The notes below the pieces were generated by a model, which had not been told where the DNA came from, searched no databases, and saw nothing but the letters and a program-made list of their open reading frames with translations. From NCBI GenBank assembly GCA_030018135.1, contig JASEGJ010000001.1:78298-142297 (forward strand): a stretch of DNA of 64,000 nucleotides, in the 5' to 3' direction. This stretch comes from Candidatus Hodarchaeaceae archaeon (GTDB taxonomy: Archaea > Hadarchaeota > Hadarchaeia > Hadarchaeales > Hadarchaeaceae). The translations under genes and the position numbers were made by a program. The number at the start of each line of letters is the position of its first letter. Within the stretch, counting starts at the first letter, position 1. Shown in pieces: positions 1 through 64,000 of the stretch.

Positions 1-350
1 GCGTAAACGCTCATCAAGCCAAAGATAAACCCGATAAAAGCACCCACCAGCGACCCCACTAAAAGTCCGGCTATCCCACTCCCTAAGCGCTCAGCTCCGA
101 AAACTCCAATAACGCAGCTTACGAGGAAAATCCCCTCCAGCCCGATGTTAACGACCCCAGCCTTTTCGTTGATACACTCCCCCGTAGCTGCGAGAGCCAA
201 TGGTGTCATCGCGAACAAGCCACTCCTGATTATATCCTTCGGTGGAACGCCAGCCCGATCCAGCAAATAAAGGAAGACGGTGATGGCGATCAAACTAATG
301 GCGTACGCAAGAACCCTCTTAGAGAGACGTATGCGACCTATAGTAATCAT
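1..350 (-). CDS. Nucleoside/sugar ABC transporter permease (5' part; truncated by window edge)
   Basis: ATG at 350 overlaps the upstream stop (ATGA); translation contains MTPLALAATGECINEKAGVVNIGLEG, typical of CUT2/BMP permeases. Confidence 0.85.
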   Translation of the reverse strand, partial: MITIGRIRLSKRVLAYAISLIAITVFLYLLDRAGVPPKDIIRSGLFAMTPLALAATGECINEKAGVVNIGLEGIFLVSCVIGVFGAERLGSGIAGLLVGSLVGAFIGFIFGLMSVY

Positions 351-1465
351 TTGGCCTTCCTCCTTATTAATGCTAGAAGTCCAGGCAAAGCCATAGCTAT
401 GATGATGACTCCTTGGATGGCCCCCACGAGCTCAGAACTTATTCTTATATCGAATTCCATGAACCTGCCCGAGTGCGCTAACCCTCCGAAGAATATCGCC
501 GCAGGTATTATGCCTATTGGGTGGTTTCTACCCACTAAAGCCACCCCTATCCCGGCGAACCCATAACCCATCAAATCGCCCAGGGTCGCATGGAACCCCC
601 ATTTTTCCGGCCTTACCGCCAAACTGGCCCCAGCGAGCCCAGCTACCAGCCCGCCGATGATGAAGCTGAGGAATATCGCACGTGAAATACTCATCCCAGC
701 GTATCGGGCAGCATCCGGGTTATCTCCGACCAACCTGAGCTCGTATCCCGGGTGCATGCGCCACAAAAATATGTAAACTCCGATGCAGACGAGGAGAGCG
801 ATAAATATCACGGCCGTCAGGCTACCCGCAAGCACGGGGTAGCGTGCAGTGGGCAGAGCCTCCTTGGTTATGTGCGCCCAAATCCCCCTGAGATGATAAA
901 TTGCTAGGTACATAACGAGGTAGAAGGCCATCCAATTGAGCATGATGGTAGATATGACCTCGTGAACCCCTTTCCATATTTTAAGTAAAGCCGGTAGGAC
1001 GGCCCAAAGGGCACCTGCTAACATCGCGAAAACCGTGACTGCGAACACGTGAAAGCCTGAGGGTAAGGCAACATGCGCCGCCATCCAAGATGCGGCCGCT
1101 GCCCCTATGTATAATTGCCCCTCGGCACCGATGTTAAAGAGCCCCGCCCTCACGCCGACCGCAAAGGTAAGCGCCGTTAGCATGTAAGGTGTCGCAAACG
1201 CAAGTGCAAACATGAATTCCCTTGTCATAAAAGTCCTTTTTGCGATGAATATACCATATCCCTTGAGCATCGAAATATACCCTTCTATCGGGTCGTGACG
1301 AAATATGATCATAATCAGGGCTCCGACGATCAATCCTACAAATATAGCAAACGCGGATTCAATCAATGGGCGTTTAAGTCCCCGGATGTAGCCCATGAAA
1401 AGGTTCGGCAACTTAGAAATCATAGATTGAGAGAGGCGCAGGCGCACGAATTCACCCACATCCAT
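347..1465 (-). CDS. Nucleoside ABC transporter permease
   Basis: GLFNIGAEGQ, EVISTIMLNW and GDNPDAARYAG motifs; multiple TM segments; start uncertain (1396-1489). Confidence 0.9.
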   Translation of the reverse strand: MDVGEFVRLRLSQSMISKLPNLFMGYIRGLKRPLIESAFAIFVGLIVGALIMIIFRHDPIEGYISMLKGYGIFIAKRTFMTREFMFALAFATPYMLTALTFAVGVRAGLFNIGAEGQLYIGAAAASWMAAHVALPSGFHVFAVTVFAMLAGALWAVLPALLKIWKGVHEVISTIMLNWMAFYLVMYLAIYHLRGIWAHITKEALPTARYPVLAGSLTAVIFIALLVCIGVYIFLWRMHPGYELRLVGDNPDAARYAGMSISRAIFLSFIIGGLVAGLAGASLAVRPEKWGFHATLGDLMGYGFAGIGVALVGRNHPIGIIPAAIFFGGLAHSGRFMEFDIRISSELVGAIQGVIIIAMALPGLLALIRRKAK

Positions 1466-1581
1466 TGGTTTTAACCAAGTATTTAACATTCAGTTCTATA
1501 GTTCTTATAATTGGGAACAAACTTAGAAACAAGTTCGTTTTTTTAAAGGTAAGGCAAAAAATAAAAAGAGAAAGGAGTGGG

Positions 1582-2874
1582 TTAGCCAAGGATGGCTCGC
1601 CACTCCTTAACCGCGTTCTCAGTTACCGCCAGTGGAACTTCGACTGCGCCAGTACGTATCTTGCTCTCCAACTCCGCGACCGCTCCCCATATCCAAGCGG
1701 GTTGGTTGTCCCTCATCTCCGCTACTTTTTCCTTGATCCACTCGGGCGGCCCGGGAAGTACCGGCTCTCCGGTCAGTTCCTCCGCCTTCACGCCCATCTT
1801 GATGAACTCATCTAGGTCCGCGAGGGTGCTGACGGATATCCCCTCCATCGGTATTCCAAGTACGGTGGTGCCGATCCCGAGCACTATCTCATTGCCGTAC
1901 TCCGCCACAGCCTCTCTGAATTTGTTTTCCAGAACCAGCTTGGTGGCGTAGTAGACGCCGTAGTCGACCCTCTTCATCATGCTGGCGATGACGAACCCGG
2001 GGTTTATCCAGTCCTGATTCGCGTCCACGCCTATCCAGAAGGGCGGCCCCGCTTTCAGCCTATCCCTAGTGGCGATGTCCTTCACCGCGCTGTTTATCCC
2101 AAGCCCGAGCGGCCCCGCTATGTTGTAGACAGCGACGGCACCCTTCTCGTACATCGGCACGGCGGTTAGGTAACCCTTCGTGATGTCGCTGAATGTTCCG
2201 GTGTAATCATATAGGACCCTCTTATCCCTGGGCGTGTTATAGATGCCCCGCTTCATCTCGGGCTTGTTGTTCTCGATCCAGCCCATGGCCCAGTCGCATC
2301 CCCACTTGTAGCCTATTTCGAACTTCCAAAGGACGGGGATCTCAATTCCAAAAACGCCACCGATGTAAGGTTTGTCGTAGTAGGCTGCAAGCAGGCCGCC
2401 GAGCGCGCCGACTAAGGCACTTCCCTTGTGCTCCTCGTACACCACATCAAGCAAGTTCGGCTGTGGATCCACCCACTTGGTAAATGTGTCGATGCCCACG
2501 AAATTTTTATCCGGGAACTCCTTGGCCACCTCGATGAGGGCGTGGGTCAATAGGAACCCAACCCCGACGATAAGCTTCACATCTGGATCTAAAGCAGCTG
2601 TCCTCAGGTTCGGAACGTAGTCGGCTTCAACCATACTAATAATTTCCTTCATCTCAACGCCGAAATCTCTCTCGGCGTCGTCACCGCCCTTGAACGCCAT
2701 ATCGTTAAAGCTCAGGTCCCCTCTCCCGCCGATGTCGGAGACCACGGCTATCTTGAACACCGCTGGCGGCTTCACCGGAGGCCTTGTAGCGACATATGCA
2801 CCAATTACAGCTGCGGCGATGATTATGATTACTATAGCAATAGCTGTAGTCTTGGCAACTCCCTCATTGTCCAA
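1582..2874 (-). CDS. BMP-family ABC substrate-binding protein (nucleoside)
   Basis: GGRGDLSFND, IGVDANQD and SMMKRVD motifs; N-terminal hydrophobic anchor. Confidence 0.92.
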   Translation of the reverse strand: MDNEGVAKTTAIAIVIIIIAAAVIGAYVATRPPVKPPAVFKIAVVSDIGGRGDLSFNDMAFKGGDDAERDFGVEMKEIISMVEADYVPNLRTAALDPDVKLIVGVGFLLTHALIEVAKEFPDKNFVGIDTFTKWVDPQPNLLDVVYEEHKGSALVGALGGLLAAYYDKPYIGGVFGIEIPVLWKFEIGYKWGCDWAMGWIENNKPEMKRGIYNTPRDKRVLYDYTGTFSDITKGYLTAVPMYEKGAVAVYNIAGPLGLGINSAVKDIATRDRLKAGPPFWIGVDANQDWINPGFVIASMMKRVDYGVYYATKLVLENKFREAVAEYGNEIVLGIGTTVLGIPMEGISVSTLADLDEFIKMGVKAEELTGEPVLPGPPEWIKEKVAEMRDNQPAWIWGAVAELESKIRTGAVEVPLAVTENAVKEWRAILG

Positions 2875-2974
2875 AAGCCTTCTTATCTTATCACCTCCTT
2901 TTTAGTTGTAAAGCATTTTTAATAATAAGGCTTTCGGATATCGAATCTATCAACTTTCGTCCCCTTTGTGGCTA

Positions 2975-4576
2975 TCAAACCTTCGAGCCGGCCATCATCA
3001 GCCCTATCTTCTCCACCTTTGCCCTCGCCGCATCCACCGTGCCAACGATCTTACCCTCAAAAATTACGGCGATGCGGTCGCTCAGGGACATCACCTCGTC
3101 TAGGTCCTCCGAGACGAGTAGAATTGCCGTACCCTTTTCCTTCAGCCTCAGGAATAGGTCGTGAGTATGTCTGAGCGCCTTGAGGTCGAGCCCGTAGGTC
3201 GGGTGAACCGCGACGATCAAGCGCGGCTCCCGCCAAGTCTCCCTGGCAAGGATGAGCCTCTGGATATTCCCGCCCGAGAGTATCCTCGTCTCAGTCCGCC
3301 AGAGGTCGGGCACCATTATATCGTACTCAGAAACCATCCGCTCGGTGTGTCGAGTTATGAATGAACGATTGAGGAATGTCCACCTTGAAAAAGGCGAGGT
3401 CCTATAGTCCTTCATGATCAGGTTCTCGGCCGAGGTCATGCCTTCGGCAACTCCCATCCTCCTACGCTCCTCGGGGATATGGACCATGCCGGCCTCCATA
3501 AGTTTCTTGGGCGAATGATTCGTCACATCCTTGCCGAAGACGAGCACCTTGCCCTTTATGACCTCCCGCAGACCGGTGATCGCCTCGACGAGTTCGCTCT
3601 GGCCGTTGCCGGCTACGCCGGCTATGCCCAGTATTTCGCCCTCCCTCACCGTCAAGGAGATGCCTTTGACTGCCAGCAGCCCCTTCTCATCGAGCACATG
3701 GAGGTCCTTGACCTCCAACGCTACCTCGCCCAACTTGACGGGTTTCCTCTTCGGGCGGAACGTGACCTCCCGGCCCATCATCATCCTCACCAATTCCCGC
3801 CTGTTCGTCTCCGAGGTCTTCCTCGTTCCAATCAGCTTGCCCAGCCTGAGCACGGTGACGCGATCGCTTACCTCCATCACCTCCTCGAGCTTGTGGGTGA
3901 TGAACACGACCCCGCGTCCCTCCCTCGCCATCGCTCGTAGGATGGAGAAAAGCCTCTTGGACTCCTCCGGCGTCAGCACAGATGTCGGCTCGTCTAAAAT
4001 GATCACCTCGGGTTCGTGATAGAGGGTCTTGAGTATCTCGACGCGCTGCTGCTCTCCAGCCGAAAGCTCCTCAACCCTAGCCTTTGGATCCACCTTCAAC
4101 CCATATCTATCGGATAACTCCCTGATCCTCTTCTCAACCTTGGAGAGGGGGAATGAGAAGTTGGATTCCGCTAGACCTAGGGCCACGTTCTCGGCGACCG
4201 TGAGCGGCCGCGCAAGCGTGAATTCCTGATGGACCATCCCTATTCCGTGTTCGAGCGCGTCCTTTGGGGATTTTATAGAGATGGGCTTTCCTCTGGCGTA
4301 AATTCGCCCCTTCGAGAGACTGTAGAATCCGGACAGGATGTTCGCTAGGACCGTCTTACCTGCTCCATTTTCCCCGAGCAGCGCATGAACCTCGCCTGAC
4401 TTTACATCAAAGTTTATGCGGTCCAATATGAGGTGTTCCCAGACGCCGGGGAATCCCTTGCAGATTCCCTCCGCCCGCACCAAGATTTCCCCCAACTTCG
4501 GCTTTCGGGCGGCAGCACTCCTAGACCGCTTACTGCTCTCCCTTCGAAGCAGGATTTTTTTTAGAGGATTTAACAT
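2975..4576 (-). CDS. Nucleoside ABC transporter ATP-binding protein (two NBDs)
   Basis: Walker A GENGAGKT, LDEPT, LSGGNIQR; start assigned to the ATG at 4576. Confidence 0.92.
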   Translation of the reverse strand: MLNPLKKILLRRESSKRSRSAAARKPKLGEILVRAEGICKGFPGVWEHLILDRINFDVKSGEVHALLGENGAGKTVLANILSGFYSLSKGRIYARGKPISIKSPKDALEHGIGMVHQEFTLARPLTVAENVALGLAESNFSFPLSKVEKRIRELSDRYGLKVDPKARVEELSAGEQQRVEILKTLYHEPEVIILDEPTSVLTPEESKRLFSILRAMAREGRGVVFITHKLEEVMEVSDRVTVLRLGKLIGTRKTSETNRRELVRMMMGREVTFRPKRKPVKLGEVALEVKDLHVLDEKGLLAVKGISLTVREGEILGIAGVAGNGQSELVEAITGLREVIKGKVLVFGKDVTNHSPKKLMEAGMVHIPEERRRMGVAEGMTSAENLIMKDYRTSPFSRWTFLNRSFITRHTERMVSEYDIMVPDLWRTETRILSGGNIQRLILARETWREPRLIVAVHPTYGLDLKALRHTHDLFLRLKEKGTAILLVSEDLDEVMSLSDRIAVIFEGKIVGTVDAARAKVEKIGLMMAGSKV

Positions 4577-4708
4577 CAAAAAGGCCTTCGCGTATGACCT
4601 CTTAAAAGTGACCATCTTGGAAAAATATTGATTCTCGATAGCGCCGACGAATTTTGTTTCGGGGGCGCAACGCAAATAAATGGAGATGTAAGTTATCTAA
4701 GGGGTGAT

Positions 4709-5614
4709 ATGGTGAAGTTCGAAAATATTACCTTTAGGACCGCGGACGGAAAAGCCTATCACTTGGAAATCGACCGCATCAACCCCAACATTCTGACGGC
4801 TGGCTCGCCCGGCCGCATACTCAAGATGGTTGAGTACCTGAAGGATGCCGAGATAATCGAAGGCGACCGAAAGATGACGGTCGTGCACGGCAAATATCAA
4901 GGACTGCCGGTCTCGGCGTTTGCAACGGGCATGGGGCCGGCCAGCACCGCCGTGGTCCTGCCGGAGGCCCTCGAGGTGGCTGAGGGGCCGATCACCATGT
5001 TGCGCCTCGGCACCTCCGGCAGCCTGCAGCCATTCGTTAAAGTCGGACATATGGTAATAAGCTCGGGCGTCGTCAGGGATGAGATGGCTACCAGAGCGGC
5101 GGTTGGGCCGGAATATCCAGCTGTTGCCGATCCGGCGCTCGTGCCCATAATGGCGGCGGCGGCGGAAAAACACGGCTACAGGCTGGGCGAAAAATTGTGG
5201 GTGGGGATAATCCACGCTAAGGACGACCTATACTTCGTGGAGACGCCGCAGTTCTCACCCTCGACTGAACTCATGACCGCCAAGCTAGCGTCCTACAGGC
5301 GGATGGGCGTGCTCGCGAGCGAGATGGAGTTCTCGGTGTACTGCATCATGCGCGACTTCTATGAGGGGCGCAGGGACGACCGAGTAATGGTCGGCAATCT
5401 TTTGGCGGTGATAGCGTCCGCTCCCGAGGTTGAAGCGATAACCGTCAGCAAGGAGGACAAAAAGAGGATGGAGCACGATATGATTAAGATCGGCTTGGAC
5501 ACGCTGCTGTTGGTCAACCGACTCAGAGAGGGAAAAAGCGTAGATATCGACATCGATCAAGTTGTCAGAGGGATGATGCTCGTGCCGCCGCGGGGCAAGC
5601 TCCTCCGATCGTGA
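4709..5614 (+). CDS. Uridine/nucleoside phosphorylase (PNP/UDP family)
   Basis: GSPGR, TGMGPAS, RLGTSGSL and SEME motifs; GGGGTGAT RBS before ATG 4709; divergent from the nucleoside ABC genes. Confidence 0.85.
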   Translation: MVKFENITFRTADGKAYHLEIDRINPNILTAGSPGRILKMVEYLKDAEIIEGDRKMTVVHGKYQGLPVSAFATGMGPASTAVVLPEALEVAEGPITMLRLGTSGSLQPFVKVGHMVISSGVVRDEMATRAAVGPEYPAVADPALVPIMAAAAEKHGYRLGEKLWVGIIHAKDDLYFVETPQFSPSTELMTAKLASYRRMGVLASEMEFSVYCIMRDFYEGRRDDRVMVGNLLAVIASAPEVEAITVSKEDKKRMEHDMIKIGLDTLLLVNRLREGKSVDIDIDQVVRGMMLVPPRGKLLRS

Positions 5615-5721
5615 AATAATGAAAAACCTATCCGCTCGAACCTGCAAAAATCGTGATCATTGCACTTGTTGATCCTACATCCGATTTCACCCTCTGCATA
5701 AAAGTCTTGATTCCTAAAAAG

Positions 5722-5806
5722 CGCCGGGGCTGGGATTCGAACCCAGGAGGCCCGAAGGGCCATCGGATCTCAAATCCGACGCCTTACCTGGCTTGGCTAC
5801 CCCGGC
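5722..5806 (-). tRNA. tRNA-Ser(TGA), no intron
   Basis: GCCGGGG acceptor, TCGGA-TT-TGA-GA-TCCGA anticodon arm, long variable arm, GGTTCGAATCC. Confidence 0.96.
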
Positions 5807-5839
5807 ATTAGAAGTATCCACGAGAAAGTAAAAAAGAGG

Positions 5840-6148
5840 TTAGGTCTTGAGTTCGATTTCGATGCTGACTTCCTCGGGCACCTGAACGCGCATGATCTGT
5901 CGCATCGCCCGCTCGTCCGCCTCCATATCGATTAGGCGCTTGTGAACCCGCAGCTCCCACTTGTCCCAGGTGATCGTACCCTCGCCATCAGGTGCCTTCT
6001 TGGTGGGGATGACTATCCGCCTCGTCGGAAGCGGCACTGGGCCCGACTTTTTGACGCCCGTTCGCTCGGCGATCGCGACTATCTGCTTGCATACCTCGTC
6101 GAGCTTCTTCGGGTCGGTGCTGGACAGACGTATTCTCGCCTTTTGCAA
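5840..6148 (-). CDS. rpsJ: 30S ribosomal protein S10 (uS10)
   Basis: GPVPLPT and [11 protein letters not shown] motifs; follows EF-1a. Confidence 0.97.
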
Positions 6149-6202
6149 GCTGGTCCCAACTATATCTAGGGTTAGTAGTTAGAATAAAAGATTTCAGCTA
6201 GC

Positions 6203-7465
6203 CTATTTCGCGGGCGTTAAGTCTATGCAAACGCCAGCCGCGATGGTCATGCCCATGTCGCGTATCGCAAAGCGGCTTAGCTGCGGGATTTCGGCCGCCC
6301 TTTCTATCACCATGGGCTTGGTCGGCGTAACCTTGATCGTCGCCATGTCGCCGCGCTTTATGAACTCCGGTTTCTCCTCCAGCACAGCGCCCGTCTTGGG
6401 ATCGAGCTTCTGTGTTATCTCGCTTATGGTGCACGCCACCTGCGCCGTGTGCGCATGGAAGACCGGCGTGTAACCCGCGGCCACAACGGTCGGATGCTGC
6501 AGAACCGCGATTCTTGCCGTGAACTCCTTAACCACAGTTGGGGGCGCCTTTGGGTGCCCGGCGACATCGCCGCGCCTTATCGCCGCCCTATCTATGCCCC
6601 TCACGTTGAAGCCGATATTGTCGCCCGGAACTGCCTGCGGTATGGTCTCATGGTGCATCTCTATCGACTTGACCTCGCCGCTTACGCCCGCTGGCTCGAA
6701 GACCACGGTCTCGCCTGCCTTCAGCACGCCCGTTTCAACCCTGCCGACCGGCACCGTGCCAACGCCCGTGATCGAATATACATCTTGCACTGGTATCCTC
6801 AGTGGCTTGTCCATCGGTTTCTCGGGCACGACGAAGCTATCCAGCGATGAAAAGAAAACCTGCCCTGTGTACCACTTCATCTTTTCGCTGGGCTTGACGA
6901 CGTTTTCGCCGTGAAATGCTGAGGCTGGCACGAATACGAACTTTTCCGGGTTTCTGTAGCCTATCCCCCTAAGGAGGTCTATTACCTCTCCCTTGAGCTT
7001 CTCAAATACGTCCTGCTTGTACCCGACTAGATCCATCTTGTTTATGGTCACGACGAGCTGCCCGACGCCGAGCGTGAAGGCAAGCGCGGCATGCTCTCGG
7101 GTTTGAGGCATTATGCCGTCGTCCGCCGCAACGACGAGCACGGCGGCGTCCGCCTGGCTGGCGCCTGTGATCATGTTCTTGACGAAGTCCCTGTGGCCGG
7201 GAGCATCGATGACGGTGAAATAGTACTTATCGGTTTCAAACTTTCGGTGGGCGAGATCGATCGTCAATCCGCGCTCTCGCTCCTCCTTAAGGGAGTCCAT
7301 CACCCAGGCAAACTTGAAGGTTTTACCTTTATCACCCATTTCCTCGAATTTTTTGATCACGGATTCCTCAACTAGGCCCTTCTCAAAGAACATGCGACCC
7401 AGCAGGGTGGACTTACCGTGATCCACATGTCCAATTACCACGAGGTTCATATGCGGCTTCGCCAT
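6203..7465 (-). CDS. tuf: Elongation factor 1-alpha
   Basis: [21 protein letters not shown] and FAIRDMG motifs. Confidence 0.98.
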
Positions 7466-7526
7466 AATTATCTCCCCCATTAGATTATTCAATATAACTC
7501 AATAGTCCTATTAAAAAGCATTTCGA

Positions 7527-8132
7527 TTATCTGGCGCCCTTCGCTATTCGCTCGGTTTCTTCCTTCCTCGCTATCGCAAAACTTTTCATGTCGTAGTTAG
7601 CGGCCATTATCAATTCCTCCGCAAGGCATTCCTCGATCGGCTTTTCGCTGTTGAATGATGCCGCAAATGCCCCCGCTGCCAAATTTTTGAGCGCCACATC
7701 GAGCCTCCTCTGGGGGGCGGAATCCACAGCAACGTGATAGGTGATCCCGCCGTAGCTTATCCTAGTTGTTTCCTCCCGCGGGGCGGTATTTTGTATCGCA
7801 TCGACCAAAACTTGAATTGGATTCTTCTTCGCTCGCTGCTCGACAATTTCAAGGGCCTTGCGCACTATGTCGTGGGCCTTGTGTTTCTTGCCGCATGCCC
7901 CAGCCCCGCGGATGAATTTGCCTCCCAGTTTTCTGACGCCTGGACCAGAGCGCATCACTTTATTTATCAACCGCTCGACGATTGGGATCTCGGCCTTACC
8001 AAATTGCTTGTCCGCATGTCTTCCGCCAGCATGTAGAACTAAACTGGGTTGTAGACGAATATATCGCCCAAGTCCTCGGTCTTTTATCACGATATCATCC
8101 ACTCGCCACTTTCCAAAATATTTAAGCTCCAT
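7527..8132 (-). CDS. rpsG: 30S ribosomal protein S7 (uS7)
   Basis: IVERLINK, APREETTRI and VDSAPQRR motifs. Confidence 0.97.
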   Translation of the reverse strand: MELKYFGKWRVDDIVIKDRGLGRYIRLQPSLVLHAGGRHADKQFGKAEIPIVERLINKVMRSGPGVRKLGGKFIRGAGACGKKHKAHDIVRKALEIVEQRAKKNPIQVLVDAIQNTAPREETTRISYGGITYHVAVDSAPQRRLDVALKNLAAGAFAASFNSEKPIEECLAEELIMAANYDMKSFAIARKEETERIAKGAR

Positions 8133-8136
8133 GCCA

Positions 8137-8574
8137 TCACCGAGTCGGCTTCTCCTTGCGGCCCTTGACCAATTCCTTCAGCGAGACGCCATTTACTTTT
8201 ACCACCTTGTATCGCACGCCGGGGATGTCCCCCTTTGCCCCTCCCTTCGCGCCCCCGATGCCCTCGACGACGACCTCATCGTGCTCGTCAATGAAACTGA
8301 TCGCGCCATCCCCAGGGGCGAAAGCTGTGACCTGTCTCCCATTTTTGATGATTTGGACCCTCACGCATTTTCTAATCGCGGAGTTCGGTTGCTTTGCCTC
8401 GACCCCCACTTTCTCGAGAACGATGCCTCTGCCCTGCGGGGCCCCCTCCAAGGGGTCTGCCTTCTCGTCCAAGCGCAACACTCGGCGCTTGTAATCGGCA
8501 TCCTTCCACCTGAACCTCTGCCGCCTGTGGCTTATTTTCCGAGCCGCAAACTCGCCCCTAGAACCCTTGCTCAT
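8137..8574 (-). CDS. rpsL: 30S ribosomal protein S12 (uS12)
   Basis: [16 protein letters not shown] and GDIPGVR motifs. Confidence 0.98.
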
Positions 8575-8621
8575 TTTACCACCAAGTCTTAGATAGCACT
8601 TAACCTTGAAACCTTAAAAGC

Positions 8622-9050
8622 TCACGTTAGAAAAACATCCTGAATTCCGTGATGGCGGAGGGCAAGCATCTTTGCGCGCTGGATGTTCCTGCCGCCGCGA
8701 CCGACCGCCAATCCTTTGTCTTTAGCCTCAACTTCTACAAATGCCAACTTCTTGCCCTCGCGCTCCACGATGCTGACCCCACTGATCTTTGCTGGAGCAA
8801 GAGCGTTTTTTATTAACTCTGCTGGATCATCCGAATATTCGACGACCTCAATGCTTTTGCCCAGTACCCGCTTGGCCTTTTGAACCCTGCTTCCTCCCTT
8901 GCCTATCGCCAGCCCTATGTCGCCCTGGTTCACTACAAGGATAAGCTTGCCCTCTTTTTCGAAAACCAAACAATCGCGCACGGTCGCACCAGTTAAGCTC
9001 TCAAACAACGCGATGTAGCGCATTTCATCCGCGCCGAGCTTGAAGCCCAT
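8622..9050 (-). CDS. nusA: Archaeal NusA (two KH domains)
   Basis: GLAIGKGG and GLAVGRGGRN; conserved position in the rpo cluster. Confidence 0.95.
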   Translation of the reverse strand: MGFKLGADEMRYIALFESLTGATVRDCLVFEKEGKLILVVNQGDIGLAIGKGGSRVQKAKRVLGKSIEVVEYSDDPAELIKNALAPAKISGVSIVEREGKKLAFVEVEAKDKGLAVGRGGRNIQRAKMLALRHHGIQDVFLT

Positions 9051-13166
<4,116 letters not shown>

Positions 13167-16100
13167 CTACGCCCTATCCCTCAGCCGCAAACGCGGTGAC
13201 ATGCACATCGACCGCAACTCGTCGATTAGCAATTTGAACGCATACGACATCTCCACGCCATATATCTCCGAGTCCTCATCGCACACCGGACAATAAACCC
13301 GATCGCGGCGCTTATCGTGGACCGCAAAGTTACCGCATTTTCCACACACCAAGCCAGTGTACTTATCAGACCCCTCTAGAAGGCGCTCTTTTAACAGCAT
13401 CGCTGCGCCGTGTCCGATCAAACAATCGCGCTCCATCTCACCGAAACGCAGGCCGCCCTCACGGGCACGGCCCTCGGTCGGCTGATGCGTCAGGACCTGC
13501 ATCGGTCCACGCGAACGAGCATGGAGCTTATCGGCCGCCATGTGATGTAGTTTTTGATAGTAACAAACACCGATAAAAATGTCAACCGTGATCAGCTCAC
13601 CGGTTACGCCGCTATACATGACTTCCTTGCCCGTGTGTTTGAAACCGTGTTTTTGTAACATTTCACGCAGCTGCTCTTCATGCGTGCCCTCAAAAGTTGT
13701 GCCATCTATTCTCCGCCCAGCCATGGCGCCGACCTTGCCAGCTATCATCTCCAGCAACTGTCCAACTGACATGCGCGAAGGTATCGCATGTGGATTTATG
13801 ATAAGGTCGGGTACTATCCCGTCCTCGGTAAACGGCATATCCGCTCCATCGAGCACGATGCCTATCACCCCCTTTTGACCGTGCCTAGATGCAAACTTGT
13901 CGCCCACCTCTGGGACGCGCATATCGCGGACGCGGACGCGCGCGAGCTTGTTTCCGTCCACGGTCTCGCTCATGAGCACCATGTCGACAATGCCCTCCTC
14001 GCTCGGCCTAACCCTTATAGAACTTTCACGGCGCCCGTGCTCAACCGCGATGCCGAACTCATCCACCTCTTCGAGGAATCTTGGGGGGCTCGTCCTTCCG
14101 ATCAAAACGTCCTCTCCGCGGACCTCGGACTCAACCTCAATTATGCCGTCCTCGCCTAGGTTGCGATACAGGCTTGCATCTGCATAACCCCTGATCTCTT
14201 CGCTAGGGATCTCAAATTTGTCCTCTTGCCCGCCTGGGTAGCGACCTTCCTCCGCCTCGTAAAGCCTGAAGAATGTCGAGCGGCCTAGACCGCGGTCGAT
14301 CGAATTCCTGTTGATTATCAATGCATCCTCCATATTGTAGCCGCCGTACGACATAATCGCAACTACCAAATTTTGTCCAGCTGGCCTACGATCGAATCCT
14401 ACTTTATCCATGATCTTTGTCCGGACCAAGGAGGTTTGTGGGTAGTGTAGAAAATGAGCGCGGGTATCGACGCGTTTCTGAAAATTCGTGGACGTCAAGC
14501 CAAGCGCCTGCTTCGCCATGTTGGCACCGTAGGTGTTGCGCGGCGACTGATTATTCTCCGCATACGGAATCAACGCTGCACTTACCCCGAGGATCGCGAG
14601 CGGGTTGAGTTCTAGGTGAGTATGCTCGGGCGTTAAGGTCTTCGGCGAAACTGCGATGTATGAATTTTCTTCCTCCTCTGCGTCGAGGTACTCAATTATC
14701 CCGCCACTAATCAAATCCGACCATGTGAGTTCGCCAGCCTTGACCTTTTCTATATGCTCCGGTGTCAAGAGCGGCTTTCCGCCCGCCACTACGATCAAAG
14801 GCCTGCGAACACGGCCGGAGTCGGTGTTGATCACCACTTCATTTGTGTCCTCCTTATAGGCGATGTTCACCTGCTCATCAATGCTGCCCTTGCGCCGGTA
14901 CTGCCTCAGCTCTGCTGCTAATACTTGTCCGTTTTCCGTCACCCCGATCAGACGTCCATTGATGTAAACGCTGACCTTGCCTCGGCGCTCGCTTCCTTTC
15001 TGCACCTTCATAACGCCTAGCTTGTACAAAATGCGTTCAACCTTCTCCTCGTCCGTACCAGTTGATATCCCCGCAAGCAGGGCGAGATTTTTTACCAACC
15101 CGCAGTTCGGACCTTCTGGGGTCTCACACGGACAAATTTTGCCCCAGTGGGTCGGGTGCAGGTCGCGGGCCTCGAAATGCGGTTGACTGCGGCTTAGCGG
15201 CGATACCACGCGACGCAGGTGTGATATGGTGGCGATGTAATTCGTGCGGTCCAGCAGTTGACTAACTCCAGTCCGTCCGCCCGGCCAATTGCCAGTAGCC
15301 AATGCGTGCCTGATCCGCTCCGTGAGTACATCGGCTCGTGCTGCGGTTTTTATATTGGGCTCCCGGCCGCGCGCGTTAGCGCGCTCAAGCTGATACTTGA
15401 TATCGCGGGTTAGGTTGATGAAAGCCAATCTAAACACATTCTCAAGCAAATCGCCGGCCAGCTTCAAGCGCTTGTTGGCATAGTGGTCTTTATCGTCAAC
15501 ACTGCGCCGCCCCAACGCTAATTCAATTACCCGCTCCGCCATGCGGCCGAGGTAATGGGCCTTGTAAACGCGATCGGCTGGGCGTGAACCGATGTGCGGG
15601 AGTAGATATCTATCCAGAACCTCTTGGGCGCGGTGTAGCCGGTACTCCTTAGTCTGCCCAATCGCAACCCTTCGGCCAATCAGATCAAGCGCCTCTTCCC
15701 TCGACTTTACCTCTACCGCCTCCTGCAAATTTTCAAAGAGTTCTTTGGCGATTTCAGGGTCGTCTGAAACCGCATCAACTATTTCGCGATCGCTCTCGAG
15801 CCCGAGCGCGCGCATTAACACCACAAATGGTACATGACCCGGCAGGGCGGGGAAGGAGACGCGTAACAGGCCATCCTTCTTGCGCTCAACGATAACCAGT
15901 GCTCGAAACCCGTGATGGGTTGAGAATACCTTTGCCACCTCGGTTGCCGTGCGTTCATCGCGTTCTACCAAAATCAGGTTTGATGCCAAGTCCTCCTGCG
16001 TGACGATCACGCGCTCAGAGCCGTTGACTATAAAATAGCCGCCAGGGTCGAGCGGATCCTCACCAGCTGCGATCAACTCCTCCTCGCTCATCTTGCTCAA

Positions 16101-16478
16101 CGCGCAGAGCTTCGACTTCAACATCACGGGCATCTCGCCGATATTAACATCAGCTGGCTCGCGCTCGTGTCCCTTGACGACGGGAATCATTTCCAAGTAA
16201 ATTGGCGCGGAATACGAAAGATTGCGTAGCCTCGCCTCGTTCGGCAATATTTGCGGGCGTGAACCATCCGCCTCTTTGACCCTTGGTTTTTCGAGCCTTA
16301 TCCTGCCAAACTTGATGTAAAGCCCTTCTATCTCAAGCTCGATGCCTCCGGCCTCATCGATTATTTGTTGGAGTTTGTGCTCGATGAAATCATTATATGA
16401 ATCCAAGTGTTGTCTCACGAGCCCCTTTTCCTTGAAGAAAGCTTCAAGCAGGGGCCATGTATCCCACGTTGCTTGCAA
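13167..16478 (-). CDS. rpoB: RNA polymerase subunit B (Rpo2, unsplit)
   Basis: [12 protein letters not shown] and [10 protein letters not shown]; single 1103-aa ORF. Confidence 0.98.
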
Positions 16479-16488
16479 TTTATCCCCC

Positions 16489-16728
16489 CTACCCTTCCGT
16501 TACGTATCTGTAAATTATGGCCTTTCCGGCGGTTAAGCTATCGCGCGTGATTTTAACGATATCCCCTAGCTTGGCTCCGATGGCCTTAGCTACCGGATCT
16601 GATGCCTTGACCAATGGAAGTTGATGGGGCGAGACCCTAAACTTTTCGAGGATCTCACGCGCTTTCTCGGGCGGCATCACTTCATGTTTCGGCACGAGCA
16701 CATGCCTTCTTACGTCGAACTCTACCAT
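16489..16728 (-). CDS. rpoH: RNA polymerase subunit H (Rpo5)
   Basis: [11 protein letters not shown] and R-S-TAG motifs. Confidence 0.97.
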
Positions 16729-16765
16729 CCCGCTCCCCCAATAGTGACAACCACGTCCTCCGCAA

Positions 16766-16840
16766 CGGGCCCGGAGGGATTCGAACCCTCGACTCCCGGC
16801 TTAAAAGGCCGGTGCGCTAGCCAGACTGCGCCACGGGCCC
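16766..16840 (-). tRNA. tRNA-Lys(TTT), no intron
   Basis: GGGCCCG acceptor; CCGGC-CT-TTT-AA-GCCGG anticodon arm. Confidence 0.96.
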
Positions 16841-16941
16841 CACATAGGTAGGAAATGGCTGAAAACTTTTTGTATTTATTTTTTTCGTCATTTTAAATTC
16901 ATCACCCCCTGATTTAAGGCTTTCGAGTTTTAAAAAGGAGG

Positions 16942-17042
16942 CGCCCCGGGCGGGATTTGAACCCGCGTCGCCGGCTCGACAGGCCGACATGATTGGCCTT
17001 CGGGCTCAAAGCTCGAATTAGACCCGACTACACTACCGGGGC
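16942..17042 (-). tRNA. tRNA-Asp(GTC) with 26-nt D-loop intron at 21/22 (16993-17018)
   Basis: TCGGC-CT-GTC-GA-GCCGG arm; central helix GGTC/GGCC, bulges TA|A and AA|T; removal restores the normal D-loop AGTCGGGTCTA. Confidence 0.92.
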
Positions 17043-17102
17043 ACCGAGTTATTTCTCACCACGGTAGTTATCTGTTTTCCCCCTTTAACTTGACGGCTTC
17101 GG

Positions 17103-17786
17103 TCACCCAAAAACCTTTAGAATATTCGGGTCGGTAAGGTCCTCGAACAGGTGGTCGGGCTTGTGTTTCATCAATTCCTCCTTTGAGTGAAAGCCCGTCG
17201 CCACCGCGATGGTCATGGCATCATGGGGCTTGCCGCACTCGATATCGTGAGTTGAATCTCCCACTATCACCAAATCCTTCGCTAGAAACTCCCTGCCGAA
17301 TCTATATTTTGCCTCCGCCATCGCTTTTCCCACCAGCTCGGCCCTGTCCTTCGCCCCTGAGCCATAGACAAATAAATCAAAATATCCCTCAAGCCCACTT
17401 CCCCTCAAGATGCCCTGCGTTATCCCCTCCGTATTCCCCGTCAATACGCCCAAGCGATGGCCTCTCTTCTTGAGGTTTGCCAGCAGCTCCCTCACGCCCG
17501 GCAGAACCTTCACTTTCCCCTCTGCGGCGGATTCTTGGAAAAAGGCCTCCAATTTCCTTACGGCGTCTGCCAATTTCCGTTTTACCTCCTTTTTGGGAAT
17601 CCCTTTGAGCCCCGCTATTTCCTCAATTATGTTTGGGGTTATCTTTCCCCAAAATTCTATGTCGGTCAGCTTGGCGTTTACGCCGAATACCTCCCCGAAC
17701 ATCCTTTCGTATGCAACTTCATGGTGAGGTAGCGCATCCACCAGGGTTTGATCCACATCGAACAGGATCAGCTTCATCAAATCCAC
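17103..17786 (-). CDS. HAD-family hydrolase/phosphatase
   Basis: FDVDQTL, LTGN and VGDSTHD motifs. Confidence 0.9.
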   Translation of the reverse strand: MDLMKLILFDVDQTLVDALPHHEVAYERMFGEVFGVNAKLTDIEFWGKITPNIIEEIAGLKGIPKKEVKRKLADAVRKLEAFFQESAAEGKVKVLPGVRELLANLKKRGHRLGVLTGNTEGITQGILRGSGLEGYFDLFVYGSGAKDRAELVGKAMAEAKYRFGREFLAKDLVIVGDSTHDIECGKPHDAMTIAVATGFHSKEELMKHKPDHLFEDLTDPNILKVFG

Positions 17787-17840
17787 ATAACCCTACGCCC
17801 CGGTTAATAAGGCCTTTGAACTTTGAGCTTGAGCGAAAAG

Positions 17841-17967
17841 TGGGCTGGCAGCGTCCTAGGGCTCCCGCACCCTCTCGGAGTGCAGTACTGCCTAGATCGC
17901 TGGCGGGCTTATCTTCGGCGTTCGGAATGAGAGCCGGAGTTTCCCCGTCGCTATGGCCGCCAACCCA
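17841..17967 (-). rRNA. rrf: 5S rRNA (stand-alone)
   Basis: GGCGGCCATAGCG...CTCATTCCGAAC...AAGCC...AGTACTG; complementary ends TGGGTTGGC/GCCAGCCCA. Confidence 0.95.
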
Positions 17968-18073
17968 TCAAAATTTGGCCCTTATGCTTATAAAAGGATG
18001 AGTAATCCGCAAACGACAATTTTGCAAAATACCCTGTTCGCTGCCGATCCTTGTTGGAACAAAAAGCTTGTGA

Positions 18074-18205
18074 TGGTCCCGCGGGCCGGATTTTCAGTGG
18101 CTCTGCCACGTTTGAACCGGCGACATGTCGGTACCTATCTTTTGGGTCTTTGGCCCGCCTCACGGCGAACAGCCGACCACTCTAACCAGGCTGAGTTACC
18201 GCGGG
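18074..18205 (-). tRNA. tRNA-Tyr(GTA) with three introns: 35/36 (18150-18168), 37/38 (18133-18147), 59/60 (18091-18110)
   Basis: C1-G72 and A73 Tyr identity; encoded CCA; each intron has a BHB; spliced product is a normal 75 nt + CCA. Confidence 0.9.
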
Positions 18206-18242
18206 GACCGAGTAAAGTTAGGATTTTCAAATTCTTAAACCT

Positions 18243-19349
18243 TCAGAAAAAATCATGTAACCTTCGAATCGCATCGAGCTTTTCCCTTCGCTCGAGCTTA
18301 GCGCCATCGAGCGCTCTCTCTAAAATTTCGGTGGTTCGCTGATACGTCGCCTTGTCGACGGGATAGGGCACGCCGTCCTTGCCCCCGTGCGCGAAGCTAA
18401 AACGAATGGGATCCCGCCAAGAGGGCGGCTTGCCGTAAATCAGGTCCGAAACCAAGGCCAAGGCCCTTATCGTCTTCGGCCCTATTCCCTGGATGGCGAC
18501 CAGTTCCTCGTAATTTGAAGGCTGTAGCTCATAAGCACGCTGCAGCGCGGCCATTGTCCGCTCGGTCAACTCTGTAATTCCGTGCTGAGTTGGCATGATG
18601 AGGGTTAGAACTTGAGGCGAGCGCGCTAGGTATTCATCGAGCGACCGCTGTTCTGCCTCTCGAACGTAAACTACTACCCGCCTCGGATCGTCGCGCACGA
18701 GATCTAAACTGGCCTTTCTCGTTTCCTCGCTCTCATGCGCAGTCATATCAAGCACGAGGTCTTCTCTACGATCTCCAGCGATGCCCGAGTGCGGCTCCTC
18801 GACGAAGCTGCGGACGCCCTCGGAGAGCCAGTGATAGCGCCTCGCCAGCCTATCGTGCATACCCTGTTGCACGACCGCCCAGTCGCCGTCCTCGCTGAGC
18901 ACGAAGCAGTGATGGTAGAGCTGGTAGCCGTCCTGCACGCATGCGTTGTCCACCTTGGCCGCCATCCGGCTAGCGTATTTTAGTCTCTCAATCTTTTGAG
19001 AGGATATGGAAAAGACATCGCCGAGCTTCTCTATCTCGCTGGGGGTTCGCCTCGAGACCCTACCCTTCCCCCCGCACACCGCGATGCCCAGCTCATCCGG
19101 CCTTATCGCCTCCTTCAGCGCGCCCATTGTAACGGTGCTCAGTCCCGATGAATGCCAATCATATCCTAACACACAACCAAATGCTTGAAGGAAAAAAGGG
19201 TCGCCCAACCTCCGGAGGAACTCTTGCTTACCGTACTCGTGGACGATAATTTTACTTGTAGCTCCAGCTAGCCTTCTCATTCGGCTGAAAAGCCACGGGG
19301 GGCACCTGCCACCATGCAACGGCAGCTCAGCGATGCCGGTCCTTTTCAT
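18243..19349 (-). CDS. DUF763-family protein
   Basis: LPLHGG, DWHSSG, AAKVDN-QDG-YHH and FSFAHGGKDGVP motifs. Confidence 0.88.
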   Translation of the reverse strand: MKRTGIAELPLHGGRCPPWLFSRMRRLAGATSKIIVHEYGKQEFLRRLGDPFFLQAFGCVLGYDWHSSGLSTVTMGALKEAIRPDELGIAVCGGKGRVSRRTPSEIEKLGDVFSISSQKIERLKYASRMAAKVDNACVQDGYQLYHHCFVLSEDGDWAVVQQGMHDRLARRYHWLSEGVRSFVEEPHSGIAGDRREDLVLDMTAHESEETRKASLDLVRDDPRRVVVYVREAEQRSLDEYLARSPQVLTLIMPTQHGITELTERTMAALQRAYELQPSNYEELVAIQGIGPKTIRALALVSDLIYGKPPSWRDPIRFSFAHGGKDGVPYPVDKATYQRTTEILERALDGAKLERREKLDAIRRLHDFF

Positions 19350-19410
19350 CGTAATCGGTTAAATTTTGATTTTTTGAAGGTAAAAGTATCGCACTCAATC
19401 GGAAAGTCAA

Positions 19411-19482
19411 ATGTCTTACGTAAGACATCCTAACCCGCTTAGAACGCACCTGATGTAAAACAAGATGTCTGAGTTAGGACAT
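19411..19482. promoter_or_regulatory. Two ATGTC-N8-GACAT palindromes (putative operators) upstream of DUF763
   Basis: ATGTCTTACGTAAGACAT (perfect 18-bp palindrome, 19411-19428) and ATGTCTGAGTTAGGACAT (19465-19482). Confidence 0.5.
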
Positions 19483-19560
19483 CGTGGCCACGATTTGGGA
19501 ACCTACCCCAAAGTAACCCGGCCGAAGAATTTGGCCGAAATGCGGATTTGCCGCCGTCAG

Positions 19561-19776
19561 TCATTTCGTCAGGTAGTAGCCCGCTGCCTTCTGCCGCGCG
19601 ACCCTCTTTGCAAAGCCCTTCGCCACGAGCTCCATCAAGGCGTTGTTAGTCATGCCCTTCGGCAGGCCGCTTGCGCGCATGACATCGTCCGCCGTCTTGA
19701 GCGCGTCCGGGCTGGTCGAGCCGAGCTTCTTCAACGCATCGTACACCTTCTTGCCAGCAGGCGTCAGGTCCGCCAT
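19561..19776 (-). CDS. Small basic winged-helix DNA-binding protein
   Basis: 71 aa; helix-turn-helix (TADDVMRASGLPKGMTNNALMELVAKG) plus beta wing; GGTGA RBS. Confidence 0.7.
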   Translation of the reverse strand: MADLTPAGKKVYDALKKLGSTSPDALKTADDVMRASGLPKGMTNNALMELVAKGFAKRVARQKAAGYYLTK

Positions 19777-19806
19777 TCTTTTCACCCAATTTTCGCTCCT
19801 TTTTTG

Positions 19807-20676
19807 TCAGCGCTTGGGTTTAAAACCCTTACCTACTCGAATCTCCAAGCTCATATCCATGGCTGGCGCCCTAAACGTCATGTAGCTGGAGGATAATATG
19901 TCCACGCCTGTCGCTGCATACTTTGCCACGTTCGCTAAATCAAGCTCGCCGGAGGCCTCGAGCAGCACGCGCTCGCGCAACCCTCGCTCGATCAACAGCC
20001 GCACCGCGCGCTTTATCTCGGCTGGTGTCATGTTGTCGAACATTAAGATGTCTGCTCCTGCCTCCGCTGCCTTGGGTGCATCCCCTGGCTTTCTCACCTC
20101 GATTTCAACCTTCTTCGAAAAGCTAGCACTGCGCGCCCGGCGGATGGCCTCGGCAACTCCGCCGGCGAGCTTGACATGGTTGTCCTTGATCAACACACAG
20201 TCGTCCAACCTGAATCTGTGGGTATCGCCGCCGCCGAGCCTCACCGCACGTTTGTCGAAGTAGCTGAGCAACGGCATGACCTTGCGGGTCGCGGCGAGTA
20301 TGATGTCCGGCTTGACCCGGCGAGCCTTTTCGAGCATTTCGCTGGTCGAGGTCGCCACCCCGCTCATTCGCATCAGTAAGTTCAACGCCGTTCGCTCGGC
20401 AACCAAGATGGATCGGGCTGGGCCCTCCAACTTCATCACGACATCACCGGGTTTGATTGGTTTTCCATCGGATTCCATGGCCTTTATGAGCACGCCGACC
20501 TCCTCGAAAGCTAGGGCCGCCTCAACCACGCCTGCGAGTATCCCATGTTGCTTCGCAACAATTTCAGCGGTGACCACCGCTTCAGGCGGCACGACGGTTT
20601 CGGTGGTTATGTCCCCGAAGCCTATATCCTCGGCCAACATCTTCCTAATTTTCATCTTCGCGAGTACATTAGTCAC
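19807..20676 (-). CDS. nadC: Quinolinate phosphoribosyltransferase
   Basis: EDIGFGDITT, TRK, HRFRLDD-VLIKDNH and EASG motifs; GTG start overlaps the nadA end. Confidence 0.95.
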   Translation of the reverse strand: MTNVLAKMKIRKMLAEDIGFGDITTETVVPPEAVVTAEIVAKQHGILAGVVEAALAFEEVGVLIKAMESDGKPIKPGDVVMKLEGPARSILVAERTALNLLMRMSGVATSTSEMLEKARRVKPDIILAATRKVMPLLSYFDKRAVRLGGGDTHRFRLDDCVLIKDNHVKLAGGVAEAIRRARSASFSKKVEIEVRKPGDAPKAAEAGADILMFDNMTPAEIKRAVRLLIERGLRERVLLEASGELDLANVAKYAATGVDILSSSYMTFRAPAMDMSLEIRVGKGFKPKR

Positions 20677-21601
20677 GCGTTGCCCTCCCGGATAACTCAA
20701 GCATGCGCTCGATCGCCCCACGGGCGCGATCTGCCAATTTTGGTGGCACGTGCACCTCATTTTTCCTATCTCTAAGGGCTAGGTAAACCTTTTGCAGGGT
20801 ATGCTTTTTCATCTGCTCGCAAATCGCGGAGTTGAGCGCGGGCATGAACTCCTTGTCCGGATTTTCGCGCCTTAGCCGCTCGAGCATCCCAACCTCAGTT
20901 CCGATGATAAATCGCTTGGCTGGCGACGCCCTCGCGCGAAGGAGCATTTGGCTAGTACTGCAGATATGCGTGGCGAGCTGCTGAACCTCGGGGTCGCATT
21001 CGGGGTGGACAATTACCTCGCCGTCAGGATATTTTTCCTTCAGCAGGGCGATGTCGGCGGGCGTGAACATCTTGTGTACGTAGCAATGGCCATTTTCCGG
21101 GATCGGCACGATCGTCTTGTCCGTGCGACGCTGGGTGAACCAAGCTAGATTGCGATCCGGCCCGAACAAAATTTTTTCCTCGTCGAGCCCATCCACCACC
21201 TGCGGTGCGTTTGCGGAGGTGCAAGCAATATCCGCCTCCGCCTTTGCCTCGGCGAGGGTATTCACATACAACACCACGGCCGCCTGTGGATGTTTTTTCC
21301 TTGCCTCCCGTACCGCACTTGCCGGAAGCTGCGCCGCCATCGGGCACCTCGCCCTTGGATCTGGAATTAATACTGTTTTATCTGGGTTCAGCAGAGCCGC
21401 CGTCTCGGCCATAAAATTCACGCCGCAAAGCAGGATCAAGTCGGCATCCACCTTCGCCGAATACCTCGCCAGGTCCAACGAGTCCCCTATGTAATCCGCG
21501 ATGAGTTGAATCTCGGGGCGTTGATAGTTGTGCGCAAGGATGGCCGCACCCCTCCTCTCCTTCAGCTCCGCTATCCTGCGGTTCAACTCTGCGATGTCCA
21601 T
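20669..21601 (-). CDS. nadA: Quinolinate synthase
   Basis: ILAHNYQ, GDSL, CPMA, CYVH, HPEC and CEQMK motifs. Confidence 0.96.
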   Translation of the reverse strand: MDIAELNRRIAELKERRGAAILAHNYQRPEIQLIADYIGDSLDLARYSAKVDADLILLCGVNFMAETAALLNPDKTVLIPDPRARCPMAAQLPASAVREARKKHPQAAVVLYVNTLAEAKAEADIACTSANAPQVVDGLDEEKILFGPDRNLAWFTQRRTDKTIVPIPENGHCYVHKMFTPADIALLKEKYPDGEVIVHPECDPEVQQLATHICSTSQMLLRARASPAKRFIIGTEVGMLERLRRENPDKEFMPALNSAICEQMKKHTLQKVYLALRDRKNEVHVPPKLADRARGAIERMLELSGRATRD

Positions 21602-21634
21602 CTAAATCCCCAGCAACAGCTTTCGGCGGGCAAA

Positions 21635-22192
21635 TTAAGGTTTTGCCACCATGACTTCCGTGGCTTTTATAACGGCCTCGACGCGGTCGCCTGTCTTGAG
21701 CTCTAGCGCTTCGGCGGCCTCCCTAGTTATGTAAGCAGTTAGTACCGCCGGCCTAACCGCAATTTTTACCTTCGCTCCAATCTCGCCCAGCTCGACCGCC
21801 TCGATCACGCCTTTAAGCCGGTTCCTGGCGGACAACTTCATGGAAATACCCTCCCAAAAGGTTTTTTCCCGCACGATCTCCTCGAGCGCTTCGTCAATCA
21901 GCCTATAATCCTTCACCAACGCCTGTCCCTGCCCAGTCAAACGCATGCCCCCACCGCGCTTGCCTCCGCGAACCGCTTCCACGACCTTGAGGCCCAGCTT
22001 TTGTTCCAGCTTGCGGATGACGCCCCACGCGTGGCGGTATGACATCCCCAGCCTGTGGGCTGCGCGGTTCAGCGATTTCTCCTCCTCGATGGCGAGCAGG
22101 AGTTCCGCCCTCCCCCCGCCAATAATCGGCTCCTCCCCGCTTTGAATCCAAAGCTTTACCTTTGGCTTCAGCCTGCTCCTGTCGTCCCTCAG
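21635..22192 (-). CDS. modE: ModE-family Mo/W-responsive regulator (wHTH + TOBE); probable CTG start
   Basis: Frame upstream of the first ATG encodes KLWI...GGGRAELLLAIEEEKSLNRAAHRLG before MSYRHAW; RGGKRGGG; C-terminal SARN...IKATEV TOBE domain. Confidence 0.88.
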   Translation of the reverse strand: MRDDRSRLKPKVKLWIQSGEEPIIGGGRAELLLAIEEEKSLNRAAHRLGMSYRHAWGVIRKLEQKLGLKVVEAVRGGKRGGGMRLTGQGQALVKDYRLIDEALEEIVREKTFWEGISMKLSARNRLKGVIEAVELGEIGAKVKIAVRPAVLTAYITREAAEALELKTGDRVEAVIKATEVMVAKP

Positions 22193-22908
22193 AGGAACCC
22201 CCCTTCCATCATCCTTTTAATCCTCGCGTCCTCGGGCCGCTTGAGGACCTCCTCCACGGTGCCCTTTGCAATTAAATTGCCATCGAGCAGGTACGCGACA
22301 CGGTCTGATAACCTTCCCGCTTGAAATAAGTTATTTGTCGCAAGGACCACAGCGGATTCCCCCCTTATTTTTTTGATCACCTCTTCTATCGCCGCAACGC
22401 TTGCTGGGTCGAGGTTGGCGGTGGGCTCGTCGAGCAGCAAAAGCTCCGGCTCGAGCGTGAGCGCTCGCGCGAGGGCTACGCGCTGTTGCTCGCCCCCCGA
22501 AAGCTTCTTTGCCGGCCTTTCCGCGTGACCCCCCATACCGACAAGGTCTAGCGCCCATCCAACCCTCCGCCTCCTCTCGCCATCCGGTCGCCCCTGAAGC
22601 TCAAGCCCATAAGCCACATTTTTATAAACAGTTGTGTCGAAGAGGGCCGTCCTCTGGAAAACCATCGTGACCTTCCCTCTCAAAACGCCGGCATTGACAT
22701 CGCCGATCTTCATCCCTTTGTAAAATATCTCCCCGCTCGTCGGTTTGTCGAGAAAGGCCATCAGTCTAAGCAGGGTCGTCTTCCCGGAGCCGTTTGGCCC
22801 GACGATTGTCAGCGCTTCTCCCTCGCGGACATCTAAGTCTACCCCCTTGAGTGCAGATATTCCATCGTACTTCTTGACGACGCCCCTGAGTTCTTCCAAG
22901 GTTGCCAT
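22189..22908 (-). CDS. tupC: Tungstate ABC transporter ATPase
   Basis: GPNGSGKT, LSGGEQQR and LDEPTANLD; operon context. Confidence 0.85.
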   Translation of the reverse strand: MATLEELRGVVKKYDGISALKGVDLDVREGEALTIVGPNGSGKTTLLRLMAFLDKPTSGEIFYKGMKIGDVNAGVLRGKVTMVFQRTALFDTTVYKNVAYGLELQGRPDGERRRRVGWALDLVGMGGHAERPAKKLSGGEQQRVALARALTLEPELLLLDEPTANLDPASVAAIEEVIKKIRGESAVVLATNNLFQAGRLSDRVAYLLDGNLIAKGTVEEVLKRPEDARIKRMMEGGFL

Positions 22909-23547
22909 TTAGTCCCTCCGTAACATATTGACCGCCAGGGTGAGGGCGAAAACTATCGCCATCAAAACGACGGCCAGCCCGATGCATAGCAATATCTCAC
23001 CCCTCGCCGTTTCTAGGGCGATCGTCGTGGTCATGACGCGCGTGTAGCCGTATATGTTCCCACCCACCATCATCGCCACACCCAGTTCGGAAATTGCTCG
23101 ATTGAATGCGGCGACTACCGCCAGTGTGGCGCCTTTCTTCGCCTCCCTTAAAACTGCGAGGGAGGTTTGCCTCTCGGAGGCACCGAGCGTCCGCGCCAAG
23201 TCCTTGATCTCCGGGTCTACGCCCTCCAACGCGCTCGCCATGAAGCTCACGATAATCGGTGTTATCAGGATCGCCTGCCCGATAATCATCGCCGCTGGAG
23301 TGTACAAAAGGCCCAAGGGGCCGAGCGGGCCTTTCCTCGCAAATAACATGAATAGGATGAGGCCAAGCGCCACCGTCGGGATGCCCAAAAGGGCGTTAAA
23401 CATCGCCCTCAGTACGCGCCTACCCACGAAGTCCCGCAGGCCGATGACCGCGGCCAACGGCAGCCCCCAGAGTACCGCCAACAAAGTCGCAGTGCCTGAA
23501 ATCCAGAGCGATCGAAGGACGATGTCGAGCAACATCCCCTCACCCAT
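22909..23547 (-). CDS. tupB: Tungstate ABC transporter permease
   Basis: PTVALGL, GPLG, RAISELG and VGGNI-GYTRVMTT motifs. Confidence 0.9.
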   Translation of the reverse strand: MGEGMLLDIVLRSLWISGTATLLAVLWGLPLAAVIGLRDFVGRRVLRAMFNALLGIPTVALGLILFMLFARKGPLGPLGLLYTPAAMIIGQAILITPIIVSFMASALEGVDPEIKDLARTLGASERQTSLAVLREAKKGATLAVVAAFNRAISELGVAMMVGGNIYGYTRVMTTTIALETARGEILLCIGLAVVLMAIVFALTLAVNMLRRD

Positions 23548-24508
23548 AAAGCTCCTCGTGCCCACCCCTGTAGATCGGTGGACATTCGGTATTTTCAAAA
23601 AACGCGTACTCCCTGATCCAGCCAGCGATCTGCGCGTCCGCGTTCTCCTTGAGCAATTTCACGGCAGGGTAAAACAACGGTTGTCCGTATTCGTCCTTCC
23701 CGTAATCGCCGATCATCGCCTGGCCTTCGGCAGACACCAGAAATTTTATAAATGCGATCGCGCCCTCAAAATTCAGTTCGGGGTAAGTTTTTTGGCTGAC
23801 CGCCATGACGCTGTAGACATTTAACAGTTCCTTCCCTTGTCCGACGAGGACACGGAGATCGATCAATCCTCGGTTTGTGTACTGGAGATAAGTGCCAACG
23901 TCAGCTAAGGTGTATGCCCTCTTCTCGCTCGCCATCCGGAGCGCCGCACCCATACCCACACCAAGTTCGATATGCCAAGGTTCCCGGCGCAACCGGGATA
24001 CATCGAATCCGGCCGCGGTCCAGAGATCCTTTTCCTTTATGTGGGTGCCGGAGTTGTCGCCGCGGGAGATCCAAGTTGTTAAACCAGCTCTCCCGGCCTC
24101 GGCTATTTTTCTAAGCGCCTCGATCGGCGGCAAGTCCTTAATGCCAACCGGATCTTCAAGGGGACCAGTTATTGCGAAGAAATTGTAAGCTATTATTTTT
24201 CGAACCATGCCCAAGTTATCCTCCATGAACTGAAATTCCGCAGATGGCGCGTGTACCAGCAAAACATCGGCCTCCCCCATCTTGGCTTGATAGATCGCCT
24301 GCCCCGTGCCGACTGGGATTAAAAGGATCTTTGTGTTATACTCCTCTTCGTAATATTTTCCGATGAAATCCAGAAGGCCGGTGTCATACAAGCTTGTTGT
24401 AGTTGCAACTTTTAGCTTCGGTTTTCCCCTCTGCCATAGTTCAACGTACCCGACCGCTGCGATGCTGCATAAAACCAACGCTATTGAAACAAAGGTAATC
24501 TTCTTCAT
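23540..24508 (-). CDS. tupA: Tungstate ABC substrate-binding protein
   Basis: TupA signature ATTTS-DTGLL; VGTGQA; SRGDNSGTH. Confidence 0.92.
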   Translation of the reverse strand: MKKITFVSIALVLCSIAAVGYVELWQRGKPKLKVATTTSLYDTGLLDFIGKYYEEEYNTKILLIPVGTGQAIYQAKMGEADVLLVHAPSAEFQFMEDNLGMVRKIIAYNFFAITGPLEDPVGIKDLPPIEALRKIAEAGRAGLTTWISRGDNSGTHIKEKDLWTAAGFDVSRLRREPWHIELGVGMGAALRMASEKRAYTLADVGTYLQYTNRGLIDLRVLVGQGKELLNVYSVMAVSQKTYPELNFEGAIAFIKFLVSAEGQAMIGDYGKDEYGQPLFYPAVKLLKENADAQIAGWIREYAFFENTECPPIYRGGHEELYG

Positions 24509-24524
24509 GTTCCCCGATATTTAA

Positions 24525-24552
24525 ATCGTTATGTCTTTATAAGCATAACGAT
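24525..24552. promoter_or_regulatory. ModE-type operator overlapping the tupA TATA box
   Basis: ATCGTTATG-TCTTTATAAG-CATAACGAT, a 28-bp inverted repeat immediately upstream of the tupA ATG. Confidence 0.82.
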
Positions 24553-24577
24553 AAACCAGCGCAAATATCCAGATCCC

Positions 24578-25417
24578 CTAAGTCCCGATTCGAACCTTTT
24601 CGGTTAGATTGCGCAGCATCCTAACCGCGGATAGGGCCGCGAGGTAGCTTGTCCTCGGGTTATCCGGCGAGGGTACGTTTCGCGCCTCCGTGACGAACTC
24701 TCCCGCTGTGCCCCGAACCCTGACCTCGTGCACGTTGAGCCTTAGCGATGGATCTGCGACTATCCTCACCTTGGTCTTGTCGAATCCGATCCCCGCCAAG
24801 CTCAAGGTCGCCGCGACGTTGACGCTCTCTGGAAATGCCTTGACCGCCTCTCGCGCTGGCCCCTCGAAGACGACCAGCGGCTCCCGTAGGTTGGTCAGAT
24901 CCAAGCCGCGCTCCCGCACGTACGGGCTATAAGTCAAGACGGAGGGAGGTTTTCGCGTCGTCAAAATTGCCTCGTTGATGCCCTCGAGCTGTGCCGCCTT
25001 AACGCCGTCTATGCCCAAGATCGCCCCAGAGGGTACGTGGACCGAGCGCCCAGTTCGTTCGGTGACTTCCCGAACGCCCCTGAGCAGTTCTTCATCCCCA
25101 AATGCGCCAACACTCATCACCATAAGGTCCTTGCCCGACCTTATGACATCGAGCGCATACTGGGCAACCGCCCCCTGCGAGGCCGCCTCGATGACCAGAT
25201 CGACGGACCCATCGGCACATATCTCGGCTAGGCCCTTTGCTATTCTCGGCCTCGAGCGCAACTTTTCGGAAAGTGCCTTAGATTTCTCAGGCTTCAGGTC
25301 GTACAGCCAAGCTAGTTCCACCTCGCCAGCCCTGCCACTGTCGATGGCCCTTGCCAGTACCGTGCCTATCGCGCCGCAACCGATAAGCGCAGCCCTCAAG
25401 CTTAACGCCCAAACCAT
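24578..25417 (-). CDS. nadX: L-aspartate dehydrogenase
   Basis: GCGAIG, EAASQ, SGAILGID, FPESVNVAA and NPRTSYLAALS motifs. Confidence 0.93.
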   Translation of the reverse strand: MVWALSLRAALIGCGAIGTVLARAIDSGRAGEVELAWLYDLKPEKSKALSEKLRSRPRIAKGLAEICADGSVDLVIEAASQGAVAQYALDVIRSGKDLMVMSVGAFGDEELLRGVREVTERTGRSVHVPSGAILGIDGVKAAQLEGINEAILTTRKPPSVLTYSPYVRERGLDLTNLREPLVVFEGPAREAVKAFPESVNVAATLSLAGIGFDKTKVRIVADPSLRLNVHEVRVRGTAGEFVTEARNVPSPDNPRTSYLAALSAVRMLRNLTEKVRIGT

Positions 25418-25472
25418 TTTATGAAGCCTAAAAGTTAAGTTAACTTTTCCCTTGTGGTAGCTTTCGGATTCG

Positions 25473-26947
25473 TTACTCAGATGGATTCTCGCCCTGCTCC
25501 ATCAACTGTATGTATGGCTTCAACTTCCTCTCCATCAGCCTGATTATAAAGCCCTTTATCAGAAATCCCTGCAGGGGGTTCTTTCTGAAGTGGTCGCGCG
25601 CGAGCTCGGTGACCCACCTGAAATCGTGCTTCATGCACGCCGCGAGCAACATCCAGTGCTCCGGCAGCATGTCCTTCGCCCTAAAAAATCTCTCCCCTTG
25701 CATGGTCCCTATGGGGACAAAAAACAGCGGGACGATCAGGGATTTATATTCCCTGAGGCTTTCCACTAGCTCTATGGTTTCGACTACATCACTTGCTGTT
25801 TCGTCGGGAAACCCCATGATGAGCGTTGAACACGGGACCCAGTGGTTCTCCCTTAGCAATTTATGGGCTTCCAGCACGAGTTCCGGCCATTCCTGAGGCC
25901 TGAAGGGCGCCGCCTTGCCCCGCATGTATTTTTCCGCAATCCTCCGGGATCCCGTCTCTATCCCAACCTGCCCCGAGACCCAAGGTTTCTGCTTCGAGCC
26001 GAGATTCAGCAGCTCGGAGAGGTCCCTTATTAGGTTCGGTTTTGCCATCGCGGAGGCAAAGGCGAAGTGGGAAAAGCTAACATCCTTCTCCAGCCTTGAG
26101 ACTCCCGCGAACAATTTTCAGCACCTTCCTTTCATCGGGGATCGCACCCCTAGCCCCATACCTCAGAACATCCTCGGCATGCAGCAATACGCCGAGTCCA
26201 GCAGCGACGTTTACTTTTACTTCTTCCAATATCCTCTCGATCGGCCTACACCTGAAGTTCAATAGCGTCGGGTTGCAGAATTTACAGCCCCTCCCGCAAC
26301 CCCTAGCGATCTCGACGAGGCCGTTGATCGTCGGATTCCTTATTGATGGGATTTGGTCCAGGGGAACGACTTCCCCTTGGACGATCCTCGGAAGCTCGTC
26401 GCCGTTTAATGCTTTTTCGAAAACCTTAACCGCGGTTATCTCGCCCTCCCCCACGACGACGCAATCGATGTCAAATTTCGCGATTATCCTCTCGTCTGCC
26501 AGTTGCCAAGCTCCGGGTCCTCCCACAATGACCTTTAATTTATTTTTTCTGATCACCGGATCCGTAATCAACTTCCTGAAATAAATCGCGGAGTATGTCT
26601 CCCTCCCCGTTAAATCGGCGAAAGTGGTGGATGCGGGGCCTAGCCCGAGAGGGTCATTCGTCGTAATGCCAATGGCCTTCGTTTTCCCGTTTATGACTTT
26701 ATCAAGGTGCTCGGGATGCGCGACGGCAACGTCAAAGTCCTTCTCCAATAAGGCTGCCTCTATCTTTCTGGTCCCGGTCGGTGCGCAGGTCGCCTCCCCA
26801 TTTTTTTTGAGGAATTGGCGGGCTGAATATGAGCTTGTAAACCCACCCGGGCACGATTTTTGGGGAACAAGCGGCGAAGCCCAAGAACTCGCTCCCGCCA
26901 TAATCAGACAGGAGAGCGCGATCTGCGGTTAAAACTATCTCGGTCAC
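25473..26947 (-). pseudogene. Radical SAM protein (B12-binding-domain type), two frameshifts
   Basis: EIVLTAD..., RGCGRGCKFC and QVGIETGS lie in three ORF pieces; shifts at the A8 run (26801-26808) and the A4 run (about 26115). Confidence 0.8.
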
Positions 26948-27021
26948 GGTCCCGCCTCTCAAATTTATATGCAAAAAAATTTACATAAGGGCCCACAGGA
27001 AGGGGCATCCTAGAGTTACTC

Positions 27022-27273
27022 ATGAGGACAAGGGAAAAACTTTCGGTTAGCGAAATAACCGCGTGCATCAATAGGTCAGAGAGAGCCGTCAGAGCCCACC
27101 TAAAAAGTCTTTTCAACTTGGGCCTCGTGTGCAGGGAGGGCAGCGCCACTAAGCACGGAAAGATCGCCCATCGATACTTTGTGCCCAAAACCAAGGACAT
27201 GATAAAATCTGCGAGGAAGGAGATGCTCAAGCGCCTGCGCAACTTGGAAAAATTGGTGAGGGGCGCGAAGTGA
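27022..27273 (+). CDS. HTH transcriptional regulator (ArsR/TrmB-like), possibly 5'-damaged
   Basis: LSVSEI...SERAVRAHLKSL..GLV helix-turn-helix; directly upstream of the MMPL gene. Confidence 0.7.
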   Translation: MRTREKLSVSEITACINRSERAVRAHLKSLFNLGLVCREGSATKHGKIAHRYFVPKTKDMIKSARKEMLKRLRNLEKLVRGAK

Positions 27274-27291
27274 GATCAAGAGCGATCAGCT

Positions 27292-29579
27292 ATGAACCCC
27301 ATAGACAAAATTGCTAAACTTTGCGAAAGGAGGCCCCATCTCGTCATCGCTACCGTGGCAATTGTCACTTTGCTCCTCCTTCCGGGAATCCCAAAAATTA
27401 CCACCGAAACTAAAATGGAAACGTTCATACCCAAAGACTATCCATCGATAATGGCCCTTTCCGATGTGGAGAAAACATTTGGCGGGATGCGATACGAATC
27501 CATCTTGGTTGAGACAAAAAATGGCAAGGTAACAGATGCCGGTGCCATAAAATCGCTACTTGGCCTGCAACGAAAAATCCTTGTAGAACCCGCTTTGAAA
27601 GGGTATGCTGTCGAAGTCGAAAGCTATCTAAATTATCTTTTCCCATATATCATGGAAGATAACCAGCTACTGCCCGATGATGAACTTGAGCTGGCCGTGC
27701 AATCCTTTCTTTCCGGGCCGAGCGGCGCAAGTGTGGTCGGTCGATGGATAACCCCAGATCAAAAAATCTGCTTAATGAATGTAAACGTGGGGGCACACCT
27801 AAAATCGCGCGAAGCTGTGGAGAAAACTCAGTATTTTGAGAACTTGGTCAAAAGCTACGCGGCTGAGCATGGGATTTTTGATGCATCTATTACGGGCGGG
27901 TACTCGACCTCCAGAGATATGCAAAAAATTATCGAAGAGGACAACCGAGTCTTGTTGCCCGCTGCTGTGGCAATGATCATCGCAATTTTGGCGTTAGCAT
28001 TTCGTCGCGTTACCGATGTCGTTTTACCGTTTGTAGTCATTGCCCTAGCGGCGATATGAGTCCTCGGTATGATGGGCCATTTAGGCATCGTATTCACGAC
28101 CGTAGCCGTCGCGGTCCTCCCCCTCTTAATGGGGATAAGCATTGCCTACACTATACACATCATCAGCCGCTACAACGAGGAGAGGTCGAATGGTAAAAAT
28201 GCGGGCGAGGCCGCCGTATCGAGCATAAAGAACATGGGCACTGCCGTATTCCTAACGGCTGCGACGACCGCCATAGGCTTTGCCTCCTGGCTTATCTCGG
28301 ACCTGCCGCCGCTCCGCGATTTCGGCCTGCTCTGCATGTTGGGTATAATGTTCAGCTTTGCCCTCACCGTAACGCTACTGCCGGCGTTTTTGGTCATTCG
28401 AGACGGGAAAAAAGGGACCAAGAAAACCAAGGGGACGCAAAGGCTGGGCAGGTCGGCGCTGGACAGGGGATTAGTGAGGATCGCGACAATGACCAAACTT
28501 CACCCCAAGGGGGTTGTCGCAGTAGCTGGCGCGCTCACGGCAGTTGCGCTGGTCCTGACAACTCAAACTACTACTGCCATCTCATTTGAGGAACTCCTGC
28601 CAAGCGGGGTCGAATCAATCAGGACCAGCGATGAAATCAGGCAAAATTTCGGCGGTCAGGATCTCATCATGGTTCTGGTCAGGGGCGACGCGACCGATCC
28701 CAAAGTCCTCGAGACGATGGTATGGCTGGAACAGCATGTTCGCTTGGATAACAGAAATGTTAAAGGCGAGAGGGTTTACATAACGCGCGCGTACAGCGTT
28801 GCCGACATGGTGTTGATGGCCAGCGCAGGCGCCATACCGCGGACCTCGCAGGAGGTGGCAGCGATCCTTGAAAACCTCAGGCACCAAACACCCCACGTCG
28901 ACAGGCTCGTGACCTCCGATAATAACAAAACCATCGCGCTGTTCCACTGCGACGCCCGAAGCGATGCGGAGCTTAAGCTCACCGCCGACATCGTCAGAGA
29001 TTGGATCGGCCAGTTGCCTGATAACAGAGCCGAATTCGTGGCCACCGGGACGCCAGTCGTGGCCGCGGATCTGCTCTCGAAAATACCGCAGGATGCCCTT
29101 AACACCACTATGATGGCGCTCGCCCTATGCGCGGTGGTGCTGTGCATCGTGTTTAAGAGCATTGGAATGGGCTTAATTGCCATGGTGCCGATGGGTTTGG
29201 CACTGACGTGGCAGTTCGGCACATTTTACCTGCTCGATGTCCCCCTTAACGTGATCACGGTGCTGATCTCCGCTCTCCTCGTAGGCATCGGCATAGACTT
29301 CTCAATCCATACTACCCACCGCTATCTGGAGGGGGTGAGAGATCGCCAGCTTAAACCGGAGGGGGCTGTGCACGCTACCGTGCTCCACGTTGGCAGGGCG
29401 CTCCTAGCAGCTGCTGCGACCACCTGCGGTGCCTTCGGTTTGCTTGCGCTCTCGAGGGTGCCAATAATGAGACCTTCGGCAGCATGACAGCGCTCGCGAT
29501 ACTCTACTGCATGCTCGCGGCGCTGCTGGTTTTGCCCTCGCTACTTGTCGCCTATGCGGGACGGAGGATGGTTAACTAA
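27292..29579 (+). pseudogene. MMPL/RND-family transporter, disrupted
   Basis: In-frame TGA at 28057-28059 (ALAAI*VLGMM); frameshift near 29472 after which TFGSMTALAILYC...LVLPSLL continues; GIGIDFSIH motif. Confidence 0.82.
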
Positions 29580-29918
29580 TAGAATGGAAGCAAAGTAATC
29601 GGCGATGCTATTAAGAAGATCAAGAGTGCTCCCATAACTACCATGGCCACTCGTATGGACTTTTCTATATTCTTGTTCACTATCCCGCCACATATCAACA
29701 TGCCAACGAGAAATACTGTGCCCAGATCGCTAAATACCGTGGACGCCTTCCAAGCTGTTTCCCCTGCCCCCAAATAGAGAAATCAACCTGCCTATCCATA
29801 GCAAAAATATGCCAAATACTGCGCCTACAGCAATGGCTGTTTCAGAGAACGTCGTTGCAACCATCATTGAAATTAGCGAGGGCGCCTGTTGCACCTTCGG
29901 CTCACGTCTTCTTTCCAC
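29576..29918 (-). pseudogene. Small membrane protein, frameshifted
   Basis: Two overlapping hydrophobic ORFs joined at a G-run near 29770. Confidence 0.45.
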
Positions 29919-30031
29919 ATTTTCAACCCCAAGACTTGATACTTAAACAGTAAAAAGATGGGTATAAATCCTTTGGAGCTTCGGACAAGTGCCCTACGCC
30001 TTATCCTTTCGCGAGTTTTCCTGATTTTTAC

Positions 30032-30154
30032 TGGTGGGGTCGCTGGGATTCGAACCCAGGTCCCTGGCTTTTTTGCCCGACCTTGTCCCATTTGGCAGAC
30101 CATTGAGAACTTGATCTTAAGCCAGAAGGATAGGCCAAGCTACCCCACGACCCC
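30032..30154 (-). tRNA. tRNA-Pro(TGG) with two introns: 33/34 (30091-30118) and 37/38 (30070-30086)
   Basis: Pro-type body GGGGTCGTGGGGTAGCTTGG; 4-nt middle exon TGGG; BHB at both introns; encoded CCA. Confidence 0.9.
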
Positions 30155-30185
30155 AAAAAAACAGGTGATAAAAAGGATAAAAATT

Positions 30186-30500
30186 CTATGGGGGCCTTGA
30201 AATCCTCGCCAAGGGGCCACGCTTGTCGGCGCGCTTGAAGCCATAGCGTTCGTACCGAGCGACTCGTCCCTCGAAAACTTCCGCGACGACCTCGAAGCCC
30301 TTGAAATCGACCAAGATTCGTTCGAGGAGGGCGCTTCCTATCCCCCTGCCCCTCTCGCCGTTGCTCACGTTGATGCTGCGCAGTAGCGCGGTCCCGTTAG
30401 GCCGAAGCGCTACGGTGGCACCAGCTATCACTTTGCTACCGTACTCGTCCCATAGGATGTATTGACACATGCCCCCAGAGTCCATGCGCTCAATTCGCAT
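30186..30500 (-). CDS. GNAT-family N-acetyltransferase
   Basis: V---ERGRGIGSALL and YERYGF motifs. Confidence 0.8.
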   Translation of the reverse strand: MRIERMDSGGMCQYILWDEYGSKVIAGATVALRPNGTALLRSINVSNGERGRGIGSALLERILVDFKGFEVVAEVFEGRVARYERYGFKRADKRGPLARISRPP

Positions 30501-30576
30501 TTGGGTTCCCCATTCTAATTGCGAGGCGTCCTATAAACTTTTAGCCGCCAAGCAATGAACTGCCCTGAGGAATTGC

Positions 30577-31179
30577 ATGGGGAGGCTTAGGCACATAGCG
30601 ATCGAACTCAGGGATCACGCGCCTTTTACGGCGTTCGGGGCTTCGTCGGGCGCAGCCATAGCGGGCGCGATGTACTTACCTCGCGCGGAGACCATGATCG
30701 ACCTGTCCTGGAAAGCATTTCACATCTTCCACCCACTCCACTTGCTGTTGAGCGCGATTGTGACGGCGGCGATGTTTAGGCGTCACGGGGGCGGGATCTT
30801 AAGCGCCGTGAGCATTGGTGCTGCCGGCTCCGTGGGGATATGTATGATGAGCGATGTGGTCATTCCGTACCTGGGGGGCTCGTTGTTGGGCGTGGAGATG
30901 ACGCTGCACATCGACCTATTGGAGCACCCGCAATTCGTCGTCGTCCCAATCTTGGCAGGTGCGGCAATCGGCGCAGCTACGAGGCTCTGGACCAGGTGTC
31001 CTCATGCTGCGCACGTGATGATAAGCACCCTGGCATCGCTCTTCTATCTCACCGCCTTTGGGGTGGCGGATTGGATCCCCAAGCTCCCATTTGTGTTTGT
31101 GTTGCTGTTCGTGGCGGTTTGGTTGCCGTGTTGCACGAGCGACATAGTCTTCCCCCTTTCATTCGCGAAGAGGTTTTGA
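30577..31179 (+). CDS. Hypothetical membrane protein with duplicated His/Cys-Ser-Asp motifs
   Basis: About six TM segments; HPLH and CMMSD repeated as HAAH and CCTSD. Confidence 0.7.
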   Translation: MGRLRHIAIELRDHAPFTAFGASSGAAIAGAMYLPRAETMIDLSWKAFHIFHPLHLLLSAIVTAAMFRRHGGGILSAVSIGAAGSVGICMMSDVVIPYLGGSLLGVEMTLHIDLLEHPQFVVVPILAGAAIGAATRLWTRCPHAAHVMISTLASLFYLTAFGVADWIPKLPFVFVLLFVAVWLPCCTSDIVFPLSFAKRF

Positions 31180-31424
31180 GGGCGCTGCTGAAGGAGGGCC
31201 TGCCAGATGGATGGGGGATAGATGTATCCATCCTCATCGAGACCAAGATGCTGGGCTTCGCGATCAAGGAGATTTTCCTGGGGTCGAAGCAGCACCGCTC
31301 CTACCTTGATTACGAGAAGGATGTGGGCGAGCTCGGGCGGATGAGCGAACAGGTGGCGGTCGCTATACTGCAGAAGGCGAAGAAGTACGATAGGATCGAT
31401 AACATGGATGAGATACTCACGTAG
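31179..31424 (+). pseudogene. C-terminal remnant of a GT2 glycosyltransferase (GpgS-like)
   Basis: GWGIDVSILIE...EIFLG-KQH...LGRMSEQVAVAIL resembles the GpgS/GT2 C-terminus; no N-terminus present. Confidence 0.5.
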
Positions 31425-31510
31425 CTTCGGAACTCCATGGCCGGGGTGTTCCCGTGCCACGACTTCGATCCCCAACAGGATGACCGTTACCGTTTCTGAA
31501 CCGTGGGCGA

Positions 31511-31618
31511 TGGAGCCCCGGGTGGGCTTTGAACCCACGACCTACTGATCGCTTGCCGCCTGGTTACAAGTTTCGACAGCTCACCTTCAGTCGCTCTACC
31601 AGGCTGAGCTACCGGGGC
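31511..31618 (-). tRNA. tRNA-Thr(TGT) with two introns: 30/31 (31572-31587) and 37/38 (31550-31564)
   Basis: Spliced arm ACTGA-CT-TGT-AA-TCAGT; helices CGAC/GTCG and CTTG/CAAG with 3-nt bulges; U73 + CCA. Confidence 0.92.
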
Positions 31619-31798
31619 CCAAATAATAACTAAATTTTCAAGTTAATTTTCGTTTCCCTCATGCCCTCAAACTGGCGATGCCTCATGCTCACAAATCTAC
31701 CGTCCCCCTGGCTCTCAACTTGCCAACAATGAAATTTTTGCACGATCGGCGTGCTATACCGAGCAGCAATAATTGGCGCCAATCGACAAAAGACGGGG

Positions 31799-32524
31799 CT
31801 ACTGCCTCTCCCTTCGCAACCCATACCACCCGAACGACGTCCCAGATGCTGTGAGCACGCCCTCGGCGATGTCGAGCATCGCCGCACGTTGGTCCTTCGC
31901 TTGAACTACGCCGGAGGCTATTATCACGCCCTCGGCGCCGAGCTGGAGCGCCACGCTGACATCCTCGCCTACTGAAATGCCCGCGCCGCAGAGCACCCGC
32001 ACATCTGGGTTGACCTTGTGTACCTCCTCAACCGTGTTGCGCACGACATCCGGCTTAACCTTGGAGACGGAGATGCCGCTGCCTATGAGCTCCGGTGGCT
32101 CCACGGCTATCATGTCCGGCCCTAGGGCGGCAACCGACTTGCTTATGCTGACGTTGTCCGCACAGACGATGCTCACCATGCCGAGTTCTTTCACGCGCTT
32201 GATGATCTGCTCTATGTCAAACAACCTTAGGCGGTGCTCGGAGTGGTTGACAAGCGCGCCTATCGCGCCCGCCTCCTTCGCCGCCTCAGGCAAAATCCAA
32301 CCCGTGTGGCCGCCCGGTGAAATCGGATCGACGTGCTGCGCTAGCACCGGGATATCGACAACGCTCGCGACGCGATGGATATCAGCATGCTGCGGCGCGA
32401 TTGCAACGCTTATGCCCTTTTCACTCGCAACCTCGACGATGAGCCTCGCGAGCTCCACCGCCCTCTCGCCAGTTGCGCTAGCATATGTTTTGAAATTCAC
32501 TATCACGAGCGGTGTCTCGAGCAT
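31799..32524 (-). CDS. tpiA: Triosephosphate isomerase (archaeal type)
   Basis: VNFKTY, NHSE, AVEPPELIG and LCGAGI motifs. Confidence 0.96.
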   Translation of the reverse strand: MLETPLVIVNFKTYASATGERAVELARLIVEVASEKGISVAIAPQHADIHRVASVVDIPVLAQHVDPISPGGHTGWILPEAAKEAGAIGALVNHSEHRLRLFDIEQIIKRVKELGMVSIVCADNVSISKSVAALGPDMIAVEPPELIGSGISVSKVKPDVVRNTVEEVHKVNPDVRVLCGAGISVGEDVSVALQLGAEGVIIASGVVQAKDQRAAMLDIAEGVLTASGTSFGWYGLRRERQ

Positions 32525-32584
32525 GCTCCACCGAACGAACTTTGCCCTGCGGGCTTTAAAAACCTCCCCACCAAACCTCCGAAT

Positions 32585-33682
32585 ATGCGCCGCCTGCTAG
32601 CTAGCATGTTCATCACCTCATTCGCCATGGGCATCGTCGGGCTAGTCCTCGTACTCTACGCAAAGGACCATCTAAACGCGAGCTATACCGAGATTGGGCT
32701 GCTCGGGCCAGCGTATGCTACACTCCATGTCCCGCTCTCCGTGCCAGCTGGGCGCCTAGCCGACCGCCACGGCAGGGGGCCGCTTCTCACCCTCGGCCTC
32801 CTGTCGACTGCGTGCACTTTTCTGCTATATTCCCGTGCGAACACCGTGGCTTGGTTGCTTGTGGTGCGCCTGCTGCATGGCGCGGCGGAGGCACCGATCT
32901 GGGTGAATGCTCAAAGCGCGGTGGTCGAGTTTTCGACTCCCATCAACCGCGGGCGGGCGATGGGTGCATATGGTGTATCTTGGGCGACGGGCTTTACGTT
33001 GGGGCCGTTCATCGGCGGTCTGCTGTCCGGAGCCATGCGTCCGATGTGGTCGTTCCTCATCGGCGCCGCCCTAACCCTCCTCGCAGCCGCGGTGACAGCA
33101 GGCGCCCACTTCCATAAGCCGAAGGTAACCCCTGAGAAAATGGCGCTGCGCGGCCTGCTGCCAGCCTGCTTGATAGGCATGCTCTATTTTGGCATAGTCG
33201 CCATCGTCTTCACCCTCTTTCCGGCCTACGCCAGACAACTCGACATCTCCGAGCCGCGGATAGGGCTGTTATTGGCGCTATTCGGAGGGATCCGCATCGT
33301 GTTTTTGGTGCCCATGGGCGGGCTCTCAGATAGGTTTGGGAGCCGCCCAATCATCCTGCTGGGGATGCTCGGGCTGGCTGCCTCGCTGGCCAGCATAGCC
33401 GCAACGACGGAATATCTGATGTTCGTCGTCGCGGTCCTATTCCTCGGGATATCGGAGGGTGCGACCTACCCAGCGGTGATGAGCATGGTGTCAAAGGTAG
33501 GGGGGAATGAAAATCGCGGCTACGTGCTCGGTGTATTCAATGCTGTCGCCACGGTTGGCTGGGGCCTGCTACCCGGCGTCGGCGGGCTCACCGCGGACGT
33601 TCTCGGTCCGACGGCACCCTACCTGATGTGTGCACTCATAGCGCTGTCCATGTTTGCCTTCGTGTGGAGGTCCTCGCTGTGA
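32585..33682 (+). CDS. MFS transporter
   Basis: GRLADRHGR and GGLSDRFGSR motif A; about 12 TM segments. Confidence 0.9.
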   Translation: MRRLLASMFITSFAMGIVGLVLVLYAKDHLNASYTEIGLLGPAYATLHVPLSVPAGRLADRHGRGPLLTLGLLSTACTFLLYSRANTVAWLLVVRLLHGAAEAPIWVNAQSAVVEFSTPINRGRAMGAYGVSWATGFTLGPFIGGLLSGAMRPMWSFLIGAALTLLAAAVTAGAHFHKPKVTPEKMALRGLLPACLIGMLYFGIVAIVFTLFPAYARQLDISEPRIGLLLALFGGIRIVFLVPMGGLSDRFGSRPIILLGMLGLAASLASIAATTEYLMFVVAVLFLGISEGATYPAVMSMVSKVGGNENRGYVLGVFNAVATVGWGLLPGVGGLTADVLGPTAPYLMCALIALSMFAFVWRSSL

Positions 33683-33787
33683 AAGCGTGGGTTGGCGATC
33701 ACCGCTTAGATCCGATCCCAGTGTGCTTCGATTTGCCCTAGCTCAGAAAATGGATATGCGTGCCATCAAAAGCTCATGAGTCCAATG

Positions 33788-33906
33788 TGCCGGGGGCGGG
33801 ACTCGAACCCGCGATCTCAGGATTTCTCACATCATGGTTGATCAGCACTCACAGCCAGTGGTTTGGGCTATGAGTCCTGCGCTTTAACCAGCTAAGCTAC
33901 CCCGGC
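33788..33906 (-). tRNA. Elongator tRNA-Met(CAT) with 45-nt intron at 37/38 (33824-33868)
   Basis: GCCGGGG acceptor; CAGGA-CT-CAT-A|...|A-TCCTG; helix CTCA/TGAG; bulges TA|G and AA|A. Confidence 0.92.
33829..33856 (-). ncRNA. Putative intron-encoded box C'/D' (K-loop) methylation guide targeting its own C34
   Basis: GGCTGTGAGT-G-CTGA-TCAACC-ATGATGT; guide pairs with ACTCATAGCC; fifth nt upstream of the D box pairs with C34. Confidence 0.65.
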
Positions 33907-34146
33907 TGGTTGATTATTTATTTTTCGATTTTATTTTAACTTGTCGTAAAGGGTCCCACAAACGTTTGGCGCCGGGTCTATGAAATTCACGAGACCTGTT
34001 CAAAGCCCCATTGGGGAACCCGCACCTAAGCTCTTAAAAAAAGTAATAGACGGGTGAGATGTACCGACCGAGAGGACGGAGAGATCGTCGAAAGTATTTA
34101 AAACCTTTTCTATTGCTGGGGGCTTCTCAAATTACTTCTGAAAAAT

Positions 34147-34857
34147 CTATCTAAGCTTTGACGACCGCATGAATCTTAAGAAATCTTTTTTTGACCTCAG
34201 GACAACGCAGCCGCCCTCGTAGCCCACGAATACTATGTCGGCAGAATTGACAAACAGGCCATTCTCCACGGCACCCGGCACGTGGTCGAGGGCTTCCTCG
34301 AGTTCAGCTGGATGGGGGATCGAGTCGAATTTAACATCGACGATATAATTCCCGTTGTCGGTTACGAACGGCATGCGCTCCCTAGTCATGCGCAGCACTG
34401 GCTTGCCATTGAGTTCGGCCAGCCTCCGCATGGTGTACTTTTGCACGAACGGCAATATCTCGACGGGCACCGGCCTGCGCTCGCCCAATCGCCTCACGAG
34501 CTTGGTGCGATCGACGATTATCGCGATCCTCTTCGACGCACTCATCAGTATTTTCTCCCGCGTATGGGCTCCTCCGCGCCCCTTTATCATGTTAAAGTTC
34601 GGATCTATCTCGTCGGCGCCGTCGATCATCAGGTCGAGCTTGGGATACTCGTCCGACGTGCTCAAGCGCAATCCCCTGCCCGCCGCGAACTTTTGAATTG
34701 CGAACGAGCTCGGCACGAAGGTGGCGTTAATCTCGCGCTCGGCTAGGATGCGGACGACATGAGCAACCGTCGTGCCAGAACCCAAGCCGACGACCATTCT
34801 TCCTCTAACAAGCTTCGCTGCAGCCTTCGCGGCCGCCATCTTCCATTCCTCGACCAC
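34147..34857 (-). CDS. rpiA: Ribose-5-phosphate isomerase A
   Basis: GLGSGTT, IDGADE, IKGRGGAH-REK and TDNGN motifs. Confidence 0.95.
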   Translation of the reverse strand: MVEEWKMAAAKAAAKLVRGRMVVGLGSGTTVAHVVRILAEREINATFVPSSFAIQKFAAGRGLRLSTSDEYPKLDLMIDGADEIDPNFNMIKGRGGAHTREKILMSASKRIAIIVDRTKLVRRLGERRPVPVEILPFVQKYTMRRLAELNGKPVLRMTRERMPFVTDNGNYIVDVKFDSIPHPAELEEALDHVPGAVENGLFVNSADIVFVGYEGGCVVLRSKKDFLRFMRSSKLR

Positions 34858-34955
34858 CAAAGCAAGCCCAAGTGAAGCTTCTAACGCTGGGGGCTTAATA
34901 ATTTCCTCTACGACATTATTAAATAGCGTTGACAATATTTGAAAATGGTGAGGCT

Positions 34956-35489
34956 GTGAAACGCGTCATACCAGTTAGGGCTGCGATGACCGAAAAAGTT
35001 CTCACGGCTGGCCCTAGGACAACAGTTGCCAAGGCCGCTAAGCTCATGAGCGAGCGCGGCGTCGGTAGCATCATTATCACTCAAGGCAAGAAGCCGGTGG
35101 GCATCCTAACGGAGCGAGACCTGCTCATGAAAGTCGTTTCCGTGGACCTACGACCCAGCAAGGTACTCGTCAGCAAGGTGATGTCGAGTCCGGTCTTAAC
35201 TGTCGGTCCCGAGACGGAAGTTGCCGAGGCTGCCCGAGTCATGATCCGCAATAGGATCAGGCGCCTGCCCGTCGTTGACCGCGGGCGCCTCGTCGGAATC
35301 GTAACAGCGAGCGATATCACTGCGATCTCGCCGGAACTTATAGAGGTGTTACCGGAGCGCCCGGAACTGCCACCCCGTGAGGAGATAGATGAGAGCGTCT
35401 GCGAGGTCTGCGGCGAGGTGACCGCCTCACTTCACGAAGTAAATGGCATGTGGGTTTGTGAAAATTGTCGCGACTTTTTGGGCGGGTAG
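34956..35489 (+). CDS. CBS-pair protein with C-terminal Cys4 Zn-finger
   Basis: Two CBS domains plus CEVCG...VCENC. Confidence 0.88.
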   Translation: MKRVIPVRAAMTEKVLTAGPRTTVAKAAKLMSERGVGSIIITQGKKPVGILTERDLLMKVVSVDLRPSKVLVSKVMSSPVLTVGPETEVAEAARVMIRNRIRRLPVVDRGRLVGIVTASDITAISPELIEVLPERPELPPREEIDESVCEVCGEVTASLHEVNGMWVCENCRDFLGG

Positions 35490-35512
35490 ATGATGTCATG
35501 GCCTGCCGCGAT

Positions 35513-36313
35513 ATGCTCATGCGAACTCGCGTTAGCGAAGTGATGCAACCCTGCTCGTGCTTCGTCAGTTCGCGCGACTTGGTGACCAAGGCCCGCTCAC
35601 TTATGCGCACCAGCGGCCTTCGAACGTTGCCCGTCGTCGACGATGGCAAGCTGACAGGCATCATAACCGCGCGGCAAATGCTTCGCGTTACCTCAACCCG
35701 CTCAAACATCCCGGTGGCGGGTTTGATGTTCCCCCCTAGGCTTGTGGCTACGCCAGACGACACCATCGGGAAGCTCGTCAAGGATATGATCGAACTCGAG
35801 ATTTCGGCCGTGCCCGTCGTCAAAAGCGTTAGCGACCGAACGATATCCGGCATCGTTGGGCTCGATGACATACTAAGACATATCTCCAAGTCTTCAAAGC
35901 CAAAACTAACGGTGGAGAGAATAATGAAAAGGAAGGTCGCCACATGCACCCCCACGGATGAAATCTCGCGGGTATGGGACATTATGGAGGAAGCCCACTT
36001 CTCCGGCCTGCCTGTCGTGCGTTACGACAAGCGCAAGCGTGCGCTAGAGGTCATAGGCATGATAACCCGCTCGGACATCATTCGCTCGGGAGCGACGAGG
36101 CTGGCCGAGGAGTCCGACAAGGGGCGCTTCCGGAGCCCGCCTCGCGTAAAGAGCCTCATGCGAACCCCCGCTATAACGGCATCCCCTAACATGTCCCTCT
36201 CCGATGCCGTTGAGCTGATGCTGAAGCGCAACATCGGTCGCTTGCCAGTTGTTGAGGACGGCAAGCTAGTTGGGATCGTCAGCCGCGGCGATGTGATAAA
36301 AGCCTGCCTGTAG
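35513..36313 (+). CDS. CBS-domain protein (4 CBS)
   Basis: Repeated LPVV..G.L.GIIT motifs. Confidence 0.9.
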   Translation: MLMRTRVSEVMQPCSCFVSSRDLVTKARSLMRTSGLRTLPVVDDGKLTGIITARQMLRVTSTRSNIPVAGLMFPPRLVATPDDTIGKLVKDMIELEISAVPVVKSVSDRTISGIVGLDDILRHISKSSKPKLTVERIMKRKVATCTPTDEISRVWDIMEEAHFSGLPVVRYDKRKRALEVIGMITRSDIIRSGATRLAEESDKGRFRSPPRVKSLMRTPAITASPNMSLSDAVELMLKRNIGRLPVVEDGKLVGIVSRGDVIKACL

Positions 36314-36321
36314 GCGAGCGA

Positions 36322-37227
36322 ATGCGAAGGTTACCCCACGTTGGCTATAAGTCGCGCGACCGGGGCCCGCTGGAGTTCAAATCTAGGCTGAGGAGGGAGG
36401 AGGGCAACATCATGCCGATCGCGCGGCGGAATGTTTTAACCATTCCTCCAACCGTGCGGATAAAAGATGCGGCGGAGTTGATGGTCAAAAATAAGGTCCG
36501 AAGGCTCCCCATAACGGACCCCGGTACGAAACGACTGATCGGCATCGTTACAACGCGCGATATAATAGATTTCCTCGGCGGGGGCGAGCGATCTAAAATC
36601 ATCCAAAATAAGTTCAAGGGCAATTTCCTCGCTGCGGTGAACGACCCCATTCGCACGATAATGTCGGAGAAAGTTGTTCATGGAACATTTGACATGTCGA
36701 TCAAGGATGTTGCAAAGCTTTTGTTGAGAACGGGCGTTGGGGGCGCGCCCATCCTCGACGAACGGGCGCACGTCGTTGGCATGGTATCGGAGCGAGATTT
36801 TGTCCCATACGTACCGATTGCCGCAGGGATTCTAGTGGGCTATCACATGACTCGAAAAGTTGTGACCGCCGAGCCCGAGCTGCAGATCAAAGAAGCCGCT
36901 CGGCGGATGGTTTCCAGGGGCGTACGCCGCCTGCCGGTCGTCTGCGACCGGGAGCTCGTTGGGATCGTCACGAGCGTCGATATCCTCCGGTACTTTGGTA
37001 CGAGCGAGATGTTTGAGCACATGGCCCATGGAAGGGTGGACGAGGCAATGTCGGTTGGGGTCGATAGGATAATGACGAGCAAGGTACTCACGGTAACGCC
37101 GCAAACTGACATAGGCGAGGCGGCTGCGCTGATGGTCGAGCGCGGCTGCGGCGGCTTACCTGTTGTAGAAAGGGATGAACTCGTGGGCATAATGACCGAG
37201 CGCAACGTGCTGGAGTTGTTAATTTGA
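36322..37227 (+). CDS. CBS-domain protein (4 CBS)
   Basis: RRLPI, DIIDFLGGG, RRLPVV and GGLPVV. Confidence 0.9.
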   Translation: MRRLPHVGYKSRDRGPLEFKSRLRREEGNIMPIARRNVLTIPPTVRIKDAAELMVKNKVRRLPITDPGTKRLIGIVTTRDIIDFLGGGERSKIIQNKFKGNFLAAVNDPIRTIMSEKVVHGTFDMSIKDVAKLLLRTGVGGAPILDERAHVVGMVSERDFVPYVPIAAGILVGYHMTRKVVTAEPELQIKEAARRMVSRGVRRLPVVCDRELVGIVTSVDILRYFGTSEMFEHMAHGRVDEAMSVGVDRIMTSKVLTVTPQTDIGEAAALMVERGCGGLPVVERDELVGIMTERNVLELLI

Positions 37228-38090
37228 AGGTTGTCGACGTTATGAGCTCGCCCGTGGTTGCGATAGGGTCTACGGGGCCAATAGCACATGCAAAGAACCT
37301 GATGTTGCGCCACGACATAAAACGTCTTGTTGTGGTCGAGCGAGGGGGCCCGGTCGGAATAGTTTCAATGAGCGATCTCGCGGAGCGCCTTGACAGCGGA
37401 ACCTCAGCTTGGCGACGACGCCCCATCGATCGCATTCCGATCGCGCGGGTGATGAGCAAAAACTTGATTACGGTGTCACCAGGCACCGATTTGAGCGAGG
37501 CCGCCAGGTTGCTGCTGAAGCACGGCATTAGTAGCTTGGTAATAACCGAGGGCAAAAAACTTATCGGTATCCTGACAAAGACGGATTTGGCGCGCTTCTT
37601 CGCTAAAAATTTGAGAGGTCGAGCGATGGTTCGAGAGCTGATGAGCACAAGTGTAATAACCGTGAACCGTCGACACTCGCTCGCTCACGTCGTCGAACTC
37701 ATGGAAAGAAATAACGTGGGTCGTGTGGTGGTCGTGGATGGCGCTAAGCCGATAGGCACAGTGACTGCAAGCGATGTAGCATTCGCGCAGCTCGAAAGAC
37801 CAGTCGAGGGCATAGCTCGACGCGAACTCAAATTCACGAGAAAACCTGCGCGAGCCGATAGGCCAAAATATAGATACGTGAAGTATGTCGCCCTGCTTAC
37901 CGCTGAGGATATGATGAGGTCTGAGCTGCTCACCGTCGAAGCGGGCGAAGATGCCGCAATGGCGGCTGAGCGAATGCTCAAGTATGGGAAAAGCGGTCTG
38001 CCGGTCGTCGAGCGTGGCGAGTTGGTGGGCATCCTGACGAAGACCGACTTCACTAAAGGAATCGCGAGGCTTGGACGAAATGCGCGTTAG
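37224..38090 (+). CDS. CBS-domain protein (4 CBS)
   Basis: WRRRPIDRIPI; GILTKTD repeats; TTG start. Confidence 0.9.
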   Translation: MKVVDVMSSPVVAIGSTGPIAHAKNLMLRHDIKRLVVVERGGPVGIVSMSDLAERLDSGTSAWRRRPIDRIPIARVMSKNLITVSPGTDLSEAARLLLKHGISSLVITEGKKLIGILTKTDLARFFAKNLRGRAMVRELMSTSVITVNRRHSLAHVVELMERNNVGRVVVVDGAKPIGTVTASDVAFAQLERPVEGIARRELKFTRKPARADRPKYRYVKYVALLTAEDMMRSELLTVEAGEDAAMAAERMLKYGKSGLPVVERGELVGILTKTDFTKGIARLGRNAR

Positions 38091-38874
38091 TCAAATAATG
38101 ACCCCAAATGTCATTACCATAGACAAGGATATATCGCTGGCCGAGGCGATAGGACAAATGCGACGCCACGAGATATCGCGCCTAGTGGTCACGGATGCTG
38201 GAAAGATCGATGGAATCGTCACGGAGCGGGATATTGCTCGAGAATTGGGCTCGACGCGCAGCTACCGTTTGCCCCCTGGTAGGATGCACGTTTCAAACGT
38301 CATGACTGCCAATCCGGTGACGGTCGCACCCGACATCACGGCAAAGCGCGCCGCCGAACTCATGCTCGATAACGACATCAGTGGGTTGCCGGTAGTTGAG
38401 GATGACAAACTGGCCGGCATCGTCACGAAAATGGATTTCGCAAAGGTATGCATGGGTTTTGATGATATTTTCGCGGGGCAGATTATGCAGTCCAGCCCGC
38501 GAACCGCCACGCCAAGCGACCGCGTGATACATGCACGCAGGTTGCTGTTTGAAGAGGACCTAATTAGCCTGCCCGTGGTCGAGGCGGGCGAACTCGTGGG
38601 CATCGTAACGGTGCGGGATATTGCGATGTGCCTCGCCGCGTTTCAGGAGGTGGTGCCGGACAGGCACAAGAGCGAGCGCATCCGCAATTTGTTGGTCGAG
38701 GACATCATGACCCAGCCGGCGACAACCACGCATACCGACGCAAAGCTTTCCGACATCGCACGCGTCATGTTCGAGCGACGCTTTTCCAGCTTGCCGGTGC
38801 TCAACTTGGAGGACGAGCTCGTCGGTTTGGTCACGAGGACCGAGCTGACCGAGGTCGCGCGGGAGCGCCTTTGA
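38071..38874 (+). CDS. CBS-domain protein (4 CBS)
   Basis: GIVTERD, SGLPVV and HARRL motifs. Confidence 0.9.
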   Translation: MDEMRVSQIMTPNVITIDKDISLAEAIGQMRRHEISRLVVTDAGKIDGIVTERDIARELGSTRSYRLPPGRMHVSNVMTANPVTVAPDITAKRAAELMLDNDISGLPVVEDDKLAGIVTKMDFAKVCMGFDDIFAGQIMQSSPRTATPSDRVIHARRLLFEEDLISLPVVEAGELVGIVTVRDIAMCLAAFQEVVPDRHKSERIRNLLVEDIMTQPATTTHTDAKLSDIARVMFERRFSSLPVLNLEDELVGLVTRTELTEVARERL

Positions 38875-38966
38875 TGTCTCGAGCGGGCTAGTTTTCGTAC
38901 CGGTGACGAAGCTGAACGTTAAGATTAAGTCGACATGGTCGTTATGAGCCAAGCGCCGGAGGGGGC

Positions 38967-39542
38967 ATGCCGATGAAGATAAAGCTCACGCGCACGTTGC
39001 TACTGAAGGCCTTCCTTGCACAAGTGGTACTTTTCATCACGCTGGCCTTAGCAATCGCTTGGTGGCGAGGGTGGCTCAAGGATCTAGGACTGAACCTCCA
39101 AAATCCAACCTTCGGCGTAGCGGCGGGCTTGATCGTGGGCGCAGCCATGGGCGCCGCTTCGATCGCATGCGATGAAGTGGGGCTCAAAAACCCACTTGCT
39201 GATGAGATCTCCCGCACCCTAACCTTGAGCGACATCCTGTTTGTAAATCTCGTGCTGATTGCGCCCAGCGAGGAAATCTTCTTCAGGGGGCTGCTCATCC
39301 CCAGGATAGGTTTAGCGCCGTCTGCAATCACGTTCGGCTTGGCGCATGTGGTTGGCTACCGCGCACTGAGCGAGGTCGTGGTGGCGACGGTTTTTGGGCT
39401 GGCGCTTGGCTGGCTCTTTCTATCATCTGGCAGTTTGCTTGGCCCGTGGCTGGCGCATGCTCTGGCGAATGTTGTAGCAATGGAGCATATCCATCGGCGG
39501 GCCGGAAAAGGTCCCAAGCGATCGTCCGCGCGCGCTGGGTGA
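38967..39542 (+). CDS. CPBP (CAAX/Abi) intramembrane protease
   Basis: EEIFFRG, FGLAH and HALAN motifs. Confidence 0.88.
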   Translation: MPMKIKLTRTLLLKAFLAQVVLFITLALAIAWWRGWLKDLGLNLQNPTFGVAAGLIVGAAMGAASIACDEVGLKNPLADEISRTLTLSDILFVNLVLIAPSEEIFFRGLLIPRIGLAPSAITFGLAHVVGYRALSEVVVATVFGLALGWLFLSSGSLLGPWLAHALANVVAMEHIHRRAGKGPKRSSARAG

Positions 39543-39643
39543 GGCGAGCGGAATCAAAATTTTTGTGCTCGACTAAACGACCGAGCTGAATCTTCGCCCA
39601 GAATAGAATAAATAACCAAGTTCTAAATAAATTGAAGTTAAGT

Positions 39644-39740
39644 GCGGCCGTGGTCCAGCCTGGTTAGGGCGTTAAGCGCCGCCAAAGGACCCAGGCTCCC
39701 CAAGCCTGTGGCGCGGGTTCGAATCCCGCCGGCCGCACCA
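39644..39740 (+). tRNA. tRNA-Gly(CCC) with 20-nt D-loop intron at 21/22 (39667-39686)
   Basis: GCGGCCG acceptor; helix TGGT/GCCA, bulges TA|G and AA|G, inner GGCG/CGCC; encoded CCA; unusual C33. Confidence 0.9.
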
Positions 39741-39787
39741 CTAACTTTAAATCCAAACCATCAATCAAATGTGGGTAGTGAATTCTG

Positions 39788-40716
39788 ATGAAGATGAGCA
39801 TGCTATTCATGGTAGTACTTCCGCTTGCCATCTTGCCGTGCGTCCTAGCTGGCGTCCAAACTACTGGGGCCTCGTCGGTTGCGCAAGCGGCGGAGCCAAG
39901 CACGGTTAAAGCTGGCGTGTGGGTCATCTCGTTGACCCCGCTGGCGGGACTTTCACGATCGATTTTTACCTCTGGTTCAAGTACGGTGAGATAGAGCCAA
40001 ATATCGAGTTTCTAAACGGGTCTCCATCGAGGTTCGAAAAGATAACCGAAAGGGAAAATTACATAGAATACCGCGTCAAGGGCATATTCGTAAAACCCCT
40101 TGATTTTAGGAACTTTCCGTTCGATGAGCACACTTTAACCGTCGAGCTGGAGGACAAGGAGTTCGATGCTTCCGAACTCGTATTTGAACCTGATCTGGAC
40201 GAAAGCGGGATGGACCCAGAATTGGCGATCGTTGGCTGGAGCGCCGAGGATTTTCGGATAAAATAAGAAAGATCACGCGTACCCGGGCGAAAATTTCTCC
40301 CGGCTTATATTTGGGGTAAGAATTTACCGATCGAAGCTCTCGGCCATGTTCAAGAACTTTCTCCCCATTATCGTCATCACGTTGATATCCCTCTTGACCT
40401 TCGCGATCTCCGTTAAAAACTTCGGGCAGAGGGTTGGTATATGTGTGACGACTTTGATGTCCGCGGTTGCCTATCACCTAGCGGCACTCGGTGCGCTGCC
40501 GCCCTTAGGATACCTCACATTGCTTGATAGGGTCATGCTCGTCGTTTACACCCTGTTCTTGTACAATTTGGCGGTCTCCGTTCAAGCGATGAGACTCGTG
40601 GAGGGGGAAAGGTGGCGGCGGCTGAAAAGTTTGAAACGAGGATGCAGAACTTCATCCCAGCATTGGTCGCGGTGCTATGTTTGGTTTACATAGGGTTTAT
40701 CGGCTTTTTCGCCTGA
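39788..40716 (+). pseudogene. Prokaryotic pentameric ligand-gated ion channel homolog (GLIC/ELIC-like), three frameshifts
   Basis: Signal peptide; FTIDFYLW; LDFRNFPFD Pro-loop; M1 FLP; M2 RVGICVTTLM; M3 LPPLGYLTLLD; M4 in another frame ending at 40716. Confidence 0.8.
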
Positions 40717-40751
40717 AGTCGTGGGGCTGCATTCTCTTATTGGGTTGCGGC

Positions 40752-41123
40752 TCATCCGCTGCTCAGGAACCTAAACTGGGGCAAGGGGGCCTGAAAGACG
40801 AGCATCTCTACATCCTCTGCCGCAAGGTTAACTGCGGAGTGCGGCACACCCTCGGACGCGACGATGATATCGCCGGGGCCGACCTCAAATTTTTCCTTGC
40901 CAACCGTAAAAGTTGCTCGACCCCTCAGGATGTATATCACATCGTCGGAATTCGAGTGAAGATGTCTTGGGAATTCGTGGCCCGGCAAGATCCGAAGCAG
41001 AGTTAGCTGGCAGTGTTTATTGCCGATTTTCGCTGGATGCACTAGCAAGCGCAGGCGGTTGTCTCCCGCAGCGGTTGTTTCCTCGACTTCATCTACGACA
41101 ATCCTGGTCAGATAACCCACCAC
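40752..41123 (-). CDS. Cupin-domain protein
   Basis: HLH...IYILRG and GD....GVPH cupin motifs. Confidence 0.85.
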   Translation of the reverse strand: MVGYLTRIVVDEVEETTAAGDNRLRLLVHPAKIGNKHCQLTLLRILPGHEFPRHLHSNSDDVIYILRGRATFTVGKEKFEVGPGDIIVASEGVPHSAVNLAAEDVEMLVFQAPLPQFRFLSSG

Positions 41124-41280
41124 TAATCAGTTGAGATGGTGGACGAAAAAAAGCTTGCAATCCCCCCCATTGTGTGGCAGACTCGCTCCAAATGACTCAA
41201 TGTCGAGCGCCCCCATGAAGGTTTATGCCGACACCGTTTTCTCTTTATAAAGTGCTTTCGGCCAACGGCCCGGCGGGGTT

Positions 41281-41676
41281 ATGAACGAAAGCGGCCAACT
41301 GATGGGTGTCCCTATAAAGCTCGTGATGGCGCTCGTCATAGGCACCATGACGATGGGCATATTGATGCAGTTTGTCGGCACGGCCGAGCGAACTATACTC
41401 AGGGACATGAAGGTGACATTTCCTCGCACAACCAGCGACAATCTGACGGTTAAGGTCTTCGATGCCCAAAGCGGGGATGCCTTAGGCGATGCAACTATTG
41501 TGGTCAAGTACCCCGGAGGCATGAAGGCCCACACTTGCGGCGAGAGCTCAAATCAGAACAGGTTTAGCATACCTATGAATGGCGCCGATTGCGTCGTCGT
41601 GACCGTGCGGGTAACCCGCCACGGCTACATCCCGTGGGAAGGGGAGGTCGCGGTGACGGCAGCCAAGAAGAAGTAG
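41281..41676 (+). CDS. Prepilin-like protein (class III signal peptide-like)
   Basis: MNESG|QLMGVPIKLVMALVIG followed by a beta-rich domain. Confidence 0.6.
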   Translation: MNESGQLMGVPIKLVMALVIGTMTMGILMQFVGTAERTILRDMKVTFPRTTSDNLTVKVFDAQSGDALGDATIVVKYPGGMKAHTCGESSNQNRFSIPMNGADCVVVTVRVTRHGYIPWEGEVAVTAAKKK

Positions 41677-41683
41677 TGATAGC

Positions 41684-42106
41684 ATGGAACTGCGGTGCGA
41701 TATCGTGGGCATCGAGACCTTACCAGTGACATTGTTGCTCGGCACGATAATCGGCGCTTGTGCGCTCGGGCTCGGGGCCAGATGCCTAACCAACTTGCAA
41801 AGCCTGACGGAGAAACAGCGAGCGACCGAGAGCTTTGATGCCCTTGTGGAGCGGGCAACGGCAGTCGGCATGGGCGGTGCTGGTGGCAGGCAGCGGGTCG
41901 AACTTGACCTGCCCAACAGCAAGATAGTCTGCCGCGGAAGGCTCCTACAGCTTGTTTTGGACGATGAGATACGAAGGAGCAAAATCATGCCCCTGCCGAT
42001 CCTCGTCGATGGCAACGATGCATGGGAAATCAATACCGGGTACTACGAGATCGAACTCCGCCGAGATAATTTTGGCAATTGTCTCCTAAAGCTGCGGAGG
42101 CTTTGA
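41684..42106 (+). CDS. Prepilin-like protein
   Basis: DIVG|IETLPVTLLLG hydrophobic N-terminus. Confidence 0.6.
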   Translation: MELRCDIVGIETLPVTLLLGTIIGACALGLGARCLTNLQSLTEKQRATESFDALVERATAVGMGGAGGRQRVELDLPNSKIVCRGRLLQLVLDDEIRRSKIMPLPILVDGNDAWEINTGYYEIELRRDNFGNCLLKLRRL

Positions 42107-42108
42107 CG

Positions 42109-42534
42109 ATGAACCAGCATGGATTGCTCATGGATTTTCTATTTTGCAAGATCGGCGTGGCGCTCGCGGCGATATCGTTGATCGGCGCTTCCATGGCAAT
42201 GTCATCAAGCTTTCAACGCGAGACAGGACGGGATGAGCTAGCGGCGGTGGGAGATACTATTGCACGCGCAATTTTTGCGGCTGATGCCATGCCCGGCGAG
42301 GTGCAACTTGTGCGCGAACTTCCACCCCTTCGACAACAGTTTAGGATTACAATCGTTGGCGCTCGCAGCGACGGCATGCAAGTTGTCCACGTACTCGTGG
42401 ACGGTCGAAGTCAGGATAGACGCGTAATAATGGTGGGGAACAAGGTCAACGGCGGCGAGTTTGAGTTCAGCTACAGCAACCCCTCGATTGTTATGGTGAG
42501 CAAAAATGAGCAAATTTTCTTGGGGTTGGTCTAA
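42109..42534 (+). CDS. Prepilin-like protein
   Basis: MNQHG|LLMDFLFCKIGVALA. Confidence 0.55.
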   Translation: MNQHGLLMDFLFCKIGVALAAISLIGASMAMSSSFQRETGRDELAAVGDTIARAIFAADAMPGEVQLVRELPPLRQQFRITIVGARSDGMQVVHVLVDGRSQDRRVIMVGNKVNGGEFEFSYSNPSIVMVSKNEQIFLGLV

Positions 42535-42987
42535 TTGGATCAACTTTCGGTTGGCGAGGACCTTTTCGCGACGCTCATCGTTGCCAGCCTAGCAGTACTG
42601 TTCGTTGCGGCGCTAGTGCACTCCTACCATGTGTACGCTGAGCGAAAAAATGCCCAAGAGGGCTTAAGCCTAGCGCTCGACATCGCGAACCAGCTTAAAA
42701 ATGAAGTCTTAGCCAAGCACGAGAACTATGTATGCCCCGGACTCATCAACCTAAAGACATTCGACAAGGAACTTTCAAGATACCACCAACTGCTCTTTAA
42801 ACAGGGGATAAAGCTACGCGTCGAGGTTAGAAAGCTAGACGGTGAGCTCGCCCTAGCTTATGGCGCCAAAGCCAGCCAGCTCGGTCGATATTTCTCGCCC
42901 CCATGCTCCGTGAGCCTTCCTGTCACCATTGCCGAAACGCCCGCATCCCGCTCGCTCGGTGAGCTGATAGTGTGGGTTTGGAGGTAG
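42535..42987 (+). CDS. Pilin-cluster protein with N-terminal TM segment
   Basis: QLSVGEDLFATLIVASL; C-terminal SLPVTI...GELIVWVW strands. Confidence 0.55.
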   Translation: MDQLSVGEDLFATLIVASLAVLFVAALVHSYHVYAERKNAQEGLSLALDIANQLKNEVLAKHENYVCPGLINLKTFDKELSRYHQLLFKQGIKLRVEVRKLDGELALAYGAKASQLGRYFSPPCSVSLPVTIAETPASRSLGELIVWVWR

Positions 42988-42991
42988 CAAA

Positions 42992-43651
42992 ATGGACAGA
43001 CGCGGTCAAGGGCATGTGGTCGACATGTTGGTTTTTGCGTTGATGGTAACTCTCGCGTGCTCGCTCTTAGTTAAGGCAAGCCCGGTTGAGTCTCGGGCGA
43101 TAAACGATCGCTACGCCGCCAACCTCGCACAAAGTATATTGTTGACGCTTCAAAACGCGACTGCGGACGAGTTCGGGGGCCTTGAATATTCGCTTGATCT
43201 TCGGACGGCTTGGGGGCCTAGCGAGCGCAAGTTAAAACACAAAACACTGGCACAGCTGTTGGTTGAGGATGCGCTTTGCAACCTGCGCGCAGAGATCAAC
43301 GGTCGTGAAGTCGCGGGGCTTAGGTCGAGCCAAGATCTAGACAATAAAGTCCACAAGTTCTTGACTGACGTACTAAGCAAGCTGATCGGCGGGCGTTTTG
43401 ACTACAGCTTGACGGCGAGGGCGGAATCCTTAAAAATCTCGTCAACTGTTCGAGTTTATTTTGAGACCTCGATCAAAAGCTTGAGCGGCGAGGAGCAGCG
43501 GCAGCAAATTTGTTCAGAAACGATCGCGATGAGTTTGCCCATCCCCAAGCAGGAGTTAGTTGTGCGCCTCCTGAGCATAAATCCGATCGAGCTCTTTCAA
43601 CTTGAGCCGGAAATTGCCGTTGAAATAACTCTCAGCTTGTGGTCGAGATGA
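42992..43651 (+). CDS. Prepilin-like protein
   Basis: MDRRG|QGHVVDMLVFALMV, the clearest class III-like site in the cluster. Confidence 0.65.
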   Translation: MDRRGQGHVVDMLVFALMVTLACSLLVKASPVESRAINDRYAANLAQSILLTLQNATADEFGGLEYSLDLRTAWGPSERKLKHKTLAQLLVEDALCNLRAEINGREVAGLRSSQDLDNKVHKFLTDVLSKLIGGRFDYSLTARAESLKISSTVRVYFETSIKSLSGEEQRQQICSETIAMSLPIPKQELVVRLLSINPIELFQLEPEIAVEITLSLWSR

Positions 43652-45679
43652 TGGAAAAGCACGGCTTCATGCCGTTCAGCGCAGCGGGTTTTCTCATTGT
43701 GATGCTAGTTGTCGCGATGATCGGGCGTGCGGCGTGGTCGCAACATCATCAAACCATGAACGCGATCGATGACATCAACAGCATGTCGCTTTTAACCGTT
43801 ACCGCGGGCGTTCAAAACGATCTTCGACATGTGGCGCGCTACGCGGTTTACAGGGCGCTCTGGCAGGTCTGCAAGCATGCTGATGACTACAAAAACGATG
43901 AGGCGCGTGTACAAGCGATTGAAAAGCTTGCAGCTGAGTACTTCCTCAAACATGCCGAAGGGCTACCGCAGGCCTACATTAGTGCGCGCGTCAGGCTTGA
44001 GCTTCCCGACGGCCAGCCATCCTTTAATCTGCGGCAGGCAGAAAACGGATATGTGCTCGCCAGGGTTGAATTGCCCGGGCAGGCACGCATAGGGATCAGT
44101 TCCCTCGACAACGGTACCAAGCTCACGCTTTCCTGCACTGGTTTCGAGGTTTGGGTTGATTGCCGCTATTTCCTGTTGCAGGAACGCATGCGCAAGTTTG
44201 TCGATGATATCGATGAAGTTTGCTCAAGTTGGATGCGCGCCGAGTATGCTGCGGCCTGGGGACAGGCGTTGATGGGCCAGGTTTGGCTAAACGACAAACG
44301 CAGCAGGGCCCTTTTCGAGCTGGCTTGGAAGAATCACGAGCTTAATACCTTTGGGTCGGCCGACTATCTTGAAATGCCCACATCGGCGGAGTTTAACATG
44401 AGCGCACCTTCGGACATCAACTTTAACTCAAACATTGATATCGCGCCGGTGAGCGTTGCCGACGCACAAAGGATAGAGGGCCATATCGACCGCGCCCTCG
44501 CAGCCCTTCGCCGTGCGGAGGTGGGGTTGAAAAATGCCGAGGGATCGATCGAGGTGGCGCTCGACATCGTTCGAAAAAATTCCATTCTGTCAGAAAACTT
44601 GGATGCCAAAAGCGCCATGCTCGGCAACGTGAAAAAGGAGCTAAACAAGGCCATTGAAACGCTAGAAAAGGCTGGGAGCGACGTTCGAGAAGTTGGCATG
44701 GAGTTTGAGCAACTCGTCGCATTCGTAAAAGGTAAGGCCGAGGGTAACCTGTTGATGAAATTGCTCTATCGTGGCTTGACCTCCTCCGACGGCAACTACC
44801 CGCCGCTGGCGCAACGCGTCTCTTTGGGCCTTGCGGGGGTTGAGGACAAATTAATGGGACTGTCGGTGGCAAATGAACAATATGCAGAAGCTCAGCGCAT
44901 CGGATAACTTGGGCTCGCTCGAAGACCACCTCGTCGAGCTTCACGAGGACGTCAAATTTCAAGTGTGGAGCTTGCTGGTCTCGCCCTCGCCAAAATACTG
45001 CGAGGAATATCAAGAATACCCTGACCCAGAAGTTTACAACTATGAAAGGGATGGTCCATCGTCGATCGTCCGAAGCGCCAATGTTTACATCCTCAGCGAG
45101 CCGGATGGTACGATAAGCGCATTAAGAGCAACCTTGTTGGATACAAGGAACAATTTGGAAAAAGTGGAAAGCGTAGCTAAAAACCTCGAACGAAAGCAAG
45201 AGGACTTTAAAGGCGCAGAGATAAGCGAGGAGTTAAGACAATCCCCCGTGGGTTCAGACCCAAGGTTCCTCGATGGGCTCGACCGCGAGTGGGTGTACGA
45301 AACCATACCGCCGCCCCCGATTCGAAAACAACCCGGGCTTTCGGTGTTTCATGATTTTAGCATCAAAGAAGTAAGATACGAAAGAAGGGACCCGCTGGGT
45401 TGGCTCGATGCGGGCGCGCCACCGACGCCGATACCCCTTTGGTTTATAGGCGTGACCCTGTACTGGGCACAGTGGGAGGTTACGCTCGAGCTAGAGGACA
45501 AGCCTGTCGAGGAGATATTTGACTTCGAAAATCCAGTGCTGCCCAGGTCGCTGCTTGAAGGGTCCAACGGTTTAACAATCGTTCATAAGCCGTTGGGGTA
45601 CCGCTTTGAGGTGCCCCGCGAGCGGTTCAGCTTTACCTTGTTGATCGTCAGCCCGACGCCATTTGAAATCGATGCCTAA
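43648..45679 (+). CDS. Large prepilin-like/adhesin protein, apparently split by a frameshift near 44870-44900
   Basis: EKHG|FMPFSAAGFLIV; coiled coil; second ORF 44873-45679 overlaps and carries PTPIPLW. Confidence 0.5.
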
Positions 45680-45704
45680 AAGTGCGCGCAAGATCTCGAG
45701 GCCC

Positions 45705-46100
45705 TCAGAAGCCGGTTGCCCGCTTTCTACTACGGGCTTTTGTCTCAACCTGAACCATAAGCGCCTGGAGCTCCACGACACGTTCGTTGAGCTTTTCGAG
45801 TTCGTTTCCGACGAGTTGCAGTTCCCGCGAAAGCGCATCGATCCGGGCGAGCAGCGCAAAACGTGCGTCATCAAGCGCTTCTCTGAAGATTTCCCTAACT
45901 TCGGCTCCCAACCGTGATGTTCGCGGCTCAAGCTTGGCCTCTTGAAATTCGGCCGAAACGCGATCGATGAGCAAGTGAACCTGCTCGCCGGGCAGGCCTA
46001 TGCCGGTCAGCGTGTCATATACCTCATCGTCGGCGAAGCCCAAGCGTTTCATGGACCTGATTACGTCCGAAGCTGCTACACCGCCATTTGATTTTGGCAC
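45705..46100 (-). CDS. Hypothetical coiled-coil protein
   Basis: MKRLGF-DDEVYDTL N-terminus and heptad-rich C-terminus; start uncertain. Confidence 0.6.
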   Translation of the reverse strand: MPKSNGGVAASDVIRSMKRLGFADDEVYDTLTGIGLPGEQVHLLIDRVSAEFQEAKLEPRTSRLGAEVREIFREALDDARFALLARIDALSRELQLVGNELEKLNERVVELQALMVQVETKARSRKRATGF

Positions 46101-46199
46101 ACTTCCCGTTGAGCCTTTAGTCTGGAAAGGTTTAAAAACGGAAAACTTGCGGCGAGGCAACAACCTCGGTTAAGTTTTAGGATGTGAGTGCGTAGAAAA

Positions 46200-46231
46200 T
46201 GGTGGGTCAAAAAATTGGTGGGTCAAAAAAT
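46200..46231 (+). repeat. Perfect 16-bp tandem duplication of the RBS region
   Basis: TGGTGGGTCAAAAAAT x2, ending in the macro-domain ATG. Confidence 0.85.
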
Positions 46232-46748
46232 GATTAAGTTTGATAACATAACGGTCAGGATCAAACGCGGAGATCTAACTAAGGAAAGGGTCGATGCCAT
46301 CTGTAACCCCGCAAACAGCCTGATGTTGATGGGCGGGGGTGCAGCGGGCGCGATAAAGCGGGCAGGAGGCAAGGGAATAGAGGAGGAGGCATTGAAGCAC
46401 GCGCCAGTTTCCATTGGAAAGGCGGTCGCGACTGCCGCTGGCAGGCTCAGGGCACGATGGGTAATCCATGCGCCCACGATGGCCAAGCCAGCGATGCGCA
46501 CTTCGAGCGAAAGCGTCTACCTCGCCACCAAAGCCGCGCTCGAGTGCGCCGAAAAAATGGGAGCTAAAAATTTCGCCATCCCCGGTATGGAGACGGGGAT
46601 AGGTGGGGTCTCATTCGATGCCGCTGCTGGCGCGATGGTCAAAGCGCTCAGGGATTTCGGCCCAATATCGAGGTCGCTGAAGGAAATCGTTTTATGCGAT
46701 TTGAGCGAGGAGATGGTCGGCGCTTGGGCGAGGGAGTTGACCAAATGA
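46230..46748 (+). CDS. Macro-domain (ADP-ribose-binding/hydrolase) protein
   Basis: GDLT, NPANS..MGGGAAGAI, IHAPTM and PGMETGIGG motifs. Confidence 0.92.
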   Translation: MIKFDNITVRIKRGDLTKERVDAICNPANSLMLMGGGAAGAIKRAGGKGIEEEALKHAPVSIGKAVATAAGRLRARWVIHAPTMAKPAMRTSSESVYLATKAALECAEKMGAKNFAIPGMETGIGGVSFDAAAGAMVKALRDFGPISRSLKEIVLCDLSEEMVGAWARELTK

Positions 46749-47665
46749 TAAAGCTTCAGGGTTTAACCCGCAAGTTTAACGGGCTCGTCGCGGTCGATGG
46801 CTTGACGTTCGAAGTTGGGGAGGGAGAGATCTTCGGCCTGCTGGGCCCCAATGGTGCTGGCAAGACCACGACGGTTCGGATGCTGTGCTGCCTCATCAAG
46901 CCGACCGGGGGTAAAGCGTTCGTCGGTGGGTACGAGGTAGGCAAGGACGCGCTAAGGGTGAGGGAAATCGTCGGCCTGCTCCCCGAGGCGCCCGGGCTCT
47001 ACGGCGAGCTAAGCGCGTACCGAAACCTAGAATTCTATGCCAAGCTTTACGGCGTACCCAAGCGGAGGCGCGAGGAAAATATTGAACGATTTCTGAAAAT
47101 GCTCGGCCTTTGGGGGCGGAGGGACGACCCCGTTGCGACGTTTTCTAGGGGAATGCAGCAGAAGCTCGCGATCGTGCGGGCGATGGTCCACGAGCCCAAG
47201 GTCCTCTTCCTCGACGAACCGACCGCGGCCCTCGCACCCGAGTCCGCCAAGACCGTGCGCGATTTCATCCTGGAGCTTAAGCAGGAGCGGCGGACGATCT
47301 TCCTCTGCACCCACAACCTCCACGAGGCTGAGCGACTTTGCGACCGCGTGGCGATTACAAACAGCAAGTTAATAGCGATTGGCTCGCCGAGCGAACTCGA
47401 GCAGAAGTTCGGCCCGAGCAGGACCGAAATCCGCCTCGAGCGGGTGAGCAGAAAAATAGTGGATGCGGTCAGAAGGCTAAAGCACGTGAAGGGCGTCGAG
47501 GTGGTCGGGGACAAGCTAATGGTCGAGGTTGAGGACCCAGAGGCTGCAAACCCGGTGATAGTCGAGGCCGTAGTCAAGCATGGCGGAAGGGTGCGTTACG
47601 TGGCGCGCGCCGTCCATGCGCTCGAGGAAACCTACTTGAGGTTGGTGAGGGAAAGTGAGGCCTGA
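46745..47665 (+). CDS. ABC-2 type transporter ATP-binding protein
   Basis: GPNGAGKTT, FSRGMQQK and LDEPT motifs. Confidence 0.92.
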   Translation: MIKLQGLTRKFNGLVAVDGLTFEVGEGEIFGLLGPNGAGKTTTVRMLCCLIKPTGGKAFVGGYEVGKDALRVREIVGLLPEAPGLYGELSAYRNLEFYAKLYGVPKRRREENIERFLKMLGLWGRRDDPVATFSRGMQQKLAIVRAMVHEPKVLFLDEPTAALAPESAKTVRDFILELKQERRTIFLCTHNLHEAERLCDRVAITNSKLIAIGSPSELEQKFGPSRTEIRLERVSRKIVDAVRRLKHVKGVEVVGDKLMVEVEDPEAANPVIVEAVVKHGGRVRYVARAVHALEETYLRLVRESEA

Positions 47666-48437
47666 TAGGGTTTGGGAAATCGCGCGCAAGGACATGGCGA
47701 GCGTTAGAAGGCATAAGTACGTGCTCTACGGGCTTATAGGCATACCTTTAATTTTCGCTATATTTATCCCGATGGCCTCGATTTATCCGGTCGTGACTAG
47801 CGAGGAACCCTTGGATAACAAGCTGCCACCCTTTGCCCAGCCCGGGATGGCGCCGAAGCAGGCGGTGGTGACGGGATTGGCCAACATGGCCGTGCTCATG
47901 TTCATGTTTCTGCCTGCTGCAATCCCTTCGACGATAGCATCCTACACCTTCGTCGGCGAGAAGGTGAATCGGCAGCTCGAGCCATTGCTCGCGACCCCCA
48001 CGACAGATCTCGAACTCCTGATCGGCAAGGGGTTGGGCGCGTTTGTGCCCGCGATGGCCGCGACCTTCGCGTCATTTGCGGGTTTGGTGGCGATCGTCGA
48101 CGTGCTCACCTTCCCGCTATTTGGTTACCTCTTGCTGCCCAACCTGATTTCAGCGGTCGTCCTGCTGGTTTACGCCCCGCTGGTGTGCCTTCTGTCGGTC
48201 TCCTGGAGCATTTTCATCTCATCAAAAGTAAGCGATGTTAGGGCGGCAATGCAGTTGGGGATAGTGGGGATCGCCCCGGTTCTATTGTTCTACTTCCTGT
48301 TCATGGGCGGGATTGTTTCGCTTGAGTGGATGACGCTCGTGGCCTTCGGGCTGGTGCTGGCCTCCGCAAGCGCTGGTTTATTCGCCCTGAGCAAGGCGAC
48401 TTTTCAGAGGGAGGAGATTTTGACCAAGTGGAGGTGA
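47655..48437 (+). CDS. ABC-2 type permease
   Basis: FVGEK...LEPLLATP.....LLIGK motif. Confidence 0.88.
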   Translation: MRPDRVWEIARKDMASVRRHKYVLYGLIGIPLIFAIFIPMASIYPVVTSEEPLDNKLPPFAQPGMAPKQAVVTGLANMAVLMFMFLPAAIPSTIASYTFVGEKVNRQLEPLLATPTTDLELLIGKGLGAFVPAMAATFASFAGLVAIVDVLTFPLFGYLLLPNLISAVVLLVYAPLVCLLSVSWSIFISSKVSDVRAAMQLGIVGIAPVLLFYFLFMGGIVSLEWMTLVAFGLVLASASAGLFALSKATFQREEILTKWR

Positions 48438-48724
48438 TCGCCCTGGGATACGCGGAGTTTAAGGCCCCAAAGGGCTTGATAAAGGTCGAGGTTGAGCTGG
48501 CGGGCGATAAAATTTCACGCGTATCAATCAGCGGGGATTTTTTTATGTACCCGGAGGAAGCGCTCGAGCGGCTTGAGGAGGAGTTGATCGGCGTTAGGGC
48601 AGAAAGGGAAAGCCTGCTAGCGGCGGTCCATAGATTTTACGGTTCGACCAGCATTCGGACTCCCATGGTCGAACCGGAGCACTGGGTGGAAGCAATTTTG
48701 CGCGCGTCAGGTGGGTCGCAATGA
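48434..48724 (+). CDS. lplB: Lipoate-protein ligase small subunit (C-terminal domain protein)
   Basis: KAPKGLIKV...ISGDFFMYPEE..LEEEL; GTG overlaps the permease stop. Confidence 0.82.
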   Translation: MIALGYAEFKAPKGLIKVEVELAGDKISRVSISGDFFMYPEEALERLEEELIGVRAERESLLAAVHRFYGSTSIRTPMVEPEHWVEAILRASGGSQ

Positions 48725-49527
48725 ATCCGTCAGTTGTTATAAATATAACAAAAGAAAGGGAAGGGCCGTGCAGCAGGTGGCGGCTGCTTCCGCTGAGGGT
48801 CGATGACGCTTCCACAGCGATGGCGATCGATGAGGCGCTACTGAGGTTGAACGCGGAAGGCAAGTCACCAAATACGATTCGTTTCTGGCGCTGGCTGCCC
48901 TCTGCGGTCTCCATAGGCTGCTTTCAGAGCGTCGAGCGAGAGGTGGATCTCGAGGTGGCTAAAAAATATGGTGTAGATGTCGTGCGCCGCATCACGGGAG
49001 GCGGCGCTGTCTTCCATGATCACGACGGGGAGCTGACCTACAGCGTCGTTTGCGGGCAGGAGGACGTGCCGGCGGATATCGTGGAGTCCTATCGACTGAT
49101 ATGCGGCGGTTTGGTGCGGGGATTTGAGCGCTTGGGGATTCACGCCGAGTTCAAGCCGGTCAACGACGTTCAGGTCAACGGCAGAAAAATCTCGGGTAGC
49201 GCCCAGACCCGGCGATGGGGCTCGGTGCTCCAGCATGGCACGGTGCTCATCTCGCCGGATGTGCGGCGGATGTTCGAGCTGCTCAAGGTCAGCCCCGAAA
49301 AGATCTCAGATAAGTTCATCGCCCCGGTGTTCGAGCGGGTGACGACGGTCGAAAGGGAGCTTGGGCGGAGGCCAGCTTTTGAGGAGGTTAGAGACGAGAT
49401 GAGCGGAGGCCTCGCCGACGCCTTTGGCGTTGAACTCGTTGAGGCCGCGCTCTCGCGGGAGGAACTCGAGCTTGCAGCGGACCTTAGGTCAAAATATACT
49501 TCACGGGAATGGCTGATGAAACGCTAG
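48721..49527 (+). CDS. lplA: Lipoate/octanoate-protein ligase catalytic subunit
   Basis: MAIDEA, RRITGGGAVFHD, KISGSAQ and LQHGT motifs. Confidence 0.92.
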   Translation: MNPSVVINITKEREGPCSRWRLLPLRVDDASTAMAIDEALLRLNAEGKSPNTIRFWRWLPSAVSIGCFQSVEREVDLEVAKKYGVDVVRRITGGGAVFHDHDGELTYSVVCGQEDVPADIVESYRLICGGLVRGFERLGIHAEFKPVNDVQVNGRKISGSAQTRRWGSVLQHGTVLISPDVRRMFELLKVSPEKISDKFIAPVFERVTTVERELGRRPAFEEVRDEMSGGLADAFGVELVEAALSREELELAADLRSKYTSREWLMKR

Positions 49528-49610
49528 GTTTTCAAGGGATTTTTCCACCCGCGAATTACCTGCATGCTTTTTTCGACGAGTGATTAAAAGTGGGAGATGG
49601 TGAGGGTGGG

Positions 49611-50513
49611 ATGCTAGGCGAACTCCAACGGCAAGCATTTGAAACTAAGGTGAGACGAGATCCCACTTTTTGGGCCTGCTACCCCCATCCGCACTTCCCT
49701 ACGCTTTCCATCACCGGCGACACCTGTGCTTTACGATGTAAGCAATGCGGCCGCCGCTACCTGCAACACATGTTCGCTTGTCCGACACCAGATGTCTTAC
49801 GTGAGACATGCCTTGAGTTAGCTTCAAATGGCGCCCGAGGGGTCTTGATCAGCGGTGGCTACAACGACGAGGGGTACGTGCCATTTGAACCCTTCCTCGA
49901 TTCGATCGCAAGCATAAAACGCGAAACCGGGCTCTTCTTGAACGTTCACACTGGTTTGATGCCCGCTTGGCTTGCGCGAGAACTCGGTCATGTTGGCGTC
50001 GATATGGCGAGCATCGATGTGGTGGGCAGTGATGAAACTATAAAACTCGTGCTCGGCCTAGATCGAACGACGCAAGACTACGAGCGGGCGCTAACGACCC
50101 TCCGCTCGGCCATCCCCCACGTAGTGCCGCACATTTGCATCGGCTTGCACGCGGGCAAACTCAGGGGCGAACGAGCGGCGCTTGAATTTGTCGCGAAGAT
50201 CAACCCACGGGCACTGGTCATGCTCGTGCTCGTGCCCACGCCCGGCACCGAGTTTGAACATGTCACCGGGCCGAGTCCAGCGGAGGTTGGCAAACTCATC
50301 ACTGAGGCTCGACTCAAGTTCCCTAGCGCAGTGCTGGCGCTGGGTTGTATGCGGCCGCGCGATGCTGGGCGAGCCGAGCTTCAGGCCTTACGCTCAGGCG
50401 TCGACAGGGTGGAGATCCCAGGTAAGCGAACCATCGAGGCCGCGCGCGAACTCGGGCTTAGGGTGCGGAGGCTTGACGCGTGTTGTGCGGTGCCTTGGGA
50501 TGAGGAGGTTTGA
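49611..50513 (+). CDS. lipS1: Archaeal-type lipoyl synthase subunit LipS1 (radical SAM)
   Basis: CALRCKQC plus GCMR and C-terminal CC motifs. Confidence 0.85.
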   Translation: MLGELQRQAFETKVRRDPTFWACYPHPHFPTLSITGDTCALRCKQCGRRYLQHMFACPTPDVLRETCLELASNGARGVLISGGYNDEGYVPFEPFLDSIASIKRETGLFLNVHTGLMPAWLARELGHVGVDMASIDVVGSDETIKLVLGLDRTTQDYERALTTLRSAIPHVVPHICIGLHAGKLRGERAALEFVAKINPRALVMLVLVPTPGTEFEHVTGPSPAEVGKLITEARLKFPSAVLALGCMRPRDAGRAELQALRSGVDRVEIPGKRTIEAARELGLRVRRLDACCAVPWDEEV

Positions 50514-51490
50514 GATTGGTTGACCAAGTTAGGATTGCGTTCGGCACGGGCATCGTGCTTGGACTCTGGCGGGGGCAGCTCGCCGTAGCCCCAACGACCG
50601 CGCACCTTTTGACGTATTATGAAGGCAGATGCAACGCAAACTGCAAATTCTGCCCACAAGCCAAAGGGAGCAGGGCGGACTTAAGGATGCTCTCCCGCGT
50701 AGTCTGGCCGAGGTGCGAGTTCGAGCGGGTAATAGCTGCGCTCCGGAGAAACGGCGGCAAGTTCCATAGGCTGTGTGTTCAAGCGGTAAACCACCCAAAT
50801 GTCATCGACGATATTTGCGAGATAGTCACAAGGGTGAAGGAAGCTTGCCGACTGCCAATCTCAGTTTCGTGCCAGCCCCTGAAAAGGCCCGACATCGAAA
50901 AACTCGCCAGCTCAGGAGCCGAGAGAATCAGCATAGCCCTAGATGCCGCGACGCCCGAGATCTTCGACCGCATCAAGGGTTCGGCGGCAGGGGGGCCCTA
51001 CAGGTGGCATGAACACCTCCGGGCGCTGGACGACGCCAAGAGAGTATTTGGGGACAGGGTCTCCACTCATTTGATCGTTGGACTCGGCGAGACTGAACAG
51101 GAAATGATAGAGGCCATCCAATTTTTACACGACCGCGGCATTACCATTGGATTATTTGCGTTCAAGCCCATCCCAAACACGCCCTTGGCCGGGCGGGCCC
51201 AACCAGACGTATTGAGCTACCGCAGGATTCAACTCGCTCAATACTTGATAAAGCAGGACCTAACGGATGTCAAGCATATGCGCTTTAACAATGGGCTGGT
51301 GGTGGATTTCGGGGTGAACCCGGCGACATTGCAAGAGGTTGTAGATTCCCGGGTGCCGTTTATGACATCCGGCTGTCCGAACTGCAATCGCCCGTTTTAT
51401 AACGAATCTCCCCTAGGGCCAATGTACAACTACCCCAGAAGGCCAACCCCGTCCGAGATGGCAACCATTAGGGTTCAGCTGGGCTTGTGA
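50510..51490 (+). CDS. lipS2: Archaeal-type lipoyl synthase subunit LipS2 (radical SAM)
   Basis: CNANCKFC plus TSGCPNCNRP motif. Confidence 0.87.
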   Translation: MRLVDQVRIAFGTGIVLGLWRGQLAVAPTTAHLLTYYEGRCNANCKFCPQAKGSRADLRMLSRVVWPRCEFERVIAALRRNGGKFHRLCVQAVNHPNVIDDICEIVTRVKEACRLPISVSCQPLKRPDIEKLASSGAERISIALDAATPEIFDRIKGSAAGGPYRWHEHLRALDDAKRVFGDRVSTHLIVGLGETEQEMIEAIQFLHDRGITIGLFAFKPIPNTPLAGRAQPDVLSYRRIQLAQYLIKQDLTDVKHMRFNNGLVVDFGVNPATLQEVVDSRVPFMTSGCPNCNRPFYNESPLGPMYNYPRRPTPSEMATIRVQLGL

Positions 51491-51548
51491 GGTGGCCTGC
51501 AACCTTTAAGTTTTGATGGCACTAGTTTTAGCTGTCTGAGGTGGTGAA

Positions 51549-51974
51549 ATGAAAGTCGGTGGTTATGAAGTCCCCGAGGACCTTTACTACAGCAGGGAAC
51601 ATGAGTGGGTCAGGGTAGAGGGGAAACTCGCACGCGTCGGCGTCACGGACTACGCGCAGAAGCGACTCGGCGATGTCGTCTACGTTGAGCTGCCAGAGGT
51701 GGGCAGGCGGGTTGAGCAAGCGAGTGAAACAAAGAGCAAGGCAATGGAGCTCGGCGCGTTGGAGTCGATTAAAGCGGTGGTCGCGATCTACGCACCGTTG
51801 AGCGGCGTGGTCGAGGATGTCAACCAAGCGCTTCGGGATAGGCCTGAACTCGTCAACACCGACCCCTACGGCGAGGGCTGGGTGTGCCTAGTTGAAGCGA
51901 GTAACCTCGAAACGGAACTCAAAAATCTGATGAGCGCAAGTGCCTACGCCGAGTTCTTGAAGGGCTTGAAATAG
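51549..51974 (+). CDS. gcvH: Glycine cleavage H protein
   Basis: HEWV, GVTDYAQ, LESIKA (lipoyl-Lys) and DPYGEGW motifs. Confidence 0.95.
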   Translation: MKVGGYEVPEDLYYSREHEWVRVEGKLARVGVTDYAQKRLGDVVYVELPEVGRRVEQASETKSKAMELGALESIKAVVAIYAPLSGVVEDVNQALRDRPELVNTDPYGEGWVCLVEASNLETELKNLMSASAYAEFLKGLK

Positions 51975-51986
51975 CTCGGTGGTAAC

Positions 51987-53375
51987 GTGGGCCACCCATA
52001 CGTCTCAAACGATGCGAGGACGAGAGAGCAGATGCTTCACGAGATAGGAGTGACAAACATCGATGGCCTGTTCGCTGATGTGCCGAGTGAAATTAGGCTG
52101 AAACGCCCACTCAATTTGCCCGGCCCGATGTCGGAGTTGGAAACTAGGCGCCATGTGCAAGCGATGCTCGCAAAAAATAAGCCATTCACGCAGATGCTAT
52201 CATTTCTGGGCGGCGGGGTCTGGCCCCATCACGTACCTGCCCACGTTCGCTCGCTCGCGCAGCGCTCGGAGTTTCTGACGGCATATACCCCATATCAACC
52301 CGAGATAAGCCAAGGCATGCTCCAAGCGCTTTTCGAGTACCAAAGCATGATTTGCGAACTCACCGGTATGGAGGTGGCAAACGCATCCATGTACGACTGG
52401 GCGACCTCACTAGGCGAGGCCGCACTTATGTGCGCCAGAGTTACGGGCAGGCGGAAATTTATCGTGCCTGAGCTGATCGGCCCGGAGCGGTTTGCAACGC
52501 TACAAAATTATGCTTTGGGCCCAGCTCTTGAGCTCGTAAAAGTCGGCTACGACCGCCGCACCGGTCAGCTTGACCCATCAAAGCTACGCGCGGAGCTCGG
52601 GCGGGACGTGGCGGGGGTCTACATCGAGAACCCAAGTTATCTGGGTTTTTTGGAGACGCAGGTTGATGAAATAGCCGCCGCAGCGCATGAGGTTGGAGCA
52701 CTTTTCGTCGTCGGCGTTAATCCGATTTCGCTGGGGTTGCTCAAGGCGCCGGGCGAATACGGCGCGGACATCGTCATAGGCGAAGGGCAGCCGCTCGGCA
52801 ATCCAGTTAGCTTCGGCGGGCCGCTCTTGGGTATCTTCGCTTGTCGGGATGACCAAAAGCTGGTGAGGCAAATGCCGGGGAGGATAATAGGGATGACTAC
52901 GACGCTCGACGGCAAAACGGTGGGCTTTGTCATGGTACTGCAGACGAGGGAGCAGCACATCCGCCGCGAGCGGGCAACTTCCAACATATGCTCGAACGAG
53001 GCCCTGTGCGCAATCAATGTCGCGATTTATTTGGCATCGCTTGGACCAAGGGGGCTCCGCGAACTTGGGGAGATCTGCGCCGCGAATGCTAGCTATGCCA
53101 TCGAAAAGCTCAATAAAATAGATGGTTTGTTGGTACCTATTTTCGATTCGCCCCATTTCAACGAGTTCACGCTCAATTGCGATCGCTCCAATTTATCCAT
53201 TTCCAGCCTAAACGCCAAGCTGCTCGAGCGTGGCATCCAAGGCGGCAAGCCCATTCGCGAGGAGTTTCCTGAACTCGGTGAAACATCCCTGATGTGCACC
53301 ACGGAGCTGCATTCGGGGGTGGACATCGACCGCCTAGCCGAGGCACTCACAGATGTGGTGAGGGCGAAATCGTGA
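51987..53375 (+). CDS. gcvPA: Glycine dehydrogenase subunit A
   Basis: YTPYQPEISQG, NASMYD and REQHIRRERATSNIC motifs. Confidence 0.96.
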   Translation: MGHPYVSNDARTREQMLHEIGVTNIDGLFADVPSEIRLKRPLNLPGPMSELETRRHVQAMLAKNKPFTQMLSFLGGGVWPHHVPAHVRSLAQRSEFLTAYTPYQPEISQGMLQALFEYQSMICELTGMEVANASMYDWATSLGEAALMCARVTGRRKFIVPELIGPERFATLQNYALGPALELVKVGYDRRTGQLDPSKLRAELGRDVAGVYIENPSYLGFLETQVDEIAAAAHEVGALFVVGVNPISLGLLKAPGEYGADIVIGEGQPLGNPVSFGGPLLGIFACRDDQKLVRQMPGRIIGMTTTLDGKTVGFVMVLQTREQHIRRERATSNICSNEALCAINVAIYLASLGPRGLRELGEICAANASYAIEKLNKIDGLLVPIFDSPHFNEFTLNCDRSNLSISSLNAKLLERGIQGGKPIREEFPELGETSLMCTTELHSGVDIDRLAEALTDVVRAKS

Positions 53376-54886
53376 GCGATTGGTACAGACAGGCTCGGTG
53401 GGATCGAGAGGGGCGCCTAGAACCGCTCGTCTTCGAACTCGGCGGGCCAGGGCACATCGGGTACTCGTTACCTAAACCGCCCGAACATACAAATTTGCCC
53501 AAACATCTTCTGCGGACCGAACTGCGGCTGCCCGAGCTTTCGGAGGTCGAGGTCGTCAGGCATTACACCCGCCTATCGCAGATGAACTATTGCGTCGACC
53601 TGGGCACATATCCGCTGGGTTCGTGCACCATGAAGTACAACCCGAAGCTATGCGAGGAGCTAGCCTCGCTGGAGACGGCAACTTGCATCCATCCTTATCA
53701 AGCTGAGGGGACTGTGCAGGGGGCACTCGAACTCATGTACAAGCTCGAGCGTTGTCTGGCGGAAATAGCCGGCGTGGCGCGCGTCTGTTTGCACCCCTCC
53801 GCCGGCGCGCACGGCGAATTCGTGAGCATGCTGATCACCCGAGCGTATCACGAATTCAACGGTGAACAGGACGAGCGCACCCAAGTCATAGTGCCCGATT
53901 CGGCCCACGGCACGAACCCGGCGAGTGCGGCGATGGCGGGCTACGAAGTTCTCATCGTGCCATCGGATGCTCGAGGGCGCGTCGACCTCAGGGCCTTAGA
54001 GGCAGCTGTTTCTGAGCGGACGGCGGCAATGATGCTGACAAATCCTAACACCCTCGGCCTATTCGAGGACAGGGTCGTGGATATCGTCGAACTCGTCCAC
54101 GATGTGGGGGGACTGCTTTTTTACGATGGCGCCAATCTGAACGGTATACTCGGCAAGTCCCGCGCAGGGGACATGGGGTTCGACATCGTGCACTTCAACC
54201 TGCATAAAACCTTCGCCACGCCGCACGGCGGCGGCGGCCCGGGCGCGGGACCGGTGGGCGTGACGCAAGAGCTGGAGAAATTCCTGCCGGTGCCGGTCGT
54301 CGAATACGATGAAAAAAGAGGCGAGTATTATCTGGACTATGATCGACCAAATTCAGTGGGCAAGGTCAGGGCATTTTACGGCAATTTTGGCGTGCTGGTA
54401 AAGGCCTACGCATACATCCTGATGATGGGTGCCCGCGGCCTGGAGGAGGCCGCAGAGGCGGCGGTGCTCAACGCAAATTACGTCATGCGCAAGCTATCGG
54501 GCACGAGGGGATATGAGCTAAAGTTCGATGCGACTGGACCTTGCAAGCACGAGGTGGTCTTCAGCGCTGAGCCCCTGAAGCGCGAGACTGGTATCGGTGC
54601 ACGCGAGGTAGCAAAGCGATTGCTTGATTATGGCATGCATGCCCCCACCTATTACTTTCCGCCCATAGTCAGCGAGGCGCTGATGATCGAACCCACCGAG
54701 AGTGAGTCGAGGGATGAAATAGACCGCCTTATCAACGCTCTAAAGGCAATAGCCGTCGAAGCTAGCACGGACCCCGAAAAGCTCCGCGCCGCGCCGACGG
54801 TCACAGCGATCGGACGATTGGATGAGGTTAAGGCATCGCGCGAACCTATTTTGAGCTGGCGGATGTACAGGAAGCATCGGGCATAG
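53372..54886 (+). CDS. gcvPB: Glycine dehydrogenase subunit B
   Basis: LGSCTMKYNP, HFNLHKTF (PLP Lys) and PHGGGGPG motifs. Confidence 0.96.
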   Translation: MSDWYRQARWDREGRLEPLVFELGGPGHIGYSLPKPPEHTNLPKHLLRTELRLPELSEVEVVRHYTRLSQMNYCVDLGTYPLGSCTMKYNPKLCEELASLETATCIHPYQAEGTVQGALELMYKLERCLAEIAGVARVCLHPSAGAHGEFVSMLITRAYHEFNGEQDERTQVIVPDSAHGTNPASAAMAGYEVLIVPSDARGRVDLRALEAAVSERTAAMMLTNPNTLGLFEDRVVDIVELVHDVGGLLFYDGANLNGILGKSRAGDMGFDIVHFNLHKTFATPHGGGGPGAGPVGVTQELEKFLPVPVVEYDEKRGEYYLDYDRPNSVGKVRAFYGNFGVLVKAYAYILMMGARGLEEAAEAAVLNANYVMRKLSGTRGYELKFDATGPCKHEVVFSAEPLKRETGIGAREVAKRLLDYGMHAPTYYFPPIVSEALMIEPTESESRDEIDRLINALKAIAVEASTDPEKLRAAPTVTAIGRLDEVKASREPILSWRMYRKHRA

Positions 54887-54888
54887 AC

Positions 54889-56001
54889 ATGCAAAAATTG
54901 GGCCTCATCGTCAACCCAATCGCTGGAATTGGCGGGCGCGTCGGCCTCAAAGGTTCAGATGGAAAGGAGGTCATCAAGAAGGCGATGGCGCTCGGCGCCA
55001 AGCCCGTGTCGCCTCAAAGGGCGGTGGAGGCCCCAAGGGAATTGGTACCCTTAAAGGAAAAAATCCTCCTGGTAACTTACCCGCGTGAGATGGGCGAAGA
55101 CGAGGCCAAGAAGGCTGGTTTCGCTCCGAAGGTGATAGGAGAGATAACCTCTGGACAGACCACGGCTGAGGACACAAAACGGGCCGCTAGGGAAATGCGA
55201 GACCTAGGTGTGGACCTTATCTTATTGGCGGGCGGAGATGGGACCGCTCGCGACGTTTATGATGCCATTGGAGTAGACATACCCGTCCTCGGCGTACCCT
55301 CCGGCGTTAAAATGCACTCAGCAGTTTTTGCGATCAACCCTTGGGCGGCCGCAAGAATAGCTATGGAGTTTTTGTGGGAAGAACTGCCGTTGAAAGAGAC
55401 AGAAGTCATGGATTTAGATGAAGAAGCCTATAGGCGGGGAAGGCTGTCGGCGAAGCTCTACGGATATTTGTTAACCCCTTACGAGCCAAGTTTAATTCAA
55501 GGCGTAAAGTTTGCTAGTTCAACGACGGAAGTTGAAAGGGATGAACAAGCGGCGATAGCAAAACATGTCGTCGAAGAAATGAAGCCTAACATCGTTTACA
55601 TCCTAGGCCCGGGGACGACGACGCGCGCGGTAGCTGAGGAGCTGGGCATTCGCAACTCAACATTGCTCGGCGTTGACCTCCTTGTAGACCGTAAGCTCGT
55701 GGCAGGCGATGTCAATGAACAACAAATTCTCCAAGCAATCGAGGGAAAGCCAGCGACGATCCTCGTCAGCCCCATAGGCAAGCAGGGCTTCATCTTCGGG
55801 CGCGGCAATCAGCAACTGAGTCCCGAGGTCATCCGCCGCGTCGGGAAAGATAATATTTTGGTGCTCGCGACCCCGCAGAAGCTAGCGCTGACCCCGGTTC
55901 TAAAGGTGGACACGGGCGACGCCAAGCTCGACGACGAGCTCCGCGGATACATCCGCGCGATCACGGGCTACCGTCAGACCCGGGTGGTTAAGGTCGTCTA
56001 G
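54889..56001 (+). CDS. ATP-NAD kinase/AcoX-like family protein
   Basis: NPIAGIGG-VGLKGSDG, GGDGTARD, GVKMHS and GRGNQQ motifs. Confidence 0.85.
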   Translation: MQKLGLIVNPIAGIGGRVGLKGSDGKEVIKKAMALGAKPVSPQRAVEAPRELVPLKEKILLVTYPREMGEDEAKKAGFAPKVIGEITSGQTTAEDTKRAAREMRDLGVDLILLAGGDGTARDVYDAIGVDIPVLGVPSGVKMHSAVFAINPWAAARIAMEFLWEELPLKETEVMDLDEEAYRRGRLSAKLYGYLLTPYEPSLIQGVKFASSTTEVERDEQAAIAKHVVEEMKPNIVYILGPGTTTRAVAEELGIRNSTLLGVDLLVDRKLVAGDVNEQQILQAIEGKPATILVSPIGKQGFIFGRGNQQLSPEVIRRVGKDNILVLATPQKLALTPVLKVDTGDAKLDDELRGYIRAITGYRQTRVVKVV

Positions 56002-56524
56002 CATGGAGTTTGTTCAAGCATCTTTCACAAAACTTCGCCTTCTTTTCATCGACCTCAAAGATGCTGTTTGAAAACGTCATAACGCACCCAAGAGCAGAAC
56101 AATGGTTAAGCCCGAAGGTGTGCCCAAGCTCGTGAACGGCCTCCTTCGTAGCCCGTTTGAGCAAGAGTTCATAGTCAGAGGGTTCGCCGTAGAATGCTGG
56201 ATCTAAGCGACGAAGTGAAACGAGGGCGACAGTTCCAGGACACTGAGCTTGACCGAATACGAAGTTCAACCTTGGCACGTAAAGATCAACGTCGGTTAGC
56301 GCAAGCACCTTGCCTTCGCCTCTCGCCGTGTGCAGCACCCGCTCCAGAACGATGTCGGCGCGATATTGCATACGATGGGGGTCGTAGGCGGCGACAGGCA
56401 GCTCTAGGGGGGTGCCGACCTGACAGCCCTCGACGAACTTCTCGTACCTTTTTAAAAGCCTCGGCATGAGATCTCGTAGCAACTTATTCGGGATCTCGCC
56501 GATTTTGATAATATTGATCATCAA
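55988..56524 (-). CDS. amzA: Archaemetzincin (M54 Zn protease)
   Basis: HELGHTFGLNHC...CVMTFSNS...FCERC. Confidence 0.92.
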   Translation of the reverse strand: MMINIIKIGEIPNKLLRDLMPRLLKRYEKFVEGCQVGTPLELPVAAYDPHRMQYRADIVLERVLHTARGEGKVLALTDVDLYVPRLNFVFGQAQCPGTVALVSLRRLDPAFYGEPSDYELLLKRATKEAVHELGHTFGLNHCSALGCVMTFSNSIFEVDEKKAKFCERCLNKLHARRP

Positions 56525-56656
56525 ATTATTGCCTCAGACCTGGGTTATCCTACATCCCATTTCTCGGTTTTCTTTGCGCTCAAAGCACTGCTCACGATAA
56601 ACACCGGCGTGATTAAGCATTTTAACTCTAGATGCAAGCTGAATAGTGGTAAGACC

Positions 56657-57145
56657 ATGAGCAAGAAAGCTAAGCGAAGTCAAGCAGCCCGACTGGCACC
56701 GATGCCCAAGAAACTTCTGATGAAAATGAAGGTTAAGGATGTCATGAATCCCAGGCCTAGGTCGATCTCCCCAGAAGCCTCGATAGATGACATGATAGAG
56801 CGGCTTCGACAGCAAATAGAGGACTGCTTCCCGGTCGTCGATAAAGGGGGCAAGCTTGTCGGCATCATCACGGAGAGCGATATCTTGGGCGCCCTGCAGA
56901 CTCCCGCGCGCCAAGCGACGGTCGGCGGCGCGATGGTTAGAAATGTAATGAAGCGCATGGCGAGCAACGTCGGCGAGATGATGACCAAGTACCCGATCAC
57001 CGCAACACCGGAGATGACCATCCAGGAAACCCTAGACGTAATGGTGGCCCACAAGCTTCGCCACCTGCCAGTCGTCAAGGGCGAAAAATTGGTAGGACTG
57101 ATCTGCATACGGGACATTTTGAACATATATCACTTAGTTAGGTAG
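56657..57145 (+). CDS. CBS-pair protein
   Basis: FPVVD..GKLVGIITESD and RHLPVV. Confidence 0.88.
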   Translation: MSKKAKRSQAARLAPMPKKLLMKMKVKDVMNPRPRSISPEASIDDMIERLRQQIEDCFPVVDKGGKLVGIITESDILGALQTPARQATVGGAMVRNVMKRMASNVGEMMTKYPITATPEMTIQETLDVMVAHKLRHLPVVKGEKLVGLICIRDILNIYHLVR

Positions 57146-57153
57146 GGATAAGC

Positions 57154-58359
57154 ATGACGGTCGAATTTTCGTCCGTGTTGTTATATTTGGCTATCTTCCT
57201 TATAGCCGCAAAGCTCAGCGCGCTGCTGGCGGCTAAGTTAAAGCAACCGGGCGTATTCGGGGAGCTTTTAGCCGGTATACTCATCGGACCGTCCATAGCT
57301 GGATGGATGTCGGAACAACTCGGTTTGCCTCCCCTCGTGGAACCCGCTTCCGAAGCCGGTGCGTTCATCGGTGTATTTGCAGATATCGGCATAGTTTTAC
57401 TCCTATTTCTGGCCGGTTTATCGGTAGATGTCGACCAACTGAGGGCGGCTGGCAAGGCGGCCATATATGTGGCAATCAGCGGCATCCTTATGGCATTTGG
57501 GCTGGGTTTTGGCGTGGCAAGCCTTTGCGGCTGGTCTAGCCTGCAGGCAGCATTCGTCGGCGCGGTGCTTGCCGCGACGAGCGTCGGCATCACGGTCAGG
57601 ACGTTGATGGACGTTCATCAGCTGCATACCCGAGTGGGCATGACAATCTTGGGCGCCGCGGTGTTGGACGACATAATAGGCATATTCATCTTGGCCGCGT
57701 TGGCTGGCATTAGCCTTGGGGGCTTCTCGCTCGGCGGGTTCGGCAAGCTTGCCGGCTTGGTGGCAATTTTCCTCGTGCTGAGCATTTATGTCGGTTTCAA
57801 GGCGATGCCCCGCCTGCTCACGCGTGCTGCAAAATTGCCGGTGGAGGAGATGACCCTGTCGGTCGCTTTAGCGTTTGTTTTCTTAATGAGCATGTTCGCG
57901 GAAAAGGTTGAGCTTGCGGCGATCACGGGCGCATTTGTGGCCGGCATCGTGTTAAGCAGGGCACCCGTAGCCGACGCGTTGACCAACAAGCTCTCGACGA
58001 TCGGCTACGGCCTATTTATTCCGCTATTTTTTGTGGAGATGGGCGTGCGCACGAATCTGCAGGCACTTTGGGGCGTTAGCGTTTTGGCACTTGGGATAGT
58101 GGGCGTCGCGATTTTCGACAAGGTGGCGGGATGCGGAATTGGCGCCCTCATCGGCGGGTTTGGACCTCGCGACTCCGTGCGCATCGGCGTTGGTATGATG
58201 CCACGTGCAGAGGTGGCATTGATCATCGCATCCTTCGGCGCCAAGGCTGGGATCGTCACCTCAGAGTTGTTCTCGATCACGGTTATGATAGTACTGGTGA
58301 CGTCCCTTCTCAGCCCAGTGATGACCAGACAAGCGTTTAGGGGGAGGCAAGCGGCTTGA
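57154..58359 (+). CDS. Cation:proton antiporter (CPA2/NapA-like)
   Basis: GELLAGILIGP, ATSVGIT, GAAVLDD and GMMPRAEV motifs. Confidence 0.92.
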   Translation: MTVEFSSVLLYLAIFLIAAKLSALLAAKLKQPGVFGELLAGILIGPSIAGWMSEQLGLPPLVEPASEAGAFIGVFADIGIVLLLFLAGLSVDVDQLRAAGKAAIYVAISGILMAFGLGFGVASLCGWSSLQAAFVGAVLAATSVGITVRTLMDVHQLHTRVGMTILGAAVLDDIIGIFILAALAGISLGGFSLGGFGKLAGLVAIFLVLSIYVGFKAMPRLLTRAAKLPVEEMTLSVALAFVFLMSMFAEKVELAAITGAFVAGIVLSRAPVADALTNKLSTIGYGLFIPLFFVEMGVRTNLQALWGVSVLALGIVGVAIFDKVAGCGIGALIGGFGPRDSVRIGVGMMPRAEVALIIASFGAKAGIVTSELFSITVMIVLVTSLLSPVMTRQAFRGRQAA

Positions 58360-58397
58360 TGCACATAAACACAAAATAGACGCACGGGGTCAAACAA

Positions 58398-59861
58398 TTG
58401 TTTCGAGCCAAATACGGTACTAACTTGCGTTGGATTTTACAAATACTTCTGTTGATCACGTTTCTGTACAGCACGATAAACGCACAGCAGGAGCCATCGG
58501 CCAATCGAGCATACGCACATGTACAATTTTTGACCGGCCTTGGACCGCGTCTTGCTGGCACCACGACCGAAGCCATCGCCGCAGGTTACATTGAGAACGA
58601 GTTTCGTTCGTATGGCATGGATACGTGGATTGAGAGCTTTGTGATCGAGAATTCGTATGTGGTAGAGGAAAGTCGCCTGTCCGTGCTGCAGCCAATACAA
58701 GTGGATTTGACGTGCGTTCCGGTGATACATTCACCGTCTCGTACAGTGACCGGACAACTCGCATACGTGAGCGATGTCCCCGAGAATAGAGATCAGCTGC
58801 GCGAGCATATCGTGTTAATTGAGAAAACCAAGCTCTCCCGCGAACTCGTCGACTTGCCCCCTCTGGCCATATTAACGTATTTGGAGAACATGCCAGCCAT
58901 ATCGGAGATGTGGCCAAATCCGCCAAAAGTGCCAATAGTCTGGATCTCCGGCCGCGATGCACTGGAGTTGATAAAACTTCTTGAACAAGACCAAGTCGTG
59001 GTGGGGCTTCGGGTGGCGGCGAGGACGGAGAGGCGCGCATCCTACAATGCTGTAGCGCGCCTACCAGGTGAAAGCAGCGAAGCAGTAGTCGTGAACGCAC
59101 ATCACGACTCTATGTTGACGCCTGGAGCAGTTGATGACGCGTCTGGCGTTGCGGTCGTGCTCGAAATCGCCCGCGTGCTTTCCTCGGAGAGGTTAAAAAG
59201 AACCGTAATTTTTGCGACATTTGGCGGGGAGGAGTTCGGCTTGTTTGGTAGCGCGGATTTCGTGATTAAACATAAAGATGACGAAATCGCTGCGGCAATC
59301 ACCTTCGATTGCATCGGCGCCGGTCCGGAAAATGGATTGCGCATCGGCCTTGAGGATTCGCCGCAATACGCAACTACTGAATGGCTGGACGTTTGTGTTC
59401 AAAGGATCGCGGAAAATCTCGGATTTTATGTGCAATCCGAGCACTTGAATGCAGTCGGCGGCTATAGCGATCATGTGAGCTTTGTTAAAGCGGGGATTCC
59501 GGCAACTTGGGTATATTGGATAAATCCCGAATACGGGTACGATGTCCTCGGGCCAGTTCATACCCTCGACGACGACCTTGACGCCATCGATAAAATCAGA
59601 CTACAGCAGGTCGCATCGATCGGCGTTGAGGTGGTCCGCTGGCTCGCTGGCGAGAATTTAGAAGCCTGGCTTCGTGCGCACGAGTTCCCGGTCAGGGCGG
59701 CGGCATTTACTGTCGTCAGCGTGGGGGCTATAATTCTCGCAATTGGCGTCTGTTGCTTTGCTCGCTATAGACGAGGTTGGACATGGGGGCGGGCGGCTTG
59801 GGTACTCTCGCTGGTGGCAGGTGCCGCCATAGTTTTAGCTTACTTGTTGATACTTGTTTAA
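58398..59861 (+). CDS. M28-family metallopeptidase, membrane-anchored
   Basis: AHHDS, GAVDDASG, GEEFGLFGS and SDH motifs; signal peptide and C-terminal TM segments. Confidence 0.88.
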   Translation: MFRAKYGTNLRWILQILLLITFLYSTINAQQEPSANRAYAHVQFLTGLGPRLAGTTTEAIAAGYIENEFRSYGMDTWIESFVIENSYVVEESRLSVLQPIQVDLTCVPVIHSPSRTVTGQLAYVSDVPENRDQLREHIVLIEKTKLSRELVDLPPLAILTYLENMPAISEMWPNPPKVPIVWISGRDALELIKLLEQDQVVVGLRVAARTERRASYNAVARLPGESSEAVVVNAHHDSMLTPGAVDDASGVAVVLEIARVLSSERLKRTVIFATFGGEEFGLFGSADFVIKHKDDEIAAAITFDCIGAGPENGLRIGLEDSPQYATTEWLDVCVQRIAENLGFYVQSEHLNAVGGYSDHVSFVKAGIPATWVYWINPEYGYDVLGPVHTLDDDLDAIDKIRLQQVASIGVEVVRWLAGENLEAWLRAHEFPVRAAAFTVVSVGAIILAIGVCCFARYRRGWTWGRAAWVLSLVAGAAIVLAYLLILV

Positions 59862-59876
59862 ATGTTGAACATTTAA
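59858..59876. promoter_or_regulatory. Palindrome overlapping the putative cdc6 TATA box
   Basis: TTAAATGTT-G-AACATTTAA about 35 nt upstream of the cdc6 ATG. Confidence 0.45.
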
Positions 59877-59911
59877 GGGTGCAGGTGAAATAATTTTGCG
59901 AAGGTGCGGGG

Positions 59912-61102
59912 ATGTTTGAGGAGATCTTCGAGGAGGAGTTGGCACGCGAGTCCGTTTTCAGGGATGTCAGCAAACTCCTGCCGGATTACGTGCCGAAGGT
60001 CCTAGTGCATCGCGAGGAGGAGTTCCGCTGGCTGACGCGCATATTCAAGCCCGTCATCGAAAACAGGACCAGCCAAAAAGTCTTGATCACGGGCAGCGTC
60101 GGCGTCGGGAAAACTGCGCTCGCTCAAAAGTTCGGCGAGAAGCTGGTTCCGGCGGCAAAGGGGCGCGGTATGCAGCTAGACTACGTTCACGTGAACTGCC
60201 GCAAACAGAAGACCCCTTACGCAGTCCTGGTGGAACTCGTGCAGCACTACAACCCTAGATGGCCCTGCCGCGGGCTCGGCCCGGAGAAGCTCCTGCGCAT
60301 GGTCACCGATTGGCTGAACAAGCACGATGGTTACCTAACGCTCACGCTCGACGAGGTGGATTTCTTCGTCCAGTTGAACGGGCCAAACCTAATTTACTCG
60401 CTTACCAGGGCAGTTGAGGAGTTCGGCGAGCCGAACCGCATAAGCATCATAGCGATCTCGCGCGACCCCAACTTCCCACGCCTGCTCGACACCGCGACGC
60501 AGAGCACCTTCATGCACAACGTCCTCGCTTTGGATAAATACACCGCGCCACAGCTCGTCGACATACTGAAATACCGCATCCGAGAGTCCTTCAAGGCAGG
60601 GGCCGTGGACGAGGACACGGTGCGGCTTATCGCCGACATCGCCGCGAGGTGGGGCGACGCTAGGCTGGCACTCGAGTTGCTCTGGCGGGCCGGCGTGCTG
60701 GCCGACGAGGAACGCGTCGATGTCGTATTGCCGGAGCACGCGCGGCGCGCGAAGGCTGAGGCATATCCCGAGGTTCGAAGGGAGGTGCTGGGGGAGCTGC
60801 AGCTGCACGAACAACTTCTCCTACTGGCCCTCGCCCGAAAGTTGAAGGCATCCAAGCGGGCCTATGCCCTGACGGGGGAGGTCGAGCGCACCTACCGCGT
60901 CGTTTGCGAGGAGTACGGCGAGAAGCCGAGGGGGCACACCCAGCTCTGGGAGTACATAAAACGGATGGAGGGCCTCGGCATCATCGACGCTCAAATATCC
61001 CGCAGGATTCATCGCGGGCGCACCCAGAGGATAAGCGTTCCAGATGTCCCCGTCGCGATGCTCGAGGGGGAGCTCGAAAAGCTGCTCAAGGCGCGCGAAT
61101 AG
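59912..61102 (+). CDS. cdc6: Orc1/Cdc6 replication initiator family protein
   Basis: DYVP..LVHRE, GSVGVGKT, LDEVD, GDAR and C-terminal wHTH (RGRT). Confidence 0.93.
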   Translation: MFEEIFEEELARESVFRDVSKLLPDYVPKVLVHREEEFRWLTRIFKPVIENRTSQKVLITGSVGVGKTALAQKFGEKLVPAAKGRGMQLDYVHVNCRKQKTPYAVLVELVQHYNPRWPCRGLGPEKLLRMVTDWLNKHDGYLTLTLDEVDFFVQLNGPNLIYSLTRAVEEFGEPNRISIIAISRDPNFPRLLDTATQSTFMHNVLALDKYTAPQLVDILKYRIRESFKAGAVDEDTVRLIADIAARWGDARLALELLWRAGVLADEERVDVVLPEHARRAKAEAYPEVRREVLGELQLHEQLLLLALARKLKASKRAYALTGEVERTYRVVCEEYGEKPRGHTQLWEYIKRMEGLGIIDAQISRRIHRGRTQRISVPDVPVAMLEGELEKLLKARE

Positions 61103-61194
61103 CTAAAATTCATAGGATTCATAGGATTTTAGGTGTCGTGCTTTGTCCGCGTCCAACAGCAAAACCCAAATTTAAGGTGGAGTGATACTTCCTT

Positions 61195-61256
61195 AGGGTC
61201 GTGGGGCAGCTTGGCCTATCCTTCTAGCTTAAGATCAAGTTCTCGGTGGTCCGCCA
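61195..61256 (+). pseudogene. 5' fragment of tRNA-Pro including most of the 33/34 intron
   Basis: 56/62 identical to the 5' end of the tRNA-Pro gene at 30154, in opposite orientation; TTTAAG TATA-like element upstream. Confidence 0.85.
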
Positions 61257-61401
61257 CCGTGTTACAATCGCCCTCCGGGTTGTGCGTTCTTTTATGGGGT
61301 TCTGAGGATTCGCCCTTTAGCCGCCTTACCTCCTCCTTAAGGGCAGTCTCGGCGACTTTCGAAATGTTTAACCAATCATTTTTATGTAATTGCGATTTCA
61401 T
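61216..61401 (-). pseudogene. Possible CcdA-like antitoxin remnant
   Basis: LNISKVAETALKEEVRRL resembles archaeal CcdA/RHH antitoxins; the rest is degenerate. Confidence 0.35.
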
Positions 61402-62713
61402 GAACGGCGCCGAAACAGCAACCGAGCAAATTGCCTCCTCCCGATAATTCCGAGCATTGCGGCGATGGTCATCGCGCCCACGATGACGACAACTATAAAT
61501 TTCGGCACCATCTGTGGCTCAACGGGACCGATTGCCTCGCTCAGGGTGGCGTACTTCAGATCCCAATTGTCCCCATCGTAGTAGGCGATGTGCGGGAGGT
61601 CGTTCTCATCGAGGACCAAACATACATGACAGCCAAAGACATCCTCAATGATCTGAAATTCCCACTTCCCGCCGGTCCAGCGGATATATTCCACTCCCGG
61701 CCCACTGGGGCCGTGAGCTATGTGCGGGTAGCCCTTGCTGTCCAGCGCTATCGATGGCCCCGGGGGTGAGGCACCGTAACCAACGTTGTCGATCACCTCG
61801 AACCTCCACTCGGAGCCTGTCCAGCGCGCGTACTTTAGTAGTTCAGGGGTGGGCAACGGTTCGCTGAAATAATATGCTATGTGCGGGCGATCATCTTTAT
61901 CAAGGGCCATCGACACCCATCTGATCGAAAAGCCCTCACCGCCATCCAAAGTTTCCAGCGTCCATCCATTCTCCTCGAGTCTACCATATTTTAAAAATTC
62001 ACCAAAGAAGGCAGAGTAACTTATATGGGGATTACCCCTGCTATCTGCTTTTATCGAGGTTTCTAATCCCACCCTGGACCCCCTTACCCCTAGGTTATCA
62101 ATCACCTCGATCCTCCAGCCCGAGACATCGCGCCAGGCGTGCTTGAGCAGCCAATAGGAGGTGAAGTCCCAATACGCGATGTGGGGCCTAAACTTGCGAT
62201 CAAAAGTCATCGAGGTGCAGAAGCCCACGTCGTTCTCTCCGTCGACTCGTTCGATCACCCAACGCTTTCCATCCCAGCGGGCATATTTTACGTCGTAGTT
62301 GATCGTGTCGGAATAGCTGATGTGAGGGTAGCCCCTCTCGTCGAGCGCTATCGAGGGATACCTCCCCACGCTGCCCTCCCAGTCCACCGTCTCGACCTTC
62401 CAGCCCGAGCCGGTCCATCCGGCGTACTTCAGGTCCCGCCTCTCCCAGTGGTTGTAGGCTACGTGGGGATGACCGTTCCCGTCGAGCGCTATTTTTGGCT
62501 CCGCGCCAACCTTGCCTTCGCTGTCGACCGTCATTATCCTCCACTTTCTAACCTTGAAGTCCCCCTCACCCTGAAGGATGCATCGTAATGGGTGAAGCCC
62601 CTTACCTGGGTGGCGACGATGTTATCCAAGGTGATCGTGGCCGCGGTCGCCAATGGGAGTACGAGCAGGGCGATCGTCAAAAGGGATGGGGCCACGTTCC
62701 TTACTTGGGTCAT
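61398..62713 (-). pseudogene. Surface-anchored beta-propeller repeat protein; signal peptide in a different frame
   Basis: About seven repeats of SIALD..G.PHI.Y...LKYA.W.G..W..E.VD; C-terminal TM plus RRRS; upstream signal-peptide ORF ends at 62534. Confidence 0.65.
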
Positions 62714-62758
62714 TTGCTCTCCCCTCGGTTTCAAAATCGTTCTTGTGGGGTCATCTCC

Positions 62759-63890
62759 TCATTGACCTAAGCCGGCGCGAATGGCCACTGGCCCATTATG
62801 GCCAGGATTTCCTTCCAGAGTGCGTCCCTTTTCTGCTGCGCCAGCGAACGGCCACCTGCCCATGATCTTCAGTATCCTGCCCCAGAGCACGGTCCTCGTG
62901 ACGGTGAAGGTCGCTACCGTGGCGATCTCGTTGCCCTCCGCGTCGGTCACCACGAGCTTCACGCGGTTGATCGGCTTGTTCTCGGGGTGCGGCACGTCCC
63001 TGAACCCACCACTCGCCCGTGGAGCCCTCGTACCCGCTCAGGGGCGCGCCGTATGGGGGCTGATTGTTCCAAGTTATCGCGCCCTCCGACCAAGAGTCGT
63101 TCCCCACCGCGCACACCTCCATCGGCCACATCCCCCAATACATTTCGTAGCAGTACAGTTTCAAGCTCGCCGAGATTATGCTAGCGTTGGATGGGATCGA
63201 GGTTAATGAGAACTTGAGGAATGCCCTAGCCTCTCCTCCCGGGGTATAATACACCTTCAGGCTGTTCTCCGAGCCGAAGTTCTGGTTGGGCCACTCGCTA
63301 CGGACGGTCGCGTCGTCGGTGGGGGTGCCCGGCTTGAGCACCTTTGCGGTGATTACCGGGTTTGGCGGCGTGAAGGAGTGTAAGATGCCCTCTGCCACGT
63401 CTATGGTGCCGACGATCGTAATGGGATGGTTCTCGGTCGGCACATGGAACAAGCCGCCCGCGCCCGCCGCGCGAAGCACGATGTCGACGCTGAACTCGCC
63501 GTTCCTTGGGTCGCCCTCCGCGTGGCCCACCGAGAGGACGTATCTCCACACGTTTTCGTTCTCGGGCGCCGTGCCCTCGGCAAGCCTCGCCTCTACATAT
63601 ATGGGGTCGCCGTTGTCGAAGTAGGCGGTAGCGCTGACGAAGGTGAAGTTCTCAGATGGCGTGCCGGCGTTGTCGAGGCGCGGCGAATCCCAGCTGATGG
63701 CGACCGCGAAGTAGCCCTTGGCGGCCTCGTCCCAGCGCAGCCTGAAGCCGAGCGTGAACTCGTCGCCCTGAACCACCTCGACGACGGTGCCTCCGGGGTG
63801 CGAGATCGCCGCGGGAGCGAGGGCGGGAGGGGCGATAAAGACCATCGACAGCAACAGAGCTGCAACGAACAAGATGGGGGGTGAAGCCAC
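62759..63890 (-). pseudogene. Secreted DNRLRE/CBM96-like domain protein, frameshifted or truncated
   Basis: Signal peptide; DATV...PNQNFG...RAFLKFSL..IP.NA.I.SA.LKLY...WSE..ITWNNQP; C-terminus continues in another frame. Confidence 0.6.
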
Positions 63891-64000
63891 ACTTCCCGCT
63901 CTCGGGCTTCATCTTCCGCCTCCATCGAAATTCTGCGGTTCACATTTAAGTCATTTCCCACAAGTCACGCCGTAGTTTAAAAACATCGGAGTCCCAGAAA

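Follow-up and report, generated by a model that had tools for sequence, protein, structure and literature searches.

A tRNA-Tyr gene of a Hadarchaeota archaeon with three probable BHB introns, one of them inside the anticodon

The window, a stretch of 64,000 nucleotides of DNA that was analysed as a whole, carries on its minus strand, at 18205–18074, what is very probably a real and functional tRNA-Tyr(GUA) gene of a Hadarchaeota archaeon, interrupted by three protein-spliced BHB introns, as judged from the sequence of the gene and of its relatives. Taken jointly, the identity of the gene and its intron map are held with the same high confidence. The sequence features that an initial annotation had listed for 18074–18205 are all present at these positions, on the minus strand. 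The gene is 132 nt long (gene index 1 corresponds to window 18205); its 5′ end is the 7-nt acceptor strand, and its 3′ end is the strand complementary to the acceptor 5′ strand, followed by A and then by CCA. Specifically, exon 1 (18169–18205, minus strand, index 1–37) comprises tRNA positions 1–35, including the acceptor 5′ strand, the D arm, the anticodon-stem 5′ strand, and C32, U33, G34 and U35. It is followed by intron 1 (I1; 18150–18168, minus strand, index 38–56), a 19-nt intron at site 35/36 with a strict BHB and an inner hairpin capped by GTGA, and by a micro-exon, AG (18148–18149, minus strand, index 57–58), which supplies tRNA positions 36 and 37. Intron 2 (I2; 18133–18147, minus strand, index 59–73) is 15 nt long and occupies the canonical site 37/38; the sequence alone permits 38/39 equally, and 37/38 is picked by BHB geometry. 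Exon 3 (18111–18132, minus strand, index 74–95) comprises positions 38–59, including the anticodon-stem 3′ strand, the variable loop, the T-stem 5′ strand, and most of the T loop. Intron 3 (I3; 18091–18110, minus strand, index 96–115) is a 20-nt intron in the T loop, placed at 59/60 by BHB geometry; because of a run of A residues, comparison of sequences alone permits any site from 57/58 to 59/60, and orthologs without I3 read TTCAAAT there. Exon 4 (18074–18090, minus strand, index 116–132) contains position 60, the T-stem 3′ strand, the acceptor 3′ strand, A73, and the CCA (18076–18074).

The flanks of the gene contain two candidate expression signals, both assigned by reading the sequence. 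A T-rich run on the minus strand, TTTTTGTT (18058–18065), starts 9 nt past the CCA and is a candidate archaeal terminator, and the A/T-rich TTTAAGAA (18232–18239, minus strand), 27–34 nt upstream of position 1, is a candidate TATA box. The next gene downstream, at a distance of 110 nt, encodes 5S rRNA (17843–17964, minus strand), with tRNA-Asp and tRNA-Lys genes farther downstream on the same strand (16940–17012 and 16766–16840); many relatives likewise have a 5S-like sequence downstream of tRNA-Tyr. A search for sequencing runs containing the locus returned no RNA run (best share for a DNA run, 0.14). Of two RNA and two DNA runs then compared with it, the RNA runs gave no match, and the DNA contigs of X1 and X5 contain a gene that is 90–95% similar and spans 18074–18216.

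Scripted deletion of I1, I2 and I3 yields a 78-nt product that ARAGORN draws as a flawless tRNA-Tyr(gta), with C1–G72, A73, and an encoded CCA; all stems of the cloverleaf are intact. Removal of the introns restores a canonical cloverleaf, as in the class of BHB introns. In archaea, tRNA-Tyr identity is set by C1–G72, the discriminator A73, and the anticodon GUA, and the spliced product has all three elements. Its body is common to orthologs that ARAGORN names tRNA-Tyr(gta), and exon 1, with its 37 nt, is 100% identical in several relatives. The tRNA-Tyr reading proposed in the initial annotation is thus borne out by the Tyr-type body (C1–G72 and A73 in the 78-nt product), by the orthologs that lack I1, and by the existence of a separate tRNA-Asn gene. 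Similarly, the proposal that removal of I1 joins GT to AG and creates the anticodon GTA across a 2-nt micro-exon agrees with the orthologs lacking I1, which read CTGT-AGA.

BHB motifs were defined in our scan by a 4-bp central helix with a 3-nt bulge 3′ of each central strand, the cut falling after the second bulge base. For I1, the scan finds a central helix GGCT/GGCC with 4/4 pairs (one of them G·U) and bulges GT|T and AA|A, flanked by a 4-bp outer helix (GGTC/GACC) and a 4-bp inner helix (CGCC/GGCG) closed by the GTGA loop. A strict hBHBh′ at 35/36, as had been claimed, is present, with an outer helix of 4 bp instead of 3. For I3, the central helix TTCA/TGAA has 4/4 pairs, the outer helix is the 5-bp T stem, and the inner helix is 5 bp long, confirming the strict BHB of the third, 20-nt intron that had been placed at 59/60 in the T loop. 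For I2, the motif emerges after deletion of I1, with a central helix CTGT/ATAG of 4/4 pairs, an outer helix of 5 bp formed by the anticodon stem, and an inner helix of 1 bp; with I1 still in place, 2/4 central pairs form. The two 3-nt bulges and the 4-bp helix are accordingly found for I1 and I3 in the primary transcript and for I2 after I1 removal, and the outer and inner helices of hBHBh′ are found for I1 and I3, I2 being borderline with its inner helix of 1 bp. In the minimum-free-energy fold of the precursor, the outer helix and hairpin of I1 are present along with the complete I3 BHB, and the computed energies of the explicit I1-BHB conformer and of a cloverleaf-type conformer are close, at −47.2 and −45.9 kcal/mol, respectively.

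Two statements of the initial annotation about these motifs hold in part. The I1 outer helix does use the first bases of I2, as had been noted, but exon bases 38–40 serve equally once I2 is gone (giving an outer helix of 5 bp), and two relatives carry I1 without I2. The statement that the 37/38 BHB can form only after I1 removal is correct for the correct 5′ site; however, the same helices already give a BHB-like motif in the presence of I1, with the 5′ cut two bases later (GUU/C37).

In a chance control with 2000 dinucleotide-shuffled versions of the gene, at least one strict BHB is present in 14.4% and at least two in 2.05%, so a BHB motif by itself counts only modestly as evidence; it is the restored cloverleaf and the orthologs that carry the weight. 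Furthermore, a BHB-guided enumerator gave 60 candidate products, four of which are intron-free tRNAs for ARAGORN (two Tyr(gta), one Asn(gtt) and one Ala(cgc)), and because Tyr, Asn and Ala all appear among them, BHB logic alone leaves the identity unsettled. A blastn-short search of the genome for copies of I1, I2 and I3, with their context, returned the introns themselves and short matches at chance level, and no copies elsewhere.

Comparison across relatives is decisive for the predicted three-intron structure of the tRNA-Tyr gene. A BLAST search of the gene against 40 relatives gave matches in 39 (40 of 41 genomes when that of the window is counted), from which we assembled a set of 30 orthologous loci from 30 genomes, that of the window included. 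I1 is absent from 22 of the 30, in which CTGT is followed directly by AGA, and in the other eight an I1-type insertion of 19–26 nt lies exactly between CTGT and AGA; the 37/38 intron is present in 28 of the 30 loci. The exact intron boundaries follow from the precision with which orthologs lack I1. In particular, G006 and G014, two genomes of one genus, have in common a D-loop variant, intron 2, and the T-loop intron, and what separates their genes is precisely the 19-nt block plus one further base. Motif-free affine-gap alignment to the spliced sequence merges I1 and I2 into a single insertion and misplaces them, since the 2-nt exon gives no anchor, and an explicit parse was therefore used; one ortholog with a G·U pair in a stem (L014) was read by eye instead.

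Across the order, the 5′ part of the gene is matched in 43 of 65 genomes, and the match continues through I1 in 11 of these 43. A pattern search extended to all 66 genomes of the phylum gave 15 matches, distributed over 14 genomes, compared with two for a reversed control pattern. The tRNA-Tyr gene carries I1 in 13 of the 66 genomes, 11 of them in the family of the window and two in another family; the remaining two matches are both in one genome (G020), whose own tRNA-Tyr gene is without I1, and have longer spacers. In the two genomes of the other family, G030 and G063, the 35/36 intron occurs without any 37/38 intron and is the sole intron of the anticodon loop, with its outer helix made with exon bases 37–40. 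As judged from these two genes, the 35/36 intron is therefore autonomous.

The structure of the I1 BHB is maintained across its occurrences. The central helix is paired 4/4 in all 12 I1-bearing genomes scored (the thirteenth, G063, was read by eye), and an inner helix recurs in three different sequence versions, 4 bp long in the family of the window, 6 bp in G030, and 9 bp (one G·U) in G063. Compensatory change is seen in 1 of 12 pairs, and, most pairs being invariant, covariation is a weak test here. Of the cells of the I1 BHB, 96.7% are paired, a level also attained in 48 of 500 shuffles; with the partner strand slid, the figure is 20–49%. Phylum-wide, tRNA-Tyr genes are interrupted at five or more sites (26/27, in L029 only; 35/36; 37/38; just after 43; and the T loop), with at most three introns at once seen in any gene (loci L007, L009, L010, L012, L016, L017, L022, L029 and L092–L094).

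One competing interpretation is that a single 34-nt intron at the canonical site is removed together with the T-loop intron, leaving a GUU (Asn-like) tRNA, which we consider highly improbable. The anticodon stem and CTGT/ATAG of the primary transcript do make up a BHB-like motif; its bulges are TC|G and GT|A, its central helix has 4/4 pairs, and its outer and inner helices are 5 bp and 1 bp long. Its 5′ cut lies two bases into I1 (TC|G), and when this segment (index 40–73) and the T-loop segment, I3, are removed, ARAGORN draws a 78-nt tRNA-Asn(gtt). Because an acceptable BHB for a single 34-nt intron exists, motif logic alone cannot pick between a Tyr and an Asn-like product. The product of that cut, however, has C37 on a Tyr-type body (C1–G72, A73), in place of the purine 37, G1–C72 and G73 of a tRNA-Asn(GUU), and the cut runs counter to the 22 orthologs in which CTGT-AGA is continuous. 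Moreover, the same cut in orthologs gives GTT, GTG or GTA depending on the genome, the base after CTGT being T, G or A across the I1-bearing genomes; removal of two separate introns from the anticodon loop is favoured because it alone gives a constant anticodon, GTA, across genomes. By sequence reading, formation of the I1 hairpin would leave a single unpaired base at the point where the single-intron motif needs a 3-nt bulge. The genome also has a proper tRNA-Asn(GTT) outside the window (C45:63–225, minus strand), with G1–C72, G73 and A37; it contains a 60-nt canonical intron (BHB central helix 4/4, outer helix 7) and a 27-nt T-loop intron, for which the strict scan recognised no BHB. The initial annotation had called for a check for another tRNA-Tyr gene, and genome-wide BLAST and the strict scan found no second Tyr-like gene; the 1.1-Mb genome is 92.94% complete in 45 contigs, so a second copy is possible.

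The incompleteness of the genome, together with the measurable rate at which BHB motifs arise by chance, is also what speaks for the idea that this copy is decaying or has lost its function and that its BHB-like motifs are leftovers or accidents. This idea is very unlikely to be right, given that all stems of the spliced product are intact, that the I1-bearing form has been kept in 13 genomes with the pairing described above, that the I1-bearing gene occupies the same place upstream of the 5S rRNA as its uninterrupted orthologs, and that in G006, a genome 94% complete in 3 contigs, this gene is the sole Tyr-like match. A further alternative is the use of both splicing paths, in which one precursor would give tRNA-Tyr(GUA) for the most part and, to a lesser extent, a GUU tRNA with the Tyr body, so that alternative splicing changes the anticodon. 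In formal terms the primary transcript offers both motifs, and the two conformers are similar in computed energy, but a Tyr-charged GUU tRNA would presumably misread Asn codons, and the alternative anticodon is not conserved among orthologs; we regard such dual use as scarcely credible.

For the three-intron tRNA-Tyr gene, the predicted structures suggest the following course of splicing. The acceptor, D and T arms of the primary transcript would fold, and I3 would form a self-contained BHB that extends the T stem and could be cut at any time. The anticodon-stem 5′ strand and C32–U33 would pair not with their usual partner but with the 3′ part of I1, G37 and the next bases, forming the strict BHB of I1, in which EndA (a single alpha-type subunit, presumably a homotetramer) would cut after U35 and before A36. 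Ligation by RtcB after I1 excision would create the GUA anticodon. The normal anticodon stem could then form, with C32–U35 pairing with AUAG of I2 to give the canonical 37/38 BHB, and a second round of cutting and ligation would leave the finished loop CUGUAGA. We infer cleavage at these sites from the sequence.

Removal of I1 before I2 is structurally implied and seems probable, because a BHB becomes available at the correct 5′ site of I2 only once I1 has been removed, and because the sites are 2 nt apart, so that cutting at the I2 5′ site before I1 ligation would be expected to release AG along with I1. For I1 itself the reverse order is compatible, its BHB being better after I2 removal (outer helix 5 bp). 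The obligatory order proposed in the initial annotation therefore stands as regards the structural dependence of the I2 BHB on I1 removal and does not extend to I3, which is independent of both. Joint excision of I1, AG and I2 in a single piece was rejected, since the resulting loop would be 5 nt, and the idea that I1 is a small guide RNA was set aside, 19 nt being too short.

The gene escapes the two annotation tools that we applied. ARAGORN called four tRNA genes in the window and the Rfam tRNA model, at its gathering score, gave six tRNA matches there, in both cases with none at 18205–18074; a permissive Rfam scan of 17900–18400 found nothing tRNA-like. With the T-loop segment retained, ARAGORN finds nothing, and with only that segment removed it reports a "tRNA-Pro(agg)" with a 34-nt intron. 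When applied to 11 ortholog loci, it named four tRNA-Tyr(gta) (those that are intron-free or have the canonical intron only), misnamed the same spot in three, and missed four multi-intron genes. The expectation that standard annotation would miscall the gene thus holds for ARAGORN and Rfam, which miss it or misname its partly spliced forms, and its scope is these two tools. In tRNAscan-SE 2.0, introns are removed iteratively, and the available text of that report notes that some archaeal tRNA introns (two or three) are so close that one must go before the second BHB forms (PMC8450103). With simple tRNA finders that miss such genes or name them Asn or Pro, Hadarchaeota genomes would seem to be without tRNA-Tyr.

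The host encodes both enzymes that the predicted splicing calls for, a splicing endonuclease and an RtcB-type ligase. Its EndA, the single PF01974 match of the genome, has 179 aa with N-terminal and catalytic domains, and a phmmer comparison with the homotetrameric enzyme of M. jannaschii gives a full-length alignment (126.6 bits) whose C-terminal half is free of gaps. The 5-residue insertion near the catalytic histidine of the ARMAN-2 enzyme is absent from this EndA, and the "L3" loop reported for Hadesarchaea in the accessible part of PMC5829648 was not identified in the phmmer alignment. Because its closest EndA relatives, at 71–80% identity, belong to Hadesarchaea / Candidatus Hadarchaeota, a lineage placed under the kingdom Methanobacteriati, the host is not a member of the crenarchaeal order Thermoproteales. 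The RtcB gene is present with a score of 520.8 bits; its match lies outside the window (C11:68229–70859, minus strand) and comes in two pieces, covering profile positions 23–50 and 49–426 and separated by about 1.4 kb. The open frame is reported as 874 aa, with one TAA inside the short piece, and the split could be due to an insertion such as an intein. The EndA gene (L031:1474–2013, minus strand) shares 4 nt with the start of a 371-aa open reading frame, the two together spanning L031:362–2013; judged by eye from its translation, the product of this frame resembles a class I aminoacyl-tRNA synthetase (Trp/Tyr type).

Multi-intron tRNA genes and the stepwise removal of adjacent introns are already known; what is unusual here is the position. 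The initial annotation had tied multi-intron tRNAs to Thermoproteales, and the consulted parts of two reports do describe such genes there, with up to three introns (PMC4390854, PMC8450103), but the present host belongs to Hadarchaeota. Like the Thermoproteales genes, which carry as many as three, the tRNA-Tyr gene has BHB introns at both canonical and non-canonical sites and would rely on EndA and a ligase for their removal; unlike them, it is found in Hadarchaeota with one alpha-type EndA gene and has an intron inside the anticodon triplet (35/36) and a 2-nt exon. Within the same phylum, disruption of tRNA genes has been reported for Hadesarchaea archaeon YNP_N21, which has an alpha4-type EndA (PMC5829648, in its accessible part); that part gives overall proportions and describes no tRNA-Tyr 35/36 intron. 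The tRNAscan-SE 2.0 report, in the text available, makes a general statement about prediction (PMC8450103), in comparison with which the present analysis deals with the dependency within one gene, a 2-nt spacer, and a competing mis-splice motif. The available portion of a report on the red alga Cyanidioschyzon merolae, a eukaryote, describes a pre-tRNA-Ile(UAU) with three strict BHB introns (D stem, 37/38 and T loop), of which the 37/38 intron is removed last, as determined by RT-PCR (PMC3728597); in contrast to those of the tRNA-Tyr gene, its introns fold independently, and none is described there as lying inside the anticodon. I3 shares its insertion site with an ARMAN-2 intron, which has a relaxed hBH motif, whereas I3 has a strict BHB. 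In the literature searched, outside which lie the main intron-position surveys, neither this gene, nor any BHB intron within the anticodon triplet, nor tRNA-Tyr introns of Hadesarchaea were found to be described.

The tRNA-Tyr gene leaves the known mechanism of archaeal tRNA splicing unchanged. On the structure proposed here, an anticodon need not be contiguous in the genome, G34–U35 and A36 being joined only by splicing, across a 2-nt exon. Heavily interrupted tRNA genes would also be extended to a lineage with a single alpha-type endonuclease, and the non-canonical introns of this gene keep strict motifs. The close alleles with and without the intron are material for the study of intron gain and loss. 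Tentatively, and with the odds against it in our estimate, the 35/36 intron may be an autonomous BHB intron that has been repeatedly gained or precisely lost inside the tRNA-Tyr anticodon across Hadarchaeota, that is polymorphic within at least five genera, with near-identical alleles differing only by the intron, and that an alpha-type EndA processes despite having none of the loops considered necessary for non-canonical introns. In that case, natural pairs of alleles with and without the intron would allow a direct test of how archaeal tRNA introns arrive and exit, and of whether introns with strict motifs escape the proposed rule of co-evolution between EndA type and intron position. The anticodon-splitting site would, furthermore, make splicing compulsory for decoding identity, with a built-in hazard of mis-splicing (GUU).

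Double anticodon-loop introns are also found in other tRNA genes of the window. At 30035–30154 (minus strand, 120 nt), the BHB-guided enumerator resolves a tRNA-Pro(tgg) with two such introns, one of 28 nt between positions 33 and 34 and one of 17 nt at 37/38, separated by a 4-nt exon (the anticodon and G37, at about 30087–30090); ARAGORN alone names it "Phe(aaa)". At 31511–31618 (minus strand), introns of 16 and 15 nt flank a 7-nt exon with the anticodon loop of a tRNA-Thr(tgt), which ARAGORN alone names "Ala(agc)". A tRNA-Met(cat) at 33788–33906 (minus strand) has a 45-nt canonical intron, and for a further gene at 39644–39740 (plus strand), called "???" or Gly(ccc) by ARAGORN, the strict BHB scan gave no resolution. 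Elsewhere in the genome, a tRNA-like gene on contig C42 (reverse-complement index 28703–28807), with an anticodon loop that by eye apparently contains GCA (Cys), has a T-loop insertion at the I3 site that ends in the same CTGAAAA.

What the first reader, a model, noticed from the sequence alone, without database searches (positions are those of the whole stretch)
33824..33868. tRNA-Met intron appears to carry its own minimal box C/D guide for wobble C34 methylation
Seen: the intron reads GCCCAAACCACT-GGCTGTGAGT-G-CTGA-TCAACC-ATGATGT-GAGAA. CTGA (box D') and ATGATGT (box C'-like) are joined by a 6-nt loop, the K-loop arrangement. The 10 nt before the D box pair with ACTCATAGCC across the 5' splice junction (one G-U), and the fifth nt upstream of CTGA pairs with C34. 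The guide's TGAG competes with the BHB strand TGAG for the same CTCA, so the guide fold and the splicing fold are mutually exclusive. Known: archaeal C/D RNPs (L7Ae/Nop5/fibrillarin) follow the N+5 rule; euryarchaeal tRNA-Trp introns encode full C/D guides; Haloferax Cm34 of elongator tRNA-Met uses a separate trans guide on the intron-containing precursor. Inference: a single-motif, self-targeting guide that could enforce methylation before splicing. I do not know of a described case but could not check the literature.
Basis: partly seen in the sequence, partly recalled or inferred. Interest (0 to 1): 0.9.

Follow-up and report, generated by a model that had tools for sequence, protein, structure and literature searches.

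The report
Self-aimed methylation guide in tRNA-Met intron
The intron of this archaeon's elongator methionine tRNA gene carries a conserved, one-motif version of a box C/D methylation guide aimed at the tRNA's own wobble cytidine, a compact variant of a system known mainly from tryptophan tRNA.

Summary
An elongator tRNA-Met(CAT) gene lies on the minus strand at 33788-33906, with a 45-nt intron at 33824-33868. The intron reads: 10-nt guide, 1 nt, CUGA, 6-nt loop, AUGAUGU. The guide pairs with A31-A37 plus the first three intron bases. The fifth base upstream of CUGA faces C34.

This is not chance. The composite pattern occurs once in the window and in 0 of 100 shuffles. It occurs in 52 of 66 genomes of the phylum, Hadarchaeota by record titles. 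Boxes and spacing are invariant across 46 distinct sequences, and the three intron-side guide pairs covary.

A DPANN-like order carries the same design, with a real hairpin between CUGA and GAUGA that makes a full K-turn.

The genome encodes fibrillarin, Nop5 and L7Ae. It also has a canonical sRNA that targets C34 of tRNA-Leu(CAA) in the same register.

The guide fold and the splicing fold exclude each other.

One partial precedent exists: a C/D-like RNA in the Nanoarchaeum equitans tRNA-Met intron, reported without a target (PMC3491384). Methylation itself is untested.

The parts
33788..33906 (-). elongator tRNA-Met(CAT) gene with intron
   Evidence: Rfam tRNA, 63.4 bits. Acceptor GCCGGGG and anticodon stem CAGGA/UCCUG read. 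Elongator identity is inferred from the G1-C72 pair and the lack of three G-C pairs in the anticodon stem.
33869..33906 (-). 5' exon (positions 1-37)
   Evidence: Read. The junction agrees with intron-less tRNA-Met genes of a sister family.
33824..33868 (-). 45-nt intron at canonical position 37/38
   Evidence: The spliced product matches the intron-less relatives.
33788..33823 (-). 3' exon (positions 38-73)
33866..33875 (-). target strand ACUCAUA|GCC: A31-A37 plus intron bases 1-3; C34 is at 33872
   Evidence: Forms 10 pairs with the guide in the MFE fold. 99.1% of cells are paired across 46 sequences.
33857..33865 (-). variable hairpin loop between target and guide
   Evidence: Length and sequence vary among relatives.
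33847..33856 (-). guide GGCUGUGAGU
   Evidence: UGAGU is invariant. The 5' three bases covary with intron bases 1-3.
33846..33846 (-). one-base spacer (N+1)
   Evidence: Always one base in the 30 loci retrieved by BLAST.
33842..33845 (-). box D' CUGA
   Evidence: Invariant in 46 of 46 sequences.
33836..33841 (-). K-loop loop (UCAACC)
   Evidence: 6-9 nt and variable in relatives. Replaced by a true hairpin in the DPANN-like order.
33829..33835 (-). box C'-like AUGAUGU
   Evidence: AUGAU is invariant; the sixth base is G in 45 of 46 sequences.
33826..33829 (-). UGAG, 3' strand of the central helix of the bulge-helix-bulge splicing motif
   Evidence: Pairs with C32-A35. Intact in 44 of 46 sequences as UGAG or UGGG.
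33871..33874 (-). CUCA (32-35), claimed by both the guide and the splicing helix
33823..33825 (-). 3' splice-site bulge AA|A
   Evidence: AAA in 42 of 46, AUA in 3 and ACA in 1.

Best explanation
The intron of the elongator pre-tRNA-Met carries half of an archaeal box C/D guide RNA. It has one antisense element followed by box D' (CUGA), a short loop and box C' (AUGAUG). Together these should form a K-loop that L7Ae binds and that recruits Nop5 and fibrillarin.

The antisense element pairs with A31-A37 and the first three intron bases of the same precursor (or of another precursor molecule). This places C34 opposite the fifth base upstream of D', so fibrillarin would 2'-O-methylate the wobble cytidine (Cm34).

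The target spans the exon-intron junction, so only the unspliced precursor is a substrate. The guide and the splicing helix use the same CUCA, so the RNA must leave the guide fold before the endonuclease can cut.

Shown here: the anatomy, its conservation and covariation, the presence of the proteins, and the exclusivity of the folds. Inferred: L7Ae binding, methylation, cis versus trans action, and the order of events.
For: 1. Anatomy and register were read and folded.

2. By BLAST alone, 30 of 30 loci from the family and order keep TGAGT-N-CTGA followed by ATGAT.

3. The pattern is present in 52 of 66 genomes of the phylum, 22 of 26 high-quality genomes and 18 of 20 genera, with 0 reversed-pattern control hits.

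4. In alignment A1 of 46 distinct sequences, CTCATA, TGAGT, CTGA and ATGAT are invariant while both loops vary.

5. The guide helix is 99.1% paired. Its pairs 12/29 (AU 21, GC 17, GU 7, CG 1), 13/28 and 14/27 change on both sides. None of 500 shuffles reach the observed score.

6. In the order of G066, 16 of 81 sampled genomes have tRNA-Met introns with the same guide-N-CUGA followed by a hairpin and GAUGA/UAUGA. That is a full K-turn.

7. Fibrillarin (306 bits) and Nop5 (235 bits) are adjacent. L7Ae scores 140.4 bits, above its cut-off.

8. A canonical C/D sRNA at G000:C33:16202-16259 has a D guide that matches the anticodon loop of tRNA-Leu(CAA), with C34 at N+5 and the same UGAGU-N-box layout.

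9. Only this one of 17 long tRNA genes in the genome has both CTGA and TGATG.

10. No other RTGAGT-N-CTGA-like site with a box C nearby exists in the assembly.
Against: - There is only one K-turn motif. No terminal box C/D pair was seen in the intron, and none was seen by eye in the flanks of 51 distinct loci (not a formal test). As I recall, some archaeal C/D RNPs need two motifs for efficient methylation.
- Box C' ends in U or G rather than A.
- A strict scan found no canonical double-motif sRNA in the genome (0 hits). The best Rfam snoPyro_CD hit is below the gathering score (27.2 against 45 bits). The organism's C/D repertoire therefore looks small or divergent.
- A third conserved pairing swallows part of box C' in many relatives and is unexplained.
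- One family of the phylum has an intron-less tRNA-Met and no recognisable guide, so the device is dispensable there.
- There are no RNA or modification data.
Confidence: 0.72

Rival explanations
1. The K-loop is a protein-binding (L7Ae) structural element that helps fold, stabilise or time the splicing of the precursor or the excised intron. On this view the complementary hairpin merely masks the anticodon loop, and no methylation follows.
For: A single K-turn is enough for L7Ae binding but may not be enough for a working methylase (recalled). The guide hairpin is the MFE fold and competes with the splicing fold. A further alternative helix suggests a conformational switch. The N. equitans intron accumulates as a stable RNA (PMC3491384, passages read).
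Against: This view does not explain why the spacer is exactly one base, putting C34 at N+5, in all 30 BLAST-retrieved loci and in the second phylum. It also does not explain why the layout equals that of the genome's own tRNA-Leu C34 guide.
Confidence: 0.13
2. The excised, probably circularised intron is the active guide. It works in trans on other RNAs (rRNA or another CAU tRNA), and its match to its own precursor is secondary.
For: As reported in reviews I read, the tRNA-Trp intron guide was shown to act in trans (PMC7994747, PMC4090602 passages). Archaeal introns are circularised (PMC7714728 passages). A second CAT tRNA exists at G000:C40:1321-1441.
Against: The 5' part of the guide covaries with the intron's own first three bases. 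The selected target is therefore the exon-intron junction, not a conserved rRNA site. A mature tRNA offers only about 7 pairs. No 16S gene is in the assembly, so rRNA targets could not be tested.
Confidence: 0.08
3. The boxes are a chance resemblance inside an intron that is conserved only because the lineages are close.
For: CTGA-N3-9-RTGATG alone is no rarer than chance: 30 in the genome against 19-28 in shuffles, and 5 in the window against 1.56 expected.
Against: Loops on both sides of the boxes diverge freely while the boxes do not. Compensatory changes occur in the guide. The same design has a different connector in another phylum. The composite pattern occurs in 0 of 100 shuffles. It gave 5 non-tRNA hits across 185,579 species' genomes.
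Confidence: 0.02

Closest known systems
Intron-encoded box C/D guide of euryarchaeal pre-tRNA-Trp (Haloferax, Pyrococcus; Clouet d'Orval 2001, Singh 2004. Seen only as citations and as summaries in PMC7994747, PMC4090602 and PMC4033218)
   Same: The guide sits in an intron at 37/38. It targets C34 of its own tRNA by the N+5 rule, and the guide fold competes with the bulge-helix-bulge fold.
   Different: The Trp intron is a complete sRNA (C, D', C', D) with two guides (C34 and U39) and is about 100 nt long. Here there is one motif and one guide in 37-50 nt, in tRNA-Met.
Stable C/D-like RNA in the 66-nt elongator tRNA-Met intron of Nanoarchaeum equitans (Randau 2012, PMC3491384; abstract and passages read)
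   Same: Same tRNA. One box D and one variant box C. The GC hairpin resembles the hairpin between the boxes in the DPANN-like loci.
   Different: No target or register was proposed there; the words anticodon, wobble and C34 do not occur. I could not retrieve that sequence, so identity of design is untested. The Hadarchaeota version has a K-loop rather than a hairpin.
Trans-acting guides for Cm34 of elongator tRNA-Met: Haloferax sR-tMet (Joardar 2011; title and review table only, paper not held) and a Pyrococcus sRNA (PMC7994747 passage)
   Same: Same modified base and the same enzyme system. sR-tMet also needs the intron-containing precursor.
   Different: Those are separate genes with two motifs. 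Here the guide is inside the substrate.
Human SNORD97/SCARNA97 guiding Cm34 of elongator tRNA-Met (PMC6601510, passages read)
   Same: Same nucleotide of the same tRNA, methylated by a box C/D RNP.
   Different: Eukaryotic, trans-acting, and hosted in mRNA introns.
Engineered half-mer box C/D RNAs used for reconstitution and crystallography (recalled, from no call)
   Same: One K-turn plus one guide.
   Different: Laboratory constructs. This would be a natural one.

Membership tests
archaeal box C/D methylation guide sRNA | terminal box C (RUGAUGA) paired with box D (CUGA) as a K-turn closed by a terminal stem | tested here: not met
   No second RUGAUGA/CUGA pair exists in the intron. None was seen by eye in the flanks of 51 distinct loci. 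A CUGA in the window's 3' exon is not conserved.
archaeal box C/D methylation guide sRNA | internal D'-loop-C' motif (K-loop) with CUGA and the UGAUG core | tested here: met
   CUGA, then 6-9 nt, then AUGAUG. Invariant across 46 sequences. The last box position is U or G rather than A.
archaeal box C/D methylation guide sRNA | antisense element of about 10-12 nt ending next to box D/D', with the target base opposite the fifth base upstream | tested here: met
   10 pairs with C34 at N+5. The spacing is constant in 30 of 30 BLAST-retrieved loci. Covariation is shown.
archaeal box C/D methylation guide sRNA | L7Ae, Nop5 and fibrillarin encoded | tested here: met
archaeal box C/D methylation guide sRNA | L7Ae binding and SAM-dependent 2'-O-methylation of the target | not testable with these tools
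   Needs a gel shift, a reconstituted assay, or RiboMeth-seq/MS.
pre-tRNA-Trp type intron guide | complete C, D', C', D set with two guides (C34 and U39) in the intron | tested here: not met
   One motif and one guide only.
pre-tRNA-Trp type intron guide | guide fold and bulge-helix-bulge fold are alternatives | tested here: met
   CUCA pairs either with the guide or with UGAG/UGGG. The constrained splicing fold is 4-12 kcal/mol less stable at 37 C. In the cloverleaf context the gap is 7.8, 6.1 and 3.9 kcal/mol at 37, 60 and 75 C.
archaeal bulge-helix-bulge tRNA intron | 4-bp central helix flanked by two 3-nt bulges at the splice sites | tested here: met
   The central helix is intact in 44 of 46 sequences, and the 3' bulge is A-N-A. 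The junction agrees with intron-less relatives.
archaeal bulge-helix-bulge tRNA intron | inner helix h' next to the 5' bulge | tested here: inconclusive
   Not evident in the window's own intron. It is present in some relatives in constrained folds. Hadesarchaea are reported to have a broad-specificity endonuclease (PMC5829648 passage).
N. equitans tRNA-Met intron C/D-like RNA | one box C and one box D inside the elongator tRNA-Met intron | tested here: met
   description in PMC3491384.
N. equitans tRNA-Met intron C/D-like RNA | accumulates as a stable RNA | not testable with these tools
   No RNA holder was listed.

The most novel reading that the evidence does not exclude
Natural single-K-turn (half-mer) box C/D guides built into the elongator tRNA-Met intron are an old and widespread archaeal device, seen here in Hadarchaeota and in a DPANN-like order. 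They act in cis as a checkpoint. The precursor folds first into a self-guided substrate and is methylated at C34. It then switches, through a conserved third pairing that dismantles the K-turn, into the form that can be spliced. The free-standing tRNA-Met guides of Thermococcales and haloarchaea, and perhaps the eukaryotic SNORD97 family, would be escaped descendants of this arrangement.
Probability: 0.3. Interest if true: 0.8.

Novelty: new variant of a known kind. Interest (0 to 1): 0.64.

Why it matters
Elongator tRNA-Met and tRNA-Trp are the two tRNAs that keep an intron in many Euryarchaeota (PMC7668247 passage). A 2014 review still called the Trp intron a unique case of an intron that encodes its own modification guide (PMC4090602 passage).

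A conserved self-aimed guide would give the tRNA-Met intron a reason to persist. It would also supply a natural test of whether one K-turn is enough for a working C/D particle. Finally, it would offer a simple system in which modification and splicing are ordered by competing RNA folds.

The variation is a ready-made comparative series. It runs from the K-loop form, through the hairpin form in another phylum, to an intron-less family and to trans guides elsewhere.

Tried and rejected
**Canonical sRNA scans in the own genome.** A strict double-motif regex gave 0 hits. RTGATGA...CTGA within 45-75 nt gave 42 hits against 11-26 in shuffles, but the listing showed almost no convincing sRNAs. One candidate at window 28619-28670 (minus strand) lies antisense inside a 472-aa ORF, so I set it aside as chance.

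**Trans guide for tRNA-Met.** RTGAGTNCTGA matches only the intron in G000. A looser scan gave 26 sites, none with a box C nearby. In the intron-less family and the outlying family, 12 sites were inspected and none was convincing.

**Other targets of the guide.** Ten-base matches in coding DNA are uninformative. There is no 16S gene in the assembly.

**3' trailer.** A GGACTCATGAGC copy of the anticodon-loop sequence sits in the window's 3' trailer. It was seen in 1 of 51 distinct flanks, so it is not conserved.

**Expression.** No RNA holder was listed.

**Nanoarchaeum sequence.** It could not be retrieved. I looked at five 0.5-Mb genomes of the DPANN-like phylum. One had a variant with AUGA in place of CUGA. 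Three had short introns without a guide. One had no match. None is identified as N. equitans.

**Wider distribution.** The strict pattern across 185,579 species found only Hadarchaeota-type loci, two DPANN-like loci and five non-tRNA hits. The looser pattern found 2 of 401 genomes in the DPANN-like phylum. These patterns would miss lineages with another base at position 31, or variant boxes.

**Literature.** These searches found no paper that describes a tRNA-Met intron guide aimed at C34:
- elongator, intron, Cm34, fibrillarin, archaea
- pre-tRNAMet, guide RNA, Haloferax
- sR-tMet
- tRNA intron, K-loop, L7Ae, tRNAMet
- Hadesarchaea, tRNA, intron
- six phrasings of 'tRNAMet intron'
- Nanoarchaeum, tRNA intron, fibrillarin, wobble

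The nearest paper is PMC3491384. Clouet d'Orval 2001 (PMC92551) and Joardar 2011 (PMC3256356) are not held. Clouet-d'Orval 2005 was not looked up. Supplements are closed. Any of these may bear on novelty.

Full report
**What is there**

Rfam finds a tRNA on the minus strand at 33788-33906 (63.4 bits), with a large insertion in the anticodon loop. Read, it has a GCCGGGG acceptor, anticodon stem CAGGA/UCCUG, loop CUCAUA and anticodon CAU. A 45-nt intron at 33824-33868 follows position 37.

ARAGORN missed the gene, or mis-called it when introns were allowed. I take it to be the elongator tRNA-Met from the acceptor and anticodon stems; that is inference. Another CAT tRNA with non-canonical introns lies at G000:C40:1321-1441.

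- three bases (GCC) that continue the target
- a 9-nt loop
- the guide GGCUGUGAGU
- one spacer base
- CUGA
- UCAACC
- AUGAUGU, whose last U begins UGAG
- AA

**Is it more than chance?**

The hairpin between ACUCAUAGCC and the guide is the minimum-energy fold of both the whole precursor and the anticodon arm (z -4.7 and -3.5). The bare box pair is not significant on its own. The composite pattern is: one match in the window and none in 100 shuffles.

The strong evidence is comparative. A BLAST search with the 119-nt gene against 40 relatives returned 30 loci. Of these, 27 aligned over the full length, intron included, at 74-87% identity. All 30 keep TGAGT, one base, CTGA, a short loop and ATGAT.

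A pattern search found the arrangement in 52 of 66 genomes of the phylum, 22 of 26 high-quality genomes and 18 of 20 genera, with no hit to the reversed control. The 14 genomes without a match include three of one family and the single genome of an outlying family.

A scan of one genome for each of 185,579 species found 57 stretches. Almost all their titles read Hadesarchaea or Hadarchaeota, which names the phylum. Five are plainly not tRNA: L061, L078, L092, L095 and L097. Two belong to another lineage, described below.

**Conservation pattern**

I extracted 46 distinct Hadarchaeota anticodon-arm-plus-intron sequences and aligned them (A1). CTCATA, TGAGT, CTGA and ATGAT are invariant. The hairpin loop (3-14 nt) and the loop between the boxes (6-9 nt) vary in both length and sequence.

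For the guide-target helix, 99.1% of cells are standard pairs. The seven exon pairs cannot vary much. The three pairs formed with intron bases 1-3 change on both sides: 12/29 is AU 21, GC 17, GU 7, CG 1; 13/28 is CG 43, UA 2, AU 1; 14/27 is CG 34, UA 4, GC 2, AU 1, GU 1. None of 500 shuffles reach the observed score, and slid registers drop to 33-44% paired.

The selected partner of the guide is therefore the exon-intron junction of the precursor itself.

**A second lineage with a full K-turn**

Two hits (L080, L100) come from small genomes that share a phylum with each other. Dropping the C' box from the pattern gave matches in 17 of 81 sampled genomes of their order. Sixteen of these are elongator tRNA-Met genes; the hits in G414 and two of the three in G231 are not.

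In these, the guide (U)UAUGAGU, one base and CUGA are followed by a true hairpin. Examples are GGC...GCC, GCCCUC...GAGGGC and GCCG...CGGC. The hairpin is followed by GAUGA or UAUGA. In 13 of the 16 this is a K-turn with a proper closing stem. Two of the remaining three (L147, L150) have a 4-nt K-loop, and one (L148) has a long insertion between the boxes.

Hairpin sequences differ while CUGA and the UGA core stay fixed. That is what a protein-bound K-turn predicts. It also makes the short-loop Hadarchaeota form a K-loop version of the same device. One further genome has AUGA in place of CUGA, and three have short introns without a guide.

**Machinery and an internal control**

The genome encodes fibrillarin and Nop5 side by side on contig C5 (306 and 235 bits). 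It encodes L7Ae on C21 (TIGR03677, 140.4 bits against a cut-off of 134.6). The L7Ae-family gene inside the window is L30e.

The best Rfam snoPyro_CD hit is at G000:C33:16202-16259 (27.2 bits, below the gathering score). It reads as a canonical sRNA with these parts:
- a terminal GC stem
- AUGACGA
- an 11-nt guide
- CUGA, UUCAA, GUGAUGA
- a 12-nt guide
- CCGA

Its second guide pairs over 12 positions (one G-U) with the anticodon arm of a tRNA-Leu(CAA) fragment at a contig gap on C24. That puts C34 at N+5. The organism thus appears to make wobble Cm34 with C/D particles, and the trans guide has the same UGAGU-N-box layout as the intron.

Among 17 long tRNA genes in the genome, only tRNA-Met contains both CTGA and TGATG. 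No second site with this guide next to a D-like box and a C-like box was found.

**Two or three competing folds**

The central helix of the bulge-helix-bulge motif pairs C32-A35 with the four bases before the last two intron bases. It is intact in 44 of 46 sequences, as UGAG or UGGG; two sequences have UAGG with one mismatch. The 3' bulge is A-N-A.

The predicted splice junction agrees with the intron-less tRNA-Met genes of one sister family.

The guide uses the same CUCA, so the two folds exclude each other. In nine representatives, the fold constrained to the splicing form is 4-12 kcal/mol less stable than the free fold. For the window's precursor held in a cloverleaf, the energies in kcal/mol are:

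| Temperature | Guide form | Splicing form |
|---|---|---|
| 37 C | -46.8 | -39.0 |
| 60 C | -26.1 | -20.0 |
| 75 C | -13.0 | -9.1 |

These are nearest-neighbour estimates without proteins. A paper on archaeal endonucleases reports that Hadesarchaea have an alpha4 enzyme with an extra loop, linked to broad substrate range (PMC5829648, passage read). That may explain why the window's intron lacks an obvious inner helix.

An unexpected third pairing appears in many relatives. The five bases after CUGA pair with the last G of AUGAUG plus the next four bases: UUCAC/GUGAG, UCCAC/GUGGG and CUAC/GUAG. All five pairs form in 21 of 46 sequences. Overall 92% of cells are paired, and one pair reads CG 17, UA 13, UG 7.

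This pairing cannot coexist with the K-loop or with the splicing helix. The DPANN-like introns show an analogous hairpin that swallows the box-C-like element. The window's own intron lacks it (3 of 5 pairs). I cannot assign it a role. A switch that dismantles the K-turn before splicing is a guess.

**Mechanism proposed**

L7Ae binds the K-loop and Nop5-fibrillarin docks. The pre-formed guide-target helix presents C34 at the measured distance from box D', and Cm34 is made on the unspliced precursor only. The RNA then refolds and is spliced.

The data cannot decide whether one precursor guides itself or two molecules (or the excised intron) act on each other. A Nop5 dimer could bridge two single-motif RNAs; that is recalled structural knowledge, not tested here.

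**Against this reading**

- There is no second motif.
- C' has a non-consensus last base.
- The canonical sRNA repertoire looks thin.
- One family does without the intron.
- There is no RNA or modification evidence (one search listed no RNA holder).

**Comparison with what is known**

Intron-borne C/D guides are established for tRNA-Trp. Trans guides for Cm34 of tRNA-Met are known in Pyrococcus and haloarchaea, and in humans (PMC7994747, PMC4033218, PMC6601510; passages read).

Randau 2012 reported that the 66-nt elongator tRNA-Met intron of N. equitans is a stable RNA with box D, a variant box C and a six-GC-pair hairpin, 'potentially guiding RNA methylation' (PMC3491384). The paper does not mention the anticodon, the wobble base or C34.

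The present case is therefore a new variant of a known kind. It is a one-motif, self-aimed guide, conserved across a phylum, with a sister form in a second phylum. I found no paper that states the C34 register or the fold competition for tRNA-Met introns (searches listed under Tried and rejected). Two key older papers and all supplements could not be read.

**Verdict**

Confidence that this is a working Cm34 guide is about 0.7. Interest is 0.64.

Noticed in passing
G000:C33:16202-16259 (minus), outside the window: A canonical box C/D sRNA. Box C is AUGACGA and box D is CCGA, a C-C in place of the usual U-U position. It has a CUGA-UUCAA-GUGAUGA K-loop. Its D guide matches tRNA-Leu(CAA) with C34 at N+5.
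   Followed up: partly
46 Hadarchaeota loci (alignment A1, columns 42-47 with 58-62) and loci L139-L157: A conserved third pairing sequesters part of box C'. It excludes both the K-loop and the splicing helix. Its role is unknown.
   Followed up: partly
window 30035-30154 (-), 31514-31618 (-), 39644-39737 (+): Three more intron-bearing tRNA genes lie close by. One scores as a weak tmRNA hit, which is a false lead. The genome has many tRNAs with non-canonical or multiple introns.
   Followed up: no
G000:C10 about 19626-19815 (+): A candidate tRNA-Trp with about 110 nt of inserted sequence. It contains two CUGA but no RUGAUGA, so a Trp-type intron guide is not evident.
   Followed up: no
G031:C3:41107-41181 and G034:C4:38427-38501: One family of the same order has an intron-less elongator tRNA-Met and no recognisable trans guide by a simple pattern.
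   Followed up: partly
window 33760-33787 (minus strand, 3' trailer): The trailer repeats GGACUCAU of the anticodon arm inside a palindrome (CTCATGAG). This was seen in only 1 of 51 distinct flanks.
   Followed up: yes
window 9069-9344 (-) and 17843-17964 (-): A ribosomal protein L30e gene (125.5 bits) and a 5S rRNA gene (94.7 bits). No 16S rRNA was found in the assembly.
   Followed up: no
L029/L114 (G020): This relative's tRNA-Met appears to carry a second intron in the 5' strand of the anticodon stem, in addition to the guide intron.
   Followed up: no
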